Assembly (NCBI GenBank): GCA_048941265.1
Contig: JBHLNT010000008.1
Coordinates: 1,260 to 65,259, forward strand
Length of the DNA: 64,000 nucleotides
Direction of reading: 5' to 3'
From: Promethearchaeota archaeon
Lineage (GTDB): Archaea; Asgardarchaeota; Lokiarchaeia; Sigyniarchaeales; SOKP01
The notes under the pieces were generated by a model. The model made no database searches, had not been told where the DNA came from, and worked only from the letters and a program-made list of their open reading frames with translations. A program made the translations under genes and the position numbers. Positions 1 to 64,000 of this stretch are shown here, one piece after another. The stretch's first letter is position 1; each line of letters starts with the position of its first letter.

Positions 1-217
1 CTTTTTCTTCAACGTCCATTTCGAGTAGTGAATCTTTTGCTTTTTTCCATTTTTTCTTTGAAGATTTTGAGTTTTCATCCGATATCAAGGTTTCTAATTT
101 CATTACCGTCTCTTCGAGGTCCTCAATTTTGTCTAAATATTTAACTACCTCTTGCTCTTTAGCTTCTAATTCATTTTGTAATTCCTTTATTTTATCAGTT
201 AGGTTATTTTCACTCAT
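1..217 (-). CDS. coiled-coil protein, 5' part only (gene runs off the window edge); paralog of 451..1098
   Basis: My own minus-strand translation from the ATG at 217..215 reads MSENNLTDKIKELQNELEAKEQEVVKYLDKIEDLEETVMKLETLISDENSKSSKKK... and stays open to position 1. It aligns with the N-terminus of the 451..1098 product (..KIVELEEEFKAKERELYDSYDRIDQLEETIMKLESCLEDENIKDSKKKK). Confidence 0.5.
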   Translation of the reverse strand, partial: MSENNLTDKIKELQNELEAKEQEVVKYLDKIEDLEETVMKLETLISDENSKSSKKKWKKAKDSLLEMDVEEK

Positions 218-450
218 TTCTGATTTGGAATTTTTTTTAGGCAAGAGGTTATTTAATAACTTACATTAATACATTTTTTTAAATTTTAACTTTTTAGTTA
301 ATAAGTGATTAGAATTTTTTCTGATTTCTTTTAGATAAATATAGTTTTTTGACTTAAATAAATACTAAATTATTTGAAAATGGCAATAATTCCATTTTGC
401 AATAAAAGATTCACTATTTCAAATAATATATAAGTCAGAATATTTTAAAA

Positions 451-1098
451 TTAGGTTTGACTAATATGTTTGCTTATTTTTTCATTTAATTCTTCTATCC
501 TTTTAATTCTTGATTGGATTTGGGAATCCGATATCAGTGATTTATGGTTTTGCATTTGTTTGATTAACTCACTTATAATTTCATTTTTATAATCCATCAA
601 CTTCTTTAAGTTATTATACTTTTCTTCGTTTTGCAATGTTGTTTTTTTGAGATTATCCGATTCAAATTCTAATTTTTGTTGTTTGAGCTCTCTTATTATG
701 ATATCTTGCTTTCGGATTTTATCGTTTAAATCTTTCACTAAGATCTCTAATGGCTGCTTCTTCTCTTCGATTCTAATCACTGTCCCAGTATCCACTTTGG
801 TATATTTTTCAAGCTCACGTTGAGTTTGAGTCTTTTCCTTTCTTAATATACCCATCCTATTTTTTAAATCTCTTATTTCTCTAACTTTTTCCTCAAGTTC
901 AATTTCTAACTTTACTTCTCTTGTGCTCTTTTTTTTCTTCGAATCTTTTATATTTTCATCTTCGAGACATGATTCTAATTTCATAATAGTCTCTTCTAAC
1001 TGGTCAATTCTGTCGTATGAATCATATAATTCGCGTTCTTTAGCTTTAAATTCCTCCTCTAATTCCACAATTTTAGCATTTAAATCTTCTTCGGTCAA
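451..1098 (-). CDS. coiled-coil protein of unknown function
   Basis: 215-aa ORF with highly charged E/K/L-rich heptad-like composition. TTG start preceded by AGGAT. No enzymatic motif seen. Confidence 0.6.
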   Translation of the reverse strand: MTEEDLNAKIVELEEEFKAKERELYDSYDRIDQLEETIMKLESCLEDENIKDSKKKKSTREVKLEIELEEKVREIRDLKNRMGILRKEKTQTQRELEKYTKVDTGTVIRIEEKKQPLEILVKDLNDKIRKQDIIIRELKQQKLEFESDNLKKTTLQNEEKYNNLKKLMDYKNEIISELIKQMQNHKSLISDSQIQSRIKRIEELNEKISKHISQT

Positions 1099-1245
1099 TT
1101 TTTTATCCTAACTTTTTTTTTCACGAATTTCGTTTGAAATAATTGTAAAATAAGAGCTAAACCTTTTAGTAGAAAAATTTTTCGTTTTCCTTTTTTATTT
1201 AATCTACTTAATAATAGTGTGCACCTATTTAATATAGATCGAAAT

Positions 1246-3189
1246 CTAATATAGTTCGAAATCTTTTATATTGAATTTGTCTATTTTTTTCATAATAGGA
1301 ATTAAACTTAACAAGTTGAAAATGATCATTATTCCAAATAGACCAGCAATACCGATAAAAGGAAAATATAAAGGCGGCAAATAGGCACGATCGAATAAAA
1401 ATGTAGAATTTATTATCATTCCCAACGCTAAACTTAACAGAAGAGAGGGAATTATGACAAATAAAGATTCTAAGAATAAGATTCGCTTTAAAGACTTTTT
1501 TTTTGAGCCTAAAGCCCTCATAATTAAGAAATCTTTTGCTTTTTCTACTAATCCTGCTTTTTGATAGTTATATAAAGATAAAATTGAGATAATTGCCATT
1601 AAAATTATTAAAACAATCGGATAAATTGTTAAGTATGATAAGTAATTGATGTTTTGCTGGAAAATTTCGTCTAAACTTTTACAAGTAAATTCAGTACCTA
1701 ACTTCGCTCTTATAAAATCTTTTAGATCATCTTTTATATCACTATAAGCATCAGTCTTAAGCTCCAGTAAAACTAAATTGACTTCATTTGTAGTGAAATT
1801 TAAGCCTTCTTGAAATTCATTTAAGTCAATATATCCCGCATAACCACTATAAAAACTATCAATTATTACTCCGGAAATGTGAAATCTATGTCCTATATCT
1901 TTAATCTTCATACTTTGATCGAGGGGATAGTCAAAAAAATTATAAGCTAATCCATCACCTATAGTCATATTATCGTAAGCATCATCTTCATCAAACCATC
2001 TTCCTTCAATCTCAAAATCTTGTATAATCTCATCAGGATCAACACCAATAATAGGATAATTACCTTTTCTATCTTGACCGACTGTTCTATACCCACCTCC
2101 CCCTCCTCCTTCTTCTGAATAATAATAATATCCAATGAGTTCTTCAACATCACAGAATTTAATTAATCTTGCTTCAAATTTATCAACCTTATTAATATTT
2201 TCAATTTCTACAAGATCAGTTTTATTAAACATATATTTGGAGTCTGTAAAATTAATATCGTCCTCATCAACCGAAATCGAAGGATCAGAAAACATTTTAT
2301 ACATATCAGAATATTTATCAACAACATCTTCATGCCCTATAACTACGATATTTTCTCCTTGAGATTTTTTTATCCATTCCTGTGAAGAGGTATTTAACAC
2401 AAAGACACCTAAACCTAATGTAAAAATTATTAAAAATATTAATGAGAAGATAATAAAAAACCGTATAAATTCATTTTTTCTTCTGCTAGTATTTATTATC
2501 GCTATTTTTATATTGAATCCAAAGGTGGAAAGCCATCTTGGGATTATGCTAAGTTTTTTAGAAGCAAGCAGATTATGGGGAATGTCCTTTGAAAACGATT
2601 TTACTATTTTTTGATTTCCTATTCTCCTTAAAGAATACCCTGTTATCGCAAAAATTCCTATAATACAAGAAAAAAATAATATTGGAGTATAAACGTAATC
2701 AATTCGAAAAATAAGTTTAAATCCTAATATATTCATAATTAAAGCAAATATACCAAATGAAGCCAAACCAAGAATAAACCCCAAGATAAATCCAATCAAA
2801 AACATAAGGTAAGCTTCTAAAAGGTAAAATCCATATAATTTATCAGGTAAAGTACCCAAAGCTTTCATTATAGCGATATCTCTTTTCTTATGGATAACTA
2901 AAGTAGTGGTTATGACGACTACAACTGTAAAAGCTAGTACAATTACCAAAGTAATGATAAGAGTGTTAAATTGAGTGTATATTGCGTTAATTGCTCCTGA
3001 AAAATAATATTCATTATCAATATCTCCTTGATAAAAGATTTTATTTTGAACAATAAGATTCACTCCAAGAGAAATCGAAAAATAAATCAAAAATTCAGCG
3101 AGTGCTATGACTAAGGCAATGGTTAGTACATAGGGAAAATTCGATTTCCTTTTTCGATAAAAATCTTTTATGGCAAAATCTAAGGACAT
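1246..3189 (-). CDS. ABC transporter permease, FtsX/MacB-like with two FtsX-type modules and a large extracytoplasmic domain
   Basis: 647 aa with multiple TM segments. Two FtsX-like signatures are present (KRDIAIMKALG... and KDFLIMRALGSKKKSL). It lies immediately downstream of the ABC ATPase gene in the same orientation. Confidence 0.85.
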   Translation of the reverse strand: MSLDFAIKDFYRKRKSNFPYVLTIALVIALAEFLIYFSISLGVNLIVQNKIFYQGDIDNEYYFSGAINAIYTQFNTLIITLVIVLAFTVVVVITTTLVIHKKRDIAIMKALGTLPDKLYGFYLLEAYLMFLIGFILGFILGLASFGIFALIMNILGFKLIFRIDYVYTPILFFSCIIGIFAITGYSLRRIGNQKIVKSFSKDIPHNLLASKKLSIIPRWLSTFGFNIKIAIINTSRRKNEFIRFFIIFSLIFLIIFTLGLGVFVLNTSSQEWIKKSQGENIVVIGHEDVVDKYSDMYKMFSDPSISVDEDDINFTDSKYMFNKTDLVEIENINKVDKFEARLIKFCDVEELIGYYYYSEEGGGGGGYRTVGQDRKGNYPIIGVDPDEIIQDFEIEGRWFDEDDAYDNMTIGDGLAYNFFDYPLDQSMKIKDIGHRFHISGVIIDSFYSGYAGYIDLNEFQEGLNFTTNEVNLVLLELKTDAYSDIKDDLKDFIRAKLGTEFTCKSLDEIFQQNINYLSYLTIYPIVLIILMAIISILSLYNYQKAGLVEKAKDFLIMRALGSKKKSLKRILFLESLFVIIPSLLLSLALGMIINSTFLFDRAYLPPLYFPFIGIAGLFGIMIIFNLLSLIPIMKKIDKFNIKDFELY

Positions 3190-3208
3190 ATTTAATCAGG
3201 ACAATAAT

Positions 3209-3991
3209 TTATTCATTTTTTTTAAGTGAAATTACTTGCTCTTTTACTATTTTACCATCCTCAAAATCAATTATTCTATCAGCAAGATCGATTAAATATT
3301 CATCGTGTGTTGCAATTATTATTGTTTTACCTAACATTTTTAGATCCTTAAAAAGATTTCTTATTATTTCGGCAGAACTCTTGTCTAAATTCGCAGTGGG
3401 TTCATCTGCTAATATGATTGGAGGATCGTTTGCCAATGCTCGAGCTATCGCTACCCTTTGTTGCTCTCCTGCTGAGAGCTGAAATGGTAAATGTTCTCGC
3501 CGTTCTCCTAATCCTAATCTTTTTAACAACTTTACAGCAAGATCTCGAGCTTGTTTAAATACCACTCCCGCAAGATTCATAGGAAACATGACATTTTCTT
3601 CGGCTGTCAAGGTACTGATCAGATTATAATTTTGAAAAATAAATCCAGAATTAATAAGCCTAAAGGTAGCTAAAGATTCCTCTTCCATATCACTTATTTT
3701 AACTCCATGCTCATAAATTATACCTTTATCTTTCTCAGGTGAATCTAATCCACCAATTAAATTGAGAAGGGTGGTTTTTCCTGCGCCTGAAGGCCCTCTA
3801 ATGACAATAAATTCACCATTCCTTACTAATAGCGATACATCATCTACTGCTCTTACAATATATTCTCCGATATGATAATCTTTGACTAAGTTCTTGGCTT
3901 GAATAACAATTTCATCTTTCATTAAAGCAAGAACTTCGTCTGCTTCTTTGTCTTCCTCTAAATTTTTCTCTTCTTCTTTTTTTTTTCTCAC
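3209..3991 (-). CDS. ABC transporter ATP-binding protein (MacB/LolD-like)
   Basis: Walker A GPSGAGKTT, ABC signature LSAGEQQRVAIARAL, Walker B IILADEPT and H-loop ATHD are all present. The true start may be the internal ATG (MKDEIV...) rather than the GTG at 3991. Confidence 0.9.
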   Translation of the reverse strand: MRKKKEEEKNLEEDKEADEVLALMKDEIVIQAKNLVKDYHIGEYIVRAVDDVSLLVRNGEFIVIRGPSGAGKTTLLNLIGGLDSPEKDKGIIYEHGVKISDMEEESLATFRLINSGFIFQNYNLISTLTAEENVMFPMNLAGVVFKQARDLAVKLLKRLGLGERREHLPFQLSAGEQQRVAIARALANDPPIILADEPTANLDKSSAEIIRNLFKDLKMLGKTIIIATHDEYLIDLADRIIDFEDGKIVKEQVISLKKNE

Positions 3992-4508
3992 AATACATAC
4001 AATTTTTTAAAAAATTTAAAATTCAGTCTTTTTAAACTTGCTTATTGCCCATATAAATTACAAGTCGAATTTCAGTTTTTTCTTTAAATGTAAATTTTTT
4101 GAAAAAACATTTATATATTAGGTTTTCCTTATGAAGATAGAGGGAACTCGAGAAAACATACATAATATCCCCTAATTTCCTAATTAAATGGTAACTAAAT
4201 TTTATCCCATGTCCAAAACCCTCGCGTTTTGGATTGCTTTTCTCGATTCTCTCATTCTTTTTTTCAAAACTCCAATTATTAAAAAATTTTTGGAATCTCT
4301 TTTTAAGCTTTATACCTTTTTCTGAAAAGGTTTTTTTTTGAAAGAATTTATAAATTATAAGCTTCTTTTTCGAAGGGGTTTATTATATTTTTAAGCCATA
4401 CGTGTATTTTCACTAAATTATAATGAGAATATTTTTGTTTTCACTTAAACTCATTAATCATAGAAATCAACACAAATTTAAAATTAAAAAAAACGTGATG
4501 GTATAAAA

Positions 4509-4757
4509 ATGAGTGAAAAAGAAAATATTGAAATAGTAAAAGAATTAGACACTACTGGATTATTTTGCCCAGAACCATTGTTTGAAGTTCGAAATTTGTC
4601 AGAGACGATCGAAGTGAATCAATGTTTTAAGGTTGTAGCCGACGATCCTGCTGCTGAAGAAGATTTACAGAGATGGGCAAAAAGAACTGGTACGGAAATC
4701 TTGGAATTCACAAATGAAGATGGTCTTTTAACATTTGTATTTAGAAAAAAAAAGTAG
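4509..4757 (+). CDS. TusA/SirA-like sulfur carrier protein
   Basis: 82 aa with the N-terminal Cys-Pro-x-Pro motif (GLFCPEPLFEV) typical of the TusA family. Confidence 0.8.
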   Translation: MSEKENIEIVKELDTTGLFCPEPLFEVRNLSETIEVNQCFKVVADDPAAEEDLQRWAKRTGTEILEFTNEDGLLTFVFRKKK

Positions 4758-4772
4758 GATGCATGAGAGAAG

Positions 4773-5138
4773 ATGAACGAAATTAAAAAATGGATCCTAT
4801 ATGTACAAACGAGCGATGCACCTGAGAGGCAATATTCACCTTTAGTGTTAGCGCAAACAGCAAAAGCTATGGATCTTGGAGCAAAGGTTTATTATTTAGG
4901 AACAGCATTAAAGATATTAAAGCCTGGAGAAGCCGAAAAAATAAAAATAGGAGATTTTCCTAGTGTAAAAGAAATGATTGATAAAACTTTAGAAATGGGT
5001 ATAGAAATTTTAGTGTGTGAAGCATCTAAAAGGATGTTAGGATGGGAAAAGGTAGAATTAATTTCAGGAGTAAAAATAGTGGGCGCTGCGACATTAAACG
5101 ATTTGGTGCTTGAAGCTGATGCTACACAGTGGTTTTAA
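4773..5138 (+). CDS. DsrE/DsrF-like sulfur relay family protein
   Basis: 121 aa. It has DsrE-like layout with a conserved Cys in ILVCEASKRMLG and sits adjacent to TusA. Confidence 0.7.
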   Translation: MNEIKKWILYVQTSDAPERQYSPLVLAQTAKAMDLGAKVYYLGTALKILKPGEAEKIKIGDFPSVKEMIDKTLEMGIEILVCEASKRMLGWEKVELISGVKIVGAATLNDLVLEADATQWF

Positions 5139-5216
5139 TTTTAAATTTATTTATAATTTTTGGATATGATATAATTATGATAAGAAATATAATAAAAAAG
5201 ATGGAGGAATGATACA

Positions 5217-6410
5217 ATGGACATTTATTTAGATTACCAAGCCGCAAAACCTGTGGATGAGAGAGTTTTATCAGAAATGTTCCCTTACTTTAATAAAAAA
5301 TTTGCAAATCCTTCTTCCTTGTATGGAGATGGAGACATTGCGACAGATATTTTAGAAAAATCTCGTGAAAAAGTTGCACATTTTATCAATGCCCCCGACG
5401 CTTCTGATATAATTTTTACATCATGTGCTACAGAATCAAATAATTTAGCTTTGATCGGCGCGGCTCAGAATCGTAAAAGGAAGGGAGATCATATCATCAT
5501 TTCAGAAATAGAGCATATATCAATTTTGAATCTTGCGAAAAATTTGGAGAGAGAAGGTTTCAAAGTGAGTAGGGTTCCTGTAGATCAATATGGGATTATT
5601 AATCTTGATAAGCTTGAGCGTTTAATTACTGATAAAACCATTTTAATTTCTGTTGCTTCAGCTAGTAATGAAGTAGGTTCATTGCAGCCAATTAAGGAAA
5701 TAAGCGAAATTGCCTCCGAAAAGAAAATTTTATTCCATACAGATGCGGTAGCAAGCGAAAGTTCTATACCTATAGACGTACAAAAAGTGCCTATTGATTT
5801 AATTACTTTATCTTCGAATGATATTTATGGCCCAAGAGGAGTAGGAGCTCTGTATTTGAAGAGAGGTGTTCGAGTAAATCCAACAATAATCGGTGGAGGT
5901 CAAGAGCGAGGGATAAGGTCAGGTTCAGAAAATGTACCAGGAATAGTAGGTTTTGCAAAGGCAGCTGAAATTATGAAAGAAGAAATGAGTTCTGAAGCAG
6001 AACGTCTCAAAAATTTAAGAGATAAAGTAATAAAAGGAGTATTGGAGACAATTCCTAAGTCGTATTTAAATGGACATCCTGAAAAAAGGCTTCCCAATAA
6101 TGCACATTTTAGATTTGATTATATTGAGGGAGAATCTTTAATTCTTGGTTTAAAAGATGAAAAAATTGCGGCAGCTACTGGTTCTGCGTGTACTTCAAAA
6201 ACCTTAGAAGCTTCTCATACATTAATAGCTATGGGTTTATTACATGAAGAGGCTCATGGTAGCTTATTATTATCTTTAGGAAGATTTACAAAAGAGGCCG
6301 ATATTGATAAAATTTTAGAAGCTTTACCCAATATAGTTAAAAGGTTAAGGATTTTATCACCCTTAACGCCTCCTGATTTAATAAAACAATATAAAGAGGT
6401 GGATAGTTAA
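5217..6410 (+). CDS. iscS: IscS/NifS-family class-V aminotransferase fold protein lacking the PLP-binding lysine
   Basis: TSCATESNNLAL, HTDAV and the active-site loop GSACTS are all present. The canonical SGHK(I/L)YGPKG motif reads SSNDIYGPRG, so Lys is replaced by Asp202 (codon 5820..5822). A GGAGG SD lies 10 nt upstream. Confidence 0.85.
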   Translation: MDIYLDYQAAKPVDERVLSEMFPYFNKKFANPSSLYGDGDIATDILEKSREKVAHFINAPDASDIIFTSCATESNNLALIGAAQNRKRKGDHIIISEIEHISILNLAKNLEREGFKVSRVPVDQYGIINLDKLERLITDKTILISVASASNEVGSLQPIKEISEIASEKKILFHTDAVASESSIPIDVQKVPIDLITLSSNDIYGPRGVGALYLKRGVRVNPTIIGGGQERGIRSGSENVPGIVGFAKAAEIMKEEMSSEAERLKNLRDKVIKGVLETIPKSYLNGHPEKRLPNNAHFRFDYIEGESLILGLKDEKIAAATGSACTSKTLEASHTLIAMGLLHEEAHGSLLLSLGRFTKEADIDKILEALPNIVKRLRILSPLTPPDLIKQYKEVDS

Positions 6411-7223
6411 ATGAAATCAACAAATTATTCAGAAAAAGTATTAGATCATTTTCGAAATCCGAGAAATGTTGGAGTAATTGAAAATCCGGATGGATATGGG
6501 AAAGTTGGAAATCCTGTATGTGGAGATCTAATGGAAATGTTTATTACTGTAGGAAAAAACGATAAAGGAGAAGAAATTATAGACGATATTAAATTTAGAA
6601 CATTTGGATGCGGTTCAGCTGTTTCTACATCATCAATGGTTACTGAAATGGCAAAAGGTAAAACTCTTGATGAAGCATATAAAATTACCAGGCAAGACGT
6701 TGCTGATGAACTTGATGGATTACCCCCTATTAAAATGCATTGTTCTAACTTAGCTGCAGATGCCTTACAAGCTGCAATACGAAATTATCGCGAAGGGACT
6801 AAACCAGAGGTGGAAGTCATGACGTCCTGTCAGATAGATATACAAGTCATTTTAGGTGTTGATGAATTTCTTGGTAAAGGAGTGTACAAAGAAGTTGAGG
6901 ATTTAACTGAATTTAAAAATAAGAGAGTTTTAGTCTTAGACTCGGGTGATAATTCTTTAGATCTTGCTCTTAAATTAACAGAATACACAGGAAGAGTCAT
7001 AGTAGTGACTTCTGCGAAAGAAATTCCGGGTAATCCTGACTTAAAAAACAAATTGAAACACTCAGATGTCAAAATACTCCAACAATCAGAACTTTTGGAA
7101 ATTAAAGGTGAAACTAACGAAGTTGAGAAAGTTGTCATTCATGATTTTGATGAAGACGAAAATTATGAACTTTTTATAGATGCTGTTATAATTCTGGATG
7201 AAAGACAACCTAAATTAAGCTAA
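6411..7223 (+). CDS. iscU: IscU/NifU-type Fe-S scaffold fused to a degenerate thioredoxin-reductase-like NAD(P)H-domain
   Basis: The N-terminal ~130 aa carry the three scaffold Cys motifs (NPVCGD, FGCGSA, MHCSNLA). The C-terminal ~135 aa follow the TrxR central-domain pattern, but CxxC is replaced (GVYKEVED) and GGGxxA is degenerate (DSGDNSL). Confidence 0.85.
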   Translation: MKSTNYSEKVLDHFRNPRNVGVIENPDGYGKVGNPVCGDLMEMFITVGKNDKGEEIIDDIKFRTFGCGSAVSTSSMVTEMAKGKTLDEAYKITRQDVADELDGLPPIKMHCSNLAADALQAAIRNYREGTKPEVEVMTSCQIDIQVILGVDEFLGKGVYKEVEDLTEFKNKRVLVLDSGDNSLDLALKLTEYTGRVIVVTSAKEIPGNPDLKNKLKHSDVKILQQSELLEIKGETNEVEKVVIHDFDEDENYELFIDAVIILDERQPKLS

Positions 7224-7472
7224 AAAAATTTTTTTATTCTAAATTTTTTTTGAAATTTTTATTATTCAAATAAAAAATTAATTAAATGTTCGTTATATTT
7301 GAACAAAATATTTGTAATTAGGTTTATTTTTATATTTTTTTTGATATTATAAGGTAAATTATAAACTATAATTTGATTACGATTTATTGATTTTAAAAAA
7401 AGTCTCAGGGGTTTTGTGGTAAGTTCCTTTCTTACTTCTACCTAAGGATAAATTAGATAGATTAAATCAACT

Positions 7473-8582
7473 ATGCCGAAAATAGAAAAATTGAAAGAAT
7501 CTGAAGAGATATGTTGTTTAATCTCGGAATACACAGATGATTTAATTATGATCTATGATAATAATTTTAAGATCGAATATACAAATTCGCAAACTCATTC
7601 TAAAGTGTTGGGTTATCCCCCTAAAAAGTTTTATAGAATGTCTTTTAGAGGTTCAATAGTTCATAAAGATGATAGATTACAAGTTACTCAAGCATTAAAA
7701 GAAAGACATGCTAAAGGTTATCATATAAATCAGCAGAGAGTAAAACATAAAAATGGTCATTATTTATGGTTTGAGACTATTGGAAAGGCTTTTTTAGATG
7801 AAAATGGGATACAAAAAATGCTATGTATATCAAGAAATATTACAAAAATAAAGAATACTGAAAAAAAATTCCAAGATGCTTACAATCGGGCAAAATTTTA
7901 TAGAGATCTCGTAGTCCATGATATTAACAATATTTTACATAATATAAGTCTCTCAACAGAATTGGCTATGAGGGGAGTAAATGATGATAATATACCAACA
8001 TCTATCGAAGATCTTCTGAATACCATCACATATCAGCTTGAAAGGGGAAATAATTTAATTGAAAATATAACAAAAATTTCTAAAATGGAGGAAAACCAAC
8101 CAAATTTGGTAAGAATTGATGTTCTTTCCATTCTTAATAATGTGATAGATTCTATAGTAAATATGTCAAAATATTCAGAAGTATCTATAAAAATTGAAAC
8201 TGATCTCAAAAATATTCATGTACTTGCTAACGAGTTTCTTATAGATGTCTTTGAAAATATAATTATTAATGGTATAAAGCATAATGATAATGAAAAAGTA
8301 AGAATTGAGATTAAAGTGTTAAAAATTTTGAAAGCTAATACTGATTATATTAGATTTGAATTTCGTGACAACGGGCGAGGTATTCCTGATGCAGCTAAAA
8401 AAAATATTTTTAAACGAAATTATAATATTAAAGGGAAGAAAAGTGGAATGGGAATCGGACTTTCTTTGGTTAAAAAAATTATAGAAACGTGCAAGGGAAA
8501 TATATATATCGAAGACTGTGTAAAAGGCGATTATTCGAAAGGAAGTAATTTTATTGTTGAATTTATTGCTTCTAATAGTTAA
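7473..8582 (+). CDS. PAS-domain sensor histidine kinase (no cognate response regulator adjacent)
   Basis: H-box VVHDINNILHNI, N-box IINGIKHN, G1 DNGRGIP and G2 GMGIGLSLV are present. The N-terminal ~120 aa are PAS-like. Confidence 0.85.
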   Translation: MPKIEKLKESEEICCLISEYTDDLIMIYDNNFKIEYTNSQTHSKVLGYPPKKFYRMSFRGSIVHKDDRLQVTQALKERHAKGYHINQQRVKHKNGHYLWFETIGKAFLDENGIQKMLCISRNITKIKNTEKKFQDAYNRAKFYRDLVVHDINNILHNISLSTELAMRGVNDDNIPTSIEDLLNTITYQLERGNNLIENITKISKMEENQPNLVRIDVLSILNNVIDSIVNMSKYSEVSIKIETDLKNIHVLANEFLIDVFENIIINGIKHNDNEKVRIEIKVLKILKANTDYIRFEFRDNGRGIPDAAKKNIFKRNYNIKGKKSGMGIGLSLVKKIIETCKGNIYIEDCVKGDYSKGSNFIVEFIASNS

Positions 8583-8850
8583 AGTTAGATTAACGGCAGG
8601 AAGCCAATCTAAAATAAATTATTATTATAAAAATAGATTTTGTTTAACCTACTTCTTCATTTTAATTATAATCTTTTTAATTCATAAACAATTCCTAACG
8701 AAATCTATGTTAGAAAATATTAGCTAATTTCAGAATTTACATTTTATAAGAATTATCTTAAAAAAGCATATTTAATCTTAAGAAGTAAAGTAGTGAACTA
8801 GTAATGCATAACTAAAAGTGAAAAATAAGAAAAAAAATGATGAGAAAATT

Positions 8851-11226
8851 ATGAAGAAAGTAGTAATTGTTGGTGGGGTTGCTGGCGGCGCATCCGCAGC
8901 AGCTCGTCTTAGAAGATTAAGAGAAGATTACGAAATAATTATGCTTGATAAAGGTCCTTACGTATCTTTCGCCAATTGTGGATTACCATATTATGTTGGA
9001 AATGTAATCAAGGATAGAGAATCATTAGAATTGGTTACGCCCGAGAGATTTCTTGTACGGTTCAATATTGATGTAAGGGTGAATAACGAGGCAATTTCAA
9101 TCAATAAGAACAACAAAAAGGTTAAGGTAAGAGATTTACAGAAAATGCAAGAATATGAACTTGATTACGATTACTTAATTCTTGCTACAGGTTCACAACC
9201 GATAGTTCCCTCTTTTAAAGGATTAGATTCTGTACCTTATTTTACCATATGGACGATTCCTGATGCTGTAAAAATTAGAGATTTTGTGGAAAAGAATAGA
9301 ATTAACCATGCGGTCATTATAGGTGGCGGATTTATAGGTTTAGAAATGGCGGAAAATTTAGTGGAGAATGGTGTGAAAGTAAAAATTGTAGAGATGCTTG
9401 ATCAGGTAATGCCCCCGATTGACAAAGAGATTGCCCAGTTCATTCATCAGGAGCTAATTTTAAATGGAGTGTGCTTAGTTCTAGAGGATCCTGTAGAATC
9501 TTTTGGAAGAACTAATGAAGATAGGCCTTATGTGAAAACCAAAAGTGGTCGTACAATTGAAACAGATTTAGTAATATTAGCAATAGGAATTAGACCACAA
9601 AGTCAGCTAGCAAAAGGAGCTGGATTAGATTTAGGACAAAAAGGCCATATAATCGTTAATGATTATATGCAAAGTTCAGATACTAATATATATGCTGTAG
9701 GAGATGCCGTTCAAGTGCTGCATTATCAAACCAAAGATCCAATAGCAATCGCATTGGCAGGTCCTGCTAATAAGCAAGGCAGAATCGCAGCAGATAATAT
9801 AGCAGGAAGAGAATCTAAATATAAAGGTATTTTAGGAGCTTCAGTTGCAAAAGTATTTGATGTGAGTGTGGCAAATGTAGGTTTAACAGAAAAACAGCTC
9901 AAAAATATTGAAATTAATTATGAGAAAGTATATGTCCATCCTAATAATCACGCCGGATATTATCCTGGGGCTGTTCCCATGGCATTTAAACTTCTTTTTG
10001 AAGTCCCTACCGGTAAAGTTTTAGGAGCTCAAATTGTGGGAGGTCAGGGTACGGAAAAGAGAATAGATGTGATATCTACAATAATAAAAATGGGAGGGAC
10101 AGTGTTTGATTTAGAAGAATTGGAATTAACTTATGCTCCCCCTTACAGCTCAGCAAAAGATCCCGTGAATATGGCTGGTTTTGTGGCAGCAAACTTCCTC
10201 AAAGGAGATATGCCTATTTGGCATTGGCATGATGTTGATAAACTTAAAAATAATGGCGTAGTATTATTGGATGTGAGAACAATAGAAGAACATGAAGCTA
10301 GAGCCATCGAGGGATCAATAAATATTCCTATTGAAGATTTAAGAGATAGGCTGGGGGAACTTCCAAAAAACAAACCTATCTATACTTATTGTGAGGTTGG
10401 ATATAGAAGCTATTTAGCAACACGATTACTTCTGCAGCAAGGATTTAAAGAAGTATACGACCTGACTGGCGGATACAAATTATATGAAATGGCTAGTGCT
10501 ACATGTGAAGAAATTGTTGCCTCCTGCGGAGGATTTGAGGCTCAAATGGAGACATTCGTAAAAGAAAAGGCAATGGAGGACGACGAGCTTGTTAAAGTGG
10601 ATGCTTGTGGATTAAGCTGTCCGGGTCCCTTAAACGCATTAATTAAGGGACTTGAAACGCTACCAAAGGGCAAAAAATTGAAAGTATATGCTACAGATCC
10701 AGGATTTAAATCAAGCGTGGAAGCATATACTAAATTAAATAAAGCAATTGAATTACTATATTTAGGAAAAGAAGAAGGAAAGCTAGTAGCGACATTAAAG
10801 AAAGGATTAATATTACAAGAGGAAATTGCTGCACCTATAAAGGTTGAAAAGAAAACAAGGAAAGAAAGTAGAACACCAGATGCACCAGCATTATCAGTGA
10901 TAAGTGCTGATGAATTATATGGAAGACTTGAATCAGATGATGCCCCTTCTATTTTAATTGATGTACGCACTCCTCAGGAATATAATGGTATAGGAAGTCA
11001 TATTACATCTGCTAAATTACTACCATTAGGGGAATTGATGAATAATATTGACGTTCTTAAAGATTATAAAGATGATGAAGTAGTTACTATTTGTCATAGT
11101 GGAGCACGATCAATGATGGCAGCTCAATTTTTAGTACAAGCTGGTTTCAAAGACGTAAGAAATTTAACGGGTGGCATGATGATGTGGCATCGTAAGGGAT
11201 ACCCCGTTGCGAAAGAATATGATTAA
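8851..11226 (+). CDS. CoA-disulfide/NADH-oxidase-family flavoprotein fused to rhodanese, TusA-like and second rhodanese domains
   Basis: FAD motif VVIVGGVAGGASAA, redox Cys SFANCGLPYY, NAD motif VIIGGGFIGLE and AVGDA define the flavoprotein part. Downstream are a rhodanese loop YCEVGYRS, a TusA motif DACGLSCPGP and a second rhodanese loop ICHSGARS. The ORF opens at GTG 8818; I prefer ATG 8851 (MKKVVIVGG). Confidence 0.85.
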   Translation: MKKVVIVGGVAGGASAAARLRRLREDYEIIMLDKGPYVSFANCGLPYYVGNVIKDRESLELVTPERFLVRFNIDVRVNNEAISINKNNKKVKVRDLQKMQEYELDYDYLILATGSQPIVPSFKGLDSVPYFTIWTIPDAVKIRDFVEKNRINHAVIIGGGFIGLEMAENLVENGVKVKIVEMLDQVMPPIDKEIAQFIHQELILNGVCLVLEDPVESFGRTNEDRPYVKTKSGRTIETDLVILAIGIRPQSQLAKGAGLDLGQKGHIIVNDYMQSSDTNIYAVGDAVQVLHYQTKDPIAIALAGPANKQGRIAADNIAGRESKYKGILGASVAKVFDVSVANVGLTEKQLKNIEINYEKVYVHPNNHAGYYPGAVPMAFKLLFEVPTGKVLGAQIVGGQGTEKRIDVISTIIKMGGTVFDLEELELTYAPPYSSAKDPVNMAGFVAANFLKGDMPIWHWHDVDKLKNNGVVLLDVRTIEEHEARAIEGSINIPIEDLRDRLGELPKNKPIYTYCEVGYRSYLATRLLLQQGFKEVYDLTGGYKLYEMASATCEEIVASCGGFEAQMETFVKEKAMEDDELVKVDACGLSCPGPLNALIKGLETLPKGKKLKVYATDPGFKSSVEAYTKLNKAIELLYLGKEEGKLVATLKKGLILQEEIAAPIKVEKKTRKESRTPDAPALSVISADELYGRLESDDAPSILIDVRTPQEYNGIGSHITSAKLLPLGELMNNIDVLKDYKDDEVVTICHSGARSMMAAQFLVQAGFKDVRNLTGGMMMWHRKGYPVAKEYD

Positions 11227-11282
11227 CTTACATCAAAATCTATTTTTTTAACCTACTTATTTATTTTAAATTATTGGGCTTA

Positions 11283-11298
11283 TTCGAACATGTTCGAA
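11283..11298. promoter_or_regulatory. perfect 16-nt palindrome TTCGAACATGTTCGAA upstream of the cooS-like gene (candidate operator)
   Basis: Read directly from the sequence. It is self-complementary and flanked by the partly symmetric CTTAT...ATAAG. It lies ~100 nt upstream of the TTG start at 11400. Confidence 0.3.
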
Positions 11299-11399
11299 AA
11301 TAAGTATATTTTCCAAGGGAATATCAATAATTTAGAGATGGAACTTTTATAAAGTAATCTGTCTTAATAATTTTTTAATAAATTAGTGAGGTGTAGAAA

Positions 11400-13304
11400 T
11401 TGGAAGGTGAAAGATTATCTTATCATGAATCAGTACGCAAGGTTTATGAAAGAATTAAAAAGGATGGCATGATTAATATTTGGGATCGTTTTGAAGCACA
11501 GGGATTTGGAGGTGTGCCCGATAAAAGATGTCCCTTTTGTTTAAAAGGTGCTCGATGTGATTTATGCTCTAATGGTCCTTGTAGGGCGGACGCTTCTATT
11601 GATAAAAGAGGAGTATGTGGAATTACCGCAGATGGGATGGCAATGCGAATGATGTTACTTAGAAATGTATTAGGGGCATCTACTTACCATTATCATACAG
11701 AAACGACAATTAAAACGCTTAAAGCCACAGCTGAGGGTAAAACTTCTTATAAAATTAGCGAACCAGAAAAGCTAAAAAGTTTTGCTAAACGACTTGGAGT
11801 TGATATCTCTGGTTCAAATAAAGAAATTGCATTACGTTTATGTGAATTTGTAAAAGAAGATTTTAATAGAGCTTACAATGAGCCAAGTAAAATAGTAGAA
11901 GCTTTAGCACCCCCAGAAAGGAAAGAAGTGTGGAAAAAATTAAATGTATTTCCAGGGGGGATTTATGGGGAAATGATGTTGGCTACTAGCTCATGTCTTA
12001 CAAATATAGATGGATATTATGCCAGCTTGGCACTTAAAGCCATGAGATTAGGGGTGGCTATGGCATATCAGAGTCAAATTGTCAATGAGTTTTGTCAAGA
12101 TATTCTATTTAATGTCCCTAAACCCCATAAAATGCGAGTAAACTTAGGTGTTTTAGACCCTGATTATGTGAACGTACTTCCCAATGGACATGAACCATTT
12201 TTGGGATTTGCAATGGTTCAATTGGCACGCAAACCAGAATGGCAAGAAAAGGCTAAAGCAGTAGGAGCCAAGGGATTAAGAATCATTGCAAACATAGAAA
12301 CTGGGCAAGAAATGATACAGCGATGGGAAATGGATGACGTATTTTATGGTTTTACAGGAAATTGGATTATGCAAGAAGCAATATTGGCAAGTGGTTGTAT
12401 TGATGCATTCGTATGTGATATGAACTGTTCAATGCCAATCGATCCGATTTATGCTAAAAGATATAAATTTAAACTCATTCCAGTATCAGAAGTCGTAGCT
12501 TTTGAGGGTATTAGTGAAAGATTAGATTATATCCCTGAAAAAGCTGAAGAACAGGCGGGAAAGCTCTTACAAATGGCTATAGATAATTTCAAGGAACGAA
12601 GAGCAAATATTAAACCGGTGACGGGATTAGGGATGAATGAAGCAATAGTTGGATTTTCAACTGAAAGTATAGTGGCAGCACTTGGTGGTAGTATTGAACC
12701 ATTATTAGGGGCTATAAAAGATGGGACAATACGTGGTGTGGCTGGGCTTGTTTCTTGTACAACCCTACGAGATTATGGACAGGATGTACATACCATTAAT
12801 ATCACTAAAGAGTTAATCAAAAGAGATATCTTAGTATTATCAATGGGATGTGGTAATGGAGCGTTACAAGTGGCAGGTCTTTGTTCTCTTGAAGCAAAGA
12901 ATTTAGCAGGAGCAGGCCTAAAATCCTTATGTGAAAAGTTAAGCATTCCACCCGTGTTGAGTTATGGTACATGCACAGATACAGGAAGGGTAGCTGATCT
13001 AATAGGAGCTATATCTAAAGCGCTTGGAGGGGTTCCTATTCCTGATCTCCCTATAGTAGCGGCAGCTCCTGAATATATGGAACAAAAGGCAACGATAGAT
13101 GCGATCTTTGCATTAGCATTTGGACTTTACACATACGTTAATCCCGTGCCTACTGTTACTGGAGGGCCTGACTTAGTTAAATTATTAACTGTTGATTGCA
13201 AGGATGTTACAGGAGGTATCTTGCATGTTGAAACAGACTCAGTTCAAGCCGTTGATGCTATGGTTGCTCATATAGAGGCCAATCGAAAAAAAATGGGTAT
13301 TTAA
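11400..13304 (+). CDS. cooS: CooS-type anaerobic carbon-monoxide dehydrogenase family protein with non-canonical C-cluster ligand set
   Basis: 634 aa. The N-terminal Cys cluster CPFCLKGARCDLCSNGPCR...GVCGITADG matches the B/D-cluster region. C-cluster-region motifs are NGHEP, DMNCSMP, GLVSCT, SMGCGN and YGTCTDTGR. Where canonical CooS has GICCTGNE, this protein has ANIETGQE. GAGGTG SD lies 6 nt before the TTG start. Confidence 0.8.
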   Translation: MEGERLSYHESVRKVYERIKKDGMINIWDRFEAQGFGGVPDKRCPFCLKGARCDLCSNGPCRADASIDKRGVCGITADGMAMRMMLLRNVLGASTYHYHTETTIKTLKATAEGKTSYKISEPEKLKSFAKRLGVDISGSNKEIALRLCEFVKEDFNRAYNEPSKIVEALAPPERKEVWKKLNVFPGGIYGEMMLATSSCLTNIDGYYASLALKAMRLGVAMAYQSQIVNEFCQDILFNVPKPHKMRVNLGVLDPDYVNVLPNGHEPFLGFAMVQLARKPEWQEKAKAVGAKGLRIIANIETGQEMIQRWEMDDVFYGFTGNWIMQEAILASGCIDAFVCDMNCSMPIDPIYAKRYKFKLIPVSEVVAFEGISERLDYIPEKAEEQAGKLLQMAIDNFKERRANIKPVTGLGMNEAIVGFSTESIVAALGGSIEPLLGAIKDGTIRGVAGLVSCTTLRDYGQDVHTINITKELIKRDILVLSMGCGNGALQVAGLCSLEAKNLAGAGLKSLCEKLSIPPVLSYGTCTDTGRVADLIGAISKALGGVPIPDLPIVAAAPEYMEQKATIDAIFALAFGLYTYVNPVPTVTGGPDLVKLLTVDCKDVTGGILHVETDSVQAVDAMVAHIEANRKKMGI

Positions 13305-13408
13305 ATTCATCCAAATCTTCATAATATCTAAGATTTTTAAATTAAAAAAATTTTAAACAAAAATTATAATTCTTTTTTTTTATTATCTCTTCACTTTCTT
13401 TTCATTAT

Positions 13409-13717
13409 TCAATCGTTTATCTCTTGGGTGTATAAAAATTCACCAATTTTTCGAACTACCGAATTTGCTTTTTTATGGGTAGCCATCACGAATAAGCCAC
13501 TCCAGATGTCCCATCCTACTATAATTCTTATATCTTGCTTAATCATTTCTAAATATACTGAATCAAGACCAAAAATAGGAAGCTGAACTGGTTCAAAGCT
13601 AAATTCTTTTTGAATTAATGTAGCAACTGGGAAAATATGCTCTGCTTCGGCATATTCAATATCGTATGTTTCATTCCCCTCTGTAGTTTTATTAAATTTA
13701 CCTTTTAATTTAGTCAT
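13409..13717 (-). CDS. hypothetical protein
   Basis: 102-aa ORF with no recognisable motif. It is co-oriented and closely spaced with 13754..14182. Confidence 0.5.
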   Translation of the reverse strand: MTKLKGKFNKTTEGNETYDIEYAEAEHIFPVATLIQKEFSFEPVQLPIFGLDSVYLEMIKQDIRIIVGWDIWSGLFVMATHKKANSVVRKIGEFLYTQEIND

Positions 13718-13753
13718 ATAATTTTAATACATCTTTAAAATTATAAGGTAATA

Positions 13754-14182
13754 TTACCTTGCCATCCCGATCCAGAATTGTCTCACAGGATCTTCTAATT
13801 TATCCTCGATTTCTTCTTCAAAATCAGAGAATACGCTGATTTCCATATTCCAATTTTCAAAATCATCAAATATATCTGAATATTTACTGAAAAATCGTTC
13901 AGATATTATATCTAATTCATTCAGAACTTTTTTTTCTTTAAATCGTTTTGAAGAATTTGCCACAAAAAGAAGATTGTTTTTTCTAATGATTGTAAAACGT
14001 ATATTCTTTATTTCAAAATTTTGTAATCCACCATCTCCAATTCCAATTTCCCTGGAATACGAATCTAAAGCGGTCATTAACGCTCCAAAAAGCTGAGCAC
14101 TAACCTTTGGATCATACACTCTATTAAATAACACAATACCACCATTAGTTAAAATCCAAAGATCTTGTATTACTTTCGCCAT
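13754..14182 (-). CDS. hypothetical protein, possible longin/roadblock-like alpha-beta domain plus acidic tail
   Basis: 142 aa. The N-terminal pattern (IQDLWILTNGGIVLFNRVY...LFGALMTALDSYSREIG...FEIKNIRFTIIRKNNLLFVA) resembles the beta-beta-alpha-beta-beta-beta layout of longin/roadblock folds. This is judged by eye only. Confidence 0.45.
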   Translation of the reverse strand: MAKVIQDLWILTNGGIVLFNRVYDPKVSAQLFGALMTALDSYSREIGIGDGGLQNFEIKNIRFTIIRKNNLLFVANSSKRFKEKKVLNELDIISERFFSKYSDIFDDFENWNMEISVFSDFEEEIEDKLEDPVRQFWIGMAR

Positions 14183-14330
14183 AGATTTAAAACTTTAATT
14201 TTAAATATGCTTTAATTATTTCTATTAAATTTAAATAAAAAAATTTCCGTTATTATGAAAAATTGATTATTTTGACAATAATGTTTCACAGTTGAGAATT
14301 ATTTTAAAATTATCGTTCTTGTGATTTTTG

Positions 14331-15299
14331 TTATATTTGAATTAAAGTAGTAAAAATTCTCATGAGATAAATGATTACAATAAATCCTACTGCACCTATC
14401 AAAAAATAAATAGGATTTCCTTTTTCTTTTTCTGGAATAACTTCTCGCACAATTGTATAAAGAATTACTCCTGAAATAAAAGAATAGAGAATATAGATAA
14501 GCTCTAAATTAACGGGGAGAAATAACTCAAAAAATATACCAAAAGCAACCCCTAATAGAGCTGCTGATGATATAAGAAACTTAATTACTTTGGGTACCTC
14601 AAATTTAATTTCAATACCTAAGTCAGAATAGACTTCTAAACTGGATTCCGAACTACTGGTAACAATCACTCTAAAATAAGCAAAAATGAAAAAAAGTATA
14701 CCGGATAAGAATTCTATTATTAATAGAGCAACGATTAGAAGTCCTACAATAAAGTGATAAATAAAATTTGTAAAATAGCGAATTTCATTTAAATCCTTTT
14801 GAATATGCATTTTTATCTTTAATTTTTTTTCTTCTATCTCAGAGCTAATTCCTTTACTTTGATCCTGTAATTCGGTTAAAGCTTTTCCCAACTCTCTTAA
14901 CGCATATTCATCTAATTTCTCCTCTTGGGTTAATTCAAGAGTTATAATATCTTCAATATTGCGTTCCACTATCTCTAAATCTTTCTCCATTTTCATCAGT
15001 TTACGAACTCTTTTTTGGGATTTTGACTCTACCTTTTGTAATATAAATTTTTCAGATACATGGATGATAATAAAACCTAAGAGGATGAATAAAAATTCAA
15101 AAATTTTGAGATGTAAGGGTAATTCTGGTAATCTTTCTGATACTTCTGGTAATAAAACTATAAAAAAATAAGCTATTGAAACACCTGCTATAAATGAGAT
15201 ATTCAATCTAATATTTAATTTAGTAGAAAAATCTTCGATAAAAAATAATAAACTAAAAATTATAGCAAACAAAAATAAAATTATTAGATCGAACGCCAT
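14331..15299 (-). CDS. polytopic membrane protein with a central charged coiled-coil loop (function unknown; weak ZIP-like hints)
   Basis: 322 aa with ~7 hydrophobic segments and a central K/E-rich ~90-aa insert. HVSEKF and REVIPEKE only faintly recall ZIP transporter motifs. Confidence 0.65.
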   Translation of the reverse strand: MAFDLIILFLFAIIFSLLFFIEDFSTKLNIRLNISFIAGVSIAYFFIVLLPEVSERLPELPLHLKIFEFLFILLGFIIIHVSEKFILQKVESKSQKRVRKLMKMEKDLEIVERNIEDIITLELTQEEKLDEYALRELGKALTELQDQSKGISSEIEEKKLKIKMHIQKDLNEIRYFTNFIYHFIVGLLIVALLIIEFLSGILFFIFAYFRVIVTSSSESSLEVYSDLGIEIKFEVPKVIKFLISSAALLGVAFGIFFELFLPVNLELIYILYSFISGVILYTIVREVIPEKEKGNPIYFLIGAVGFIVIIYLMRIFTTLIQI

Positions 15300-15860
15300 T
15301 GAATTAGGCTGAAAATGTGTAGTGTATAACCATAATTTTATACGATTCCTTTTAATTTTTTATATTATTTTTGATAAAATAAACTATTCGGATAATATTC
15401 AATATAGAGTGTTATTTGCGAAATTTCTTATAGAATGTAAAAATAAATCAAGACTTTTCACTTCGAGAGTATAAAATTAATCACATCAGAATTGCCATTG
15501 GTTTTTTTTTCTTTTTTTCTTTATCTTTCTGTTTCCCTTCATAATTTTTTTTTATAAAAGAGCGTTCTTTTTCATATATTTTTGTTTGAAAAAATACGGC
15601 CTTCCAACCATGCGTGAAGGGAGCAACAAAGCTAAGAAACTTTCCACTTTTTATTCTTTTTCCCTTAATTTTAAGACACCTATACAACAAAATTGAATTT
15701 CATATAGGAAGAAGATAATTAGCTATTTATTTTTTTACATCTATGTATGTTATTAAATTATCAAAATGGGAATTCATTTAGAATTTCAATTATTTAGTGA
15801 CTTAAACTCAAAACTTTTTTATATTTGTTTAAAAATAAGCTAATTCTTAGGTGCTTACTG

Positions 15861-16751
15861 ATTACTCAATTTTTAATAATAACCTCTACTGAAGATAAAG
15901 CTTCCATGAATATTCGCAAAAATTTTTTAAAACTATTTCAATTCAAAGAGATTAAATCAAAATGGCATGAACAATCTTTATTTAAATTAGCCTATAAATC
16001 TCAAAATGCTAAACAATTAGAAAATATACAGGTATATCTTGGTTTAACAAATGATCCCTTGATATTTTTAAATGATTTAAAATTAAATGAGACGGATATC
16101 AATCCGGACTTACTTATTTTTGCGAGCCGTCATAGATCAGAAGCTGCTCGACCGGCATTTTTAATTCATACCACAGGAAATTGGACAAATAAGGCGGAGT
16201 TCGGAGGAAATCCCCGAGAGTTGTGTTTTGCAAGCGCTTTACTACTGAAGGCAGGTTTTTTATCCTTACTTGAACAGGAAAAATCTTTAAACTTATCAGA
16301 ATTCTCATTAGATATTGAAGTAACTCATCATGGTCCAACTACTTTAGAAAAACCCTTAGTTTTTATGGAGTTAGGAAGTAGTGAGGAAGAATGGAGTATC
16401 AATGAAGCAGGAGAAATGGTGGCCAAATCCATTATTAATACTATTTTTAAATATTTACAATTTCAAACAAAAAAATCTCAGAGAGTATGTATAGGATTTG
16501 GAGGTACTCATTATGGTCCTCAATTTAAAAAATCATTGATAAATAAAGATGTAGCTTTCTCATTCATTTGCCCCAAATATTTTATCCAAGAGTTAGATCA
16601 TAAAATGATTGAGCAAATGATTGATAAGAATTTAGAAGAAATAGATTGTTTTGTGATCGATTGGAAAGGAACTAATTCTGCAGATAAAAACCATCTTATT
16701 CCTTTGTTAGAAGATTTTGATATACCTATTAAAAAGACGAAAGACCTTTAA
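15861..16751 (+). CDS. dtdA: D-aminoacyl-tRNA deacylase, archaeal type (DtdA/DTD2)
   Basis: SRHRSEAARPAFLIHTTGNW, VTHHGPT, ELGSSEEEW and GGTHY match the archaeal tRNA_deacylase family as I remember it. The start is uncertain: the ORF opens at TTG 15825, but an AGGTG at 15849..15853 sits 7 nt before an in-frame ATT at 15861. The first ATG (15906) would delete the conserved FLIITSTEDKAS strand. Confidence 0.8.
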   Translation: MTQFLIITSTEDKASMNIRKNFLKLFQFKEIKSKWHEQSLFKLAYKSQNAKQLENIQVYLGLTNDPLIFLNDLKLNETDINPDLLIFASRHRSEAARPAFLIHTTGNWTNKAEFGGNPRELCFASALLLKAGFLSLLEQEKSLNLSEFSLDIEVTHHGPTTLEKPLVFMELGSSEEEWSINEAGEMVAKSIINTIFKYLQFQTKKSQRVCIGFGGTHYGPQFKKSLINKDVAFSFICPKYFIQELDHKMIEQMIDKNLEEIDCFVIDWKGTNSADKNHLIPLLEDFDIPIKKTKDL

Positions 16752-16753
16752 TT

Positions 16754-17617
16754 TTAATTTTTCTTAGTTTCTTCATAATATTTTATGAGGTTTTTAAATA
16801 CATAATCCGCAGCGGAAAAACCTTGAGTCGCGGTTCTACTTAAGATTTTATGTAGGAAGTCACGGTTGGGAACGTTATCCTCAACTGTAACATTCAATTC
16901 TCTTATATTATAAAAACTTCTCCAAAATTGGGTTGGCCATTCGACTAATGGTCGTAGATTTTTGTTGTATTTTTCTTTTCCTATATCTGATAATTTTAAT
17001 TCTTTTTTTAATTCATAAAAATAATTTTCTCCCTTTTTAGTTTTAGTTATAATCCCCTCAACTTCAATTTCTTCCATTAAATTATGTAAATCAGCAATAT
17101 CGATTTCTATTTTCAATTTACTTAAATTTTCAAGAATTTCAGAATCCATTTGACCTTTAAGTTTAATTAATAAATAATTTCTGGCAATTACATTATATTT
17201 TAACGGAACAGTCTCATGATCCATTTGATTATACTGAACTAAATTACCTAATATTTCTCTTGCGATATAATACTTTAACATGAGTTGATCTTCTTTTGAA
17301 AAATCCTTTTTGAATAAAGCGGAGTCATTAAAATATGAATTATATAAAGTGTCTAATAAGGATTTTATCGTGTAAAATCCATCTGCGAAGGCATTATCCA
17401 TATCTTTTAAGATTGCTATTCGATAATTGATGTCATCAATGAATTTTTCTTTGTCTAGCTTAATTTGACGGACTAAATGAGGTTTGTCATTGATAGGTTT
17501 TAAATATTCATTCCATTTAGTTTTAAATCTTGCTCCTTGATTATTTGCTATTGATGTGAGTTTGCGGACCACATCTAAAAGCTTGACTTCGAATTCTTTT
17601 TCAGTAACATTCGTCAT
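16754..17617 (-). CDS. hypothetical helical protein with possible C-terminal winged-helix segment
   Basis: 287-aa ORF with no catalytic motif. The segment EIEVEGIITKTKKGENYFYELK looks like a wing of a wHTH. Confidence 0.55.
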   Translation of the reverse strand: MTNVTEKEFEVKLLDVVRKLTSIANNQGARFKTKWNEYLKPINDKPHLVRQIKLDKEKFIDDINYRIAILKDMDNAFADGFYTIKSLLDTLYNSYFNDSALFKKDFSKEDQLMLKYYIAREILGNLVQYNQMDHETVPLKYNVIARNYLLIKLKGQMDSEILENLSKLKIEIDIADLHNLMEEIEVEGIITKTKKGENYFYELKKELKLSDIGKEKYNKNLRPLVEWPTQFWRSFYNIRELNVTVEDNVPNRDFLHKILSRTATQGFSAADYVFKNLIKYYEETKKN

Positions 17618-17740
17618 TAAAAGCCACCAAGAATATTGGATTTAATTTTTGTTTTAATAATTAAATAATAGGTTAAGCTTAGTTTTAAATTTTCAATAAA
17701 AGACTTAATAATTTAAAGTTTGCGTTAGTTTAATTCAAAC

Positions 17741-18931
17741 TTATGCTGATATTTTATGCATTACATCTAAAACTTTTTCTACTTGGTTATCAGTAATTAC
17801 CAGTGGAGGGACGAGTCTTATTACAGTTAATCCAGCATTTAAAACTAAAATTTGCATTTTTTCGGCTTCTTGAATCATCTCATTCACTTTAGTTCGATAT
17901 TCAACCCCAATCATTAACCCTTTTCCCCTCACATCTCTTATGATTTGACAATCTTCTTTGAATTTAAGTAAATCTGAAATTATTTTTCTTCCTTGCTTTG
18001 CTGCATTTTCAATGAGATTTTCTTCCTGAATTATATCGATTGTAGCATTAGCAGCAGCACAGACAAATGGATTTCCTCCAAAAGTCGTGTTGTGTTCCCC
18101 TATTTCAAATTTATTGTATAGTTCTTCAGAAGCAATTGTTGCGCCCATAGGTAAACCTCCGGCAATCGCTTTAGCCAAACATATCACATCAGGTACTATT
18201 CCATAATGTTCGAACGCAAACATTTTACCTGTTCTGCCAAATCCAGTCTGCACTTCATCATCTACTAAAATTAAATCCTTTTCATCGCATAATTCCCTGA
18301 GAGCTTTTGGGAAATCATGAGGTGCTGGATGAACCCCTCCTTCACCCTGAATTAATTCTGTGAATATAGCAATAGTATTATCATTTATTAATTCTTTTAC
18401 AGATTGTATATCTCCAAAAGAAGCAAATTTAACATTTGGAGATAACCAGGGTAAAAAGGCTTTACGATATTGTATATTATGTGTCATTGCTAACGAACCA
18501 AGGGTTCTACCATGAAAATCTCTTTTAAATGCAACAATTTCGGGGTTTTTTTTGTCTCTTCTAGCAGCTAATACTAATTTTAGAGCAGATTCTACTGATT
18601 CTGTGCCACTATTTGATAGAAAAACTTGATTTAATTGTTTAGGAGTGATATCGGCTAATTTTTTCAATAACTTTGCTCTTTCTTCCACGGGAAATCCTGG
18701 GGGCACCATTACTAACTTATTAAGCTGCTTGTTCATAGCTTCAATGTATTTGGGATGGCTATGACCTATGTTCATTACAGCATGTCCTGCGACACAATCA
18801 ATATATTCCATCCCATTTTCATCATAAAGGAGAGCTCCTTCTCCCCGAGTTATAAGAAAATCCTTTTTTGGAAATAATTTTGTATGGTGCGATTTCTCTA
18901 ATTCAATTAATTTGGAATAATAATCTGACAT
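17741..18931 (-). CDS. class-III PLP aminotransferase (acetylornithine/LysW-lysine aminotransferase type)
   Basis: 396 aa with LSNSGTESVESALK, DEVQTGFGRTG and the PLP lysine in CLAKAIAGGLPMGA. Confidence 0.9.
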   Translation of the reverse strand: MSDYYSKLIELEKSHHTKLFPKKDFLITRGEGALLYDENGMEYIDCVAGHAVMNIGHSHPKYIEAMNKQLNKLVMVPPGFPVEERAKLLKKLADITPKQLNQVFLSNSGTESVESALKLVLAARRDKKNPEIVAFKRDFHGRTLGSLAMTHNIQYRKAFLPWLSPNVKFASFGDIQSVKELINDNTIAIFTELIQGEGGVHPAPHDFPKALRELCDEKDLILVDDEVQTGFGRTGKMFAFEHYGIVPDVICLAKAIAGGLPMGATIASEELYNKFEIGEHNTTFGGNPFVCAAANATIDIIQEENLIENAAKQGRKIISDLLKFKEDCQIIRDVRGKGLMIGVEYRTKVNEMIQEAEKMQILVLNAGLTVIRLVPPLVITDNQVEKVLDVMHKISA

Positions 18932-19095
18932 AAATATTCTTAAAATAGTTAATTCTTGAATGAAATTTGAAATTTTATTTGAATTATTAAAATATTTTAA
19001 AGCAAAAATATTTTTTCATAGTATCTGCAAAATTTTAAAAAAAAAGAAAGAATGATTAAAGTTTATTTTAATCGGATTATTAAAATGGTATAAGT

Positions 19096-19455
19096 CTATT
19101 CACTTGCCCTTAGTTTTATTAGTAAATATATACAAATTGGAACGACAATAATATCCACTATGACGTGAAAAACAATGAAATAATTAAAAACATCTTCATG
19201 GGTGAGCATCTCTATGAATCGAAACACACCTAAAGTTCCTCCAATCGCAGGAAGAAAAATACATAATAACAGCAAAATTTGACTATTACTGAATTTCAAG
19301 AGTAAGATTCCAAGAATTATATACATTGCTCCATATCGAGCTGCTGCTATTTGTGACAACGAAAATCCAAAAACAAACAATTGAAGAGTGTGTGTAATCG
19401 CAGACGCAATCAATAAAATGGCCGCAAGATATCTTAATTTATCTTCTTTTTCCAT
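19096..19455 (-). CDS. small membrane protein
   Basis: Four hydrophobic segments. The ORF opens at TTG 19482, but GGAAGGTGA precedes the ATG at 19455 (MEKEDKL...) by 4 nt, so I prefer that start. Confidence 0.6.
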   Translation of the reverse strand: MEKEDKLRYLAAILLIASAITHTLQLFVFGFSLSQIAAARYGAMYIILGILLLKFSNSQILLLLCIFLPAIGGTLGVFRFIEMLTHEDVFNYFIVFHVIVDIIVVPICIYLLIKLRASE

Positions 19456-19553
19456 ATTTTCACCTTCCTTTTTTATTTTCAATTTTTAAAATAAAATTTT
19501 ACTATTATTTAATTAAAACATTTAATTCTGATAGTATATAATGATTTATTTTA

Positions 19554-19943
19554 GTGATTAAAATGAAAGCTGAACATATTGCTGTAGCTTCTAATTCAGA
19601 AGCTGATAGTGACAAATTTTTCATTGATTTATTAGGTTTAAGAAAAACTCGTTCATTTACTGTTTCTACGGACTTAATGGAACAATTCTTTGATATAAAA
19701 AAAGACCAAACCATAATTAGATATGAAAACAATGAAATAAGTTTCGAGGTTTTTATTACTGATGATTATTCAAAAGCTAAAGACGTTTTCACTCATGTAT
19801 GCTTAATAATAGAAGAACGTGATGAATTTGTAAATAAATCATTATCAATGGGATATACTACGATAAAAGTTCCTCGAAAGGATGGCGTTGGATATTATTT
19901 GTTTATTAAGGATACTTATGGAAATCTATATGAAATCAAATAA
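19554..19943 (+). CDS. glyoxalase/VOC-family protein
   Basis: 129 aa with the H..V.....D...FY..LG beginning (AEHIAVASNSEADSDKFFIDLLGL) and C-terminal YLFIKDTYGNLYEI, which is typical of the VOC fold. The start is GTG 19554 or ATG 19563. Confidence 0.7.
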   Translation: MIKMKAEHIAVASNSEADSDKFFIDLLGLRKTRSFTVSTDLMEQFFDIKKDQTIIRYENNEISFEVFITDDYSKAKDVFTHVCLIIEERDEFVNKSLSMGYTTIKVPRKDGVGYYLFIKDTYGNLYEIK

Positions 19944-20134
19944 CATCCAAAACAGTTATAAATATAAATGAACAATATTTGATTAAATTTTTTAGAAAAA
20001 TCATTAGTTTCTATGCATTTTGGTTACCAAATATTTTTTAAATCAAAACTTATTAGTATGATAATCAATTTTATTTATTAGATAAGGTTAGTAGGTGCAT
20101 TTAAACGGCTAAGAGTTGTATTTTTAAAATAATC

Positions 20135-20884
20135 ATGGGTGGTGCGTCGAACTCTGGTAAAACGACTTTTATAAATGGCACATACTTTCCTTTTAATGAT
20201 GAGGAATTCTTTCACATAGGTGTTTCTTTTAAATTAATAGATTGCCTCGTTAACAATGAGGATTCCTATCTTCTCCAATTATGGGACTTTAAAGTTATGG
20301 CGCAATTCAAGTGTTTATATCCAAGTTTCTGTAGGGGAGCCAAAGGAGCTCTTATTTGTTTTGATGTATCAGATAAAAAATCCTTCGAGGAACTACATTA
20401 TTGGATAAAAACAATAAGACAAGTGGCTGGAAAAATCCCAATTATCTTGATTGGCACCAAGAATGATTTAAAAAGAGTAGTTACTGACCGAGAGATAAAT
20501 AAAATTATTAAAATTTACCAATTAGATGGGATTTTTTATACTTCAAAAGATAATTATAATCGCGAAACTATTTTTAAAAATTTAATAAAAAAATTGGATA
20601 AAATTTCTGTCAAGCAATTCGCTATATTCTTACCAGAATATGATAAGAAATTCAAAAATTTTATCGATTTTTTCTCATTCTGCCCCGTGTGCAAGCGTAA
20701 ATTACACTTTAATTATTTAAAAAAGTTTTTTTATAGCAGAAATGAAGAATCAATAAGATTAAAAGATTCATTATTATATTTGATTGATGAGTCAAATGAT
20801 TTCGATGATATGTATCATTATAATATTGAATTTGGAATACCATGCTGTAAATGTTATGAACAACTTTTTGGAGTAAACATTTAA
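20135..20884 (+). CDS. Rab/Ras-like P-loop domain with degenerate G3/G4 motifs fused to a C-terminal split zinc ribbon (paralog A)
   Basis: P-loop GGASNSGKTT. G3 position reads WDFKVMAQF rather than WDxAGQE, and G4 reads GTKNDL rather than NKxD. The C-terminus has CPVCKRK ...~55 aa... CCKC. It shares about half its residues with 21041..21841 by eye. Confidence 0.75.
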   Translation: MGGASNSGKTTFINGTYFPFNDEEFFHIGVSFKLIDCLVNNEDSYLLQLWDFKVMAQFKCLYPSFCRGAKGALICFDVSDKKSFEELHYWIKTIRQVAGKIPIILIGTKNDLKRVVTDREINKIIKIYQLDGIFYTSKDNYNRETIFKNLIKKLDKISVKQFAIFLPEYDKKFKNFIDFFSFCPVCKRKLHFNYLKKFFYSRNEESIRLKDSLLYLIDESNDFDDMYHYNIEFGIPCCKCYEQLFGVNI

Positions 20885-21040
20885 AAAAATTCTTTTTGCT
20901 TCATACTATAAAGAATTATCAAATGCTTTACTCGAAAATTAATTATGATTAGATAAAACATCAAAACATTTTTTAATAAGTATTATTATGTTTAGGTTGA
21001 GGTAAATATTTTTCAGGCTCTTGAGGGTAGTTTTTATATA

Positions 21041-21841
21041 ATGACTAGAACGTATAAATTAAAAATGATAATCGGAGGGGCTGATGGCTCTGGTAAAACT
21101 TCATTTTTAGATGGAAAAGCTTCTATCAATCTAGAATTCAATAATTTAGGTGTTTCATTTAGACCAATTGAATGTATTGTAAATAACGGAGATTCATATC
21201 AATTTATTTGTTGGGATCCTAATGTAAAGGAAAGATATCGTTTTCTTTTTCCAGTATTTTGCAGAGGTGCCTCATGTGCTATTTTATGTTTTGATGTGTC
21301 AGATCATAAGACTTTTGAAGAATTAAACTTTTGGATTAAAACAGTAAGAAAGAACGGGATAATTAATACTTATAAAATACCGATTGTTTTAGTAGGAACT
21401 AAAAGCGACTTAAATATACGTGAAGTTAGTGATGAGGAAGTTTATAGTCTAATTGACCAATTTGATTTAGATGGAATTTTTTACACATCCATTTATGATA
21501 AAGATCTCAAACAGAAAAAGGAGACGATTTTTAAGATTTTGATTGAAAAGATCGAGCCCTATTATCAAATTGAAGATTTTTCAATTTTCATTCCAAGAGA
21601 AGATGATAAATTTAAAGAATTTTTGCAGCACTTTTCAATTTGCCCAATCTGTGGAAACCAGAACCACTACGACGCCCTCAAAAAGTTTTATTATAGTAGA
21701 GAGCCAAGTCTGATAAACTTAAAAGAAAAATTATTAGATCTCATTGAAGAGTCAAAAGATTTTGGTGATACCTATTACAATGAGATTAATGTTGGAATTC
21801 CCTGCTGTAAATGTTTTGAAATGTATTTCGAAAATAAATAG
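21041..21841 (+). CDS. Rab/Ras-like P-loop domain with degenerate G3/G4 motifs fused to a C-terminal split zinc ribbon (paralog B)
   Basis: P-loop GGADGSGKTS. G3 position reads WDPNVKERY and G4 reads GTKSDL. The C-terminus has CPICGNQ ... CCKC. Confidence 0.8.
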   Translation: MTRTYKLKMIIGGADGSGKTSFLDGKASINLEFNNLGVSFRPIECIVNNGDSYQFICWDPNVKERYRFLFPVFCRGASCAILCFDVSDHKTFEELNFWIKTVRKNGIINTYKIPIVLVGTKSDLNIREVSDEEVYSLIDQFDLDGIFYTSIYDKDLKQKKETIFKILIEKIEPYYQIEDFSIFIPREDDKFKEFLQHFSICPICGNQNHYDALKKFYYSREPSLINLKEKLLDLIEESKDFGDTYYNEINVGIPCCKCFEMYFENK

Positions 21842-21868
21842 AACAAATCTTTTTTTGAATAAATTAGA

Positions 21869-22294
21869 TTAATCTAGATCTTTTATTATTCCGCTTCTTC
21901 TTATAATATCTTTATGATCAAATGCAAACTCTAAAGATGGAATTTTTGAAAAAGGCATAATTTCTAAACCGGCAGCATCATCTTGAGCTTTAGGCTCACT
22001 GCTCTTTTTTAAAGGTTCACATAAAAATGCAACTGTAACAACCAGACCTCTCGGATCGCGGTCCGGCCCTGAAAAAATACCGATTTTTTTAATAATTTTT
22101 ATATCTAAGTTTGTTTCCTCTTTGGCTTCTCTAATACACGCTTGCTCTGGTAATTCTCTTTTATTAACGAAGCCTCCAGGCAAGGCCAATTTACCCTTAA
22201 ATGGAGGATTTTTCCTTCTAATAAGCACTAAATTATTTTTTTTATATCGAATTACAGCATCGGCAGTTAATGCGGGATATTTATATTCAGGCAT
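21869..22294 (-). CDS. Nudix hydrolase
   Basis: Complete Nudix box GGFVNKRELPEQACIREAKEETNL (Gx5Ex7REUxEExGU). Confidence 0.9.
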   Translation of the reverse strand: MPEYKYPALTADAVIRYKKNNLVLIRRKNPPFKGKLALPGGFVNKRELPEQACIREAKEETNLDIKIIKKIGIFSGPDRDPRGLVVTVAFLCEPLKKSSEPKAQDDAAGLEIMPFSKIPSLEFAFDHKDIIRRSGIIKDLD

Positions 22295-22360
22295 TTTTAG
22301 ATTTTACTCTTTTCATAAATTTATAATAAAATTCTTTAATTTAAGAATTAAAAGATACAA

Positions 22361-23194
22361 TTATTCGTCCCAGACTTTAGAAGCAAGCAGATGATCTATA
22401 CGAGTCTTACGAGGTCTTATGAATTTTGTATGATGTTCTTTTCGTTCTAATAAGAGGCTTTTCTCTAAATTATTGGAATTCACAATAAAAACCTCTAAAT
22501 TACCCTCATCGAGAAAAATATGATTAAAACAAGCATAATCGTCTGATCGAACCTTATTTGAAGTAGAGGTACCACAATAAAGAAATGTTGTGCTTGAATT
22601 GTCTTCCCAATCAATAATATAAGCATGAGGCACATGACGATGTCCCATTAGAACTAAATCGACCTCAAAATACTGAGCGAATTCTAAAAGTTCACCAGCA
22701 TCCCTTACAATAGTGAATTTTTGTCCCGACATAGGAACAGGAATTAAATGATGGTGCAATGCGAGTACTTTATTTTCTAATTCTTTATATGCATTTAAAT
22801 ATCTTCCACAATAATCTAATTGCTCATCTCCAATAAGTCCTTCTGCCATGTCATCACTTGCACTGCAAAGTCCAACCACAATCGCATTTTTCTCTTCTAA
22901 ATGCATATAAGAACGTCGTGGTCCAATTAATTTTTCAAAAAAAATAAGACCACTGTTTTTTGCGTCATGATTTCCTGGCACAGCTAAAAATCTTGAAATT
23001 GCTTTAATTTCATCTATATAAGGAAGAATTTTTTTATATTGTACAATCCTTCCTTTATCAATGATGTCGCCTGTACAAATCACAACATCAGGATTACAGA
23101 GTTTTATATATTTAATAATATTTTTGATACATTCTTCTTTAAAGCCTGAACCATAGTGTAAATCACTTATCTGAACAATTTCGATACCCGCCAT
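22361..23194 (-). CDS. calcineurin-like metallophosphoesterase (paralog 1)
   Basis: The motif series is DLHYG, GDIIDKG, GNHD, HHH and GHRHVPH. Confidence 0.85.
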   Translation of the reverse strand: MAGIEIVQISDLHYGSGFKEECIKNIIKYIKLCNPDVVICTGDIIDKGRIVQYKKILPYIDEIKAISRFLAVPGNHDAKNSGLIFFEKLIGPRRSYMHLEEKNAIVVGLCSASDDMAEGLIGDEQLDYCGRYLNAYKELENKVLALHHHLIPVPMSGQKFTIVRDAGELLEFAQYFEVDLVLMGHRHVPHAYIIDWEDNSSTTFLYCGTSTSNKVRSDDYACFNHIFLDEGNLEVFIVNSNNLEKSLLLERKEHHTKFIRPRKTRIDHLLASKVWDE

Positions 23195-23319
23195 AATTAA
23201 TTCAATGATTTAATATTATTTATTTAATAGTTAAATAATAAGATATTAATTGAGTTAAATAAAAATATCTCTTGAGATATTTAATTCTTTTTTTATTCAA
23301 TGAGAAAAGAGAGTTTTTA

Positions 23320-24132
23320 CTAAAAAGTGTCTTGAAAAACTTTTGTTTGTATTAAATGATCGATTCTTGCTTTTCTCGGTCTTACATAGTCAACTACACC
23401 TCTTTTTTGTGAAATTAAGAGGTTTCTATTTAAAGTACAAGAATCTACTACAAAGACTTCTAATTCATCCTCATAAAGACAAATCTGATTAAAGCACGGA
23501 GATTCATCTGCTCTAACCTTATCGCTTGAAGTTGTTCCGCAATAAAGCAATACTGTATTTCCAAATCTCCACACATGGGGCACATGTCTATGTCCCATTA
23601 GTACTAAATCAATATTATATGCTTGAGCTAATTCAAGCGCTTCTCCCGCATCAATAAGAGTATCTCTCTTTGTTCCGGCATAAGGCACAGCAACTAGATG
23701 GTGATGAAGCGCCAGTACTTTAAGTTTATTTTTGAAATATTTTAAAGTATTAACCATCCACTCCAGTTGTTCATCTCCAAGCTCTCCTTCAGATGTATTA
23801 TCCCGAGGACTTCGGACACCCATTAACATAGTGTCTTTATCATTTAGATTTATTTTCCATCTTCTCGGTCCTATGTACCGCTCAAAGAAAACTATACCGT
23901 TGTTTTTTACATCATGATTCCCAATAACAGTAAAAATGGGAACCTTTATTTTTGTTAAATACTTCGCAATTGCTTCATATTGATATTTCTTAGCTTTATG
24001 GGTCAAATCTCCAGTGCATATGACTGCATCCGGATGAGCATCGTTAATATAGTCTATTACATTTAAAAGACAGTCTTCTCTAAACTCATTACTTCCGTAA
24101 TGTAAATCAGATATTTGTATTAATTCTACCAT
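23320..24132 (-). CDS. calcineurin-like metallophosphoesterase (paralog 2)
   Basis: The motif series is DLHYG, GDLTHK, GNHD, HHH and GHRHVPH. It is clearly similar end to end to 22361..23194, including the C-terminal RPRKxRIDHL. Confidence 0.85.
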   Translation of the reverse strand: MVELIQISDLHYGSNEFREDCLLNVIDYINDAHPDAVICTGDLTHKAKKYQYEAIAKYLTKIKVPIFTVIGNHDVKNNGIVFFERYIGPRRWKINLNDKDTMLMGVRSPRDNTSEGELGDEQLEWMVNTLKYFKNKLKVLALHHHLVAVPYAGTKRDTLIDAGEALELAQAYNIDLVLMGHRHVPHVWRFGNTVLLYCGTTSSDKVRADESPCFNQICLYEDELEVFVVDSCTLNRNLLISQKRGVVDYVRPRKARIDHLIQTKVFQDTF

Positions 24133-24161
24133 TTGTCATCTAACACGATTATTTCTATAAT

Positions 24162-24350
24162 TTATTTATTTCGAAAAGGTCTCATAGAAAAAAGTTCTTT
24201 AGCTATCTGATTTATTTCTTGATTGATCTGGTCTATTATAATACTTATGGATAGCTCCATTTTTGAATTTTGGAGGGTACCAATATAATAATATAAATTA
24301 CTAAAATCATCTTTTTCTTTTAATAAATCAAATAATAAATCTTCTTTCAC
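24162..24350 (-). CDS. small hypothetical protein
   Basis: 62-aa ORF only, co-oriented upstream of the phosphoesterase pair. There is no motif support. Confidence 0.3.
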   Translation of the reverse strand: MKEDLLFDLLKEKDDFSNLYYYIGTLQNSKMELSISIIIDQINQEINQIAKELFSMRPFRNK

Positions 24351-24568
24351 ATATATCCCTTTTTTCTTCCATTCTCAATAAAAAAAAGATAAGAGAGGGT
24401 TATAAGTGAATTCCTTATATTTTATAGGTTCATATATAGTCTATATAGATCCAATAATTAGATGTTTTATATTAATTTTAAGCAAGATTCCATAGAAAAA
24501 TCTACCATCAAAAATCTCCCTATATAGAAGAATAGATTTTCATTTTACTATTAAGGATTTAAAATATC

Positions 24569-27508
24569 TTACTGGTCCTTAAATAATTTCTTATTTACAT
24601 ATTTTTTTATCTCATCCATAGTTACATTTGGAGCAGATCCAGAACCAAAGTCTATTTTGCCACCCCCTTTTCCTCCAAAATGATCAACTGTTTCACGAAT
24701 GAATTTCCCCATATTAAAGCTTCCATCTTCTGTTGCTTTTGGTCCCAACATTCCTGTAACTGTTGTTCCTTTATTATTTTCACTAAAAAAAATCGTAATA
24801 TAGTTATCATCCATTTTTATTACGTTAGAACTAAGACTTTGAATATCCTTATTGCTTAAATTTCGAAATGATCCTAGAACAATTTTATACGATTCATAAG
24901 GTTTTGCGTTTTTAACTAATTGATTAATATATTCTGGGCTAGTTTGTTTTAATTTGGTTTTATTATCCTCCCATTCAGTAAGTAATTTTTGGACCTTAGA
25001 GGGGATTTGGTCTTTCTTTACGTTAAGAATTTTAGAAATTTCGGATATGGGTTCTCCCTCAAATGTCTCGGTTGAAATTAATTCCAGATCTGTTTGTTTG
25101 ACTTTACCACTTTTAAGGGCTTTATTAACTCTTTTCCATTTATCTAGTAATTCGCTAACCCTTCCAACAATTTTATTAGAATCAACATTCAATAGAGTTC
25201 CAAGTTCAGCAATTAACTTCTTATTTCTTTTTTTTAATTTTTCAGTCGCTTCTCCTGCTGTAAAAGTTAACCTTACGATCCCGTCCTGAATCTTTTGGGA
25301 TTTTGTTATTTTTATTTCACCGGTTTCAGATGTATTATTTAGATGAGTACCACCACAAGCCTCCACATCAACGCTTGGGACTTCAACTATCCTTACATAT
25401 TTTCCTGGAACTGCTCCTCCTTGATAAATTGCCATTCCGTATTTTTTTTCAGCCTCTGAACGCGGAATAAAATCAAGATGAAGATCAATCCCCTTTTTTA
25501 CGATTTCGTTAGCTTTATTCTCTATTTGAATAAGTTTTTCATTAGAGATTTGTTCATGATGGGTAACGTCCAAGTGAGAGTTTTTTAGTGTTTTTTTTGC
25601 TCCAGCTTGATTTATATGTGACCCTAAAATCTCCCGAGCAGCTGCATTTACAATATGAGTCGCTGTATGGTGTTGTGCGAGTTGCTTTCTCCATTCGTGA
25701 TCAACCTCTACTTTAACAGTATCTCCTTCTTTAAAGCTTGGTTTATCTTCTAGTACATGAATGATATGATTTCCTTGTTTGAATACATCATTAAATTTTT
25801 GGCCATTAATAGTTCCAATATCATGTAATTGCCCTCCTGATGTTGGATAGGCTACAGATTGGTCTAAAATTACCATATTATCAAGAATTTTTAAAACTTT
25901 TGCCTCATTGGAGGTTTCTGTATAATCATAGTAGTAGAGGGATTTGGTTTCAGGAATCCCCTCTAAATCTAATTCTATTGTTTTGGTAGTAGCATGAATT
26001 TGTTCAACTTTCTCATGCCTTTCTACGACTAATGAGTAAAAGTCATCTGGGATTTTAATTTTAATGTTATAATTTTTTGCAGTTTCTTTGACCATGTCGG
26101 GGCTAATTCCATTAGAATCATATAATTCAATCAATGTATCAGTAGAAATTTCACCTTTTTGCAGAATTTTTTCTAATATCTTTCCTGCTTTTTTCTTAGT
26201 GGCATAGAATTTTTCCTTTTCAACATTAAGAATTTCTCTAATTTCATCTAAATGTTCAGAAACTTCTGGAAATAGTTCTTTTAATTCTTCTGCGTGCCAT
26301 TCACATACATCTGCAATATCGATATTCCAATTGAATTTATTAATAAAGCTTATAGCACGTCTAAATATTACTCTTAAATTATAGCCTCCTCCCACATTTG
26401 ATGGTAATTTGCCATCATTTATGGCAAAAAGTAAACTTCGTGCATGTTCGGCAATCGAATAAAGAGCAGTCATGGGCATAATTTTTCTTTTTAATTCCTT
26501 TACATCAATTTTGATCTCTTTAGCAACGCGTTGCCAAGCTGCGTCCATATCGTCCACTTCATCTATGTTTAAATAAGCAGAATATTGAGAAAATTCATTA
26601 TATAAATCTAAATCTAAATCGATTTTTGTAATTTCTCTTAATTTTTTTAGAACATTTGGAAAAATGGCTTCATACATATTCGGTGTACCTTGCGAAAACC
26701 ACGCAACACGTTCTTGTCCTAAGCCCATATCAAGTACTTTAAGTTTTAGTTCTCTGGGACCTTCTGAAGTTTGTTCAAACATGGTATATACTTGGTTAAA
26801 TAATTCAACCCCTCTACTAAAAAATTCAAGGCTGCACCCAAAAGATCCTCCTCCCGCCCAAGAATCTTCATGAATCGTAATTTCTTCCTTAGCTAATCCT
26901 ACGCCTTTATGGATGAAATCGTGCATATCCATGAATAGTTGCCCTTGATTCCATTCTTCTGGTGAGACAAAAGCATGTTGTCCTATCATCACGAAGCCAC
27001 AGCAATGAGAGCCAGTCAAACCTACGTTCTCAATATCATTAAATCTTAAACAAAATTGGGGTATTATTAGCTTTTTTGCTGGTGGTTCTACTTCTCCGGT
27101 AATCACATAAGGTTGAAATGCGGAAATAGATGCAATTGTAAATTCGGTGGTTGGATTCCACCTCGCCACACATGGATATCTTTTTATAGGTTTATAACCC
27201 CTAGGTTCAAGAACTTCTACAATTTTTTTCCAAACATCGATATAAGATAATTTGATTGGAGATGGATTATCTATAACAACCTGAAAACCTCCAGAGCAAG
27301 CAGGATCCCCACAAACTTCTCTATCTTTATGAGTTGTCCAAAAATAAGTTCCACATTTACATAATTTTCGCATATAACCTAATTGTTTCAGTTCTTTAGT
27401 AGGAAAATACGAATCTGGGTCTTTAGATGCGATTTTTTTGAATTCTTTTTTTAACTCTTTGTCTGTCTTAAATCTTTTAAGTTGTTTTTTAAGCTGATCA
27501 GATAGCAT
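24569..27508 (-). CDS. alaS: alanine--tRNA ligase, archaeal type
   Basis: 979 aa. It has the N-terminal Cys-rich archaeal extension (CKCGTYFWT...CGDPAC), the editing-domain metal motifs HHTATHIVNAAA and CGGTHL, and a C-terminal DHHA1-like GGKGGG. Confidence 0.95.
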   Translation of the reverse strand: MLSDQLKKQLKRFKTDKELKKEFKKIASKDPDSYFPTKELKQLGYMRKLCKCGTYFWTTHKDREVCGDPACSGGFQVVIDNPSPIKLSYIDVWKKIVEVLEPRGYKPIKRYPCVARWNPTTEFTIASISAFQPYVITGEVEPPAKKLIIPQFCLRFNDIENVGLTGSHCCGFVMIGQHAFVSPEEWNQGQLFMDMHDFIHKGVGLAKEEITIHEDSWAGGGSFGCSLEFFSRGVELFNQVYTMFEQTSEGPRELKLKVLDMGLGQERVAWFSQGTPNMYEAIFPNVLKKLREITKIDLDLDLYNEFSQYSAYLNIDEVDDMDAAWQRVAKEIKIDVKELKRKIMPMTALYSIAEHARSLLFAINDGKLPSNVGGGYNLRVIFRRAISFINKFNWNIDIADVCEWHAEELKELFPEVSEHLDEIREILNVEKEKFYATKKKAGKILEKILQKGEISTDTLIELYDSNGISPDMVKETAKNYNIKIKIPDDFYSLVVERHEKVEQIHATTKTIELDLEGIPETKSLYYYDYTETSNEAKVLKILDNMVILDQSVAYPTSGGQLHDIGTINGQKFNDVFKQGNHIIHVLEDKPSFKEGDTVKVEVDHEWRKQLAQHHTATHIVNAAAREILGSHINQAGAKKTLKNSHLDVTHHEQISNEKLIQIENKANEIVKKGIDLHLDFIPRSEAEKKYGMAIYQGGAVPGKYVRIVEVPSVDVEACGGTHLNNTSETGEIKITKSQKIQDGIVRLTFTAGEATEKLKKRNKKLIAELGTLLNVDSNKIVGRVSELLDKWKRVNKALKSGKVKQTDLELISTETFEGEPISEISKILNVKKDQIPSKVQKLLTEWEDNKTKLKQTSPEYINQLVKNAKPYESYKIVLGSFRNLSNKDIQSLSSNVIKMDDNYITIFFSENNKGTTVTGMLGPKATEDGSFNMGKFIRETVDHFGGKGGGKIDFGSGSAPNVTMDEIKKYVNKKLFKDQ

Positions 27509-27780
27509 TTGTTTTCGATTTTAAATTGATAGAATTATTTAATGAATTTTCTCCTAAAACAATTTTGATTTTAGTTGATTTATTTAATAAATTAAGAAAA
27601 AGTAATCCCAAGATTAGAATTAGTTCTGATTAGATGAGAATCATATTCAAAAAATGATTTTAATTTAAAAATTAAAAAGGAATTTTACTCATGAGAACAC
27701 CGATTACTTCAAAAAAAAAGTCTGAGATTCCCTAAGATTTTTATTTTATTTATTATTTATTTCTTAGCAGCGTCCTTTTT

Positions 27781-28989
27781 TCATAATTTTTTAGCATTAT
27801 TCAGCTTATTCTGAGGTTTTTCTGAGATTTCAATCTCTTCCATTTCTTTTACTTTTTTAAAGAATTTCACGGGTTTTGACTCGTCAAACGGCGTGTCGCA
27901 CACCCAGCACAAGTTTTCTAAATTGCTTAATGTTCGTGCACAATTTTCGCAATATAAAGTGTCGCATTCAGGGCAAATATATATATTAAATCGAGCTACT
28001 TTATTTTTACAAACTAAGCAAATTTTCTTTTCTTTAGAAATTGAAACTTCTTCTTCAGTCATTTTTTCAGGTTTTGTGAAAACTCCCCGAATTCCAATGT
28101 TGGTTTGACTATCTTGACTTTTTTCACGTTTTATCCATCTAATTAAAAAAAAACACTCAAGAAAGTAAAAAATGAGATATATAAATGAACCTAAGACATA
28201 TTCAATAGTTTTTACAACAATAACATTATAAATAGTAGAAAACAAAACGCAAACGATTAATGTGAGAATAAATAAATACCAATACTTGATATCACGTGCA
28301 AAGAATTCGGGATTGAATACTGTTGGAGCCATACATAAAAATATTCCAAAAATACATAAAATGGGAAAAATTAATATTGGCGTGTTTTCTAATCGCATTA
28401 CTACTGGATTTATATAAATTATAAAGAATCCTATAAAAAAAGTACCTAAAATAATGAAAGATGTAGCCGCTCTCAGTTCCTTTAGAGACCTTTTCATGAG
28501 CGTAAAAAGGGTATGCAAATAATACAATCCCATTATTGTAAATGTGTAAGCAAAAAGTTCATAGATTGCTAATTCATAGGGTAATAGAATAATCAATGAG
28601 ATAATTGCTACGCATAAAATCGGTGCAAGATGTATTTTTTTTTTAAGGATTTTCTCATAAGTATAAAAATAATAGATATATGCTGCCCAATAAGAGATAT
28701 ACGCACCTTTAATTAACCACATATAAAATAATGAGGGATTCTCAAAATTTCCCCAATAAATATGTCCAATATACTTCCCTTCTAAATAAAAAAAGCTAGA
28801 ATTTATTAAAATTAAGTAAATTGTGATAAATATAAATAAAAAAGCATACCCATTGTTAATAGACTTTTCAGCGGGATTCTCCTTTCTCTTAGCTAACGCA
28901 AAATATTGGAGAGCTGTAATGAACGAAAGAATAGTCGCTATACCAATTAAATAAACATCAAAAACACTAAAAATGATAACATTTCCTAT
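27781..28989 (-). CDS. polytopic membrane protein with C-terminal eight-cysteine RING-like (C4C4 cross-brace type) zinc finger
   Basis: The track ORF is 27781..28722. The frame stays open for 89 more codons that encode TM-like sequence up to 28989. The C-terminus reads CLVCKNKVARFNIYICPECDTLYCENCARTLSNLENLCWVCDTPF (C-x2-C-x11-C-x2-C-x4-C-x2-C-x10-C-x2-C). Confidence 0.7.
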   Translation of the reverse strand: MGNVIIFSVFDVYLIGIATILSFITALQYFALAKRKENPAEKSINNGYAFLFIFITIYLILINSSFFYLEGKYIGHIYWGNFENPSLFYMWLIKGAYISYWAAYIYYFYTYEKILKKKIHLAPILCVAIISLIILLPYELAIYELFAYTFTIMGLYYLHTLFTLMKRSLKELRAATSFIILGTFFIGFFIIYINPVVMRLENTPILIFPILCIFGIFLCMAPTVFNPEFFARDIKYWYLFILTLIVCVLFSTIYNVIVVKTIEYVLGSFIYLIFYFLECFFLIRWIKREKSQDSQTNIGIRGVFTKPEKMTEEEVSISKEKKICLVCKNKVARFNIYICPECDTLYCENCARTLSNLENLCWVCDTPFDESKPVKFFKKVKEMEEIEISEKPQNKLNNAKKL

Positions 28990-29186
28990 TTAAATTCACC
29001 TTTTCTGATCAATTAAAGCTAGTTCCAAATAATCTCTTTTTATCAAAAAGTAATCATCCATATTCGCCTAGTTCAACTAACGTGAATCTACTACTAATAC
29101 GTGCCTAATTTTACTATTTCTCCCTTACTTTATAAATTTTTTACTTTTTTTGACTATCAATCCATCAATTTATTCATTTCTTTAAA

Positions 29187-29849
29187 CTATTTTCTTCCTT
29201 TTTTCATAATAATCTTCATAGCCTTTATATACACAGGCGTCGGGATTATTTCTATGTTTTGAATGAAGTTAATCGAGAAAGGTCGATCACATCGAGAACA
29301 AAGTCTCGAGCTTTTTAACCAACTTCTAAACTCATCAGCGTGTGCTGGGTGTCCACAGTGAGGACAAATAACAATTCCTCTTTTCTCATCTGCAGGAAGT
29401 TTTGGTAATTGAAAACAAAATATACATTTGAAATCTTCCTTATAAAGAATTGTACCTCTTGGTCTTAACTTATTTAGACTATATGTCTTTTTTTTAGCAG
29501 CTGAGTTTCCAGTAGCATAAGTTCTATGAATTGACGCTGAATTCGACGTTGTTTGACTGTATGTTTTTTGAGTGCTTCTAGTCCTTGTATAGTTCATAGG
29601 ATTAGTATTAGAGCGTATGGTGGTGCGTGAGATAGTGCGGGATGTTGTATGATTTACAGTTCGTGTAGGAGTTCGTCTAATAGTATGAGATGTTGTACGA
29701 TTTACAGTTCCTGTAGGAGTTCGTCTGGTAGTGTGAGATGTTGTACGATTTATTGTCCCTCTAGGAGAACGTGTATTGGTGCGATAAGTTGTAGTCTGTG
29801 GTTTTGAAAATAAATTAGCTAGCTTAGCAAACCATCTCTTTTTAGCCAA
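29187..29849 (-). CDS. Thr/Arg-rich tandem-repeat protein with C-terminal RING-H2-like zinc finger
   Basis: The C-terminus is CIFC-x16-CPHCGHPAHADEFRSWL-x7-CSRCDRPF. This resembles the RING-H2 pattern C-x2-C...C-x-H-x2-H...W-L...C-x2-C. The N-terminus has three 16-aa repeats (RTPTGTVNRTTSHT..). TTG start. Confidence 0.7.
   Translation of the reverse strand: MAKKRWFAKLANLFSKPQTTTYRTNTRSPRGTINRTTSHTTRRTPTGTVNRTTSHTIRRTPTRTVNHTTSRTISRTTIRSNTNPMNYTRTRSTQKTYSQTTSNSASIHRTYATGNSAAKKKTYSLNKLRPRGTILYKEDFKCIFCFQLPKLPADEKRGIVICPHCGHPAHADEFRSWLKSSRLCSRCDRPFSINFIQNIEIIPTPVYIKAMKIIMKKGRK
29638..29781. repeat. 48-nt tandem repeat, 3 copies, inside the RING-H2-like gene (encodes the 16-aa T/R-rich repeat)
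   Basis: Units at 29638..29685, 29686..29733 and 29734..29781 were read directly. Copies 1 and 2 are near identical and copy 3 is more diverged. Confidence 0.8.
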
Positions 29850-29888
29850 TTTTACACACCACTATTTTTAATTATTTAAAATATAATA

Positions 29889-29925
29889 TAAAAAAAAAAA
29901 AATTAAGGGAAGGCATAAAGCCTTC
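29889..29925 (-). terminator. hairpin (GAAGGC/GCCTTC) followed by an oligo-T run on the minus strand, just after the Ubl gene stop
   Basis: Stem arms are at 29909..29914 and 29920..29925, with a 5-nt loop. On the minus-strand transcript the hairpin is followed by a run of ~12 T. Oligo-T tracts are established archaeal termination signals. Confidence 0.45.
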
Positions 29926-29929
29926 ATTT

Positions 29930-30277
29930 TTAACCTGCGGTACTAGCAGGGATTAAGAGGACTTCGTCTCCATTAGATACACTATAATTGTTAAGGGGCA
30001 TTCCATCATCCATAGTCACTCCACCCGAGGAAAGGTGAAAATCAGCTGGATTTAAACCAAAAATATTTCCAATGGTTCGCTTAATATCATTTACGGCAAT
30101 GCCGTCATTAACAGTTAACTTCTGCTTTTTCTCACCAGGTCCAATCGTAGATGTGAAATAGAGTGCAATATTTCTCCCTCCTGCTGTGGGAGTCTTGCCA
30201 GCTGGAGTTTTTGATCTTGGTACTGGGACTTCAATATCCTCTGCTAAATCCTCATCAAATTCATCTTTAAAGCTCAT
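29930..30277 (-). CDS. ubiquitin/SAMP-like beta-grasp protein ending in a free C-terminal Ala-Gly
   Basis: The C-terminal ~70 aa (KKQKLTVNDGIAVNDIKRTIGNIFGLNPADFHLSSGGVTMDDGMPLNNYSVSNGDEVLLIPASTAG-stop) follow the ThiS/MoaD/SAMP/ubiquitin tail pattern (..L.dGDEV.liP...G). The N-terminal ~45 aa are acidic and proline-rich. GGAGTG SD lies 6 nt before ATG 30277; the track starts at GTG 30286, inside the SD. Confidence 0.7.
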   Translation of the reverse strand: MSFKDEFDEDLAEDIEVPVPRSKTPAGKTPTAGGRNIALYFTSTIGPGEKKQKLTVNDGIAVNDIKRTIGNIFGLNPADFHLSSGGVTMDDGMPLNNYSVSNGDEVLLIPASTAG

Positions 30278-30540
30278 AATTATCACTCCTTTTATTTGTT
30301 TTCTTATGATTGTTTTACTTAATTAAATGATACTGGTGGGATTATTTGAATGAATTAGGAATAAATGTGAAGAGTTTTATTATTCAAAAAAAAGAGAAAT
30401 TGAAACAATCAAAGTTTCTTAAATAACAATACTATAAATTGAGTGAACGAATAATAAATCTTATAGGTACAATATTTTATCTTAGAAAGAAATAAGCTTG
30501 ATAAAAACAGAGCTATTTAATGTGAGCAAAAAATTCCATT

Positions 30541-31212
30541 ATGAACGCTTCGGATAATGCTGAAAATGTAGTTTTAGGAATAATGAGAGAGTATTTGTCA
30601 AGGAAGCCTTTCTTTTCGATGAAAGATATAGTGGAATTTGTAAATAACCGGGTTAGAAATATCCCTGATATAAATAAGAATAGAATCGAACTCATTACTA
30701 AATCCTTTATCAAGAATAGAATAATAATTCCAGGAACTAAGTTAATGAAAAAGGATATTGTTAATAATCCAACAAGAAATGAAATTTATAAATACATAAA
30801 ACAAAATCCTGCTAAAAATATCAATGAAATTATGAAAGTGCATAATTTAGGGAGTAATTTGGCATTGTGGCATCTTTCTGCGTTGGAAAAATTTCAATTC
30901 ATAAGGTCTAAAAAAATTAGGAATCAATGTGTATTTTTTAAATTTGAATCAGATCCGAAATTTGATCATTTATACTATTATATGGCAAATGATATTGTCC
31001 AGTCTATTATTAATCTCATGAAGAATGATAGGCCGCTCAAGATCACAGAAATAGCTGACGGCCTTAAAAAAAATCATAATACTATAAAGAAATACTTGGA
31101 AATTTTAACCAATCTGAAATTAGTAGAAATTGAAAAAGAAAAATCAAGAGATTTATATAAATTAAATAATGAGAGGTACTTAAAAGCAGTAAAATTAGTG
31201 CGTAGAGGTTAA
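30541..31212 (+). CDS. protein with two tandem winged-helix domains (ArsR-like regulator; ESCRT-II-like double-WH cannot be excluded)
   Basis: 223 aa. The two wHTH-like units are NPTRNEIYKYIKQNPAKNINEIMKVHNLGSNLALWHLSALEKFQFIRS and IINLMKNDRPLKITEIADGLKKNHNTIKKYLEILTNLKLVEI. Confidence 0.65.
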   Translation: MNASDNAENVVLGIMREYLSRKPFFSMKDIVEFVNNRVRNIPDINKNRIELITKSFIKNRIIIPGTKLMKKDIVNNPTRNEIYKYIKQNPAKNINEIMKVHNLGSNLALWHLSALEKFQFIRSKKIRNQCVFFKFESDPKFDHLYYYMANDIVQSIINLMKNDRPLKITEIADGLKKNHNTIKKYLEILTNLKLVEIEKEKSRDLYKLNNERYLKAVKLVRRG

Positions 31213-31296
31213 ATTTAATTTACTTCATATTTAATCCTATTGAATTTTTATTGAATAAAATGAATATAATAATCGTGAGAAAATGATGATAAAATT

Positions 31297-32124
31297 ATGA
31301 CTTCAAATACATCAAAAAATAAAAAACTAAGAATTGTGGTACTATTAGCTCAATGTGCTGCTTTTATACTATTCTATCTCATTTTCTTCTTTGGAAATCC
31401 TCTTTTCTTTCTTATATTGGTTATAGGGAGTGTTGTAGTTCTATCCACCGGTACAATTTATACCGTTATACATCAAGAAAGCATGGATGATAGGATGACT
31501 GGGAAAAAACAATTCGCATCTAAAGTAAAGGCGCTTGAAAAGAGAAAAAAGCTACTAAAAGAGAAAGAAACGACTGATATTATTGAAGATTATATAGCTG
31601 AAATGCCTTTTATCCGGGAATATGTTGATTCAGATAAGTCTTATGAAGAGATGTCTTTAATTGAGAATTTTATTTTTACAGAGCTCAGTTCTAAAGAATT
31701 GGCTAAAATTAATCGTTTAGGATTAGCAGATATTGAGAAAAAACAGTTCATTAAAGAATTACTTTATTATACTCAGGAAGAAAGGAGTAATTTAATTGAT
31801 AGCATGATTGAGAACCTTTATAGACCTGATGAAGAAGTCATATATAAGCCTCCAATGACTTATGTTGAACAGACAAAAACTATTCGTGTTTATGCAATCT
31901 CATTAATAGAAGCAGGGGAGAAAAAGAAAACAATAAACATAGAATCTACAGAATTTGTAAATATAGTTAAGGATCAGTTGGCGCTTATCTTTGAGTACGA
32001 TTTGGAAGATTTTCTATTGTCTACAGGGGGTATAATCATGAACGAAAACGCCCTAATAAAAGATTATAATATTGAAGATAGGGATGAAATTGTTTTGATT
32101 CCTTCAAGAATATCTAAAAAATAA
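31297..32124 (+). CDS. membrane-anchored protein with C-terminal ubiquitin-like beta-grasp domain (no terminal Gly)
   Basis: There are two N-terminal TM helices. The C-terminal ~75 aa (TINIESTEFVNIVKDQLALIFEYDLEDFLLSTGGIIMNENALIKDYNIEDRDEIVLIPSRISKK) align with the 29930..30277 Ubl (..DF.LS.GG..M.....L..Y.....DE..LIP). Confidence 0.7.
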   Translation: MTSNTSKNKKLRIVVLLAQCAAFILFYLIFFFGNPLFFLILVIGSVVVLSTGTIYTVIHQESMDDRMTGKKQFASKVKALEKRKKLLKEKETTDIIEDYIAEMPFIREYVDSDKSYEEMSLIENFIFTELSSKELAKINRLGLADIEKKQFIKELLYYTQEERSNLIDSMIENLYRPDEEVIYKPPMTYVEQTKTIRVYAISLIEAGEKKKTINIESTEFVNIVKDQLALIFEYDLEDFLLSTGGIIMNENALIKDYNIEDRDEIVLIPSRISKK

Positions 32125-32311
32125 AATTATGTAGAATTTACTTCAAATATATTTTTTTCTTCAAAAATCCAATTTTCCTTTTGTAAACATTTAAAATTAT
32201 CTTTTTTTATTAGTAATGAAAAGTAATTATACTAAAAATACAAGGAAGATATTATTTTAAACTTAAAAATCAAGTAAATTCATCAAGTAAAAAATCTTAA
32301 AAGGGGATATT

Positions 32312-32887
32312 ATGAGCGAGGATGAGAGAGGATTAGTTTATAAAATAACTGTAATTGGTGATGGTGCTGTTGGTAAAACTTCCTTAATAAAAAAGTTTAC
32401 TAAGGGAGAATTCAATGAACAATATATAATGACAATGGGTGCCCAATTCACGCAATATCAAACTCAAGTCGAAGGAAACCCCCTAGAATTAGTTTTTTGG
32501 GACATTGCTGGACAGGAGTCATTTGCTCAACTAAGACCGAATTTCTATCAAGGTAGTAGTGCTGCGATTATTGTATTTTCCCATGAGAATAACGAAAAAG
32601 GCGAAAAGAGTTTTCAAAACATCACAAAATGGCTTAATGATGTTAAAAGAAACTGCGGAAGGCTCCCGATAATGTTATTTGGAAACAAGATAGATTTAGT
32701 CACAAATATCGATACTATAGTAAAGAATAAAGAAAATCCAAAGTCAAACTATAACGTAGATATCTTAATGAAAGATTATAACTTTTTAGGGTATTATCTG
32801 ACAAGCGCATTATCAGGGCAAGGTGTTAATCAGGCATTTAACATATTAGCCAATAAATTATATCAAATTTACAAAAATTTTGCTTAA
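32312..32887 (+). CDS. Rab/Ras-like small GTPase (complete G1-G5)
   Basis: G1 GDGAVGKTS, switch-I TMGAQF, G3 WDIAGQESF, G4 GNKIDL and G5 TSALSG are all present. There is no C-terminal Cys. GGGGAT SD. Confidence 0.9.
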   Translation: MSEDERGLVYKITVIGDGAVGKTSLIKKFTKGEFNEQYIMTMGAQFTQYQTQVEGNPLELVFWDIAGQESFAQLRPNFYQGSSAAIIVFSHENNEKGEKSFQNITKWLNDVKRNCGRLPIMLFGNKIDLVTNIDTIVKNKENPKSNYNVDILMKDYNFLGYYLTSALSGQGVNQAFNILANKLYQIYKNFA

Positions 32888-32950
32888 AATTTTTATTGTT
32901 ATCTTTTTTTTATCAAGGATGTGTATCTTCTAATTCTGTGTTTTTTGCTA

Positions 32951-33403
32951 TTAAAGTTCTAAAGTCTGAAGTCTTGAATACCCTTTTTTGATAAAATCAT
33001 AATCTAAAAGTTCAATTTTCTCAGGGATAATTCTTAAAAGAAGTTTTCGGCGACCTCTAACTATTTTTTGGGCATACTCAAACCCCACATCTCCTCCTTT
33101 TAAAAAAATTAACCGATCTTTACCTGTAGCAGTAATCTGCATTCCCTGGACTTTACCAGTATCCATGGGAGTGTATATTCCGATGCTGACAACTGGATTT
33201 TCTTCGATGTTTTTAACTTTTCTTCCAGGAGCAGGTCCCACATAAATGTTAAAATCATCTGCCTTTTTGTCTATGTAAAAATCCATGGGTGTAGCTCTAG
33301 GTATATTATTGGAGCAAGTACATAAAACTAAAACCTTCCTTTTTTTTAAAAAATCACGAATTTCATTTTTCAGCTCCTCTTCGGGCATTTGCTTGTTATT
33401 CAT
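32951..33403 (-). CDS. pyridoxamine 5'-phosphate oxidase-like FMN-binding split-barrel protein
   Basis: 150 aa. The size and pattern (..VLVLCTCSNNIPRATPMDFY....V.N...NP.VS...) are typical of the family. GAGGAT SD. Confidence 0.6.
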   Translation of the reverse strand: MNNKQMPEEELKNEIRDFLKKRKVLVLCTCSNNIPRATPMDFYIDKKADDFNIYVGPAPGRKVKNIEENPVVSIGIYTPMDTGKVQGMQITATGKDRLIFLKGGDVGFEYAQKIVRGRRKLLLRIIPEKIELLDYDFIKKGYSRLQTLEL

Positions 33404-33516
33404 GTTAAAATCCTCAAAAAACTTGGTCTATTTTTAATTAATTAAAGTAAGTTTTAATATACAATGATAAGATTTATTATTTTCAGAAAAATAAAGTTTT
33501 ATCTGATTAAGAGAAA

Positions 33517-34656
33517 TTATTCAAAAGGAATTGCATTCTCTGAATCAACCGCAGACCTTACGAATGGTGAAATAGGGCCTTTCCCTAAAACCATGATACG
33601 AGTTTTTGTATCCAGATTTGGGTCCATATTTGCACCAAATTTAATTTTGGCGTGTTCAGGAACCTCATGTGAGATGGTTGAGACAATTTTATCCACACTT
33701 GAGAGCGATAGTTTATGATCACTTGATACAGATACTAAGCATCTGTCAACTTCTTTAGTATTTGGTTTCAGAAGCGGATTATGGATAGCCAATTTTGACT
33801 TTTGAATTAAATCATTTCCTAATGTTTCAGTTATGCCAATTAATCCAGAAGGATATTTACCAGATTTTTCAAAGATTTTTCTTACATCTGCAAAATCAAT
33901 ATTGATCAAACCACAATTATTAATAAGATTGACCACCTCTCGGATGCTTCGAACTAACACTTCATCCATTATTTTAAAACATTTTAAGATTGGAGAATTC
34001 GGAAGGAGTTGCAAAAGATTATCATTTGGTATAGGAATGATGGTATCAGAAAATTCTGCTAATTTTTTAAGACCAGTTTTAGCTCTTATCCTTCTTTGCT
34101 GTCCCTCAGACCTAAATGGAATAGAACAAAACGTTACCACTAATGAATTATTCTTCTTTGCTTCTCGAGCTATAATTGGTGCTGCTCCTGTTCCAGTACC
34201 TCCGCCTAATCCACAAGTCAAAAACAAAATATCGGCTTTTAAGATTTCACGTAGACGTTTCGAATCCTCTTCTGCCGCAGCTTGTCCAACTATAGGATCA
34301 TTACCAGATCCGAGACCATTACAATTATTTTTACCAATTAATATTTTACGTTTTGCATTGCTATAAAAAAGATCATGGGCATCAGTATTGATATTTAAAG
34401 TTTCAGTGAATTGAAGACCCATTTCTTGGAGCCTTGAAATAATATTATTACCAGCACCTCCAACCCCGACCACTAATGTTCTAATCTTTAAAGCTTCCAA
34501 TAATTCTGACAAATACTCATCTGAGTCGTAATTCTGAGTTGAAGAAGCATTTTGAGAAATCTTAGAAAGAGTTTCGAATCTTGATCTAATCGAAGTATCT
34601 AATTGAGTAAAATCAGGCATTTTTAATCCTAGGGGATCCAATTCAATGTCTTTCAA
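33517..34656 (-). CDS. ftsZ: cell division GTPase FtsZ
   Basis: GVGGAGNNII, NTDAHDL, GLGSGNDPIVG, the tubulin signature GLGGGTGTGAAPIIA and the T7 loop NIDFADV are present. The start is TTG 34656 or ATG 34620. Confidence 0.9.
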   Translation of the reverse strand: MKDIELDPLGLKMPDFTQLDTSIRSRFETLSKISQNASSTQNYDSDEYLSELLEALKIRTLVVGVGGAGNNIISRLQEMGLQFTETLNINTDAHDLFYSNAKRKILIGKNNCNGLGSGNDPIVGQAAAEEDSKRLREILKADILFLTCGLGGGTGTGAAPIIAREAKKNNSLVVTFCSIPFRSEGQQRRIRAKTGLKKLAEFSDTIIPIPNDNLLQLLPNSPILKCFKIMDEVLVRSIREVVNLINNCGLINIDFADVRKIFEKSGKYPSGLIGITETLGNDLIQKSKLAIHNPLLKPNTKEVDRCLVSVSSDHKLSLSSVDKIVSTISHEVPEHAKIKFGANMDPNLDTKTRIMVLGKGPISPFVRSAVDSENAIPFE

Positions 34657-34835
34657 AATGATTGGCTCTAATATTCTTTTTACTGTATAATATGGGAATT
34701 ATATCTGAGTAATATATTAGAGTAATATACAAATAATATCTAAGAATTCCCTTCTTCATGGGGAAAAAATGAAATGAAAAAGAATATAAGTTAAAAATTG
34801 CACTATTTATAATGTAAAATAAAAGGTTACATAAG

Positions 34836-35081
34836 TTGGAAAGCGATTACAACAAAATTAAAAATGGCGAAAAGGCCCCCGTTGCAGAGGAGCTTGATAA
34901 AGATACAGTCAGTGTTAGAGCTATAATTTCTTGTCCAACGTGTGGCACTAAAAAGTCGTTTAAAAATCATTTTTCTCTAAATTCAATAGAGCAAATGGTC
35001 GTTAGTCTTAAGATTTTTGATTGGTTGACTTGCTCTCAATGTGGAGAATTACTTAAATTGGATTTAGAATTTAAAATTTAA
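34836..35081 (+). CDS. small zinc-ribbon protein
   Basis: 81 aa with CPTCGT ... CSQCGE. TTG start. Confidence 0.45.
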   Translation: MESDYNKIKNGEKAPVAEELDKDTVSVRAIISCPTCGTKKSFKNHFSLNSIEQMVVSLKIFDWLTCSQCGELLKLDLEFKI

Positions 35082-35163
35082 GTTCAGTTGTTTTGAGTTT
35101 ATTTCTAATCTTGTTTTAACAAATAAATTGTAATTTTTAAAAAAGAATTATTTTCTCTATATA

Positions 35164-36474
35164 TTATATGTCTAATTTTATTTGACCGTATGTACCCCCT
35201 CCACCAGGCATGTAATTAATTTCATCATTTCTGAATGCTTTAATTACATTTGCCACATCTTTATCAATCTTTTCAATTGTATTAATAGGCATATCAATTA
35301 ATATATCTAATTCTTTACCCAATTTAGCTATTAGATCATCATAAGTTTTTAATACAGTTTTACTTGAAGTACTTTTAATACCCTTAACTGAACGAATTAT
35401 ATCTATCAAGGGAATGGCATTAATATAATTTGGTCGATGATCAGGATGTTTTGGAGCTTTATAATTTGAAATTACATCAATTCTTTCACTTACACCCAAT
35501 TTTAGCTTAAAATCTTTTTTTAATTCATCTTTACAAGCTGGACATATCATTTTGTTTACTGAAACTTGCTCAATATACTGCTGTTTCATAGAAGTAGGAT
35601 CATTTGAGTAAAAAATTACAAAATTCTCTGTTGACTTATATTGCGAAAATCCGAAATCAAGACCTTTCTTCGCTTTTTTAAATAAAATTCTCCTTCTACA
35701 TTTGTTGCAAAACATAGTATAATATTTTCCAAGTTTCGGATGCAATCCTACATTTAACGTGATTTTTCTCCCGTTTTTTCTTGTTATTGCTAAAAAAATC
35801 TCATCAAAAGAGGGATTGTCAATGTCAAATTTATTGAATTCTCGACCTAATGAGCGAGGATCTTGAGAGTGAGCATCACTATTACTTAAAAATGAGATAT
35901 CTTTTAAATCATCCATTCTATCTGCTAAATCGGTATTCGCGGAAAGTCCTAATTCGAGAAAATGAACTTTTTCAACTGCATCTTCATAACAATCTTTTAA
36001 CGTTTTGAATTTATTTTGACGAAATATTGCTTTAAATGGTGTAAAAGCATGAGCAGGTCCGATTATACCACCAGAATCACTTATTTTATCAACTAATTCA
36101 GCTGGAGATAAATTAACTCTAGGACGACCGCCCCATTTATCAAGAATATTCTTCGATGAGGGATCTAATTTTTTTTGAACTTCTTTTACAGCAGCAAAAT
36201 CAGGAAATAGAACCACTTGGTGGATACTTTCTTGATCCTCTATTTCAGTTTGTAAAACAAAAAAAACATCTTTATAAAAATAAGCACCATCCTTATCTTT
36301 TTTAAGGTTTGATTCCAAATATTTTAACCAATCTGGTTGTAAAACATCTCCCGTACCTAATATATTCAAATCCTTTTTCTGGCAGGTTTCTAACATTGTA
36401 TCAAGATTAAGGTTTTTCGATACTGCAATCGAATAAGGACTGTGAATGTGAAGATCCGCATTATAGATTTTCAT
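35164..36474 (-). CDS. PHP-domain protein, endonuclease Q-like
   Basis: It has the N-terminal ADLHIHSPYS PHP motif, later GPAHAFTP and NSDAHS, plus an internal zinc finger (CNKCRRR...CPACKD). Size and layout match archaeal EndoQ as I recall it. Confidence 0.65.
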   Translation of the reverse strand: MKIYNADLHIHSPYSIAVSKNLNLDTMLETCQKKDLNILGTGDVLQPDWLKYLESNLKKDKDGAYFYKDVFFVLQTEIEDQESIHQVVLFPDFAAVKEVQKKLDPSSKNILDKWGGRPRVNLSPAELVDKISDSGGIIGPAHAFTPFKAIFRQNKFKTLKDCYEDAVEKVHFLELGLSANTDLADRMDDLKDISFLSNSDAHSQDPRSLGREFNKFDIDNPSFDEIFLAITRKNGRKITLNVGLHPKLGKYYTMFCNKCRRRILFKKAKKGLDFGFSQYKSTENFVIFYSNDPTSMKQQYIEQVSVNKMICPACKDELKKDFKLKLGVSERIDVISNYKAPKHPDHRPNYINAIPLIDIIRSVKGIKSTSSKTVLKTYDDLIAKLGKELDILIDMPINTIEKIDKDVANVIKAFRNDEINYMPGGGGTYGQIKLDI

Positions 36475-36536
36475 AATTACTCAATAATTTAAAAAAACAA
36501 TTTAATAAAAAGTTTAGACTGAAAATTATTAATAAA

Positions 36537-37643
36537 TTAAGAAACTTTAAGCTTCCATTTGGATGCTTCTTTAAAACATTCTTCAGCTTTTTTAAAATCA
36601 TTTCTAATTTTGTAGATGGTACCTAAATTTTTCCAACTTTCAAAATCATTGGGGGTTAAATCTAAGGCTTTTTCATAACACTTGATAGCATTATCATAAT
36701 CTTTTTTATTTTGATACACATTTCCTAAGCTTTTCCAGACTGATGAGTAATCTGGATTTAATTCTATGGATTTTTTATAATATTTAATGGCATTATCATA
36801 CATATTTAATTTACTATAGCTAAAAGCAATATTCTCATATAGTGCATCATCATCGGGGTCAAGCCTTAGTGCTTCCTTATAATATTTAATGGATTTTTTA
36901 AATTCTTCAATAAAGGTATAGGAGAGTCCTAACCCATTCCATGCTTCAATAATATAAAAATCAAATTCAATTGCTTTTTTGTAGCATTTAATTGACTCTT
37001 CAAAATTATTCATATCATAATATAAGTTTCCTAACTTATTCCAAATTTTTGCATCATCAGGTTTTAATTCAAGAGCAAGTCGATAATAGTGAATGATTTC
37101 TTCGTAATTTTCCATATCATAATAGAGTTGTGCGAGATTTTGTATGATGAAAATATTATCAGGGTCAATCTTAAGCGCTTTTTCAAAATTTAGTATAGCC
37201 TCGTCATACATCTCTTTTTCCTTGTAAATAAGGGCGATATTATTAAGGGCATCTATATATGTAGGATCTAATTCTAAAGCTCTTTTATAATAATTAATTG
37301 CTTCATCAAAATCTTCATCGTCTTCATATGAATATCCAATGTTATAAAACACTATAGCATCGTCAGGAGAAAGTTTTAAGGCATTTTTATAGCACTCAAT
37401 TGCTTTCTTATTATCCCCGTTATAAGAATACATTAACGCTATGTTGTTCCAGACTTCACTTGAATATGGGTCTAGTTCTGAAGCTTTTTTATAACAATTT
37501 AATGCATTGGAATAGTCAGATTCTTCAAAATAAACATCTCCTAAATTTAGCCAAGCGTCAAGGTCTTCTGGATCAAGGTTTACATAATGCTTATAGCGTT
37601 CAATTTTTTTCATTATCTCTAAATTTTGAAATGAATTATACAA
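36537..37643 (-). CDS. tetratricopeptide repeat (TPR) protein
   Basis: ~10 consecutive 34-aa repeats with the W-x2-LG-x2-Y...A-x3-Y-x-KAL-x-L-x-P pattern. Confidence 0.9.
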   Translation of the reverse strand: MYNSFQNLEIMKKIERYKHYVNLDPEDLDAWLNLGDVYFEESDYSNALNCYKKASELDPYSSEVWNNIALMYSYNGDNKKAIECYKNALKLSPDDAIVFYNIGYSYEDDEDFDEAINYYKRALELDPTYIDALNNIALIYKEKEMYDEAILNFEKALKIDPDNIFIIQNLAQLYYDMENYEEIIHYYRLALELKPDDAKIWNKLGNLYYDMNNFEESIKCYKKAIEFDFYIIEAWNGLGLSYTFIEEFKKSIKYYKEALRLDPDDDALYENIAFSYSKLNMYDNAIKYYKKSIELNPDYSSVWKSLGNVYQNKKDYDNAIKCYEKALDLTPNDFESWKNLGTIYKIRNDFKKAEECFKEASKWKLKVS

Positions 37644-37725
37644 AATAAGTTTATTTCTATACTAAATTTCCATTCTTAGAGATTTTATTTAAAAATAAGA
37701 AAGGAGGTAGTTTTAAAAATTATAC

Positions 37726-37914
37726 TTAATCATAGCCTAATAGATATATACAGTTCACTAGGTTAAATTCTTCGATCCTGAAATCCATATTTGGATGTTT
37801 ATCTGAATAATTTATTCTTGGTAATGGCATTTTTATTACGAGTTTTTGCTCGTCTAGCCAAAAATTATCATAAAACATTCCATCCTTTTTGTCAAAATCT
37901 ATAAATTTACCCAA
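37726..37914 (-). CDS. small protein of unknown function (paralog of 38393..38578)
   Basis: 62 aa. TTG start with GGAGGTG 6 nt upstream. It shares FYDN.WLD.QK.VIK.PL....F.L.N...LL.Y with the paralog. Confidence 0.55.
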   Translation of the reverse strand: MGKFIDFDKKDGMFYDNFWLDEQKLVIKMPLPRINYSDKHPNMDFRIEEFNLVNCIYLLGYD

Positions 37915-38220
37915 TAAAACACCTCCATAATTCTTTTTTTATATTCTTTTAATATTTTTTAATTATTTTCATTTTCATTAGTAGTACTCAAAAGCCAAGC
38001 TCATTTTTTTATTACTTCTTAATAACCATATCTTTTTTTCTTTTTTTTTTCAACCTCCAAATTTTTAATTTTAAATTTATTTGTGATTTAAGTTTTAAAT
38101 TGATTAAAAACATTCCAATCTTCTAATTTCTTTTTTTTTCCACCTCAGTTATATTTAAAGATTTTAGTTTTATTTTTTAATTTTAATTATATTAAGATCA
38201 CTTAGTGCATTTTCATATTT

Positions 38221-38290
38221 AAATGTTTACTTTTTGTCTGCAAAAGTTGTGCAAATGTTTGCTTTTTATCTGCAAAAGTTGTGCAAATGT
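38221..38290. repeat. 32-nt tandem direct repeat, 2.2 copies
   Basis: Unit AAATGTTTACTTTTTGTCTGCAAAAGTTGTGC occupies 38221..38252. It is repeated at 38253..38284 with 2 mismatches, then followed by AAATGT. Confidence 0.8.
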
Positions 38291-38392
38291 CCAAATCAAA
38301 AATTAGTAAGATCAGGAATTATAATAAAAAAAATTTAGAAAAAACCTAAAAAATAAAGTATGGATTAAAATAGTGCTAATTGAGATATTTAG

Positions 38393-38578
38393 TTATTCGT
38401 AGGCTAAAAGAAATACTTTATTTGCTAAATTAAACCTCTCCACTTCAATAGTACTTTTCAAATCTTTTTTATCTTTTTTTTCTAGAAGTGGAATTTTGAT
38501 TACGATTTTTTGATCATCTAGCCAAATATTATCGTAAAAAACTTTAAGAGTTTTATCAAAATTGAGGAACTTTTTCAA
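38393..38578 (-). CDS. small protein of unknown function (paralog of 37726..37914)
   Basis: 61 aa. TTG start with AGGTGA 5 nt upstream. Confidence 0.55.
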   Translation of the reverse strand: MKKFLNFDKTLKVFYDNIWLDDQKIVIKIPLLEKKDKKDLKSTIEVERFNLANKVFLLAYE

Positions 38579-38622
38579 TTAAATCACCTTTTATATACTT
38601 GTTATTAAATTTTAAGAATAAT

Positions 38623-38835
38623 TTATGAACGACTATCAATTATATTAGTAAGAAAATAGAGAGTTTGTTCTTTTTCTTTTTCTGTTGCTTTTCTTATGTG
38701 GGTTGACTTACAAATTCCGCAAAATCCTTGATCTATGTGATTATAAGCACCACATTTATCACAAATATTTTTTAAATGTTTGTAGCTTTGCTTTCTAGCT
38801 CTTTCGCATTTTTTTAAAATACTCAAATAAATCAT
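38623..38835 (-). CDS. small zinc-ribbon protein
   Basis: 70 aa with CDKCGAYNHIDQGFCGICKS. Confidence 0.45.
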   Translation of the reverse strand: MIYLSILKKCERARKQSYKHLKNICDKCGAYNHIDQGFCGICKSTHIRKATEKEKEQTLYFLTNIIDSRS

Positions 38836-39000
38836 CTCTTTTTTTGTCTTATAATATATTATAAAATATCAGAATAAAAGCGTAATCGACATAATATAGA
38901 GAGAGATATAGAGAGATTTTAGAGATATATAGAATATAGAGATGGCATTATTTTGAATTTCTCCTTATTAGAAAATATTAGAAAATAATATAAAATAATA

Positions 39001-40044
39001 TCAACCATTAAGAACAATCATTCTATCCCGAATTTGGTCGCCCAATAAAATACGATAATATTTCTCTTTATCTTTAAACATAACTTTTTCTAATTTTCCT
39101 TCAACTAATACTTTTTCTCCTGTTATAGCGTGCTCACAAAATCTCCCTCGAAAAGAGCTAATCTTTTCAAGAGGGAATTCATCGCTATTGTTGAAAAGCG
39201 GATTACTAGTTAAGATCTTAACTGGATTTATTTTATATTCACATGGTGTAAAAATAGAATCCGTGGAATCAGTAATCTCAGCTGTTAATTTCAATCTTCC
39301 GCAATCAGTATATTTAAAGTCATAAAAATTTCCTTTCCAGTCTTCAGGGTTTTTTATGTATCTAATGAAAAAATCAGTGTTGAAAAATTTTCCTTGATGG
39401 AGTTTTCTTTTCTCACTTCTCATGAAATCTTTAAAAGATAAACTCGAACCACCAGCCCGCCAATTGAAATGACGTTGAAATTCTTCTATGTTATACTTTC
39501 TGCAACTATTTGATTTTTCAAGAATATTTTCTAGCTTTTCCTGAAAAGCTAAACTTGTTTTTGTTCCATATATAATTAAGTCAATATCCGAATTTTCATT
39601 AGCTAGGCTAACCATAGGCGATCCTGTGATCCCAATTGCATTCTTGGGAATATTTCCTTTATTAATAAAGACTTCGCATAATTCTTTGCAATATTCTTCT
39701 AGTCTAGTCAAATTGACTTTTCTACATATTCGTTTGAAGTAATCTTTTGGGGAATACATTTTTTTTATATCCTTAATTTCAACTCCTTGTACTTCTAAAT
39801 CGAGCTCTTCGGAAAAGAAAATGTATTTTGGAAATCTTTCTTTCAAAAAGGTGTACCGCTCTTTAATATTATAAATTTTCTTATACAGTATATTTTTTCT
39901 TACGCGGTCGCCCTCCTTATCGGGATAAAATCTAATGAAACAGATTTTACGATCATTAGGATGCAATAGCCCCTTTACATCAAATATCAGGTTATCCTTT
40001 TTAGTTTCAATGTAATCTCCTTCAATACCATAAAATGGGTCCAT
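39001..40044 (-). CDS. predicted Pol-beta-superfamily nucleotidyltransferase with C-terminal OB-like region
   Basis: GITGSPMVSLANENSDIDLIIYG matches the G[SG]...D.D nucleotidyltransferase signature. The rest is not recognisable. Confidence 0.55.
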   Translation of the reverse strand: MDPFYGIEGDYIETKKDNLIFDVKGLLHPNDRKICFIRFYPDKEGDRVRKNILYKKIYNIKERYTFLKERFPKYIFFSEELDLEVQGVEIKDIKKMYSPKDYFKRICRKVNLTRLEEYCKELCEVFINKGNIPKNAIGITGSPMVSLANENSDIDLIIYGTKTSLAFQEKLENILEKSNSCRKYNIEEFQRHFNWRAGGSSLSFKDFMRSEKRKLHQGKFFNTDFFIRYIKNPEDWKGNFYDFKYTDCGRLKLTAEITDSTDSIFTPCEYKINPVKILTSNPLFNNSDEFPLEKISSFRGRFCEHAITGEKVLVEGKLEKVMFKDKEKYYRILLGDQIRDRMIVLNG

Positions 40045-40082
40045 AGACTTTTCACATTAATTTATGAAGTATATACAGGCTT

Positions 40083-40697
40083 TCATTTTCTTGAATTTTT
40101 CTGCATGGTTCCAAAAACTAAAAAGTTGGTGATATTTTCTATTAATTCTTGTTCATCCAATTCAAAGTCAGTACGCGTCCACCATCGAAAAATCTCAAGC
40201 AACGAAGATGTCCAAACTCTTGCGGTAACCTGAGCGTTCTGTATCCTTGTTGCCTTTAGATCCACGAGTTTTTGGATGATTTTCTCTACCTCTTTTGCGA
40301 ACTTCTCTTGGTATTCATTTTTTTTGTTTTTAAATTCCTTATTTATACCCCCCATTTGTTCAATATATATAAGTGCAATTCTCCTCTTTTTTTTAAAAAT
40401 TTTGAAGTAAGTGGTAATTAAATCTTTAACGAATGATATTGGAGGTATATCTATAACTTGTAATTTTTGCAATTCTTTTACCATTAAAGTATAAAATTGA
40501 TCTATGACCACTTCGAAAATTTTTTCTTTAGAATCAAAATATCGATAAAAATTTCCTACTGAAGTACCTGCTTCCTCTGTGATATCTTTTACTCGTGTAT
40601 TGTGATACCCTTTTTGTTCAAAAACTTTAATTGCGCTGTCTATATATTTATTATATCTTCGTTCTTTTTTATTTGCAATAGTTCTTGAATTTGACAT
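40083..40697 (-). CDS. TetR-family transcriptional regulator
   Basis: N-terminal HTH AIKVFEQKGYHNTRVKDITEEAGTSVGNFYRYFDSKEKIF. Confidence 0.9.
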   Translation of the reverse strand: MSNSRTIANKKERRYNKYIDSAIKVFEQKGYHNTRVKDITEEAGTSVGNFYRYFDSKEKIFEVVIDQFYTLMVKELQKLQVIDIPPISFVKDLITTYFKIFKKKRRIALIYIEQMGGINKEFKNKKNEYQEKFAKEVEKIIQKLVDLKATRIQNAQVTARVWTSSLLEIFRWWTRTDFELDEQELIENITNFLVFGTMQKNSRK

Positions 40698-40729
40698 CTT
40701 ATATTCTATGTTCTTTTAATCCAAGTTAA

Positions 40730-42733
40730 CTATCCTATGATAAGGCTCTGATCATAGAAGTCGGTTATTCTATCTTCTATTACCAACACATCTGCGGTAT
40801 TTGCGTATAATTTATCTATCCAAGGTTTTAAATCTTCATAAATTTTATTACGTTTAAATTTATAGGTAGGAGTTAGATAATCCTCGTCAGCTTGAAAATC
40901 CTTACAACTAATTAGAACTTTCTTTGGAATCATATAATCGGATACTTCTTCTAGCATTTCATTAATTTCTTGCTTGATAATATTTTGAATGTTCTCATTT
41001 TTAACTAAGTCTCCAAAATTTGTATAATTTATCCCATTTTCATCAGCGAATTTTCTAAGGGGTTCCCAATAAGGACAAACAATACAAGTTAAAAATTTTC
41101 TAGAATCATCTCCAATTAAGATAATCTGAGCAATCTTTCTTGAAGCAGGAACAATTAAGTTCTCTACTGCTGCCGGACTAATCATTTTCCCCGTTTGCAG
41201 CTTTACTACTACTTTAGCGCGTCCTTTAATACGCACATAGCCATTTTCATCGATCTCAGCTAAGTCTCCTGTATGAAGCCACCCCTCTTTGTCTAAAGCG
41301 ATCTCAGTTAGTTTTGGCTTCTGCCAATAACCCTTCATAACCATTGGTCCGCGAATTAATAATTCCCCATCAGGAGTAAGTTTTTGCTCCACTGGTTCAT
41401 ATGGATTATCTGAAATATCTATAGTAGGGCCTATTGAGCCAAGCTGAGTATACTCATCGATTTTTTTATCAATTTTAGGATGATAATCTGAATTATATGA
41501 AGTCCTAAGTAAATGAGTTACAGGTGAAGTTTCTGTCAAACCATACCCTTCAATGAGGTTAAATTTGAACATATTAAAGAAAACCAACAATTCCGGAGAA
41601 ATTGCAGCCGATCCACTTATCATTAGTTTTAACTTTCCTCCAAAATTTTTATTAAGCACCATTCGAACGACATTTCCTAAGAGAGTGAACTTGAGTCTTA
41701 ATGCTAGGGGAGGTTTTTTACCTTCCATTTTATATTCAGAATATTCTCTTCCCATTGCTTCTGTTTTATTAAAGATATTTTGAATCTTTTCTGGTTTTGT
41801 AGCCACAGTTTCAAGAACTATATTGTAGATTTTTTGGAACAAATAGGGAATCCCAACTATCATGGTTGGTTTAAACTCTAATAATGCTTTTCGAATCATC
41901 TCTGGATCCAATTTTTCAACAATACTCATTGTTGCACCAACGTAAAGGATACAATACTCATTTACACATCGCCCAAAGGAATGAGCTAGAGGTAATAGTG
42001 ATAAAAAGTCCATTTCCCAAGGTTTTTCTCCTTTTCGTAGAGTTGCCGTAGAAGATATTGCAAGATATGCATCTGATAAGAAGTTTTTATGCGTTAACAT
42101 AACACCCTTAGGGATTCCTGTAGTACCTGACGTATAAATAAGACTTGCTAGGTCCCCTTCTTCGATATTGGAAACTGTCTCTAAAAATTTCTTTGGATTA
42201 TCCTGATTATACAGTTTACCCTCACTGATTAATTTAGAAAAAGATATGATATTTTCTTTTACTAATGCATTGTCAAATTCATCAATGACAATAATATATC
42301 TTAAATCAGGTAAATTATTTTCAATTACTAAAATTTTCTCAAGATTTTCTTGTTCATCTACTATAATAGCTTTCGCTCCTGAGTCTTTTAAAATATATTC
42401 TATTTCCTTAGGTTTTAAAGTAGGATAGATTGCAACATTACAGGCACCTAAAGATTGTATTCCTAAATCACTATAAATCCATTCAATTTGGGTATGACTA
42501 CATAGCGCAATCATATCTTTTTTTTTAAGTCCTAAGGAAGTTAAACCGCCAAATACAGCGCGCATCATATTTCCTAAATCTTTATAAGTTATCGATTCTA
42601 CAGTTTTACCATCCTCTCTAAACCAGCGAGCTGCGGTTCTTCTTCCATATTTTTTTATTGAATATAATACCATCTGAGCCAAATTTTCAAATTTCTTAAT
42701 ATTTAGATATTTATTCCATTTATTTTTAGTCAT
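40730..42733 (-). CDS. long-chain acyl-CoA synthetase (AMP-forming)
   Basis: AMP-binding motif I YTSGTTGIPKGVMLTH, then EGYGLTE and GWLHTGD. GGAGG SD. Confidence 0.9.
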   Translation of the reverse strand: MTKNKWNKYLNIKKFENLAQMVLYSIKKYGRRTAARWFREDGKTVESITYKDLGNMMRAVFGGLTSLGLKKKDMIALCSHTQIEWIYSDLGIQSLGACNVAIYPTLKPKEIEYILKDSGAKAIIVDEQENLEKILVIENNLPDLRYIIVIDEFDNALVKENIISFSKLISEGKLYNQDNPKKFLETVSNIEEGDLASLIYTSGTTGIPKGVMLTHKNFLSDAYLAISSTATLRKGEKPWEMDFLSLLPLAHSFGRCVNEYCILYVGATMSIVEKLDPEMIRKALLEFKPTMIVGIPYLFQKIYNIVLETVATKPEKIQNIFNKTEAMGREYSEYKMEGKKPPLALRLKFTLLGNVVRMVLNKNFGGKLKLMISGSAAISPELLVFFNMFKFNLIEGYGLTETSPVTHLLRTSYNSDYHPKIDKKIDEYTQLGSIGPTIDISDNPYEPVEQKLTPDGELLIRGPMVMKGYWQKPKLTEIALDKEGWLHTGDLAEIDENGYVRIKGRAKVVVKLQTGKMISPAAVENLIVPASRKIAQIILIGDDSRKFLTCIVCPYWEPLRKFADENGINYTNFGDLVKNENIQNIIKQEINEMLEEVSDYMIPKKVLISCKDFQADEDYLTPTYKFKRNKIYEDLKPWIDKLYANTADVLVIEDRITDFYDQSLIIG

Positions 42734-42753
42734 AATTTATTCCTCCATAATAA

Positions 42754-43470
42754 TTAAGGTTTTAATGCAAGATATGTACACCAAGCACAAAATATCATGC
42801 CAAGTCTTACAATATATAATATTCCGAATACACTTGCATTTATAAATGCGTCAAAAACAGCAACAACTACAAATAAAAAGAAAGTAATTGTGAAATATAA
42901 AAATCTTTTACGAATTTCACCTGTAGATTTGATTGCCATATTGAGAGCACCGAATCCGTTAAAAATTAAAATGAATGTGAGAAAAATACTAATCAAGATA
43001 AATGAAGGAGACAAATAAATGAATTGAGAATCAATTAAATCCCCTTTATTTTCAGTGAAAGTAAAAGTATTTTCCCGATCTAAAATAAGGATAATTGTAA
43101 ATATTATTGCTAAAGGGATAAATAGCGAAAATAAGATCTTTTTCTTTTCAGGTGCTAATAATTCAGAGCCAACATAAATTCCACATAAAAAACTTGGACC
43201 AACCCAAATATAAGAAAGTACACCATACATACTTATATCAAAATAATAAGAAATATGATGACTTGTTATCAAAACTAATAAAAAATCTGTAGTTGGGCCA
43301 AGCCATAACAGTCCTGTAAAAAAACCCATTCCAGCTCCCCATTTCAATAATTTTGAATCTAATTTTACTGCTCTTATATAAAATCCTATTGCCAAAGAAA
43401 CACATAAAATTACAACTAATAACGCAGTACAACCATCAAGATATCCATTTAATCCAAGCAAATAGATCAC
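42754..43470 (-). CDS. polytopic membrane protein
   Basis: 238 aa with ~7 hydrophobic segments. GTG start. No motif seen. Confidence 0.65.
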   Translation of the reverse strand: MIYLLGLNGYLDGCTALLVVILCVSLAIGFYIRAVKLDSKLLKWGAGMGFFTGLLWLGPTTDFLLVLITSHHISYYFDISMYGVLSYIWVGPSFLCGIYVGSELLAPEKKKILFSLFIPLAIIFTIILILDRENTFTFTENKGDLIDSQFIYLSPSFILISIFLTFILIFNGFGALNMAIKSTGEIRKRFLYFTITFFLFVVVAVFDAFINASVFGILYIVRLGMIFCAWCTYLALKP

Positions 43471-43856
43471 AGTTTTCTATACTTTTTTGTAAAGAGTGAA
43501 CCGCTATTCATTTTTTAATTTAAATATTTGTCTGTAATCTATTTAAATATTCCTCTTTAAGAAAACCATTTAAAAAATGCAATTTCAATTTCATAAGTAA
43601 AATACCTATTTTTTTTTAATCTTAAGAGTGAAAGACTATTTAGGCATAAAAAAAATTAAGCCCAAACTCCTCTATAATTTGGGATTATGGAAAAACATTA
43701 TTTAACGATGAAAATTTCTCTTTACATGCTCCTGATATTCCATTTAAAGAGGAAGAACTTAATTTTTTAAAGATTTTTTAATGAACCAAATTTTGAGCAA
43801 TTTTAATAACCTATGAAATCTAAAGTATAATTATTAGTTCCTTAGATTTTCTATAT

Positions 43857-44807
43857 TTATTTATGAATATTTTTTCTTAAATCTCCCAAAGTAGTAGATA
43901 ATTCAGCATATACATTATGGGGGTGAATAGATTCATAACTTTCAATTTTGAAGTTTATTTTAAAATTATCATCCAAATTCGGGAATTCTCTTGCTATAAA
44001 ATTTTTTGCCATTTCACGGACGACATCTTCAGAAAATAATGGTTTTAAATGGGCACTTCTAACTAATTCAGCTTCTTCTGGTCTTTTTAAAACAGATTGG
44101 ATCCGTCCACTCATAGATTCCTCAATAATATCTATGATATCCAAAACATCAACTTTATGGCTATTTAAATCTTTAATTTGTACGACAATAGTACCTTTTG
44201 ATCTCTGATTATGGGATGAGAAAGGAAGTATATTTATCAATTTTTTCAAGTCTTCTTCAGATATATTAATATCTTTTCTTGATTTAATAACTTCTTCGGC
44301 ATATTCTTGAGACATCTCTTTAGCACATGGACAAACTGTGAGACCAACTGCACTTGCTCCTATGAAATAGTTAAAATCAATTTTTCCGGGTTCCTTCTTT
44401 TCCGCTAATACATAAGAGCTTATATCATAAGATTTTTGAATAGTTCTTTGTTCGCTTTCTCGAACTTGAACTACAATCCTTCCTTTCAGTTTAACTTCTG
44501 CTTTAGTAGTGTATGGATGTTTTTCTAATAAACCTTTTACGATCCTATCAGCAACTTTCTCAATCGTAGGTGTGGGTGTGAAGATCACTTCATTTATAAT
44601 CTCTTCAATTGTTTCAGAAGTTCGTGACATATGAATACCCCGTTGCTGAGCTGGTAGATTGATTAATGCTGAAATTTTCGGATAAAAAGAATATCTTTTA
44701 TTTTCCTGAACAATTTCAACTTTTTTTTCCAAATCAATAATACCAACTTTATCAAGTGCTATATCTAATGACGAGTCAGAATTTTGTAAGTCCGATTTGA
44801 ATGGCAT
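43857..44807 (-). CDS. mptA: GTP cyclohydrolase, FolE2/MptA family (first step of methanopterin/folate pterin synthesis)
   Basis: 316 aa with QRGIHMSR, VCPCAKE and the length typical of the family. Confidence 0.8.
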   Translation of the reverse strand: MPFKSDLQNSDSSLDIALDKVGIIDLEKKVEIVQENKRYSFYPKISALINLPAQQRGIHMSRTSETIEEIINEVIFTPTPTIEKVADRIVKGLLEKHPYTTKAEVKLKGRIVVQVRESEQRTIQKSYDISSYVLAEKKEPGKIDFNYFIGASAVGLTVCPCAKEMSQEYAEEVIKSRKDINISEEDLKKLINILPFSSHNQRSKGTIVVQIKDLNSHKVDVLDIIDIIEESMSGRIQSVLKRPEEAELVRSAHLKPLFSEDVVREMAKNFIAREFPNLDDNFKINFKIESYESIHPHNVYAELSTTLGDLRKNIHK

Positions 44808-44921
44808 ATTTAATTAAGAAAAATTTTTTTTGCTCTAATTTTAAAAAAGATATACCAATTTTAATAATTAATATTCAAATTTATTTTTTTTTCATGCTTA
44901 TCCCCAATATTTTTATAAAAT

Positions 44922-46090
44922 ATGACGAATAAGGAGATTGAAAGTCGATATGGACTCATTGGCGATGAATTAGACCTTAAAGAAAATGTATCTTTAATTA
45001 TCAATGAAGATGGAAAAATTCTAAAAGTGCGATATGACAACCCTAAAAAGAATATTGAAATTGGAACCGATAAACATAATTTATTAATGATGCCTGGTTT
45101 CATAAACTCCCATACCCATATTGTTGATAGTTTTGCTAAAGAAATGGGATTTAATAAAGATCTAATGGAAGTTGTTGCGCCTCCGAATGGATTGAAGCAT
45201 AAATTATTAAAGAACACGTCAAGAGAAATAAAGTCAATCGGTATAAAAAATGCAATTTCAGAAATGCTGACAAATGGTATAACTTTTTTTGTTGATTTTC
45301 GAGAAAGAGATATTGAGGGTATTCAATTTTTAAAAGATTCATTGAAAGGTTTACCTTTAAATTATATAATTTTAGGACGCTTTACCGACGCCAAAGAAAT
45401 CGAAGAGATTTTCAAAGAGGGCGATGGAATTGGTTTATCTAGCTATAATGATTTATCTATTTATATTAAAGAGAGGCTAAAGTATTTTAAAAATATATTC
45501 AAGAAACCAATTGCTTGTCATGATGCCGAAGTCGAAAGAGATAAAGCATTATTTGAGGAGATTATAAATGATGATTTAATAGATATTATTGTCCATGGAA
45601 CTCATTACACAAAAGAAGATTTAGAATTAATAAAAAATAAAAAATATCACTAATCTTGTGTCCAAGAAGTAATGGATATTTTGGAGTTGGATTTCCTCCC
45701 ATAACAGAAATTATAAGATTACAGATTCCTATAAGTTTAGGAACAGATAATATTATGATAAATAATACCGATTTATTTGAAGAATTACGCTACACATATC
45801 GAATTTTAAGAGTTTTAGGGAGAAATGATGAAAATGTTAAATTAGATTCAAAAGAATTGTTAAAAATGATAACAATTAATGCTGCGAGAAATTTTAATTT
45901 AGAAAAAAATAGGGGATCAATTTCACAGGGAAAAGTAGCAGATTTATTATTAATAGATTTAAATGATCCAAATTTCTATTCATTTAAAGTTGATTCTAAT
46001 AATATATTCCCCTTAATAGTACAAAGAGCTAAATCTGAAAATATAAAAAGAGTTTATATAAGAGGAGAGCTTGTTTTTGAAAGAAGTTAA
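44922..46090 (+). pseudogene. amidohydrolase-superfamily protein (chlorohydrolase/deaminase-like) interrupted by a 1-nt frameshift in an A-run
   Basis: The two ORFs 44922..45653 and 45656..46090 lie in different frames. The first carries MPGFINSHTHIV (HxH). The second frame, read from 45641, gives KISLILCPRSN...LGTDN, which continues the family pattern. The shift falls in TAAAAAATAAAAAAT at 45631..45645. Confidence 0.75.
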
Positions 46091-46745
46091 AAGGCCTTAC
46101 ATAATAATGAGTTCTGCAATGACCATAGATGGTAAGATTGCCTCAAAAACGGGAGATCCGGAATTATCAGACGAATTCGATTGGCAAGAAGTTCATAAAT
46201 TAAGAACAAAAGTAGATGCTATTATGGTGGGAAAAGGAACTATTTTAAAAGACAATCCAAAACTTCATATTAAATACTTTAAACATAAGGGATATCAAAG
46301 AATTGTAGTTGACAGTACTTTGTCAATCCCAATAGATTCAAATGTAATTACTTTTCAGCCACAAAGATATCCAACAATAATTTGTACAACTGAAAATGTA
46401 ACCATGGATAAAATTAAAGAATTTGAATCAAGGAAGGTAAAAATAATAAAATCAGGAGCGGGTAAAAGGGTAGATGTGGTAAATATGTTATTATTTTTAT
46501 CAAATATGGGAATAAAGTCAATTTTATTAGAAGGTGGGGGCAATTTAAATTGGAGTTTTATAAAACATAATTTAATTGATGAGATGAGGATAACTATTGC
46601 TCCTTGGATTGTAGGTGGGAAAAACGCGACTAGTTTAGTTGAGGGAATAGGTTTTGATAAGATGGAGCAAGGTAGAAAATTCAAATTAGTTAAAGTTTAT
46701 AAAAGAGATAATTATGTGCATTTAATATATAAAAGGAGAACTTAA
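46071..46745 (+). CDS. 2,5-diamino-6-ribosylamino-4(3H)-pyrimidinone 5'-phosphate reductase (RibD C-terminal domain / archaeal ArfC type)
   Basis: PYIIMSSAMTIDGKIAS, VDAIMVGKGT and LLEGGGNLNWSF are present. The start is TTG 46071 or a downstream ATG. Confidence 0.8.
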   Translation: MFLKEVKRPYIIMSSAMTIDGKIASKTGDPELSDEFDWQEVHKLRTKVDAIMVGKGTILKDNPKLHIKYFKHKGYQRIVVDSTLSIPIDSNVITFQPQRYPTIICTTENVTMDKIKEFESRKVKIIKSGAGKRVDVVNMLLFLSNMGIKSILLEGGGNLNWSFIKHNLIDEMRITIAPWIVGGKNATSLVEGIGFDKMEQGRKFKLVKVYKRDNYVHLIYKRRT

Positions 46746-47869
46746 TGGTTAATCCTGACAAACTAGAACATTTAAAAAATTTATCAATTAACGATTTAAA
46801 AGCAAAAATAAAAGAAATAAAAGCTCAATTACCCCAAGAAAAGCGAAATGTAATAACTTATTCTAAGAATTTTACAATTTCTATATCAAATTATTGCCAG
46901 AATCAATGTGGATATTGTTTTTACAATTATAAAATTCCTAAAATCAATGGCAATGATAATATTATATTAATTAATAATGAAGATATTGTTGATTTAGTAC
47001 GAAAAGCCATTCAATATAATTGTAAAGAAGCATTATTAATGTCAGGAGAGAATCCTGAGAGCTTTCAAGAAGTCAAAACAGAGTTAGAAAATAGAGATTG
47101 CTATGATTTTACAGGATTTATTACTGATATTTGTACTTATCTATTAGATTTGAATCTTTTACCGCACACCAATTTAGGTGTTCTAACTTATGGCCAGTTA
47201 AAGCAATTAAAAAGATATACTGCTAGTATGGGATTAATGTTAGAAAGTACGAGTATGAAATTATTTGATAAGGGAGGAGTTCATGAATATTCTCCAGGAA
47301 AACAACCCGAAAAGAGAATCAGACATATTAAAGATGCTGGAAGGTTGAAAATTCCCTTCACAACAGGATTATTATTAGGAATAGGAGAATCGTTTGAAGA
47401 TAGAATTAAAGATCTCTATTTAATTAAAGATATACATAATCAATTTGGGCATATACAAGAAGTTATCATTCAAAATTTTGTATATAAGGAGGGAATACCG
47501 TATCATCCGAAAAAACCTATAACTATAGAAGAAATAGTTAAAATTGCAGGGATTGCTAAAATTATATTTGAAAATGAGATTCATATTCAAGTTCCGCCAA
47601 ACTTAATTGCTGGTTATGAAAAAGAGTTTCTTAATATAGGAATTGATGATTTTGGAGGAGTTTCGCCCTTAACAAAAGATTATATTAATCCCAATAAACC
47701 ATGGCCTCAAATAGAATATTTAAAAAAAATATGTGAAGTAAATGGTTACAAATTAAAAGAAAGATTTCCTATTTATGATAAATTTATCAATAAAACCAAA
47801 TTTATATCAAATAAAGTTAAGAAAATAATTGATAACATAATTATAAATGATAACAGAACAGATTTTTAA
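46745..47869 (+). CDS. cofG: radical SAM FO synthase subunit 1 (CofG type)
   Basis: It begins with a ITYSKNFTISISNYCQNQCGYC radical-SAM motif (CxxxCxxC) and has CofG-like length. AGGAG SD. It is paired with a CofH-like gene. Confidence 0.8.
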   Translation: MVNPDKLEHLKNLSINDLKAKIKEIKAQLPQEKRNVITYSKNFTISISNYCQNQCGYCFYNYKIPKINGNDNIILINNEDIVDLVRKAIQYNCKEALLMSGENPESFQEVKTELENRDCYDFTGFITDICTYLLDLNLLPHTNLGVLTYGQLKQLKRYTASMGLMLESTSMKLFDKGGVHEYSPGKQPEKRIRHIKDAGRLKIPFTTGLLLGIGESFEDRIKDLYLIKDIHNQFGHIQEVIIQNFVYKEGIPYHPKKPITIEEIVKIAGIAKIIFENEIHIQVPPNLIAGYEKEFLNIGIDDFGGVSPLTKDYINPNKPWPQIEYLKKICEVNGYKLKERFPIYDKFINKTKFISNKVKKIIDNIIINDNRTDF

Positions 47870-48977
47870 TGGAATAAAACTTGAAATAAAGAAGATATTA
47901 AAGAAAGCGCTAAATTCAAAAGAGATCACAGCTGAAGAGGCATTAGAATTATTAAAAGTAACCGGTAAAGAGTTCTTGGCATTACAATATGCAGCAAATC
48001 AAATCTGTTTCGATAAGAAAGAAGATATCGTTACATTTGTAATAAATAGAAATATCAATTTTACGAATATCTGTTATCAAAAATGTAAATTTTGTTCCTT
48101 TAGCTTACCCAGAGAACATGAAGATGCTTTCTTGCTAACTATCGATGAGATAAGAAGTAGAGTTATAGAAGCTAAAGATGCTGGGTGTTCTGAAATATGT
48201 ATTCAAGGGGGAATTAATCCCGAATTAACTTTTGACTACTATTTAGATATTTTGAAGGCTGTTAAGAATGTTGATTCACGTATTCATACTCATGCTTTTT
48301 CTCCTCAAGAAATATATTATATGTCAAAACTCCACGATGATTCAATAGAAAATACTTTAAAAGAGCTTAAGCACGCGGGTTTAGATTCGATACCTGGTAC
48401 CGCTGCAGAAATTTTAGTCGATGAGGTTAGAAAAATTGTATGTCCAAATAAGATTAAGACTGACCAATGGATCGATATTATAACACTGGCTCATAAGATT
48501 GGAATTCCAACCACTTCAACCATAATGTATGGACATATTGAAGATATAAAAGATAGAATTGCACATTTAGAAGTTTTAAGAAATATTCAAAGAAAAACAC
48601 ATGGTTTTACCGAATTTGTTCCTTTACCATTTATCAAAGAAAATCCAGTTTTATCAAGATTAGAGAATAATCCCTTGAAACCAAGTTATGGAATGGCTGA
48701 TTTAAAACTATTTTGTGTAGCGAGAATATTTTTTAATAATTATATTGATAATGTTCAATGCTCTTGGGTAAAATTAGGGCCAAAATTTGCTCAAGTTTCT
48801 TTGAACTATGGCGTAAACGATTTTTCGGGTACACTAATGGAAGAAAACATTTCAAGAAGTGCCGGCGCTGAATATGGTCAATATTTATCCCCAAATGAAA
48901 TGATTGAGATTATTAAAGCAGCTGGAAAACGTCCTGTTCAAAGGGATACGTTATATAATATTTTGGAATATTACTAA
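47847..48977 (+). CDS. cofH: radical SAM FO synthase subunit 2 (CofH type; MqnC/MqnE homology cannot be excluded)
   Basis: NINFTNICYQKCKFCSF motif and a C-terminal VNDFSGTLMEENI. It overlaps the cofG end by 23 nt. Confidence 0.75.
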   Translation: MITEQIFNGIKLEIKKILKKALNSKEITAEEALELLKVTGKEFLALQYAANQICFDKKEDIVTFVINRNINFTNICYQKCKFCSFSLPREHEDAFLLTIDEIRSRVIEAKDAGCSEICIQGGINPELTFDYYLDILKAVKNVDSRIHTHAFSPQEIYYMSKLHDDSIENTLKELKHAGLDSIPGTAAEILVDEVRKIVCPNKIKTDQWIDIITLAHKIGIPTTSTIMYGHIEDIKDRIAHLEVLRNIQRKTHGFTEFVPLPFIKENPVLSRLENNPLKPSYGMADLKLFCVARIFFNNYIDNVQCSWVKLGPKFAQVSLNYGVNDFSGTLMEENISRSAGAEYGQYLSPNEMIEIIKAAGKRPVQRDTLYNILEYY

Positions 48978-49057
48978 ATAAAATCTTCACCATATCCATA
49001 GTTTTAATTTTTATAATTCGTTAAAATTTACATCAACAAAAAAAAGAGTTTGATTTT

Positions 49058-49351
49058 ATGACTATCACTATAATTGCTGCAATTAAAGTAAAAGAAGGTA
49101 AAATGGAAGAAGCAATACAAGTTTTAAAAGAAGTTGTGCCAAAAATTAAAGCATCCGAGCCCGGATGTTTAGAATATATCCCTCATACTGTAAAAGGGAC
49201 CAAAGAAAAGAATACTATTTTGTTTTACGAAAAATATGCAGATGATAAGGCGCTAAAAGAACATATGGCAAATTTAGGAAAAAATATGGCAAAATTAGGA
49301 CCACTTTTAGAACCAGGAATGGATATGAAAACCTGTGTTGAAATCTTATAA
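49058..49351 (+). CDS. ABM/Dabb-type ferredoxin-like small protein (antibiotic-biosynthesis-monooxygenase fold)
   Basis: 97 aa with the pattern I.AAIKVKEG......L.E.V...R..EPGCL.Y........N....FEKY.D..A...H. Confidence 0.65.
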   Translation: MTITIIAAIKVKEGKMEEAIQVLKEVVPKIKASEPGCLEYIPHTVKGTKEKNTILFYEKYADDKALKEHMANLGKNMAKLGPLLEPGMDMKTCVEIL

Positions 49352-49438
49352 CATAACAATTTTTACTTCATTTTTTTTTAAATCATAATAACATTTATTA
49401 GACCTTTTATCATTATTTAATTCTAAAAGGTGACATCC

Positions 49439-49732
49439 TTGCAAGTTATTCAAATCGCTACTTTTAAAGTAAAAGAAGGAATGTTGGAAGAAGCTATTGA
49501 AGCTTTAAAGGAAATAGTTCCTAAAGTAAGAGAAACTGATCCAGGCTGTTTATATTATGCTGCTCATACAGTTAAAGGTCGAAAAAATAAAAATACAATA
49601 ATATTTTTTGAAAAATATAAAGATGAAGAAGCTGTTAAAGAGCATAATAACAATGTTGGTACAACATTAGCTAAATTACTCCCTCTCTGTGAACCGGGAG
49701 TAGATCTAAAAACGTGTTTTGAAATTATTTAA
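49439..49732 (+). CDS. ABM/Dabb-type small protein, tandem paralog of 49058..49351
   Basis: Clear similarity to the upstream paralog. AGGTGA at 49428..49433 places the likely start at TTG 49439, not the track GTG 49430, which lies inside the SD. Confidence 0.65.
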   Translation: MQVIQIATFKVKEGMLEEAIEALKEIVPKVRETDPGCLYYAAHTVKGRKNKNTIIFFEKYKDEEAVKEHNNNVGTTLAKLLPLCEPGVDLKTCFEII

Positions 49733-51178
49733 GATATCTCTTCTCTTTTTTTTCAATTTTAATTTTAACGATTTGTTCGCTTTCTTTTCTGGTTTCAAGA
49801 TTTCAATAGAGGGAATATATTTTTTCACATAATGAATGAATACCAAACATGGAATTACTATTGCAGCAATGATTAAAGAGAGTAACACATATAAATTAGA
49901 AAAAGATTCTGATTTTTTAGGTTTAAAATCGACTTTTCCGTTCCGGATTTCTATAGATTCAATCTCTTCCTTACTAAATTCCCTCAATACCCGAAGTATT
50001 GCAGAGATAGCATGCTGAGTATAATCGATCCGGATTAAATAGGCATCATCCACTACAAATCCTCTATGGAATCCTCCATACCCTCTAATAGGACGCCCTA
50101 ATTGTTTTTCTTTACGAAATTGAAGTGAAAGTACCCATTCTATCCCTGCTTTTAAAGCAGATTGATAATTATTAATTCTTTCAGTATCTTCTTCGGACTT
50201 TGCGATCCGTAAGGCATCTCCAATTCCTTCTAGATAAACCGCAGTATTGACTGTAGGACCGTTGATACAGCCATATATCGGATTCCCCAATTCGTCTAAT
50301 TCATCGCCTAAATATTGTCTTGTTATTTGAATATCGGTCATTTCAAAGCAAAAATCCCGGAATTCTTTATTATCAGTTAATCTATACCATTTAGCGCAAC
50401 CTGAAGATGCCCAAGGTATAAAAGCCGATTCGTCGTAATCATAATCGCTTGACCAGTAAAACTCAAGCGCATCCTCAATAGTTTTAAGATATTCTTTTTT
50501 TTCCAGCATATCGTACGCCATTGCAAGTGCAAAAAATGCCTCTCCGGAATAGTACAAATTTTCCTCTTTCTTTCCATATACCCCTGCAAATGCGCCGTCA
50601 TCCCGTTGTTGAGAAACTATGAAGTTGGCAAATTTTTCAACGTATATATTATATCTTTCATTACCAGTAGCTTGCCAATACTTCACCATTCCTAAAATTG
50701 CTAGAGAGACTGTTCCAACTTTCATTTTCGTGTTGTAATTAATCGCCCACTCATTCAAATTTATCTTGTAGGTAAATTCTAATAAGTATTCTAAACCTGC
50801 TAAACCTACAGATAAGTACTTTTCTTCTCCTAATTCTTTATATAAGTCTAAGATGGCATAAGTGGTACCGGCATGTCTCACTATATTATAATCTGAATCA
50901 TCATATACATCATTTTCAGCATCATAAATATATCGATATTTGCCATTACAACATTGTGAAAATTCAATATTATCTCCAGCATATCTTGCACATTCTTCAA
51001 CTTTACTATCTGCAATTCCCTCTTTATAATACTGAGGGGGTTCCCAGTTAGGATCTCCTTCCCAATCTTTAAAGCAATACGGTTGATAAAAGAATATCAA
51101 ATATCTAAGAAGTATTGCAACATTTGTAAATAGGATAAATATTATACAAACAAATATTATTTTCTTTTTTCTGCCCAT
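49706..51178 (-). CDS. membrane-anchored protein with alpha/alpha-toroid-like repeats (prenyltransferase/terpene-cyclase-like motif)
   Basis: It has an N-terminal TM, a C-terminal TM and a basic tail. SQQRDDGAFAG resembles the QxxDGGW repeat of alpha-alpha toroid enzymes. The function call is weak. Confidence 0.55.
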   Translation of the reverse strand: MGRKKKIIFVCIIFILFTNVAILLRYLIFFYQPYCFKDWEGDPNWEPPQYYKEGIADSKVEECARYAGDNIEFSQCCNGKYRYIYDAENDVYDDSDYNIVRHAGTTYAILDLYKELGEEKYLSVGLAGLEYLLEFTYKINLNEWAINYNTKMKVGTVSLAILGMVKYWQATGNERYNIYVEKFANFIVSQQRDDGAFAGVYGKKEENLYYSGEAFFALAMAYDMLEKKEYLKTIEDALEFYWSSDYDYDESAFIPWASSGCAKWYRLTDNKEFRDFCFEMTDIQITRQYLGDELDELGNPIYGCINGPTVNTAVYLEGIGDALRIAKSEEDTERINNYQSALKAGIEWVLSLQFRKEKQLGRPIRGYGGFHRGFVVDDAYLIRIDYTQHAISAILRVLREFSKEEIESIEIRNGKVDFKPKKSESFSNLYVLLSLIIAAIVIPCLVFIHYVKKYIPSIEILKPEKKANKSLKLKLKKKRRDILNNFKTRF

Positions 51179-51261
51179 TTAAGTATAATTTTATTTTCAA
51201 TTATAAAAATAGATTTAGTTATATAATATTAAGAAAAGGATATTTTCATATATTAAAGAAG

Positions 51262-52833
51262 TCACTCGTCTTGGATGTATGGTTTTCCGAAAAATAAACA
51301 ATTCTCTGCTTTACTCAATTCCCTTCCTAAATAATTAATATGATAATTATTATTCGATAACTTCATTTCGATAATTTTTTTACTAATAGCTTCCGCACTT
51401 CTGCCAATTATAGTATTTAGTAATTGATGGTCATTAGAAAAATGTAATACATAAATTTGTTCATCATATTGGCTTATATAAATTTTAAAATAGCCTTTCT
51501 CATCCGTTTCATAATTGGGATTTAGCTTATCAACTAATATTGCTTTTTTATCATCAATTAAGGGATTTTCTTGGCTGGTTTTGCCTTTAGCTTTAAAAAT
51601 ACTGGTACCCAGATTTATTGGAGGCGTCTTTCTGTTTTTTGCAATATAGTTCAATTTAACGCATTCCTTCAATTCGGCTACTCCTCTCATAAGCTTAGTA
51701 CTATGCTCCACAGTAAATAAAATGCCCATATCCAATTCAATAGCAATACTCGCTAAAAGTCCATTTATTCCAATAGAATCGATATCCATCAGTTCCACAA
51801 CATTTGAAATTCCAAAAAAAAGTGGTAATTCCATATTTTGGTATTTTGATTCTTTAATTTTCTTTTCGTATAGAAAATATGCTTCCAATGAATTACAAAT
51901 ACCCGGCGAAATAGGTGTTTCTAAAAGAGGATCTGCTATTAATTTTGTAAATCCTTTTTGCTGTAAATCTTTAGTCAGTTTAAACAAATTTTCAATGCGG
52001 GTATTAGGATCCTTTGGAAAATAGGTTTTTCTTATATTGGTGGGTAATATAACTATAGGTATATCTTTAGGTATGCTGAGAAACTCCATATAGTTCCCTA
52101 GATCTAAACTGAGAATCATATCAGTGCCAGCATCAATTGCTGCTAAAATCTCGTTAGATTCCATTGTATCTATACTAATTAATATGTCAAAATTCTTTCT
52201 TATCAGATCGATTATTTCTTTTATTCTTTCAGGGGATGGTTTGTTAGTTACACAACCTATATCAATGACATCTGCCCCGGAATCAATATAATGTTTCGTT
52301 TTTTTTAATATGCTTTTATTATCTTTATCCGTACAGTTAACAACCTCGGCAATAATTGGAGGTGGTAAATTTCTTCCAATTATTACATTAGACCTATTTT
52401 CATTAATATAAAATGTATGATGCCCCAAATTAGCTTTAGCTTTTTCTAATTGCTCTTCCACTATTTCTATATAGAGATTTTCACCAGATTTTTTGAATAT
52501 TCTATTAGCAGGGATTAAAGTTGATAGAGAGATATTTTCAATATTATTCAGAATCATAGGGAGGTCCGAAGCAAATTCGGGACCTTTTTTAATTGAAATA
52601 GAGAAATTTTCTTCCAATTTTGATGTATCCCATTGAACAAAACCTGGGAGTAATATTAAATCATAATCTGAGGGATGAATATCTTTCAAGATAGATTCAG
52701 TATTAGCCTCAGTTAAAAATGCAGAAACTGAAACAGGAGCCTTTTCAATACTAATTACATGACCTTTTATTCCACGTATTACCTTCTTAATAATTGGATA
52801 ACTACTTTCCCCAGTAATTATTAAAATTTTAAT
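51262..52833 (-). CDS. dihydropteroate-synthase-like pterin-binding protein with extra C-terminal domain (archaeal DHPS-related family)
   Basis: GADVIDIGC...ISIDT...AGTDMILSLD is a DHPS-like core. The track ORF starts at TTG 52689, but 48 further in-frame codons (IKILIITGESSYPIIKK...VSVSAFLTE..) look like the genuine N-terminus. They begin at ATT 52833, directly after an in-frame TAG. Confidence 0.75.
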   Translation of the reverse strand: MKILIITGESSYPIIKKVIRGIKGHVISIEKAPVSVSAFLTEANTESILKDIHPSDYDLILLPGFVQWDTSKLEENFSISIKKGPEFASDLPMILNNIENISLSTLIPANRIFKKSGENLYIEIVEEQLEKAKANLGHHTFYINENRSNVIIGRNLPPPIIAEVVNCTDKDNKSILKKTKHYIDSGADVIDIGCVTNKPSPERIKEIIDLIRKNFDILISIDTMESNEILAAIDAGTDMILSLDLGNYMEFLSIPKDIPIVILPTNIRKTYFPKDPNTRIENLFKLTKDLQQKGFTKLIADPLLETPISPGICNSLEAYFLYEKKIKESKYQNMELPLFFGISNVVELMDIDSIGINGLLASIAIELDMGILFTVEHSTKLMRGVAELKECVKLNYIAKNRKTPPINLGTSIFKAKGKTSQENPLIDDKKAILVDKLNPNYETDEKGYFKIYISQYDEQIYVLHFSNDHQLLNTIIGRSAEAISKKIIEMKLSNNNYHINYLGRELSKAENCLFFGKPYIQDE

Positions 52834-53920
52834 CTAAATCACTTATAAGTTTATCTTTATCAAATGGAATGTAAATATCATCTAAAATAGAGCCCGAGGC
52901 TTCTTGAATCCTTAAATTATTTATGATTGGTGCATACTCTCCGCCTAATAGACCATTTGCGATCATTGCTGCTCCTTGTGCAGCATGTTTTGCAATTTGA
53001 CTATATGATTTCATTAGCCTTACTGGCGCAACGTCTTTCAGACTTTTATTAATTCTTTCTCTTAAATAGACCAAATCAGCACCCCTCCCGGCTAATAATA
53101 TTTCTTTTATCTTATCTTTAGTTGAAAAAGAGGAGGAAATTCCAAAGACAGCTTTTTTAACACTTGATAAATATGCTTTTAGCGCAGTTTTAATTTGATC
53201 GTCTTTTTCTGCAAGTAATGTTATTTCTTTTAAACTTAAATCAGAATATCCGGCAATGGACGCCACTCCACCCTTATAAATATTTTTTTTTTTAATAATC
53301 TTAATTAAATAAGCCAATTCTCCATCTAGACTTCCACATGCCCTGAATCCCATGATATTGGAACCTCCTATCCCGTCAACTATTTGTCCATTTTCAATAG
53401 CTAATACTGCGGTAAAACCATATCCGATTTCAACCATGATAAAATTAATTTTTTCAGGGGATAGTTGAAGTTTTTCCATTTGATCCCTTATACCAGTTAC
53501 AGCCGTACATAATTTATCTGCCGTTCCCATATCTATTTTATTTATTTTCCGATATCGCGGAATAGTTGGCAAATGTTTAACCCCGGGGACCATTATTGCT
53601 GGAATTTTGTCGGCTTTAATCAATCTTAAGATTTCTCCTAATCCGATAAGTTTATCTTTTTCTTTCTGTTCGAATTTTAATAAAGTATAGAAAATATCTC
53701 GTTCATTCAAATCTTTTACATTTTTTAAAGGTAGTCCAAATCCACTAGGAGCTACTATTAAATCAATATCTTTAACCGATTTTATAATGGTTATGGCTTT
53801 TTGCGGTGCTTGAATTAATTCTTTTGTTGGTATTGAAGTATCTAATATTATTTTATTATCATCTAAGCCAAAAAAGTCCCATGATTTGCTTCCTGGATCA
53901 ATTCCGATTACTCTAACCAA
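52829..53920 (-). CDS. ASKHA-fold (actin/Hsp70/sugar-kinase superfamily) protein, DUF1464-like
   Basis: An N-terminal phosphate-1 motif VIGIDPGSKS is followed by GTADK and EIGYGFTA. TTG start. Confidence 0.55.
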   Translation of the reverse strand: MVRVIGIDPGSKSWDFFGLDDNKIILDTSIPTKELIQAPQKAITIIKSVKDIDLIVAPSGFGLPLKNVKDLNERDIFYTLLKFEQKEKDKLIGLGEILRLIKADKIPAIMVPGVKHLPTIPRYRKINKIDMGTADKLCTAVTGIRDQMEKLQLSPEKINFIMVEIGYGFTAVLAIENGQIVDGIGGSNIMGFRACGSLDGELAYLIKIIKKKNIYKGGVASIAGYSDLSLKEITLLAEKDDQIKTALKAYLSSVKKAVFGISSSFSTKDKIKEILLAGRGADLVYLRERINKSLKDVAPVRLMKSYSQIAKHAAQGAAMIANGLLGGEYAPIINNLRIQEASGSILDDIYIPFDKDKLISDLD

Positions 53921-54134
53921 TAGGAATCAAAAAAATTTTTAAATATTTTAAAGAGTCTATTAATTGATTTTATTATTTATTTTTTAAAACAATTGCTTTT
54001 TCAAAACTAATTAAAAAACTTTTAGAAATTAAGTCGAAGGTATAAAAAATCTTATGAATTTTCTAATCATAAGTAAAAAATATACTAATTCAATGAAGTA
54101 AAAAATAATTAAATATACATTTAAGGTGAAAAAT

Positions 54135-54665
54135 ATGGCATTAGGAGTATGGGTTTGTAAAATCTGTGGTGAAGCTTACATCGGCAATGGGAAACCAAGC
54201 AGATGTCCGTTCTGCGGGGCATATGACAAATATATCGTTGATTCAAAAAAATATGATGATACTGGTGCTTGGGACGTTGATTTAAATGACGTTGATAAGG
54301 CAAATGTTGAAAAAGCGTTAGGCGTTGAGATATCAAATAATCTCTTTTACAAGTGTGCTTCGAAAAAAGTAAAAGAACTTGATGGACAAAAACTTTTTAA
54401 GATCCTTGCAAAAGTTGAGGGGGAACACGCCTCGGTTTGGAAAAAAATCCTAAAATTAGATGAGATAAAGTGGGAACCTCCTGAATCATGCGTGGACGAT
54501 TACAAAGCTGACCTAGAAGATTCACACTCAAGAGAGGAAAGAGCAATAAAATTTTACGGCGAAGCTGCCAAAGCTGCTAAAAATGATAGAGTAAAGGAAA
54601 TTTTTAAAGCATTCGTAGAAGTGGAAACAGATCACCTCAAGCTTTCAGAAGCAAGGCTTAAATAG
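54135..54665 (+). CDS. reverse rubrerythrin-like protein (N-terminal rubredoxin-type zinc ribbon plus ferritin-like di-iron domain)
   Basis: CKICGEAY...CPFCGA is followed by the ExxH pairs EGEH and ETDH. AGGTGA lies 5 nt before ATG 54135; the track GTG 54126 lies inside the SD. Confidence 0.8.
   Translation: MALGVWVCKICGEAYIGNGKPSRCPFCGAYDKYIVDSKKYDDTGAWDVDLNDVDKANVEKALGVEISNNLFYKCASKKVKELDGQKLFKILAKVEGEHASVWKKILKLDEIKWEPPESCVDDYKADLEDSHSREERAIKFYGEAAKAAKNDRVKEIFKAFVEVETDHLKLSEARLK

Positions 54666-64000: not shown

Follow-up and report, generated by a model that had tools for sequence, protein, structure and literature searches.

A TusA- and DsrE-linked, lysine-less IscS-IscU operon in a Promethearchaeota archaeon and the question of its sulfur source

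In IscS, the cysteine of the GSAC loop is the carrier of the persulfide. A locus of a Promethearchaeota archaeon, lying in a window of 64,000 nucleotides (the whole stretch of DNA that was analysed), encodes an IscS homologue which is predicted to be unable to make persulfide from cysteine, because its PLP lysine is replaced by Asp, and the question arises of how sulfur reaches the IscU scaffold encoded next to it. The initial annotation proposed a persulfide relay providing a cysteine-independent supply for Fe-S assembly. The observation on which this proposal was built is confirmed, and the interpretation is partly supported: the linkage of sulfur carriers to lysine-less IscS offers a testable clue to the sulfur source of these enzymes.

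Gene content and limits of the operon

The six genes and the motifs initially described (CPEP, VCEAS, an IscS without the lysine but with GSACTS, IscU, a histidine kinase and a flavoprotein) were all recovered by Pfam searches and in the translations, as was the CooS-like gene at 11400. The features, by position in the window, are:

4509-4757, + strand: tusA-like sulfur carrier gene, 82 aa; Pfam TusA, E 4e-18; Cys20 in CPEP (GLFCPEP)
4773-5138, + strand: dsrE-like sulfur carrier gene, 121 aa; Pfam DsrE, E 4e-13; single Cys82 in VCEAS (LVCEAS)
5217-6410, + strand: lysine-less iscS (IscS/NifS fold without the PLP lysine, A. fulgidus IscS2 type); Aminotran_5, E 3e-76
5817-5822, + strand: Asn201-Asp202 codons replacing His-Lys (Schiff-base lysine), from the translation; Asp202 codon at 5820-5822
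6189-6191, + strand: Cys325 codon in the intact GSAC loop (GSAC325TS), invariant in 36 aligned lysine-less homologues
6411-6812, + strand: iscU scaffold domain; Pfam NifU_N, E 3e-45; Cys37, Asp39, Cys66, His109/Cys110 region and LPPIK
6813-7223, + strand: C-terminal tail of IscU, about 135 residues; NAD(P)H-domain remnant of thioredoxin-reductase-like flavoproteins
7224-7260, + strand: T-rich tract 3' of iscU, its position conserved in the two nearest species
7473-8582, + strand: PAS-HisKA-HATPase histidine kinase gene; lineage-specific insertion, with iscU on one side and the flavoprotein gene on the other
8640-8850, + strand: conserved region of about 200 nt upstream of the flavoprotein gene, aligning with the spacer that separates iscU from this gene in G007 and G001
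8851-11226, + strand: CoADR-type flavoprotein gene with rhodanese, TusA and rhodanese modules; PDB 3ICR (E 3e-179), 3NTA, 8A56
11400-13304, + strand: cooS-family gene; NCBIfam TIGR01702, 734 bits (cut-off 478)

Both carriers score under the NCBIfam TusA and DsrE2 equivalog cut-offs. Cys20, Pro21 and Pro23 of TusA are invariant among 35 aligned homologues, and the cysteine of the DsrE-like protein, whose closest solved structure is 3MC3 (SSO1125, DsrE3A type, E 1e-11), is kept in 28 of 28 order-level copies. The IscS homologue reaches 480 bits against NCBIfam NifS, below the cut-off of 530.75, and reads LSSNDIYGPRG where IscS has SGHKIYGPKG; ND or NE occupies the lysine site in all 30 order-level orthologues. 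IscU (whole gene 6411-7223) retains its three Cys, the Asp and the His, and passes the NCBIfam NifU_clost cut-off (192.4 against 187.9 bits). A profile of 27 IscU tails matches residues 130-247 of 2ZBW (E 7e-16), with many TrxR and FNR chains next; the GxGxxA loop of the tail has degenerated (DSGDNS) and CxxC is missing.

The genes had been described as a single co-directional run. They do share one strand, but only those from tusA to iscU, tightly packed with intergenic gaps of 15, 78 and 0 nt, constitute one operon, and the T-rich tract likely marks the end of this four-gene transcript. One operon spanning the entire run was ruled out by the 249 and 268 nt spacers flanking the kinase gene, by the T-rich tract and by the flavoprotein gene's own upstream region. 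The kinase, formerly counted as part of the system, does not belong to it: it is absent from the iscU-flavoprotein site in all relatives examined, where its best match (42% identical) is sited elsewhere, and it is a recent insertion, seen at this site in this genome alone. Contigs from a different sample and a different study span its junctions. The cooS-family gene, whose synteny extends only to G007 and G001, the nearest two species, is a bystander outside the unit.

Conservation of the linkage between carriers and lysine-less IscS

When gene order was compared, as had been suggested, conservation was found for the four-gene core and, locally, for the flavoprotein gene, but not for the kinase and hardly for cooS. 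At the level of the order, 30/30 loci keep the arrangement tusA-dsrE-iscS-iscU, with iscS lysine-less and the carrier cysteines invariant, and it is also present in the Asgard families f6, f7, f8, f11 and f16. Moreover, a DNA-pattern search across archaea and bacteria, with one genome per species, yielded 116 lysine-less IscS, 82 of which had enough upstream DNA for carriers to be counted in a 2.5 kb window; TusA and/or DsrE were found within that distance in 77 of these 82 loci (TusA, upstream of IscS, in 74 and DsrE in 57), DsrE being missing from about 30% and TusA from about 10%. IscU adjoins the lysine-less IscS in 76 of 95 loci of the same sample. By comparison, neither carrier occurs within 3 kb of 18 of the 20 lysine-bearing paralogues of the order, the remaining two having TusA and/or DsrE. 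The tusA-dsrE-iscS-iscU arrangement is a widespread four-gene unit in anaerobes.

Among the Archaeoglobi, carriers accompany the lysine-less IscS in 13 of 13 loci. A dsrE-like gene precedes the gene of the crystallised A. fulgidus protein (identified by a match of 838.7 bits to 4EB5, residues 1-382), and tusA-dsrE precedes that of its paralogue. Other substitution types, namely Ser-Ala (P0132) and Gln-Gly (P0153), also adjoin DsrE/TusA, and no carrier was found near the Gln-Gln, Asn-Gln and Ser-Asp types. Next to one IscS of the Ser-Asp type lie IscU and, after it, a second class-V enzyme. In G011, an AhpD-like gene lies 3' of iscU.

Possible routes of sulfur to the scaffold

An IscS devoid of desulfurase activity is not new, having been published as the A. 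fulgidus IscS2 type, for which no such activity was reported (PMC7585200). The present protein matches PDB 4EB5 (E 5e-136, about 63% identity), the SSNDIYGP motif being common to both, and its own inactivity would follow by analogy with this orthologue. The A. fulgidus IscS2-IscU system (4EB5, 4EB7, 4HVK, and 4R5F, an Asp-to-Lys variant, Asp199Lys) shares the Cys loop and the adjacent IscU, and in its complex the IscS Cys is the fourth ligand of the IscU cluster (PMC7585200, PMC13066941). It differs in that the IscU of Archaeoglobi has about 150-170 aa, without the TrxR-like tail seen here, that carrier genes lie outside the published work, and that a flavoprotein gene follows in the Promethearchaeota archaeon. 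The same four genes are found in isc1 of M. acetivorans (MA0806-MA0811), as SirA-like (TusA), DrsE-superfamily, IscS1 and IscU1 (PMC7585200); there, IscS1 is without the PLP residues and IscU1 is enlarged to 24.2 kDa (PMC7585200, main text and legend of Fig. S1), while the extra genes appear only as "genes of unknown function", not studied there, and no CoADR-type gene is mentioned, unlike in the Lokiarchaeial locus. The MIS (minimal IscS-IscU) system of Garcia et al. is likewise a pair of desulfurase-like protein and scaffold from anaerobic archaea; reviews (PMC13066941, PMC12192291) present it as two components with no chaperones and no carriers, and with an active cysteine desulfurase, whereas the present IscS has lost the lysine and shares its operon with two carriers.

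We give an even chance to the reading in which the four genes of the operon form the functional unit, a MIS-type IscS-IscU pair of the Archaeoglobus IscS2 kind fed by the TusA- and DsrE-like carriers. The lysine-less IscS would hold IscU and offer Cys325 as sulfur acceptor and fourth cluster ligand, and sulfane sulfur would be brought on the invariant carrier cysteines. The transfer order probably runs from the DsrE-like protein to TusA and then to Cys325 of IscS or to IscU, because of the DsrE3A-to-TusA and TusA-IscS precedents; DsrE3A hands sulfur to TusA without reverse transfer (PMC11094781). Delivery to the IscS Cys or to IscU may reasonably be inferred from gene linkage and precedent, although linkage carries no information on the direction of flow.

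The E. coli IscS-TusA-TusBCD pathway and the DsrE3A-TusA thiosulfonate relay of Metallosphaera cuprina use the same families, each with a single active cysteine. DsrE3A has a second Cys, absent from the DsrE-like protein here. In E. coli, sulfur leaves an active IscS toward tRNA; here the flow is probably inward, because the IscS is predicted to be inactive. That IscS-IscU, or IscS alone, is instead an adaptor passing sulfur outward to TusA and DsrE for tRNA or cofactor thiolation, mirroring E. coli, is very improbable: IscS, TusA and a DsrE-family protein also make up the gene set of the Tus pathway (PMC13066941), but this IscS has no chemistry to generate sulfur, DsrE3A-type proteins donate to TusA and not the reverse, and TusE, MnmA and other acceptor genes were not seen in the conserved block.

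As to the origin of the sulfur, the search for a lysine-bearing enzyme was positive, and cysteine independence therefore loses its necessity: the same genome encodes a lysine-bearing IscS/NifS on another contig (C71, SASAHKIYGPKG), together with three further IscU-like genes and a SufB-like gene. The module is not the organism's only route, and the lysine-bearing enzyme could load TusA from cysteine. TusA and DsrE would then feed the lysine-less IscS-IscU pair as a second, carrier-fed scaffold, and not as a cysteine-independent route. Such a cysteine-dependent relay is judged rather unlikely. Most relatives likewise keep a lysine-bearing desulfurase, a SufS-like lysine-bearing gene directly adjoins the module in family f17, the Ser-Asp locus combines lysine-less IscS, IscU and a class-V enzyme, and E. 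coli IscS is known to pass sulfur to TusA (PMC13066941). However, 18 of 20 lysine-bearing paralogues have no adjoining carriers, no IscS- or SufS-type lysine-bearing enzyme was found in G010 (91% complete), and the habitats are sulfidic sediments with plentiful sulfide, as far as the records, which give sample types only, indicate.

The flavoprotein gene and the use of free sulfide

The flavoprotein comprises, in order, Pyr_redox_2, a dimerisation domain, a rhodanese, TusA and a second rhodanese, and all of 114 homologues keep its Cys54 (SFANCG), Cys525, Cys601 and Cys759. Residues 1-560 align over their full length (E 3e-179 to 1e-141) with the homologous CoADR-RHD of Bacillus anthracis (3ICR), Npsr of Shewanella loihica (3NTA) and CoA-persulfide reductase of Enterococcus faecalis (8A56), with which the redox and rhodanese Cys are common; in contrast to these, it adds the C-terminal TusA and second rhodanese modules, and its gene adjoins an Fe-S assembly operon in some Lokiarchaeia. 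This adjacency is limited to a few Lokiarchaeial genera: of the 15 family genomes with the gene, about 8 (among them G007, G001, G019, G009, G005, G006 and G012) have it directly 3' of iscU, and family f2 and G017 carry it at another site. In 10 of the 24 family genomes, which retain the core operon and some of which are 96-100% complete, the gene was not found. With its own conserved upstream region, it appears to be transcribed separately from the operon. The flavoprotein is thus an accessory neighbour and not a required part of the core unit. In G019 and G009, rubrerythrin and desulfoferrodoxin genes follow it, which suggests a stress role instead.

Free sulfide has reportedly been proposed as the sulfur source in A. 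fulgidus, carriers not being needed. The lysine-less IscS-IscU pair might build clusters from sulfide directly, with TusA, DsrE and the flavoprotein not feeding the scaffold, but buffering or detoxifying persulfides and polysulfides or shielding it under redox stress. Sulfide is the accepted source for methanogen minimal systems (PMC7585200, PMC12192291), and the grouping of the flavoprotein core with persulfide/polysulfide reductases (3NTA, 8A56), the rubrerythrin and desulfoferrodoxin genes (G019, G009) and the AhpD-like gene after iscU (G011) are in keeping with it. We nevertheless hold direct use of sulfide to be unlikely, as it leaves unexplained why carriers stand beside lysine-less IscS (77/82) but seldom beside lysine-bearing IscS (2/20), and why the carrier genes are tightly packed in front of iscS in a shared operon. 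If the carriers do feed the scaffold, as we prefer, the flavoprotein may link NAD(P)H and CoA-persulfide/polysulfide chemistry to the same sulfur pool, as an add-on in some Lokiarchaeial genera. Its start is most likely the ATG at 8851 (791 aa, the length of database copy P0298), not the GTG at 8818.

The four-gene core and its lysine-less IscS

Seven co-directional open reading frames are found in window positions 4509-13304, and all the genes and motifs listed for this locus in the initial annotation were confirmed by Pfam, NCBIfam and the translations:

First (core of four genes, 4509-7223, plus strand): TusA-like protein, Cys20 in CPEP
Second (core, plus strand): DsrE-like protein, single Cys82 in VCEAS
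Third (core, plus strand): IscS/NifS-fold protein without the PLP lysine (IscS*), LSSNDIYGPRG and GSAC325TS
Fourth (core, plus strand): IscU with a C-terminal tail (tail 6813-7223)
Fifth (7473-8582, plus strand): PAS histidine kinase
Sixth (8851-11226, plus strand): flavoprotein with a CoA-disulfide-reductase-type core, rhodanese, TusA module and second rhodanese
Seventh (up to 13304, plus strand): CooS-family protein

Upstream of tusA and divergent from it (451-3991, minus strand) lie genes for an FtsX-type permease, an ABC ATPase and a 215-aa protein without Pfam match, a set which is syntenic in five related genomes of the same order (G007, G001, G019, G005 and G011).

IscS* has the class-V IscS/NifS fold (Pfam Aminotran_5, E 3e-76), and its best solved relative is IscS2 of A. 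fulgidus (4EB5, E 5e-136 over residues 4-383). Its LSSNDIYGPRG motif aligns with SGHKIYGPKG of IscS, so that the Schiff-base lysine is replaced by Asp202 and the preceding histidine by asparagine; the aligned A. fulgidus motif, ISSNDIYGPKG, shares SSNDIYGP, and 4R5F is the Asp-to-Lys variant of that protein. The canonical NifS/IscS equivalogs of NCBIfam are missed (TIGR03402, 480 against a cut-off of 530.75; TIGR02006, 402 against 643), the lysine being absent. Cys325 of the GSAC325TS loop is intact and invariant in 36 lysine-less homologues, as are the ATES loop, His100 and Asp176 of the PLP pocket, while the position of the IscS glutamine is alanine in the same 36. IscS* belongs to an already known lysine-less type, that of A. 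fulgidus IscS2. In one study (PMC7585200, citing Marinoni 2012, Yamanaka 2013 and Pagnier 2014), the A. fulgidus protein is described as lacking desulfurase activity due to the lysine substitution; the same defect is given for IscS1 of M. acetivorans (PMC7585200), and the role of the A. fulgidus loop cysteine as a cluster ligand has been restated in a 2026 review (PMC13066941). By analogy, IscS* is predicted to bind no PLP and to have no cysteine desulfurase activity, as reported for the A. fulgidus protein (PMC7585200).

The lysine is absent in 18 of the best 150 cluster representatives nearest to IscS*, with many and varied replacements; among lysine-less representatives, names could be given for Odinarchaeum and one bacterium only. 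Searches with the IscS* protein and with the flavoprotein tail met mainly near relatives at 64% identity or more, labelled Promethearchaeota or otherwise Asgard, and the labels of near-identical proteins (Promethearchaeota/Lokiarchaeia type) put the window's organism in the Asgard archaea. A single origin of the loss was rejected on a quick FastTree tree of 139 representatives, in which at least eight changes of state are needed, at least four of them forced by supported branches; the loss is therefore clustered but probably not single. In one Archaeoglobi genome (L291:3435-4930), an IscS has His-Gln (SAHQFYGPKG) in place of His-Lys; IscU adjoins it, and the same locus holds a TusA-like gene without the CPxP cysteine.

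The remaining members of the core were compared with curated families. The TusA-like protein belongs to the TusA family (Pfam TusA, 65.5 bits against a cut-off of 28.6), with an invariant CPxP Cys20, and does not reach the E. coli-type TusA equivalog of NCBIfam (43.6 against 78). The DsrE-like protein scores 50 bits with Pfam DsrE (cut-off 22.7) and only 32 with the NCBIfam DsrE2 equivalog (cut-off 210); it matches 3MC3 (E 1e-11) with the first cysteine aligned, and the second conserved cysteine of DsrE3A is absent. The iscU gene begins at the base right after the iscS* stop codon and encodes a scaffold of the IscU/NifU type (TIGR03419, 192.4 with the cut-off at 187.9), in which the three cluster cysteines and the Asp are present (NPVCGD, FGCGSA and MHCSNLA). 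Built from 27 tail sequences, a profile hits the domain that binds NAD(P)H in thioredoxin reductases and in TrxR-like ferredoxin-NADP reductases (residues 130-247 of 2ZBW, E 7e-16); in the tail the dinucleotide loop has degenerated (DSGDNS, where the enzymes have GGGDSA), and both a CxxC and an FAD domain are missing. The tail, kept in the Asgard families f1, f2, f6 and f11, is what remains of a TrxR-like flavoprotein's NAD(P)H domain, and our guess is that it serves as a docking element. An IscU similar in length to the tailed form is encoded in several bacterial loci; elsewhere IscU is short.

Conservation of the core and specificity of the carrier linkage

The conservation of this neighbourhood was first assessed within the order, in 30 genomes of four families. 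An IscS orthologue with ND or NE at the lysine site, followed by a long IscU, was found in 30 of 30 loci, preceded by TusA in 29 and by the DsrE-like gene in 28, and the cysteines of these two carriers are invariant across the loci. In the phylum as a whole, the DsrE-like gene is present in 161 of 300 sampled genomes, and the order tusA-dsrE-iscS*-iscU recurs in regions from families f6, f7, f8, f11 and f16; f7 includes Odinarchaeum, where the lysine site is Asn-Ser. In family f17 (one record being titled Atabeyarchaeum; L079:3472-4149 and L080:3449-4126), a lysine-bearing SufS-like gene (SIHKMCGPSG), and not iscU, comes next after tusA-dsrE-iscS*. In two f16 genomes (L076:5572-5913 and L077:3137-3478), a DsrE-like gene 73-75% identical to the window copy has no IscS*, TusA or IscU beside it, and a more divergent DsrE-like copy lies inside a normal module.

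A search across both domains, for DNA able to encode SSN[DE]xYGPxGxG in one genome per prokaryote species, gave at least 119 matches, and 116 of the 119 matches listed are genuine IscS homologues. Archaeal sources among those listed are Bathyarchaeia, Asgard groups, Thermoplasmatota, Methanosarcinales, Methanotrichaceae, Methanocellales, Methanoperedens, Hadarchaeota and Geoglobus, and bacterial ones Aminicenantes, Deltaproteobacteria, Actinomycetota, WOR-3, Stahlbacteria, Zixibacteria and others. Among the matches listed, 82 loci had 900 nt or more of upstream sequence available, and in 77 of these TusA and/or DsrE occur within 2.5 kb of the lysine-less IscS (TusA in 74, DsrE in 57, both in 54); IscU occurs within 1.5 kb in 76 of 95. 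As a control, lysine-bearing (xHK) IscS paralogues of the same order were inspected over 3 kb on each side: neither carrier is near 18 of the 20, and of the two exceptions one lies 3.4 kb from the lysine-less module, whereas in the second the carrier-like genes are weak and read from the opposite strand. The carriers are thus linked, specifically and across domains, with lysine-less and not with lysine-bearing IscS.

TusA and/or DsrE are upstream in 13 of 13 IscS loci examined in Archaeoglobi. One of these loci encodes a protein matching all 382 residues of 4EB5 (838.7 bits), with a dsrE-like gene before and iscU after it, and the paralogue of this gene stands in a complete tusA-dsrE-iscS*-iscU order. 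For M. acetivorans, a figure legend of Deere et al. 2020 (PMC7585200, Fig. S1) names MA0810 (SirA-like), MA0809 (DrsE superfamily), MA0808 (IscS1) and MA0807 (IscU1, 24.2 kDa), and the text calls the extra genes of the Methanosarcina cluster "of unknown function". No interpretation of the carrier linkage to lysine-less IscS was found in the literature searched.

Other substitutions at the lysine site are also accompanied by carriers: a Ser-Ala type (cluster representative P0132) is found in dsrE-iscS*-iscU and a Gln-Gly type from a bacterium (P0153) in iscS*-dsrE-tusA. Gln-Gln, Asn-Gln and Ser-Asp types have no carrier nearby in the loci examined. At the Ser-Asp locus (L275:3501-6239), IscU is followed by a second gene of the class-V aminotransferase fold, TusA and DsrE being absent.

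Proposed sulfur supply to the module

The best-supported unit at the locus is tusA-dsrE-iscS*-iscU, and the initial interpretation is supported in part: the linkage of the four genes stands, and the kinase and cooS fall away as conserved operon members. The module is a lysine-less form of the minimal IscS-IscU system (MIS) of anaerobic archaea with built-in sulfur carriers. Reviews treat MIS as an active desulfurase plus a scaffold (PMC13066941, PMC12192291), whereas the window module is lysine-less and includes carriers; the same reviews call the donors of sulfur and of electrons to minimal archaeal Fe-S systems unknown. So far, lysine-less IscS has been regarded as an oddity, seen in A. fulgidus and in one Methanosarcina paralogue. 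The specific linkage (77 of 82 lysine-less loci among the matches listed, against 2 of 20 lysine-bearing ones) makes TusA and DsrE, both small and easily purified, candidate sulfur donors, and with candidates named the sulfur source can be put to direct experimental test, also in the A. fulgidus pair, for which crystals exist, and in M. acetivorans, which is open to genetics. The matter bears on how Fe-S clusters are built in Asgard archaea, the closest known relatives of eukaryotes.

In the mechanism that we favour, the carriers would deliver sulfane sulfur to Cys325 of IscS* or to IscU, the transfer running from DsrE to TusA. Sulfur transfer from DsrE3A to TusA is known to be one-way (PMC11094781), and contact between IscS and TusA has been described in E. 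coli (PMC13066941); a complex prediction for IscS* and TusA, with both given as alignments and without control pairs, scored 0.01 and was read as "no answer", speaking neither for nor against. A rival explanation has the sulfur flowing outward, to thiolation pathways, and another has sulfide used directly, with the carriers handling reactive sulfur.

A third rival is a relay that depends on cysteine by way of a lysine-bearing paralogue, and here the other Fe-S genes of the genome have to be considered. A genome devoid of any lysine-bearing IscS, SufS or NifS, as the proposed independence from cysteine might suggest, was not what emerged: in the assembly (5.0 Mb, 91% complete), contig C71 encodes a lysine-bearing IscS/NifS (SASAHKIYGPKG), with a short IscU 8 kb away, and two further IscU-like genes and one SufB-like gene are found elsewhere. 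The module is therefore one system in addition to others, and the sulfur could still come from cysteine in the end. Most relatives also have a lysine-bearing enzyme of the IscS or SufS type, which in f17 directly adjoins the module; the only relative in which none was found is G010 (91% complete).

Neighbouring genes: flavoprotein, kinase and cooS

To the core, the window locus adds a flavoprotein neighbour at the level of genera, a kinase inserted by chance and a gene of the cooS family whose synteny is confined to the two nearest species. Residues 12-560 of the flavoprotein align end to end with CoADR-RHD of B. anthracis (3ICR, E 3e-179 over 12-557), Npsr of Shewanella (3NTA) and the CoA-persulfide reductase of E. 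faecalis (8A56), and it has the architecture of these enzymes, namely a pyridine-nucleotide disulfide reductase core with a single redox cysteine (Cys54) plus a C-terminal rhodanese cysteine (Cys525). Across 114 homologues, nearly all labelled Asgard, Cys54, Cys525, Cys601 and Cys759 do not vary, and the CoA-disulfide reductase equivalog of NCBIfam is narrowly missed (504 against 578.8). The frame is open from GTG 8818; the database copy and the homologues start at ATG 8851 (791 aa).

In a sample of 41 genomes of the order, the window's family is represented by 24 genomes besides that of the window, and 14 of them have the four-module flavoprotein (15 family genomes with that of the window). 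Its gene is directly 3' of iscU in G007, G001, G019, G009, G005, G006 and G012. In G024 it is found 1.3 kb downstream of iscU, a receiver domain and a CheB-like gene lying between; in G020 the downstream distance is 8 kb, and in G017 and family f2 the gene is remote from iscU or on a different contig. The other 10 of the 24 retain the core, several of them being 96-100% complete, and the flavoprotein was not found there. The spacer from iscU is always at least 130 nt. In the two nearest species, both the T-rich tract behind iscU and some 200 nt in front of the flavoprotein gene are conserved. We take the flavoprotein to be a neighbour of the core with a transcript of its own, frequent in certain genera that are few in number.

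The 3' neighbour of the flavoprotein gene is cooS in the window genome, G007 and G001, a thiolase gene with an acyl-CoA-synthetase-like gene in G005, and rubrerythrin with desulfoferrodoxin in G019 and G009. In G011, the genes after iscU are for an AhpD-like (CMD) and a DUF302 protein. The rubrerythrin/desulfoferrodoxin and AhpD-like/DUF302 neighbours (L103:10895-11975 and L104:4328-5399) hint at a context of redox stress, and the flavoprotein is compatible either with feeding the relay, to which it may be linked, or with a role in persulfide or redox stress. This link, confined to a few genera, is a secondary hypothesis only. It seems distinctly unlikely that flavoprotein, carriers and IscS*-IscU form one complete PLP-independent supply line in these Lokiarchaeia, in which NAD(P)H and CoA would mobilise sulfane sulfur (polysulfide, elemental sulfur or CoA persulfide) onto the rhodanese and TusA modules, to be passed through DsrE/TusA to Cys325 of IscS* and to IscU with no cysteine desulfurase.

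The cooS gene was rejected as a client encoded in the unit, and as a conserved neighbour, being syntenic only in G007 and G001. Regulation by the orphan kinase, as initially suggested, is likewise unsupported: the site is occupied by a PAS kinase only in the window genome, and in the nearest species (IscS 88-89% identical) iscU is joined directly to the flavoprotein gene. There is no orthologue at the site or elsewhere in relatives, the best match being 42% identical and located elsewhere, and the kinase family is large, with 11 members in the window genome. Both junctions, iscU-kinase and kinase-flavoprotein, are bridged by contigs of another sample and of another study, and the insertion is therefore no artefact of assembly; no flanking repeats marking a mobile element stand out around it. 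The kinase is a chance insertion. The spacer between iscU and the flavoprotein gene holds different signalling inserts in two lineages, the PAS kinase (7473-8582) in the window and the receiver and CheB-like methylesterase in G024 (L107:4065-5201), and a PAS kinase gene divergently adjoins a bacterial lysine-less IscS (L273:1178-3118).

Follow-up and report, generated by a model that had tools for sequence, protein, structure and literature searches.

A reduced and rearranged ubiquitin locus in a Lokiarchaeial genome with its enzymes probably encoded elsewhere

The cluster of ubiquitin-type genes found in a 64 kb stretch of DNA from a Promethearchaeota archaeon (the window) is likely a reduced and rearranged Lokiarchaeial ubiquitin locus, with its enzymes supplied in trans and its remaining genes acting as proposed below. 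An arrangement lacking E1 and E2 is not a new kind of system here; it is a trimmed copy of the known ubiquitin cluster of Lokiarchaeia.

All six ORFs of the first-pass annotation, named g1 to g6 in the following, are present at the coordinates given there. Its description of a six-gene unit holds for the four inner genes: a tblastn comparison with 80 related loci, the window genes serving as queries, revealed a conserved order g5-g4/Ubl...RING, corresponding to g5-g4/g3-g2 in the window, but g1 and g6 do not share this conservation. The absence of E1, E2 and JAB from the 64 kb, also noted there, was borne out by tblastn with Lokiarchaeial E1, E2 and JAB queries, which detected none, and by a profile HMM search over the ORFs of all six frames, whose best E-value (0.02) is noise.

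The canonical operon and its reduced form

Of these 80 related loci from Lokiarchaeia, 39 have the g3 ortholog as the first gene of an operon Ubl-E1(ThiF)-E2(UQ_con)-JAB-(multi-TM RING E3). This operon diverges from g4, encoding a tandem winged-helix protein, and g5, encoding a membrane-anchored protein with a Ubl domain, both of which are shared with the window. The complete order in these relatives comprises a second Ubl gene (Ubl2) converging on g5, then g5 and g4 in the same orientation and, on the other side of the divergent region, Ubl, E1 (ThiF), E2 (UBC), JAB/MPN+ and an E3 composed of a multi-TM part, a T/R/S linker and a RING. The other classes are four reduced loci plus the window, nine operons without nearby g4/g5 and 27 lone Ubl genes. 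E1, E2, JAB and the E3's TM half occupy a gap of about 3.5 kb in the canonical locus L069, where Pfam recognises the three enzymes above its curated cut-offs, with 197.5 bits for ThiF, 88 bits for UQ_con and 55 bits for JAB.

The sublineage of the window lacks E1, E2, JAB, the membrane half of the E3 and Ubl2, and its reduced locus retains the Ubl (g3) directly followed by a soluble linker and RING (g2). Genes that flank the operon in its canonical form (MJ0043-like, nucleotidyltransferase, GCHY-1, amidohydrolase and RibD_C) are kept in the window in a rearranged order. The locus is best read as a derived, truncated form of the Ubl-E1-E2-JAB-TM-RING operon, and the idea of a self-standing system without E1/E2 is not supported. 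The other option raised in the first-pass annotation, enzymes encoded elsewhere, fits two relatives which possess a reduced locus together with a complete operon at another site, namely ABR15 (L003 and L005) and LW60_4 (L004 and L070). Because of these complete operons, supply of E1, E2 and JAB in trans is the best-supported reading for the present organism as well; in the clusters of related E1, E2 and JAB proteins that were looked up, no named member bore its locus-tag prefix (ACFFDK_).

The modifier g3 and the RING-type protein g2

The gene g3 (29930..30277, minus strand; the same gene call exists in GCA_048937645.1) encodes a ubiquitin-family modifier of 115 aa, as judged from its homologs, PDB profile matches and alignment A1. 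It consists of a conserved acidic/KTP N-terminal extension of about 37 aa, a beta-grasp domain and an invariant IPASTAG C-terminus. The protein ends with ...LLIPASTAG immediately before the stop codon, with Gly115 as the last residue and an Ala-Gly instead of a Gly-Gly tail. More than 830 homologs with 63–92 % identity are known, all of them from Lokiarchaeia/Promethearchaeota and many pre-annotated as PF00240, and the g3 profile matches ubiquitin chains in the PDB. Together with the Pfam ubiquitin matches of g5 (see below), these data support the earlier assignment of both proteins to the ubiquitin family. The related loci contain 117 free Ubl genes, of which 96 stop right after the Gly and 21 encode a further 1–7 aa. 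Downstream of the g3 stop and ahead of the g2 start, a hairpin GAAGGC-n5-GCCTTC with a T-rich tail (29909..29925, minus strand), found by a consensus scan only, may serve as an attenuator or terminator setting the Ubl:E3 ratio.

The product of g2 (29187..29849, minus strand) is a predicted TM-less RING-type E3 of 220 aa (alignment A3, AF2, Foldseek). A short N-terminal helix is followed by a disordered T/R/S-rich linker, the T/R-rich tandem repeat of which is genuine and has a 48-nt (16-aa) unit, and by a RING-H2-like domain at residues ~125–220. The protein aligns with residues 242–389 of the 389-aa TM-RING protein of L069 and is, on the basis of this alignment, the counterpart of the C-terminal half of the multi-TM RING E3 of the operon. 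With the transmembrane domain gone from g2, the label "membrane-proximal" fits the window less well than its ancestor.

Invariant residues of the g2 family in alignment A3 are C142, C145, C162, C165, H170, E173, F174, W177, C184 and C187. Of the eight Cys/His ligands expected in a RING, not all are conserved: H167 varies, and position 6 is an invariant Glu. Nevertheless, a RING/U-box-like finger, as assumed before, is supported by this alignment, by the AF2 model (pLDDT 84–93 over the C-terminal 100 aa), by Foldseek, where nearly all best matches are RING/U-box domains with weak E-values (0.014–0.2), and by zf-RING_16 matches in 26 of 31 family members, every one sub-threshold; none of the Pfam RING matches of g2 itself reaches the gathering threshold. 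In the model, the fold of g2 is a RING/U-box match. The fingers of g1 and g2 had been regarded as homologous owing to a common C-x2-C-D-x-P-F ending. What they do have in common is one ligand architecture, its register being shared with a Cys-containing paralogue too, but the ending itself is not conserved since D188 and F191 vary in the g2 family.

TM-less forms of the E3 make up 43 clusters (189–244 aa, 55–100 % identity). Purifying selection is indicated by dN/dS values of 0.07–0.24 for the RING part of g2 and of 0.12–0.36 for g3–g5. Judged from these clusters and values, the reduced form is to be seen as old and selected. They also bear on the possibility that a second operon has taken over and the copy in the window is being lost, its remaining genes having no role in ubiquitylation. 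Such a decaying remnant would account for the loss of E1, E2, JAB, Ubl2 and the E3 TM domain, for the missing canonical start codon of g1 and for the frameshift in an amidohydrolase gene nearby. However, dN/dS is well below 1 for the g2 RING as well as for g3, g4 and g5, the latter three genes are intact and highly conserved, and down to 55 % identity the TM-less E3 shows hardly any variation in its RING and has a new N-terminus that is conserved, which makes decay quite improbable.

The divergent genes g4 and g5

The region between g3 and g4 (30278..30540, 263 bp, unstranded) contains blocks conserved in about 40 Lokiarchaeial genomes, as defined by aligning 41 orthologous intergenic regions with MAFFT, and is presumably a divergent promoter/regulatory region. 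It is followed by g4 (30541..31212, plus strand), coding for a tandem winged-helix (WH) protein of 223 aa according to Pfam, AF2, Foldseek and synteny. Above the gathering cut-offs are HTH_5 (29.8 bits, cut-off 22), HTH_24 (27.7, 21.9) and HrcA_DNA-bdg (25.2, 21). The AF2 model (mean pLDDT 87.9) comprises two canonical WH units and an N-terminal 3-helix unit. The family contains 305 proteins, nearly all of ~223 aa and 59–100 % identical among the matches listed, and at least 39 loci show synteny of g4 with the Ub operon.

In Foldseek, ArsR/SmtB repressors match g4 with a TMt of ~0.7 on one WH, and the other matches are generic tandem-WH proteins. As in these repressors, whose members ArsR, SmtB and CadC superpose on the C-terminal WH (TMt 0.6–0.78, 17–24 % identity), this WH matches HTH_5 and the gene is divergent from its presumed target. 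In contrast to the homodimeric repressors, g4 combines two wHTH and an N-terminal helical unit in one chain, and no metal-site residues were identified in it. Since g4 resembles two ArsR-type wHTH joined in one chain, it probably controls transcription of the divergent Ub locus as a single-chain regulator, a role more likely than the ESCRT-II-like adaptor considered in the first-pass annotation. For the adaptor there is neither an ESCRT-II Pfam match nor a specific Foldseek signal.

A broader version of that idea sees in g4 a WH scaffold, similar to ESCRT-II Vps25/Vps22 or to UFL1/DDRGK1, which together with g5 ties the Ubl system to membranes. The tandem-WH architecture, Foldseek matches to ESCRT-II (3cuq_A, 2zme) and to a UFL1-DDRGK1 chimera (8b9x) with E-values of 2e-3 to 4e-3, probable co-transcription with g5, and a length and sequence unusually constant for a regulator would suit it. 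These matches, though, rank below the tandem-WH domains of Pol III, SelB and ScpB and reach a TMq of only 0.25–0.30, it is the ArsR-type HTH and not an ESCRT-II family that passes the Pfam thresholds, the window is devoid of ESCRT genes, and Ub and ESCRT genes reportedly lie in separate regions in Lokiarchaeota (PMC9192718). A scaffold is thus an unlikely alternative to the regulator.

Adjoining g4 in every case, as seen by tblastn against the 80 related loci, g5 (31297..32124, plus strand) encodes a membrane-anchored protein with a C-terminal ubiquitin-family domain (alignment A4 of 29 orthologs, Pfam, PDB profile). An N-terminal hydrophobic (TM) hairpin with invariant polar residues precedes a conserved helical middle domain and the Ubl domain. 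Pfam ubiquitin matches 29 of 29 family members (best E-value 1e-7), the profile matches PDB ubiquitin at residues 187–257, and g5 is paralogous to g3 (31 % identity, tblastn E-values 1e-10 to 1e-12). The end ...LIPSRISKK lacks a terminal Gly, and from this sequence the Ubl domain is predicted to be non-conjugatable. Most plausibly, g5 serves the ubiquitin machinery or downstream receptors of Ubl as a docking element or adaptor.

Such a non-conjugatable Ubl domain in use at the locus, the enzyme-free 64 kb and the selection on the reduced gene set across the sublineage could also point to an autonomous, non-canonical Ubl/RING module working without E1/E2, in which the Ubl acts non-covalently or is attached by another kind of enzyme and g4, g5 and g1 are dedicated partners. 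This is highly improbable given that the IPASTAG terminus of g3 with its final Gly is invariant and common to operon-encoded Ubls, that g2 keeps the RING-H2 residues responsible for E2 binding in canonical RINGs, that two relatives with the same reduced locus own full operons elsewhere, and that no candidate for an alternative activating enzyme was found nearby.

Neighbouring genes

The 402-codon open frame of g1 (27781..28989, minus strand) encodes a multi-TM protein with ~7–8 hydrophobic segments and a C-terminal C4C4 cross-brace finger, C-x2-C-x11-C-x2-C-x4-C-x2-C-x10-C-x2-C, with eight Cys. Its 5' end is without ATG, GTG or TTG; an ATA at 28989-28987 aligns with Met1 of the homologs, and the first canonical start is an ATG at 28722. 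At E<1e-30 the family has at least 209 representative clusters, most of them full-length (~390–400 aa), and its alignment shows C324, C327, C339, C342, C350, C361 and C364 to be invariant and C347 near-invariant. RINGs of the CNOT4 C4C4 type have the spacing C-x2-C-x13-C-x-C-x4-C-x2-C-x11-16-C-x2-C. The g1 finger shares with them the x4/x2 central knuckle and the eight invariant or near-invariant Cys, and 11 of 28 family members match zf-C3HC4_3. However, the Pfam matches of g1 (C1_2, zf-C3HC4_3, B-box, Prok-RING_1) are sub-threshold and mixed with C1, B-box, FYVE and PHD, leaving it a candidate RING. In L035 and L070 homologs lie in the vicinity of a complete Ub operon, and in L002 and L003 there is none at the corresponding position. 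The product of g1 is a candidate for a separate membrane E3 of a large family, an accessory neighbour outside the conserved core. An amidohydrolase gene in the vicinity is split by a frameshift.

The small GTPase g6 (32312..32887, plus strand; Pfam Ras 134.5 bits) belongs to the Ras superfamily and has no C-terminal Cys for prenylation. It is found at the corresponding position only in the window and L002, not in L003 and L004. As the adjacency is not conserved, g6 probably lies here by chance; the genome encodes many small GTPases. Two further Ras-family genes are located in the window at 20135..20884 and 21041..21841.

Proposed mechanism

In the sublineage of the window, the ancestral operon would have lost a stretch reaching from E1 through the membrane half of the E3, and likewise Ubl2. 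The modifier g3 would be produced in its mature form ending at Gly115, adenylated and thioesterified by an E1 and handed on to an E2, both supplied from a complete Ubl-E1-E2-JAB-RING operon at a second site of the kind known from ABR15 and LW60_4. The charged E2 might be bound by the RING surface of g2 (Ile143, Trp177), promoting transfer to substrates, and a trans-encoded JAB protease could reverse the modification and process the precursor forms of some orthologs. The conserved intergenic DNA is most likely bound by g4 as a single-chain pseudo-dimer of ArsR-type wHTH regulating the divergent genes, and g5 would present its non-conjugatable Ubl domain at the membrane.

Comparison with known ubiquitin systems

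The operon of Candidatus Caldiarchaeum subterraneum consists of Ub, E1-like and E2-like genes plus srfp, with Rpn11/JAMM adjacent, and its E1/E2/RING cascade was reconstituted in vitro (PMC5654768), as was a Helarchaeial one (bioRxiv 10.1101/2023.07.25.550441); the accessible portion of the literature yielded no report of a biochemically tested Lokiarchaeial member of this cascade. Like the Caldiarchaeum operon, the window has a ubiquitin-family modifier (precursor-encoded in some orthologs) and a small RING E3, and orthologous Lokiarchaeial loci join a ThiF-type E1, a UBC-type E2 (HPN motif, catalytic Cys) and a JAMM protease. Unlike it, the window lacks E1, E2 and JAB, g3 has the Ala-Gly tail and the conserved N-terminal extension, the ancestral Lokiarchaeial E3 is multi-TM instead of a small soluble RING, and the divergent g4/g5 pair is absent from the arrangement as far as the accessible part of the source describes it.

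Lokiarchaeota possess a discrete "Ub region" with Ub genes clustered apart from ESCRT genes (PMC9192718). In comparison with the Asgard ubiquitin systems (PMC9192718, bioRxiv 10.1101/2023.07.25.550441), the locus is truncated, has no UEV-Vps23 or ESCRT neighbour and encodes a …STAG tail in place of a di-Gly tail with SPKN extension. It nevertheless belongs to the same phylum-level system with the same enzyme families, and its Ub genes too are separate from ESCRT genes.

In eukaryotic ERAD, a membrane RING-H2 E3 cooperates with a membrane-anchored Ubl-domain cofactor, e.g. Hrd1 with Herp/Usa1. The TM domains are unlinked by sequence or fold evidence, the Ubl domain of g5 is C-terminal and the E3 of the window is TM-less. 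The parallel, also with regard to protein quality control, is one of analogy only. Within this limit, the canonical Lokiarchaeial locus likewise pairs a multi-TM RING-H2-like E3 with a TM protein bearing a non-conjugatable Ubl domain, and the HRD1 RING is among the Foldseek matches of g2 (rank 29).

The ubiquitin-related locus and its gene content

The "E1/E2-less" state of the ubiquitin-related locus in the window is a lineage-specific reduction of the canonical Lokiarchaeial operon, which consists of a ubiquitin-like modifier (Ubl), E1, E2, a JAB protease and a RING E3 with multiple transmembrane (TM) segments. The six genes of the first-pass annotation are all present as open reading frames in DNA with a G+C content of about 30 %: g1 (27781..28989) with several TM segments and a C-terminal finger, the RING-like protein g2 (29187..29849) and the small Ubl g3 (29930..30277) on the minus strand, and the tandem winged-helix (WH) protein g4 (30541..31212), the membrane protein g5 with a C-terminal Ubl domain (31297..32124) and the Ras-like GTPase g6 (32312..32887) on the plus strand. 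E1, E2 and JAB or another deubiquitinase had been reported missing from the 64 kb, and neither tblastn with Lokiarchaeial enzymes nor profile HMMs built from 39–47 orthologs and run on all six-frame ORFs detected E1, E2 or JAB there. The locus is a member of the known Ub-operon kind whose Ubl and RING-type E3 are present locally as g3 and g2, but without the three defining features E1, E2 and JAB. ESCRT genes are not found in the annotated parts of the window.

Genes flanking the canonical operon are kept in the window at rearranged positions. A block of PNPOx, FtsZ-like and MJ0043-like genes is located directly beside the cluster; the others are the nucleotidyltransferase (39001..40044), GCHY-1 (43857..44807) and, downstream, the amidohydrolase and RibD_C genes. 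The amidohydrolase gene is divided into two ORFs in different frames (44922-45653 and 45656-46090); its ortholog in the related locus L069 is one 389-aa ORF. The split is a frameshift, by pseudogenisation or assembly error. Directly past the stop codon of g3 and before g2, a hairpin with a 6-bp stem is followed by a T-rich tract (29909-29925) and may be a candidate terminator or attenuator between Ubl and E3. A scan for bacterial-type promoters gave a count at chance level and is uninformative for an archaeon.

The canonical operon and its reduced form in relatives

A scan with one genome per species yielded 80 loci with g3 homologs. Searching them with the window genes (tblastn) revealed a recurrent order: an MJ0043-like gene and a second Ubl gene (Ubl2) are followed by g5 and g4 in the opposite orientation, and the Ubl gene, reading away from g4, is separated by about 3.5 kb from a g2-like gene. 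This gap encodes in L069 a ThiF-family E1 of 411 aa, a UBC E2 of 175 aa with HPN motif and catalytic Cys, and a JAB/MPN+ protease of 278 aa, whose JAMM motif (H-x-H-x7-S-x2-D) is intact. It further encodes the N-terminal half, with multiple TM segments, of a protein of 389 aa. The C-terminal half of this protein, a T/R/S-rich linker and a finger, is the g2 homolog. Sequence alignment accordingly identifies g2 as the C-terminal half of the operon E3. The Pfam scores of the operon enzymes (ThiF 197.5 bits, UQ_con 88 bits, JAB 55 bits) are all above the curated cut-offs.

The canonical class g5-g4/Ubl-E1-E2-JAB-RING comprises 39 of the 80 loci. Four belong to the reduced class which resembles the window and consists of g5-g4/g3-g2 without E1, E2, JAB and the TM half of the E3 (L002 of LW40_45, L003 of ABR15, L004 of LW60_4 and L040 of TEKIR_6S). 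Furthermore, nine loci possess the operon without g4 and g5 nearby, 27 contain a lone Ubl gene, and one is truncated. E1 is positioned directly downstream of the orthologous Ubl in 48/80 related loci (classes A and C), and the one lone copy that was inspected has unrelated neighbours.

A cluster of six genes had been proposed. The order g5-g4/g3-g2 is indeed conserved among relatives, but g1 is missing between g2 and AlaRS in L002 and L003, and g6 is missing in L003 and L004; therefore the conserved unit consists of these four genes and not of six.

Selection on the reduced locus and supply of enzymes

The TM-less E3 forms 43 sequence clusters of 189-244 aa with 55-100 % identity and an almost invariant RING. 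Comparison of the window with L002, L003, L004 and L040 by the Nei-Gojobori method gave dN/dS values of 0.07-0.24 for the RING part of g2, 0.26-0.49 for its linker and 0.12-0.36 for g3, g4 and g5. By these values, g2 to g5 are maintained by selection.

Two relatives with a reduced locus have a complete operon at another site: ABR15 combines the reduced L003 with L005 (Ubl-E1-E2-JAB-TM-RING plus a Zn-ribbon-Ubl fusion), and LW60_4 the reduced L004 with L070. To judge from these relatives, the reduced locus in the window is most likely complemented in trans. No protein with the locus-tag prefix of the source organism (ACFFDK_) is among the named members listed in the E1, E2 and JAB protein clusters of the relatives; a repeat of this look-up covered the E2 cluster only. 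The Ubl/RING module was originally assumed either to be served by enzymes encoded elsewhere or to work non-canonically. The two relatives speak for the first possibility, and the second loses ground in so far as the E1/E2-less state is a reduced canonical operon. The identity of g2 and g3 to the canonical and to the second-site operon is about 50-57 % (RING) and 63-77 % (Ubl) in both comparisons and does not discriminate between these ancestries.

In L070 (4332-8551) and the related L035 (4344-8549), the genes upstream of the second-site operon make up a ubiquitin-proteasome supercluster. They encode a g1-like protein (35 % identity) with TM segments and a C4C4 finger, a beta subunit of the proteasome (Pfam Proteasome, E 6.5e-51) and a coiled-coil protein of about 694-695 aa with a C-terminal RING-H2 that has Cys at ligand 6. 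In L005, a 279-aa protein (6432-7271) about 1.6 kb downstream of the complete operon, past two genes on the opposite strand, is a Ubl fusion or precursor. It begins with a region that resembles a CxxC zinc ribbon, continues with a coiled segment and ends in a Ubl whose last residues are IIPSSTAGLF.

The modifier g3

The small protein g3 had been described as a ubiquitin-like beta-grasp protein, and this holds. Its family profile matches ubiquitin chains in the PDB, including entries named "putative ubiquitin", as well as HUB1 and ISG15, and many of its homologs are already annotated as PF00240 or "ubiquitin-like domain-containing protein"; g3 itself scores just below the threshold of Pfam ubiquitin. 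More than 830 homologs with 63-92 % identity were found, all of them from Lokiarchaeia/Promethearchaeota, and the gene is called identically on a 9.7-kb contig from GCA_048937645.1.

The 115 aa of g3 end with LLIPASTAG directly before the stop codon. The C-terminus IPASTAG is invariant in 27/27 aligned homologs, several of which carry 1-3 extra residues past the Gly. Likewise, all 117 free Ubl genes of the related loci contain the pattern IP[AST]S[TIV]AG; in 96 of them the Gly is the last residue, and in 21 it is followed by 1-7 more. Judged by their sequence, the tails of the g3 family show the pattern of a conjugatable modifier which is sometimes made as a precursor. In addition, a conserved N-terminal extension of about 37 aa (MSFxDEFDEDL...SKTPAxKTP; residues 1-37) with an acidic motif and an invariant K-T-P precedes the beta-grasp domain.

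A UFM1-like system was considered because the modifier tail has a single Gly and sometimes short extensions, and because a WH-rich protein and a TM partner accompany it. It was rejected because the g3 profile matches ubiquitin and not UFM1, of which no chain is among the best 60 listed PDB matches, and because the operon E2 is a canonical UQ_con with HPN. The UFL1-DDRGK1 proteins of the UFM1 system are only a weak, generic tandem-WH match of g4 in Foldseek.

The RING protein g2 and the finger of g1

The T/R-rich tandem repeat of g2 (48 nt, 16 aa) is real, and a Cys/His finger is located in the C-terminal part of the protein. Invariant in the family alignment are C142, C145, C162, C165, H170, E173, F174, W177, C184 and C187; H167 varies. 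Seven zinc ligands (C142, C145, C162, C165, H170, C184 and C187) are thus invariant, and position 6, usually Cys, is occupied by the equally invariant Glu173, whereas the paralogous RING-H2 protein of L070 has Cys there. The register is that of a RING-H2, with Ile after ligand 1, His at ligand 5 and Trp four residues past ligand 6. An AlphaFold2 (AF2) model predicts a beta-beta-alpha core with extra helices for residues 121-220 (pLDDT 84-93; strands 159-161 and 168-170, helix 171-180) and disorder for residues 15-118. Nearly all of the top 50 Foldseek matches in the PDB are RING or U-box proteins, among them GATOR2 RINGs, TRIM37, LubX, RNF4, Rbx1, HRD1, TRIM32 and Rad18, with weak E-values of 0.014-0.2. 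Pfam zf-RING_16 matches 26 of 31 family members (best E 8.7e-4), all below the gathering score, and a sequence-profile search of the PDB with the g2 family returned only low-complexity noise. From the predicted structure we conclude that g2 adopts a cross-brace fold of the RING/U-box type and that its ligand set is non-standard; the plain zinc ribbon, which would have contradicted the original annotation, is not what AF2 and Foldseek return.

All TM-less E3 forms share the N-terminus M/L-AKKKW[FY]AKLxNLFSK (g2 residues 1-16, window 29804-29849). It is new, basic and amphipathic-looking, predicted to be helical at low pLDDT, and could be a candidate peripheral membrane anchor replacing the lost TM domain.

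The open frame of the neighbouring g1 spans 402 codons and encodes 7-8 hydrophobic segments and an 8-Cys finger; its 5' end contains no ATG, GTG or TTG. The first canonical start is ATG 28722, from which the other assembly of the source organism calls the gene, at the cost of 89 aa and about two TM helices. Homologs align from the first codon of the frame (MGDVIIFSVFD in the homolog P0292, IGNVIIFSVFD in the window), where the initiator position is ATA (28987-28989), preceded by a TAA stop codon and, 6 nt upstream, an SD-like GGTGA. A frameshift as the cause was dropped in favour of a start-codon change, because the homologs align from the ATA onward without indel. The ATA is either a mutated start codon or a rare ATA start.

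The g1 family is large: 886 representatives pass E<=1e-3, and 209 pass E<=1e-30. Its finger contains eight invariant or near-invariant Cys (C-x2-C-x11-C-x2-C-x4-C-x2-C-x10-C-x2-C), and the Pfam matches, all sub-threshold, are distributed among cross-brace families: C1_2 (14/28), zf-C3HC4_3 (11/28), DZR, B-box and Prok-RING_1. This leaves the g1 finger a candidate RING. A PDB sequence-profile search with g1 returned only insignificant RING matches (RBBP6, E 0.18; TRIM37, E 0.29). Homology of both fingers had been proposed on the basis of a common CDxPF ending. This ending is not conserved in the g2 family, but the homology gains moderate support from hhalign, which aligns the two finger families with all ligand pairs in register (probability 41 %, E 2.8e-4) and places Cys5 and Cys6 of g1 opposite H170 and E173 of g2. 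A finger of the g1 type is also present at the C-terminus of two tandem TPR-repeat proteins upstream of the lone Ubl in L010 (5588-6973 and 6939-8303), which marks it as a mobile module with varied N-terminal domains.

The winged-helix protein g4 and the intergenic region

Three Pfam winged HTH families match g4 above their gathering cut-offs, among them HTH_5 (29.8 bits, cut-off 22, residues 156-196) and HTH_24 (27.7 bits, cut-off 21.9, residues 76-117). The family contains 305 proteins, of which nearly all those listed have about 223 aa and 59-100 % identity. Every named member carries a label of Promethearchaeota, Lokiarchaeia or other Asgard bins; some bear the annotation "predicted transcriptional regulator". 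According to the AF2 model (pLDDT 87.9), g4 starts with a unit of three helices, continues with two canonical winged helices and ends with a helix. In Foldseek, single ArsR/SmtB/CadC repressors superpose with TMt 0.6-0.78, and generic tandem-WH proteins (Pol III Rpc82/C34, SelB, ScpB, TFIIIC, ESCRT-II, UFL1-DDRGK1) with TMq 0.25-0.34.

Both an ESCRT-II-like adaptor and a regulator had been suggested for g4. The adaptor idea (Vps25, Vps22 or Vps36) lacks specific support: no ESCRT-II Pfam family matches g4 at E<=1, the ESCRT-II entries 3cuq_A and 2zme appear only among the generic tandem-WH matches at ranks 17-28 (E 2e-3 to 4e-3, TMq 0.25-0.30), and the annotated parts of the window hold no ESCRT genes. 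On the strength of the ArsR-type Pfam families, the superposition with ArsR/SmtB/CadC and the conserved intergenic blocks described below, we favour a single-chain ArsR-like regulator; its DNA-binding role is putative, and g4 may instead, less probably, be a scaffold protein.

About 40 genomes share conserved blocks in the intergenic region between g4 and g3 (263 bp, 30278-30540 in the window); examples are TTCTCTCTAAAACAAT, CATTCATACAATTTATAATAT and AAAACTTCAAAATCATTCCAA. They are candidate promoter or operator elements because of their strong conservation although the flanking proteins are only about 60 % identical. The block next to the Ubl gene exists in a diverged version in the sublineage of the window.

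The membrane protein g5 and the GTPase g6

In 29 aligned orthologs, g5 begins with a TM hairpin in which Ser/Tyr residues are invariant. A helical middle domain follows, which is conserved but matches nothing known, and the C-terminal domain belongs to the ubiquitin family and ends with LIPSRKEKN and no Gly. The early assignment of a beta-grasp domain without terminal Gly is borne out by Pfam ubiquitin, which matches 29/29 orthologs (best E 1e-7; window g5 23.2 bits, cut-off 25.4), and the g5 profile finds ubiquitin chains in the PDB over residues 187-257. By its sequence, g5 carries a non-conjugatable Ubl domain as a fixed part of the protein, anchored at the membrane. Eukaryotes possess membrane Ubl-domain cofactors of RING E3s, Herp and Usa1, and by likeness to these we infer that g5 may act as an adaptor or docking element. 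A match of its N-terminus to EMC3/TMCO1 (Oxa1-like) is taken as a compositional artefact because it is sub-threshold and found in only 2/29 members.

Of the proposed Rab/Ras-like identity of g6, the Ras superfamily part is upheld by Pfam (Ras 134.5 bits, Roc 109 bits) and the motifs GDGAVGKT, DIAGQE, NKID and SAL; Rab identity does not follow, as the C-terminus YKNFA is devoid of the Rab-specific Cys motif. Small GTPase genes are abundant in Lokiarchaeia, and three Ras-family genes are located in the 64 kb (20135-20884, 21041-21841 and 32312-32887), which argues that the adjacency of g6 to the Ub genes is incidental.

Significance and comparison with known ubiquitin systems

No better model for the origin of eukaryotic ubiquitylation is available than the Asgard ubiquitin systems. 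Several points seem to have been little emphasised in their literature: the stable linkage of the Lokiarchaeial Ub operon to genes for a tandem-wHTH and a membrane Ubl-domain protein, the ancestrally polytopic membrane RING E3, the modifier with Ala-Gly terminus, occasional precursor tails and conserved N-terminal extension, and the separation of a Ubl and RING pair from E1, E2 and JAB in one sublineage, where it is kept under selection. The evolution of many E3/Ubl pairs that share their upstream enzymes needs steps of this kind.

A tentative and rather doubtful extension is that the remnant represents a specialised second Ubl/E3 pair, sharing one E1-E2-JAB set encoded elsewhere, beside a regulator and membrane-adaptor module. 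If so, the reduced locus would be no leftover but a soluble RING ligase with its own Ubl paralogue. The eukaryote-style hierarchy, in which few E1/E2 enzymes serve many E3/Ubl pairs, would then have an early example in a prokaryote. The neighbouring module would then combine a single-chain ArsR-like regulator (g4) with a membrane-anchored Ubl-domain adaptor (g5), and in its ancestral form, which includes the multi-TM RING E3, it would correspond to a unit for the quality control of membrane proteins that resembles ERAD. Current views are not overturned by the locus, but it supplies components that can be tested: g2, a Lokiarchaeial E3 that is soluble and easily expressed, g4 together with the 263-bp candidate operator, and g5 as a putative Ubl-domain membrane adaptor.

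Aigarchaeota and Asgard archaea are established carriers of operonic Ub-E1-E2-RING(-JAMM) systems. The Ub cascade of Caldiarchaeum has been reconstituted (PMC5654768), as has that of Helarchaeia (bioRxiv 10.1101/2023.07.25.550441), and Lokiarchaeota are reported to carry Ub genes and ESCRT genes in two separate regions (PMC9192718). Four features appear to have been little described so far: a Lokiarchaeial E3 with multiple TM segments, g4 and g5 as conserved partners, a modifier with an Ala-Gly tail and an N-terminal extension, and the TM-less Ubl and RING remnant that is kept under selection. Compared with the operonic E1-E2-RING systems, the window is devoid of E1, E2 and JAB but shares with them the Ubl and the RING E3.
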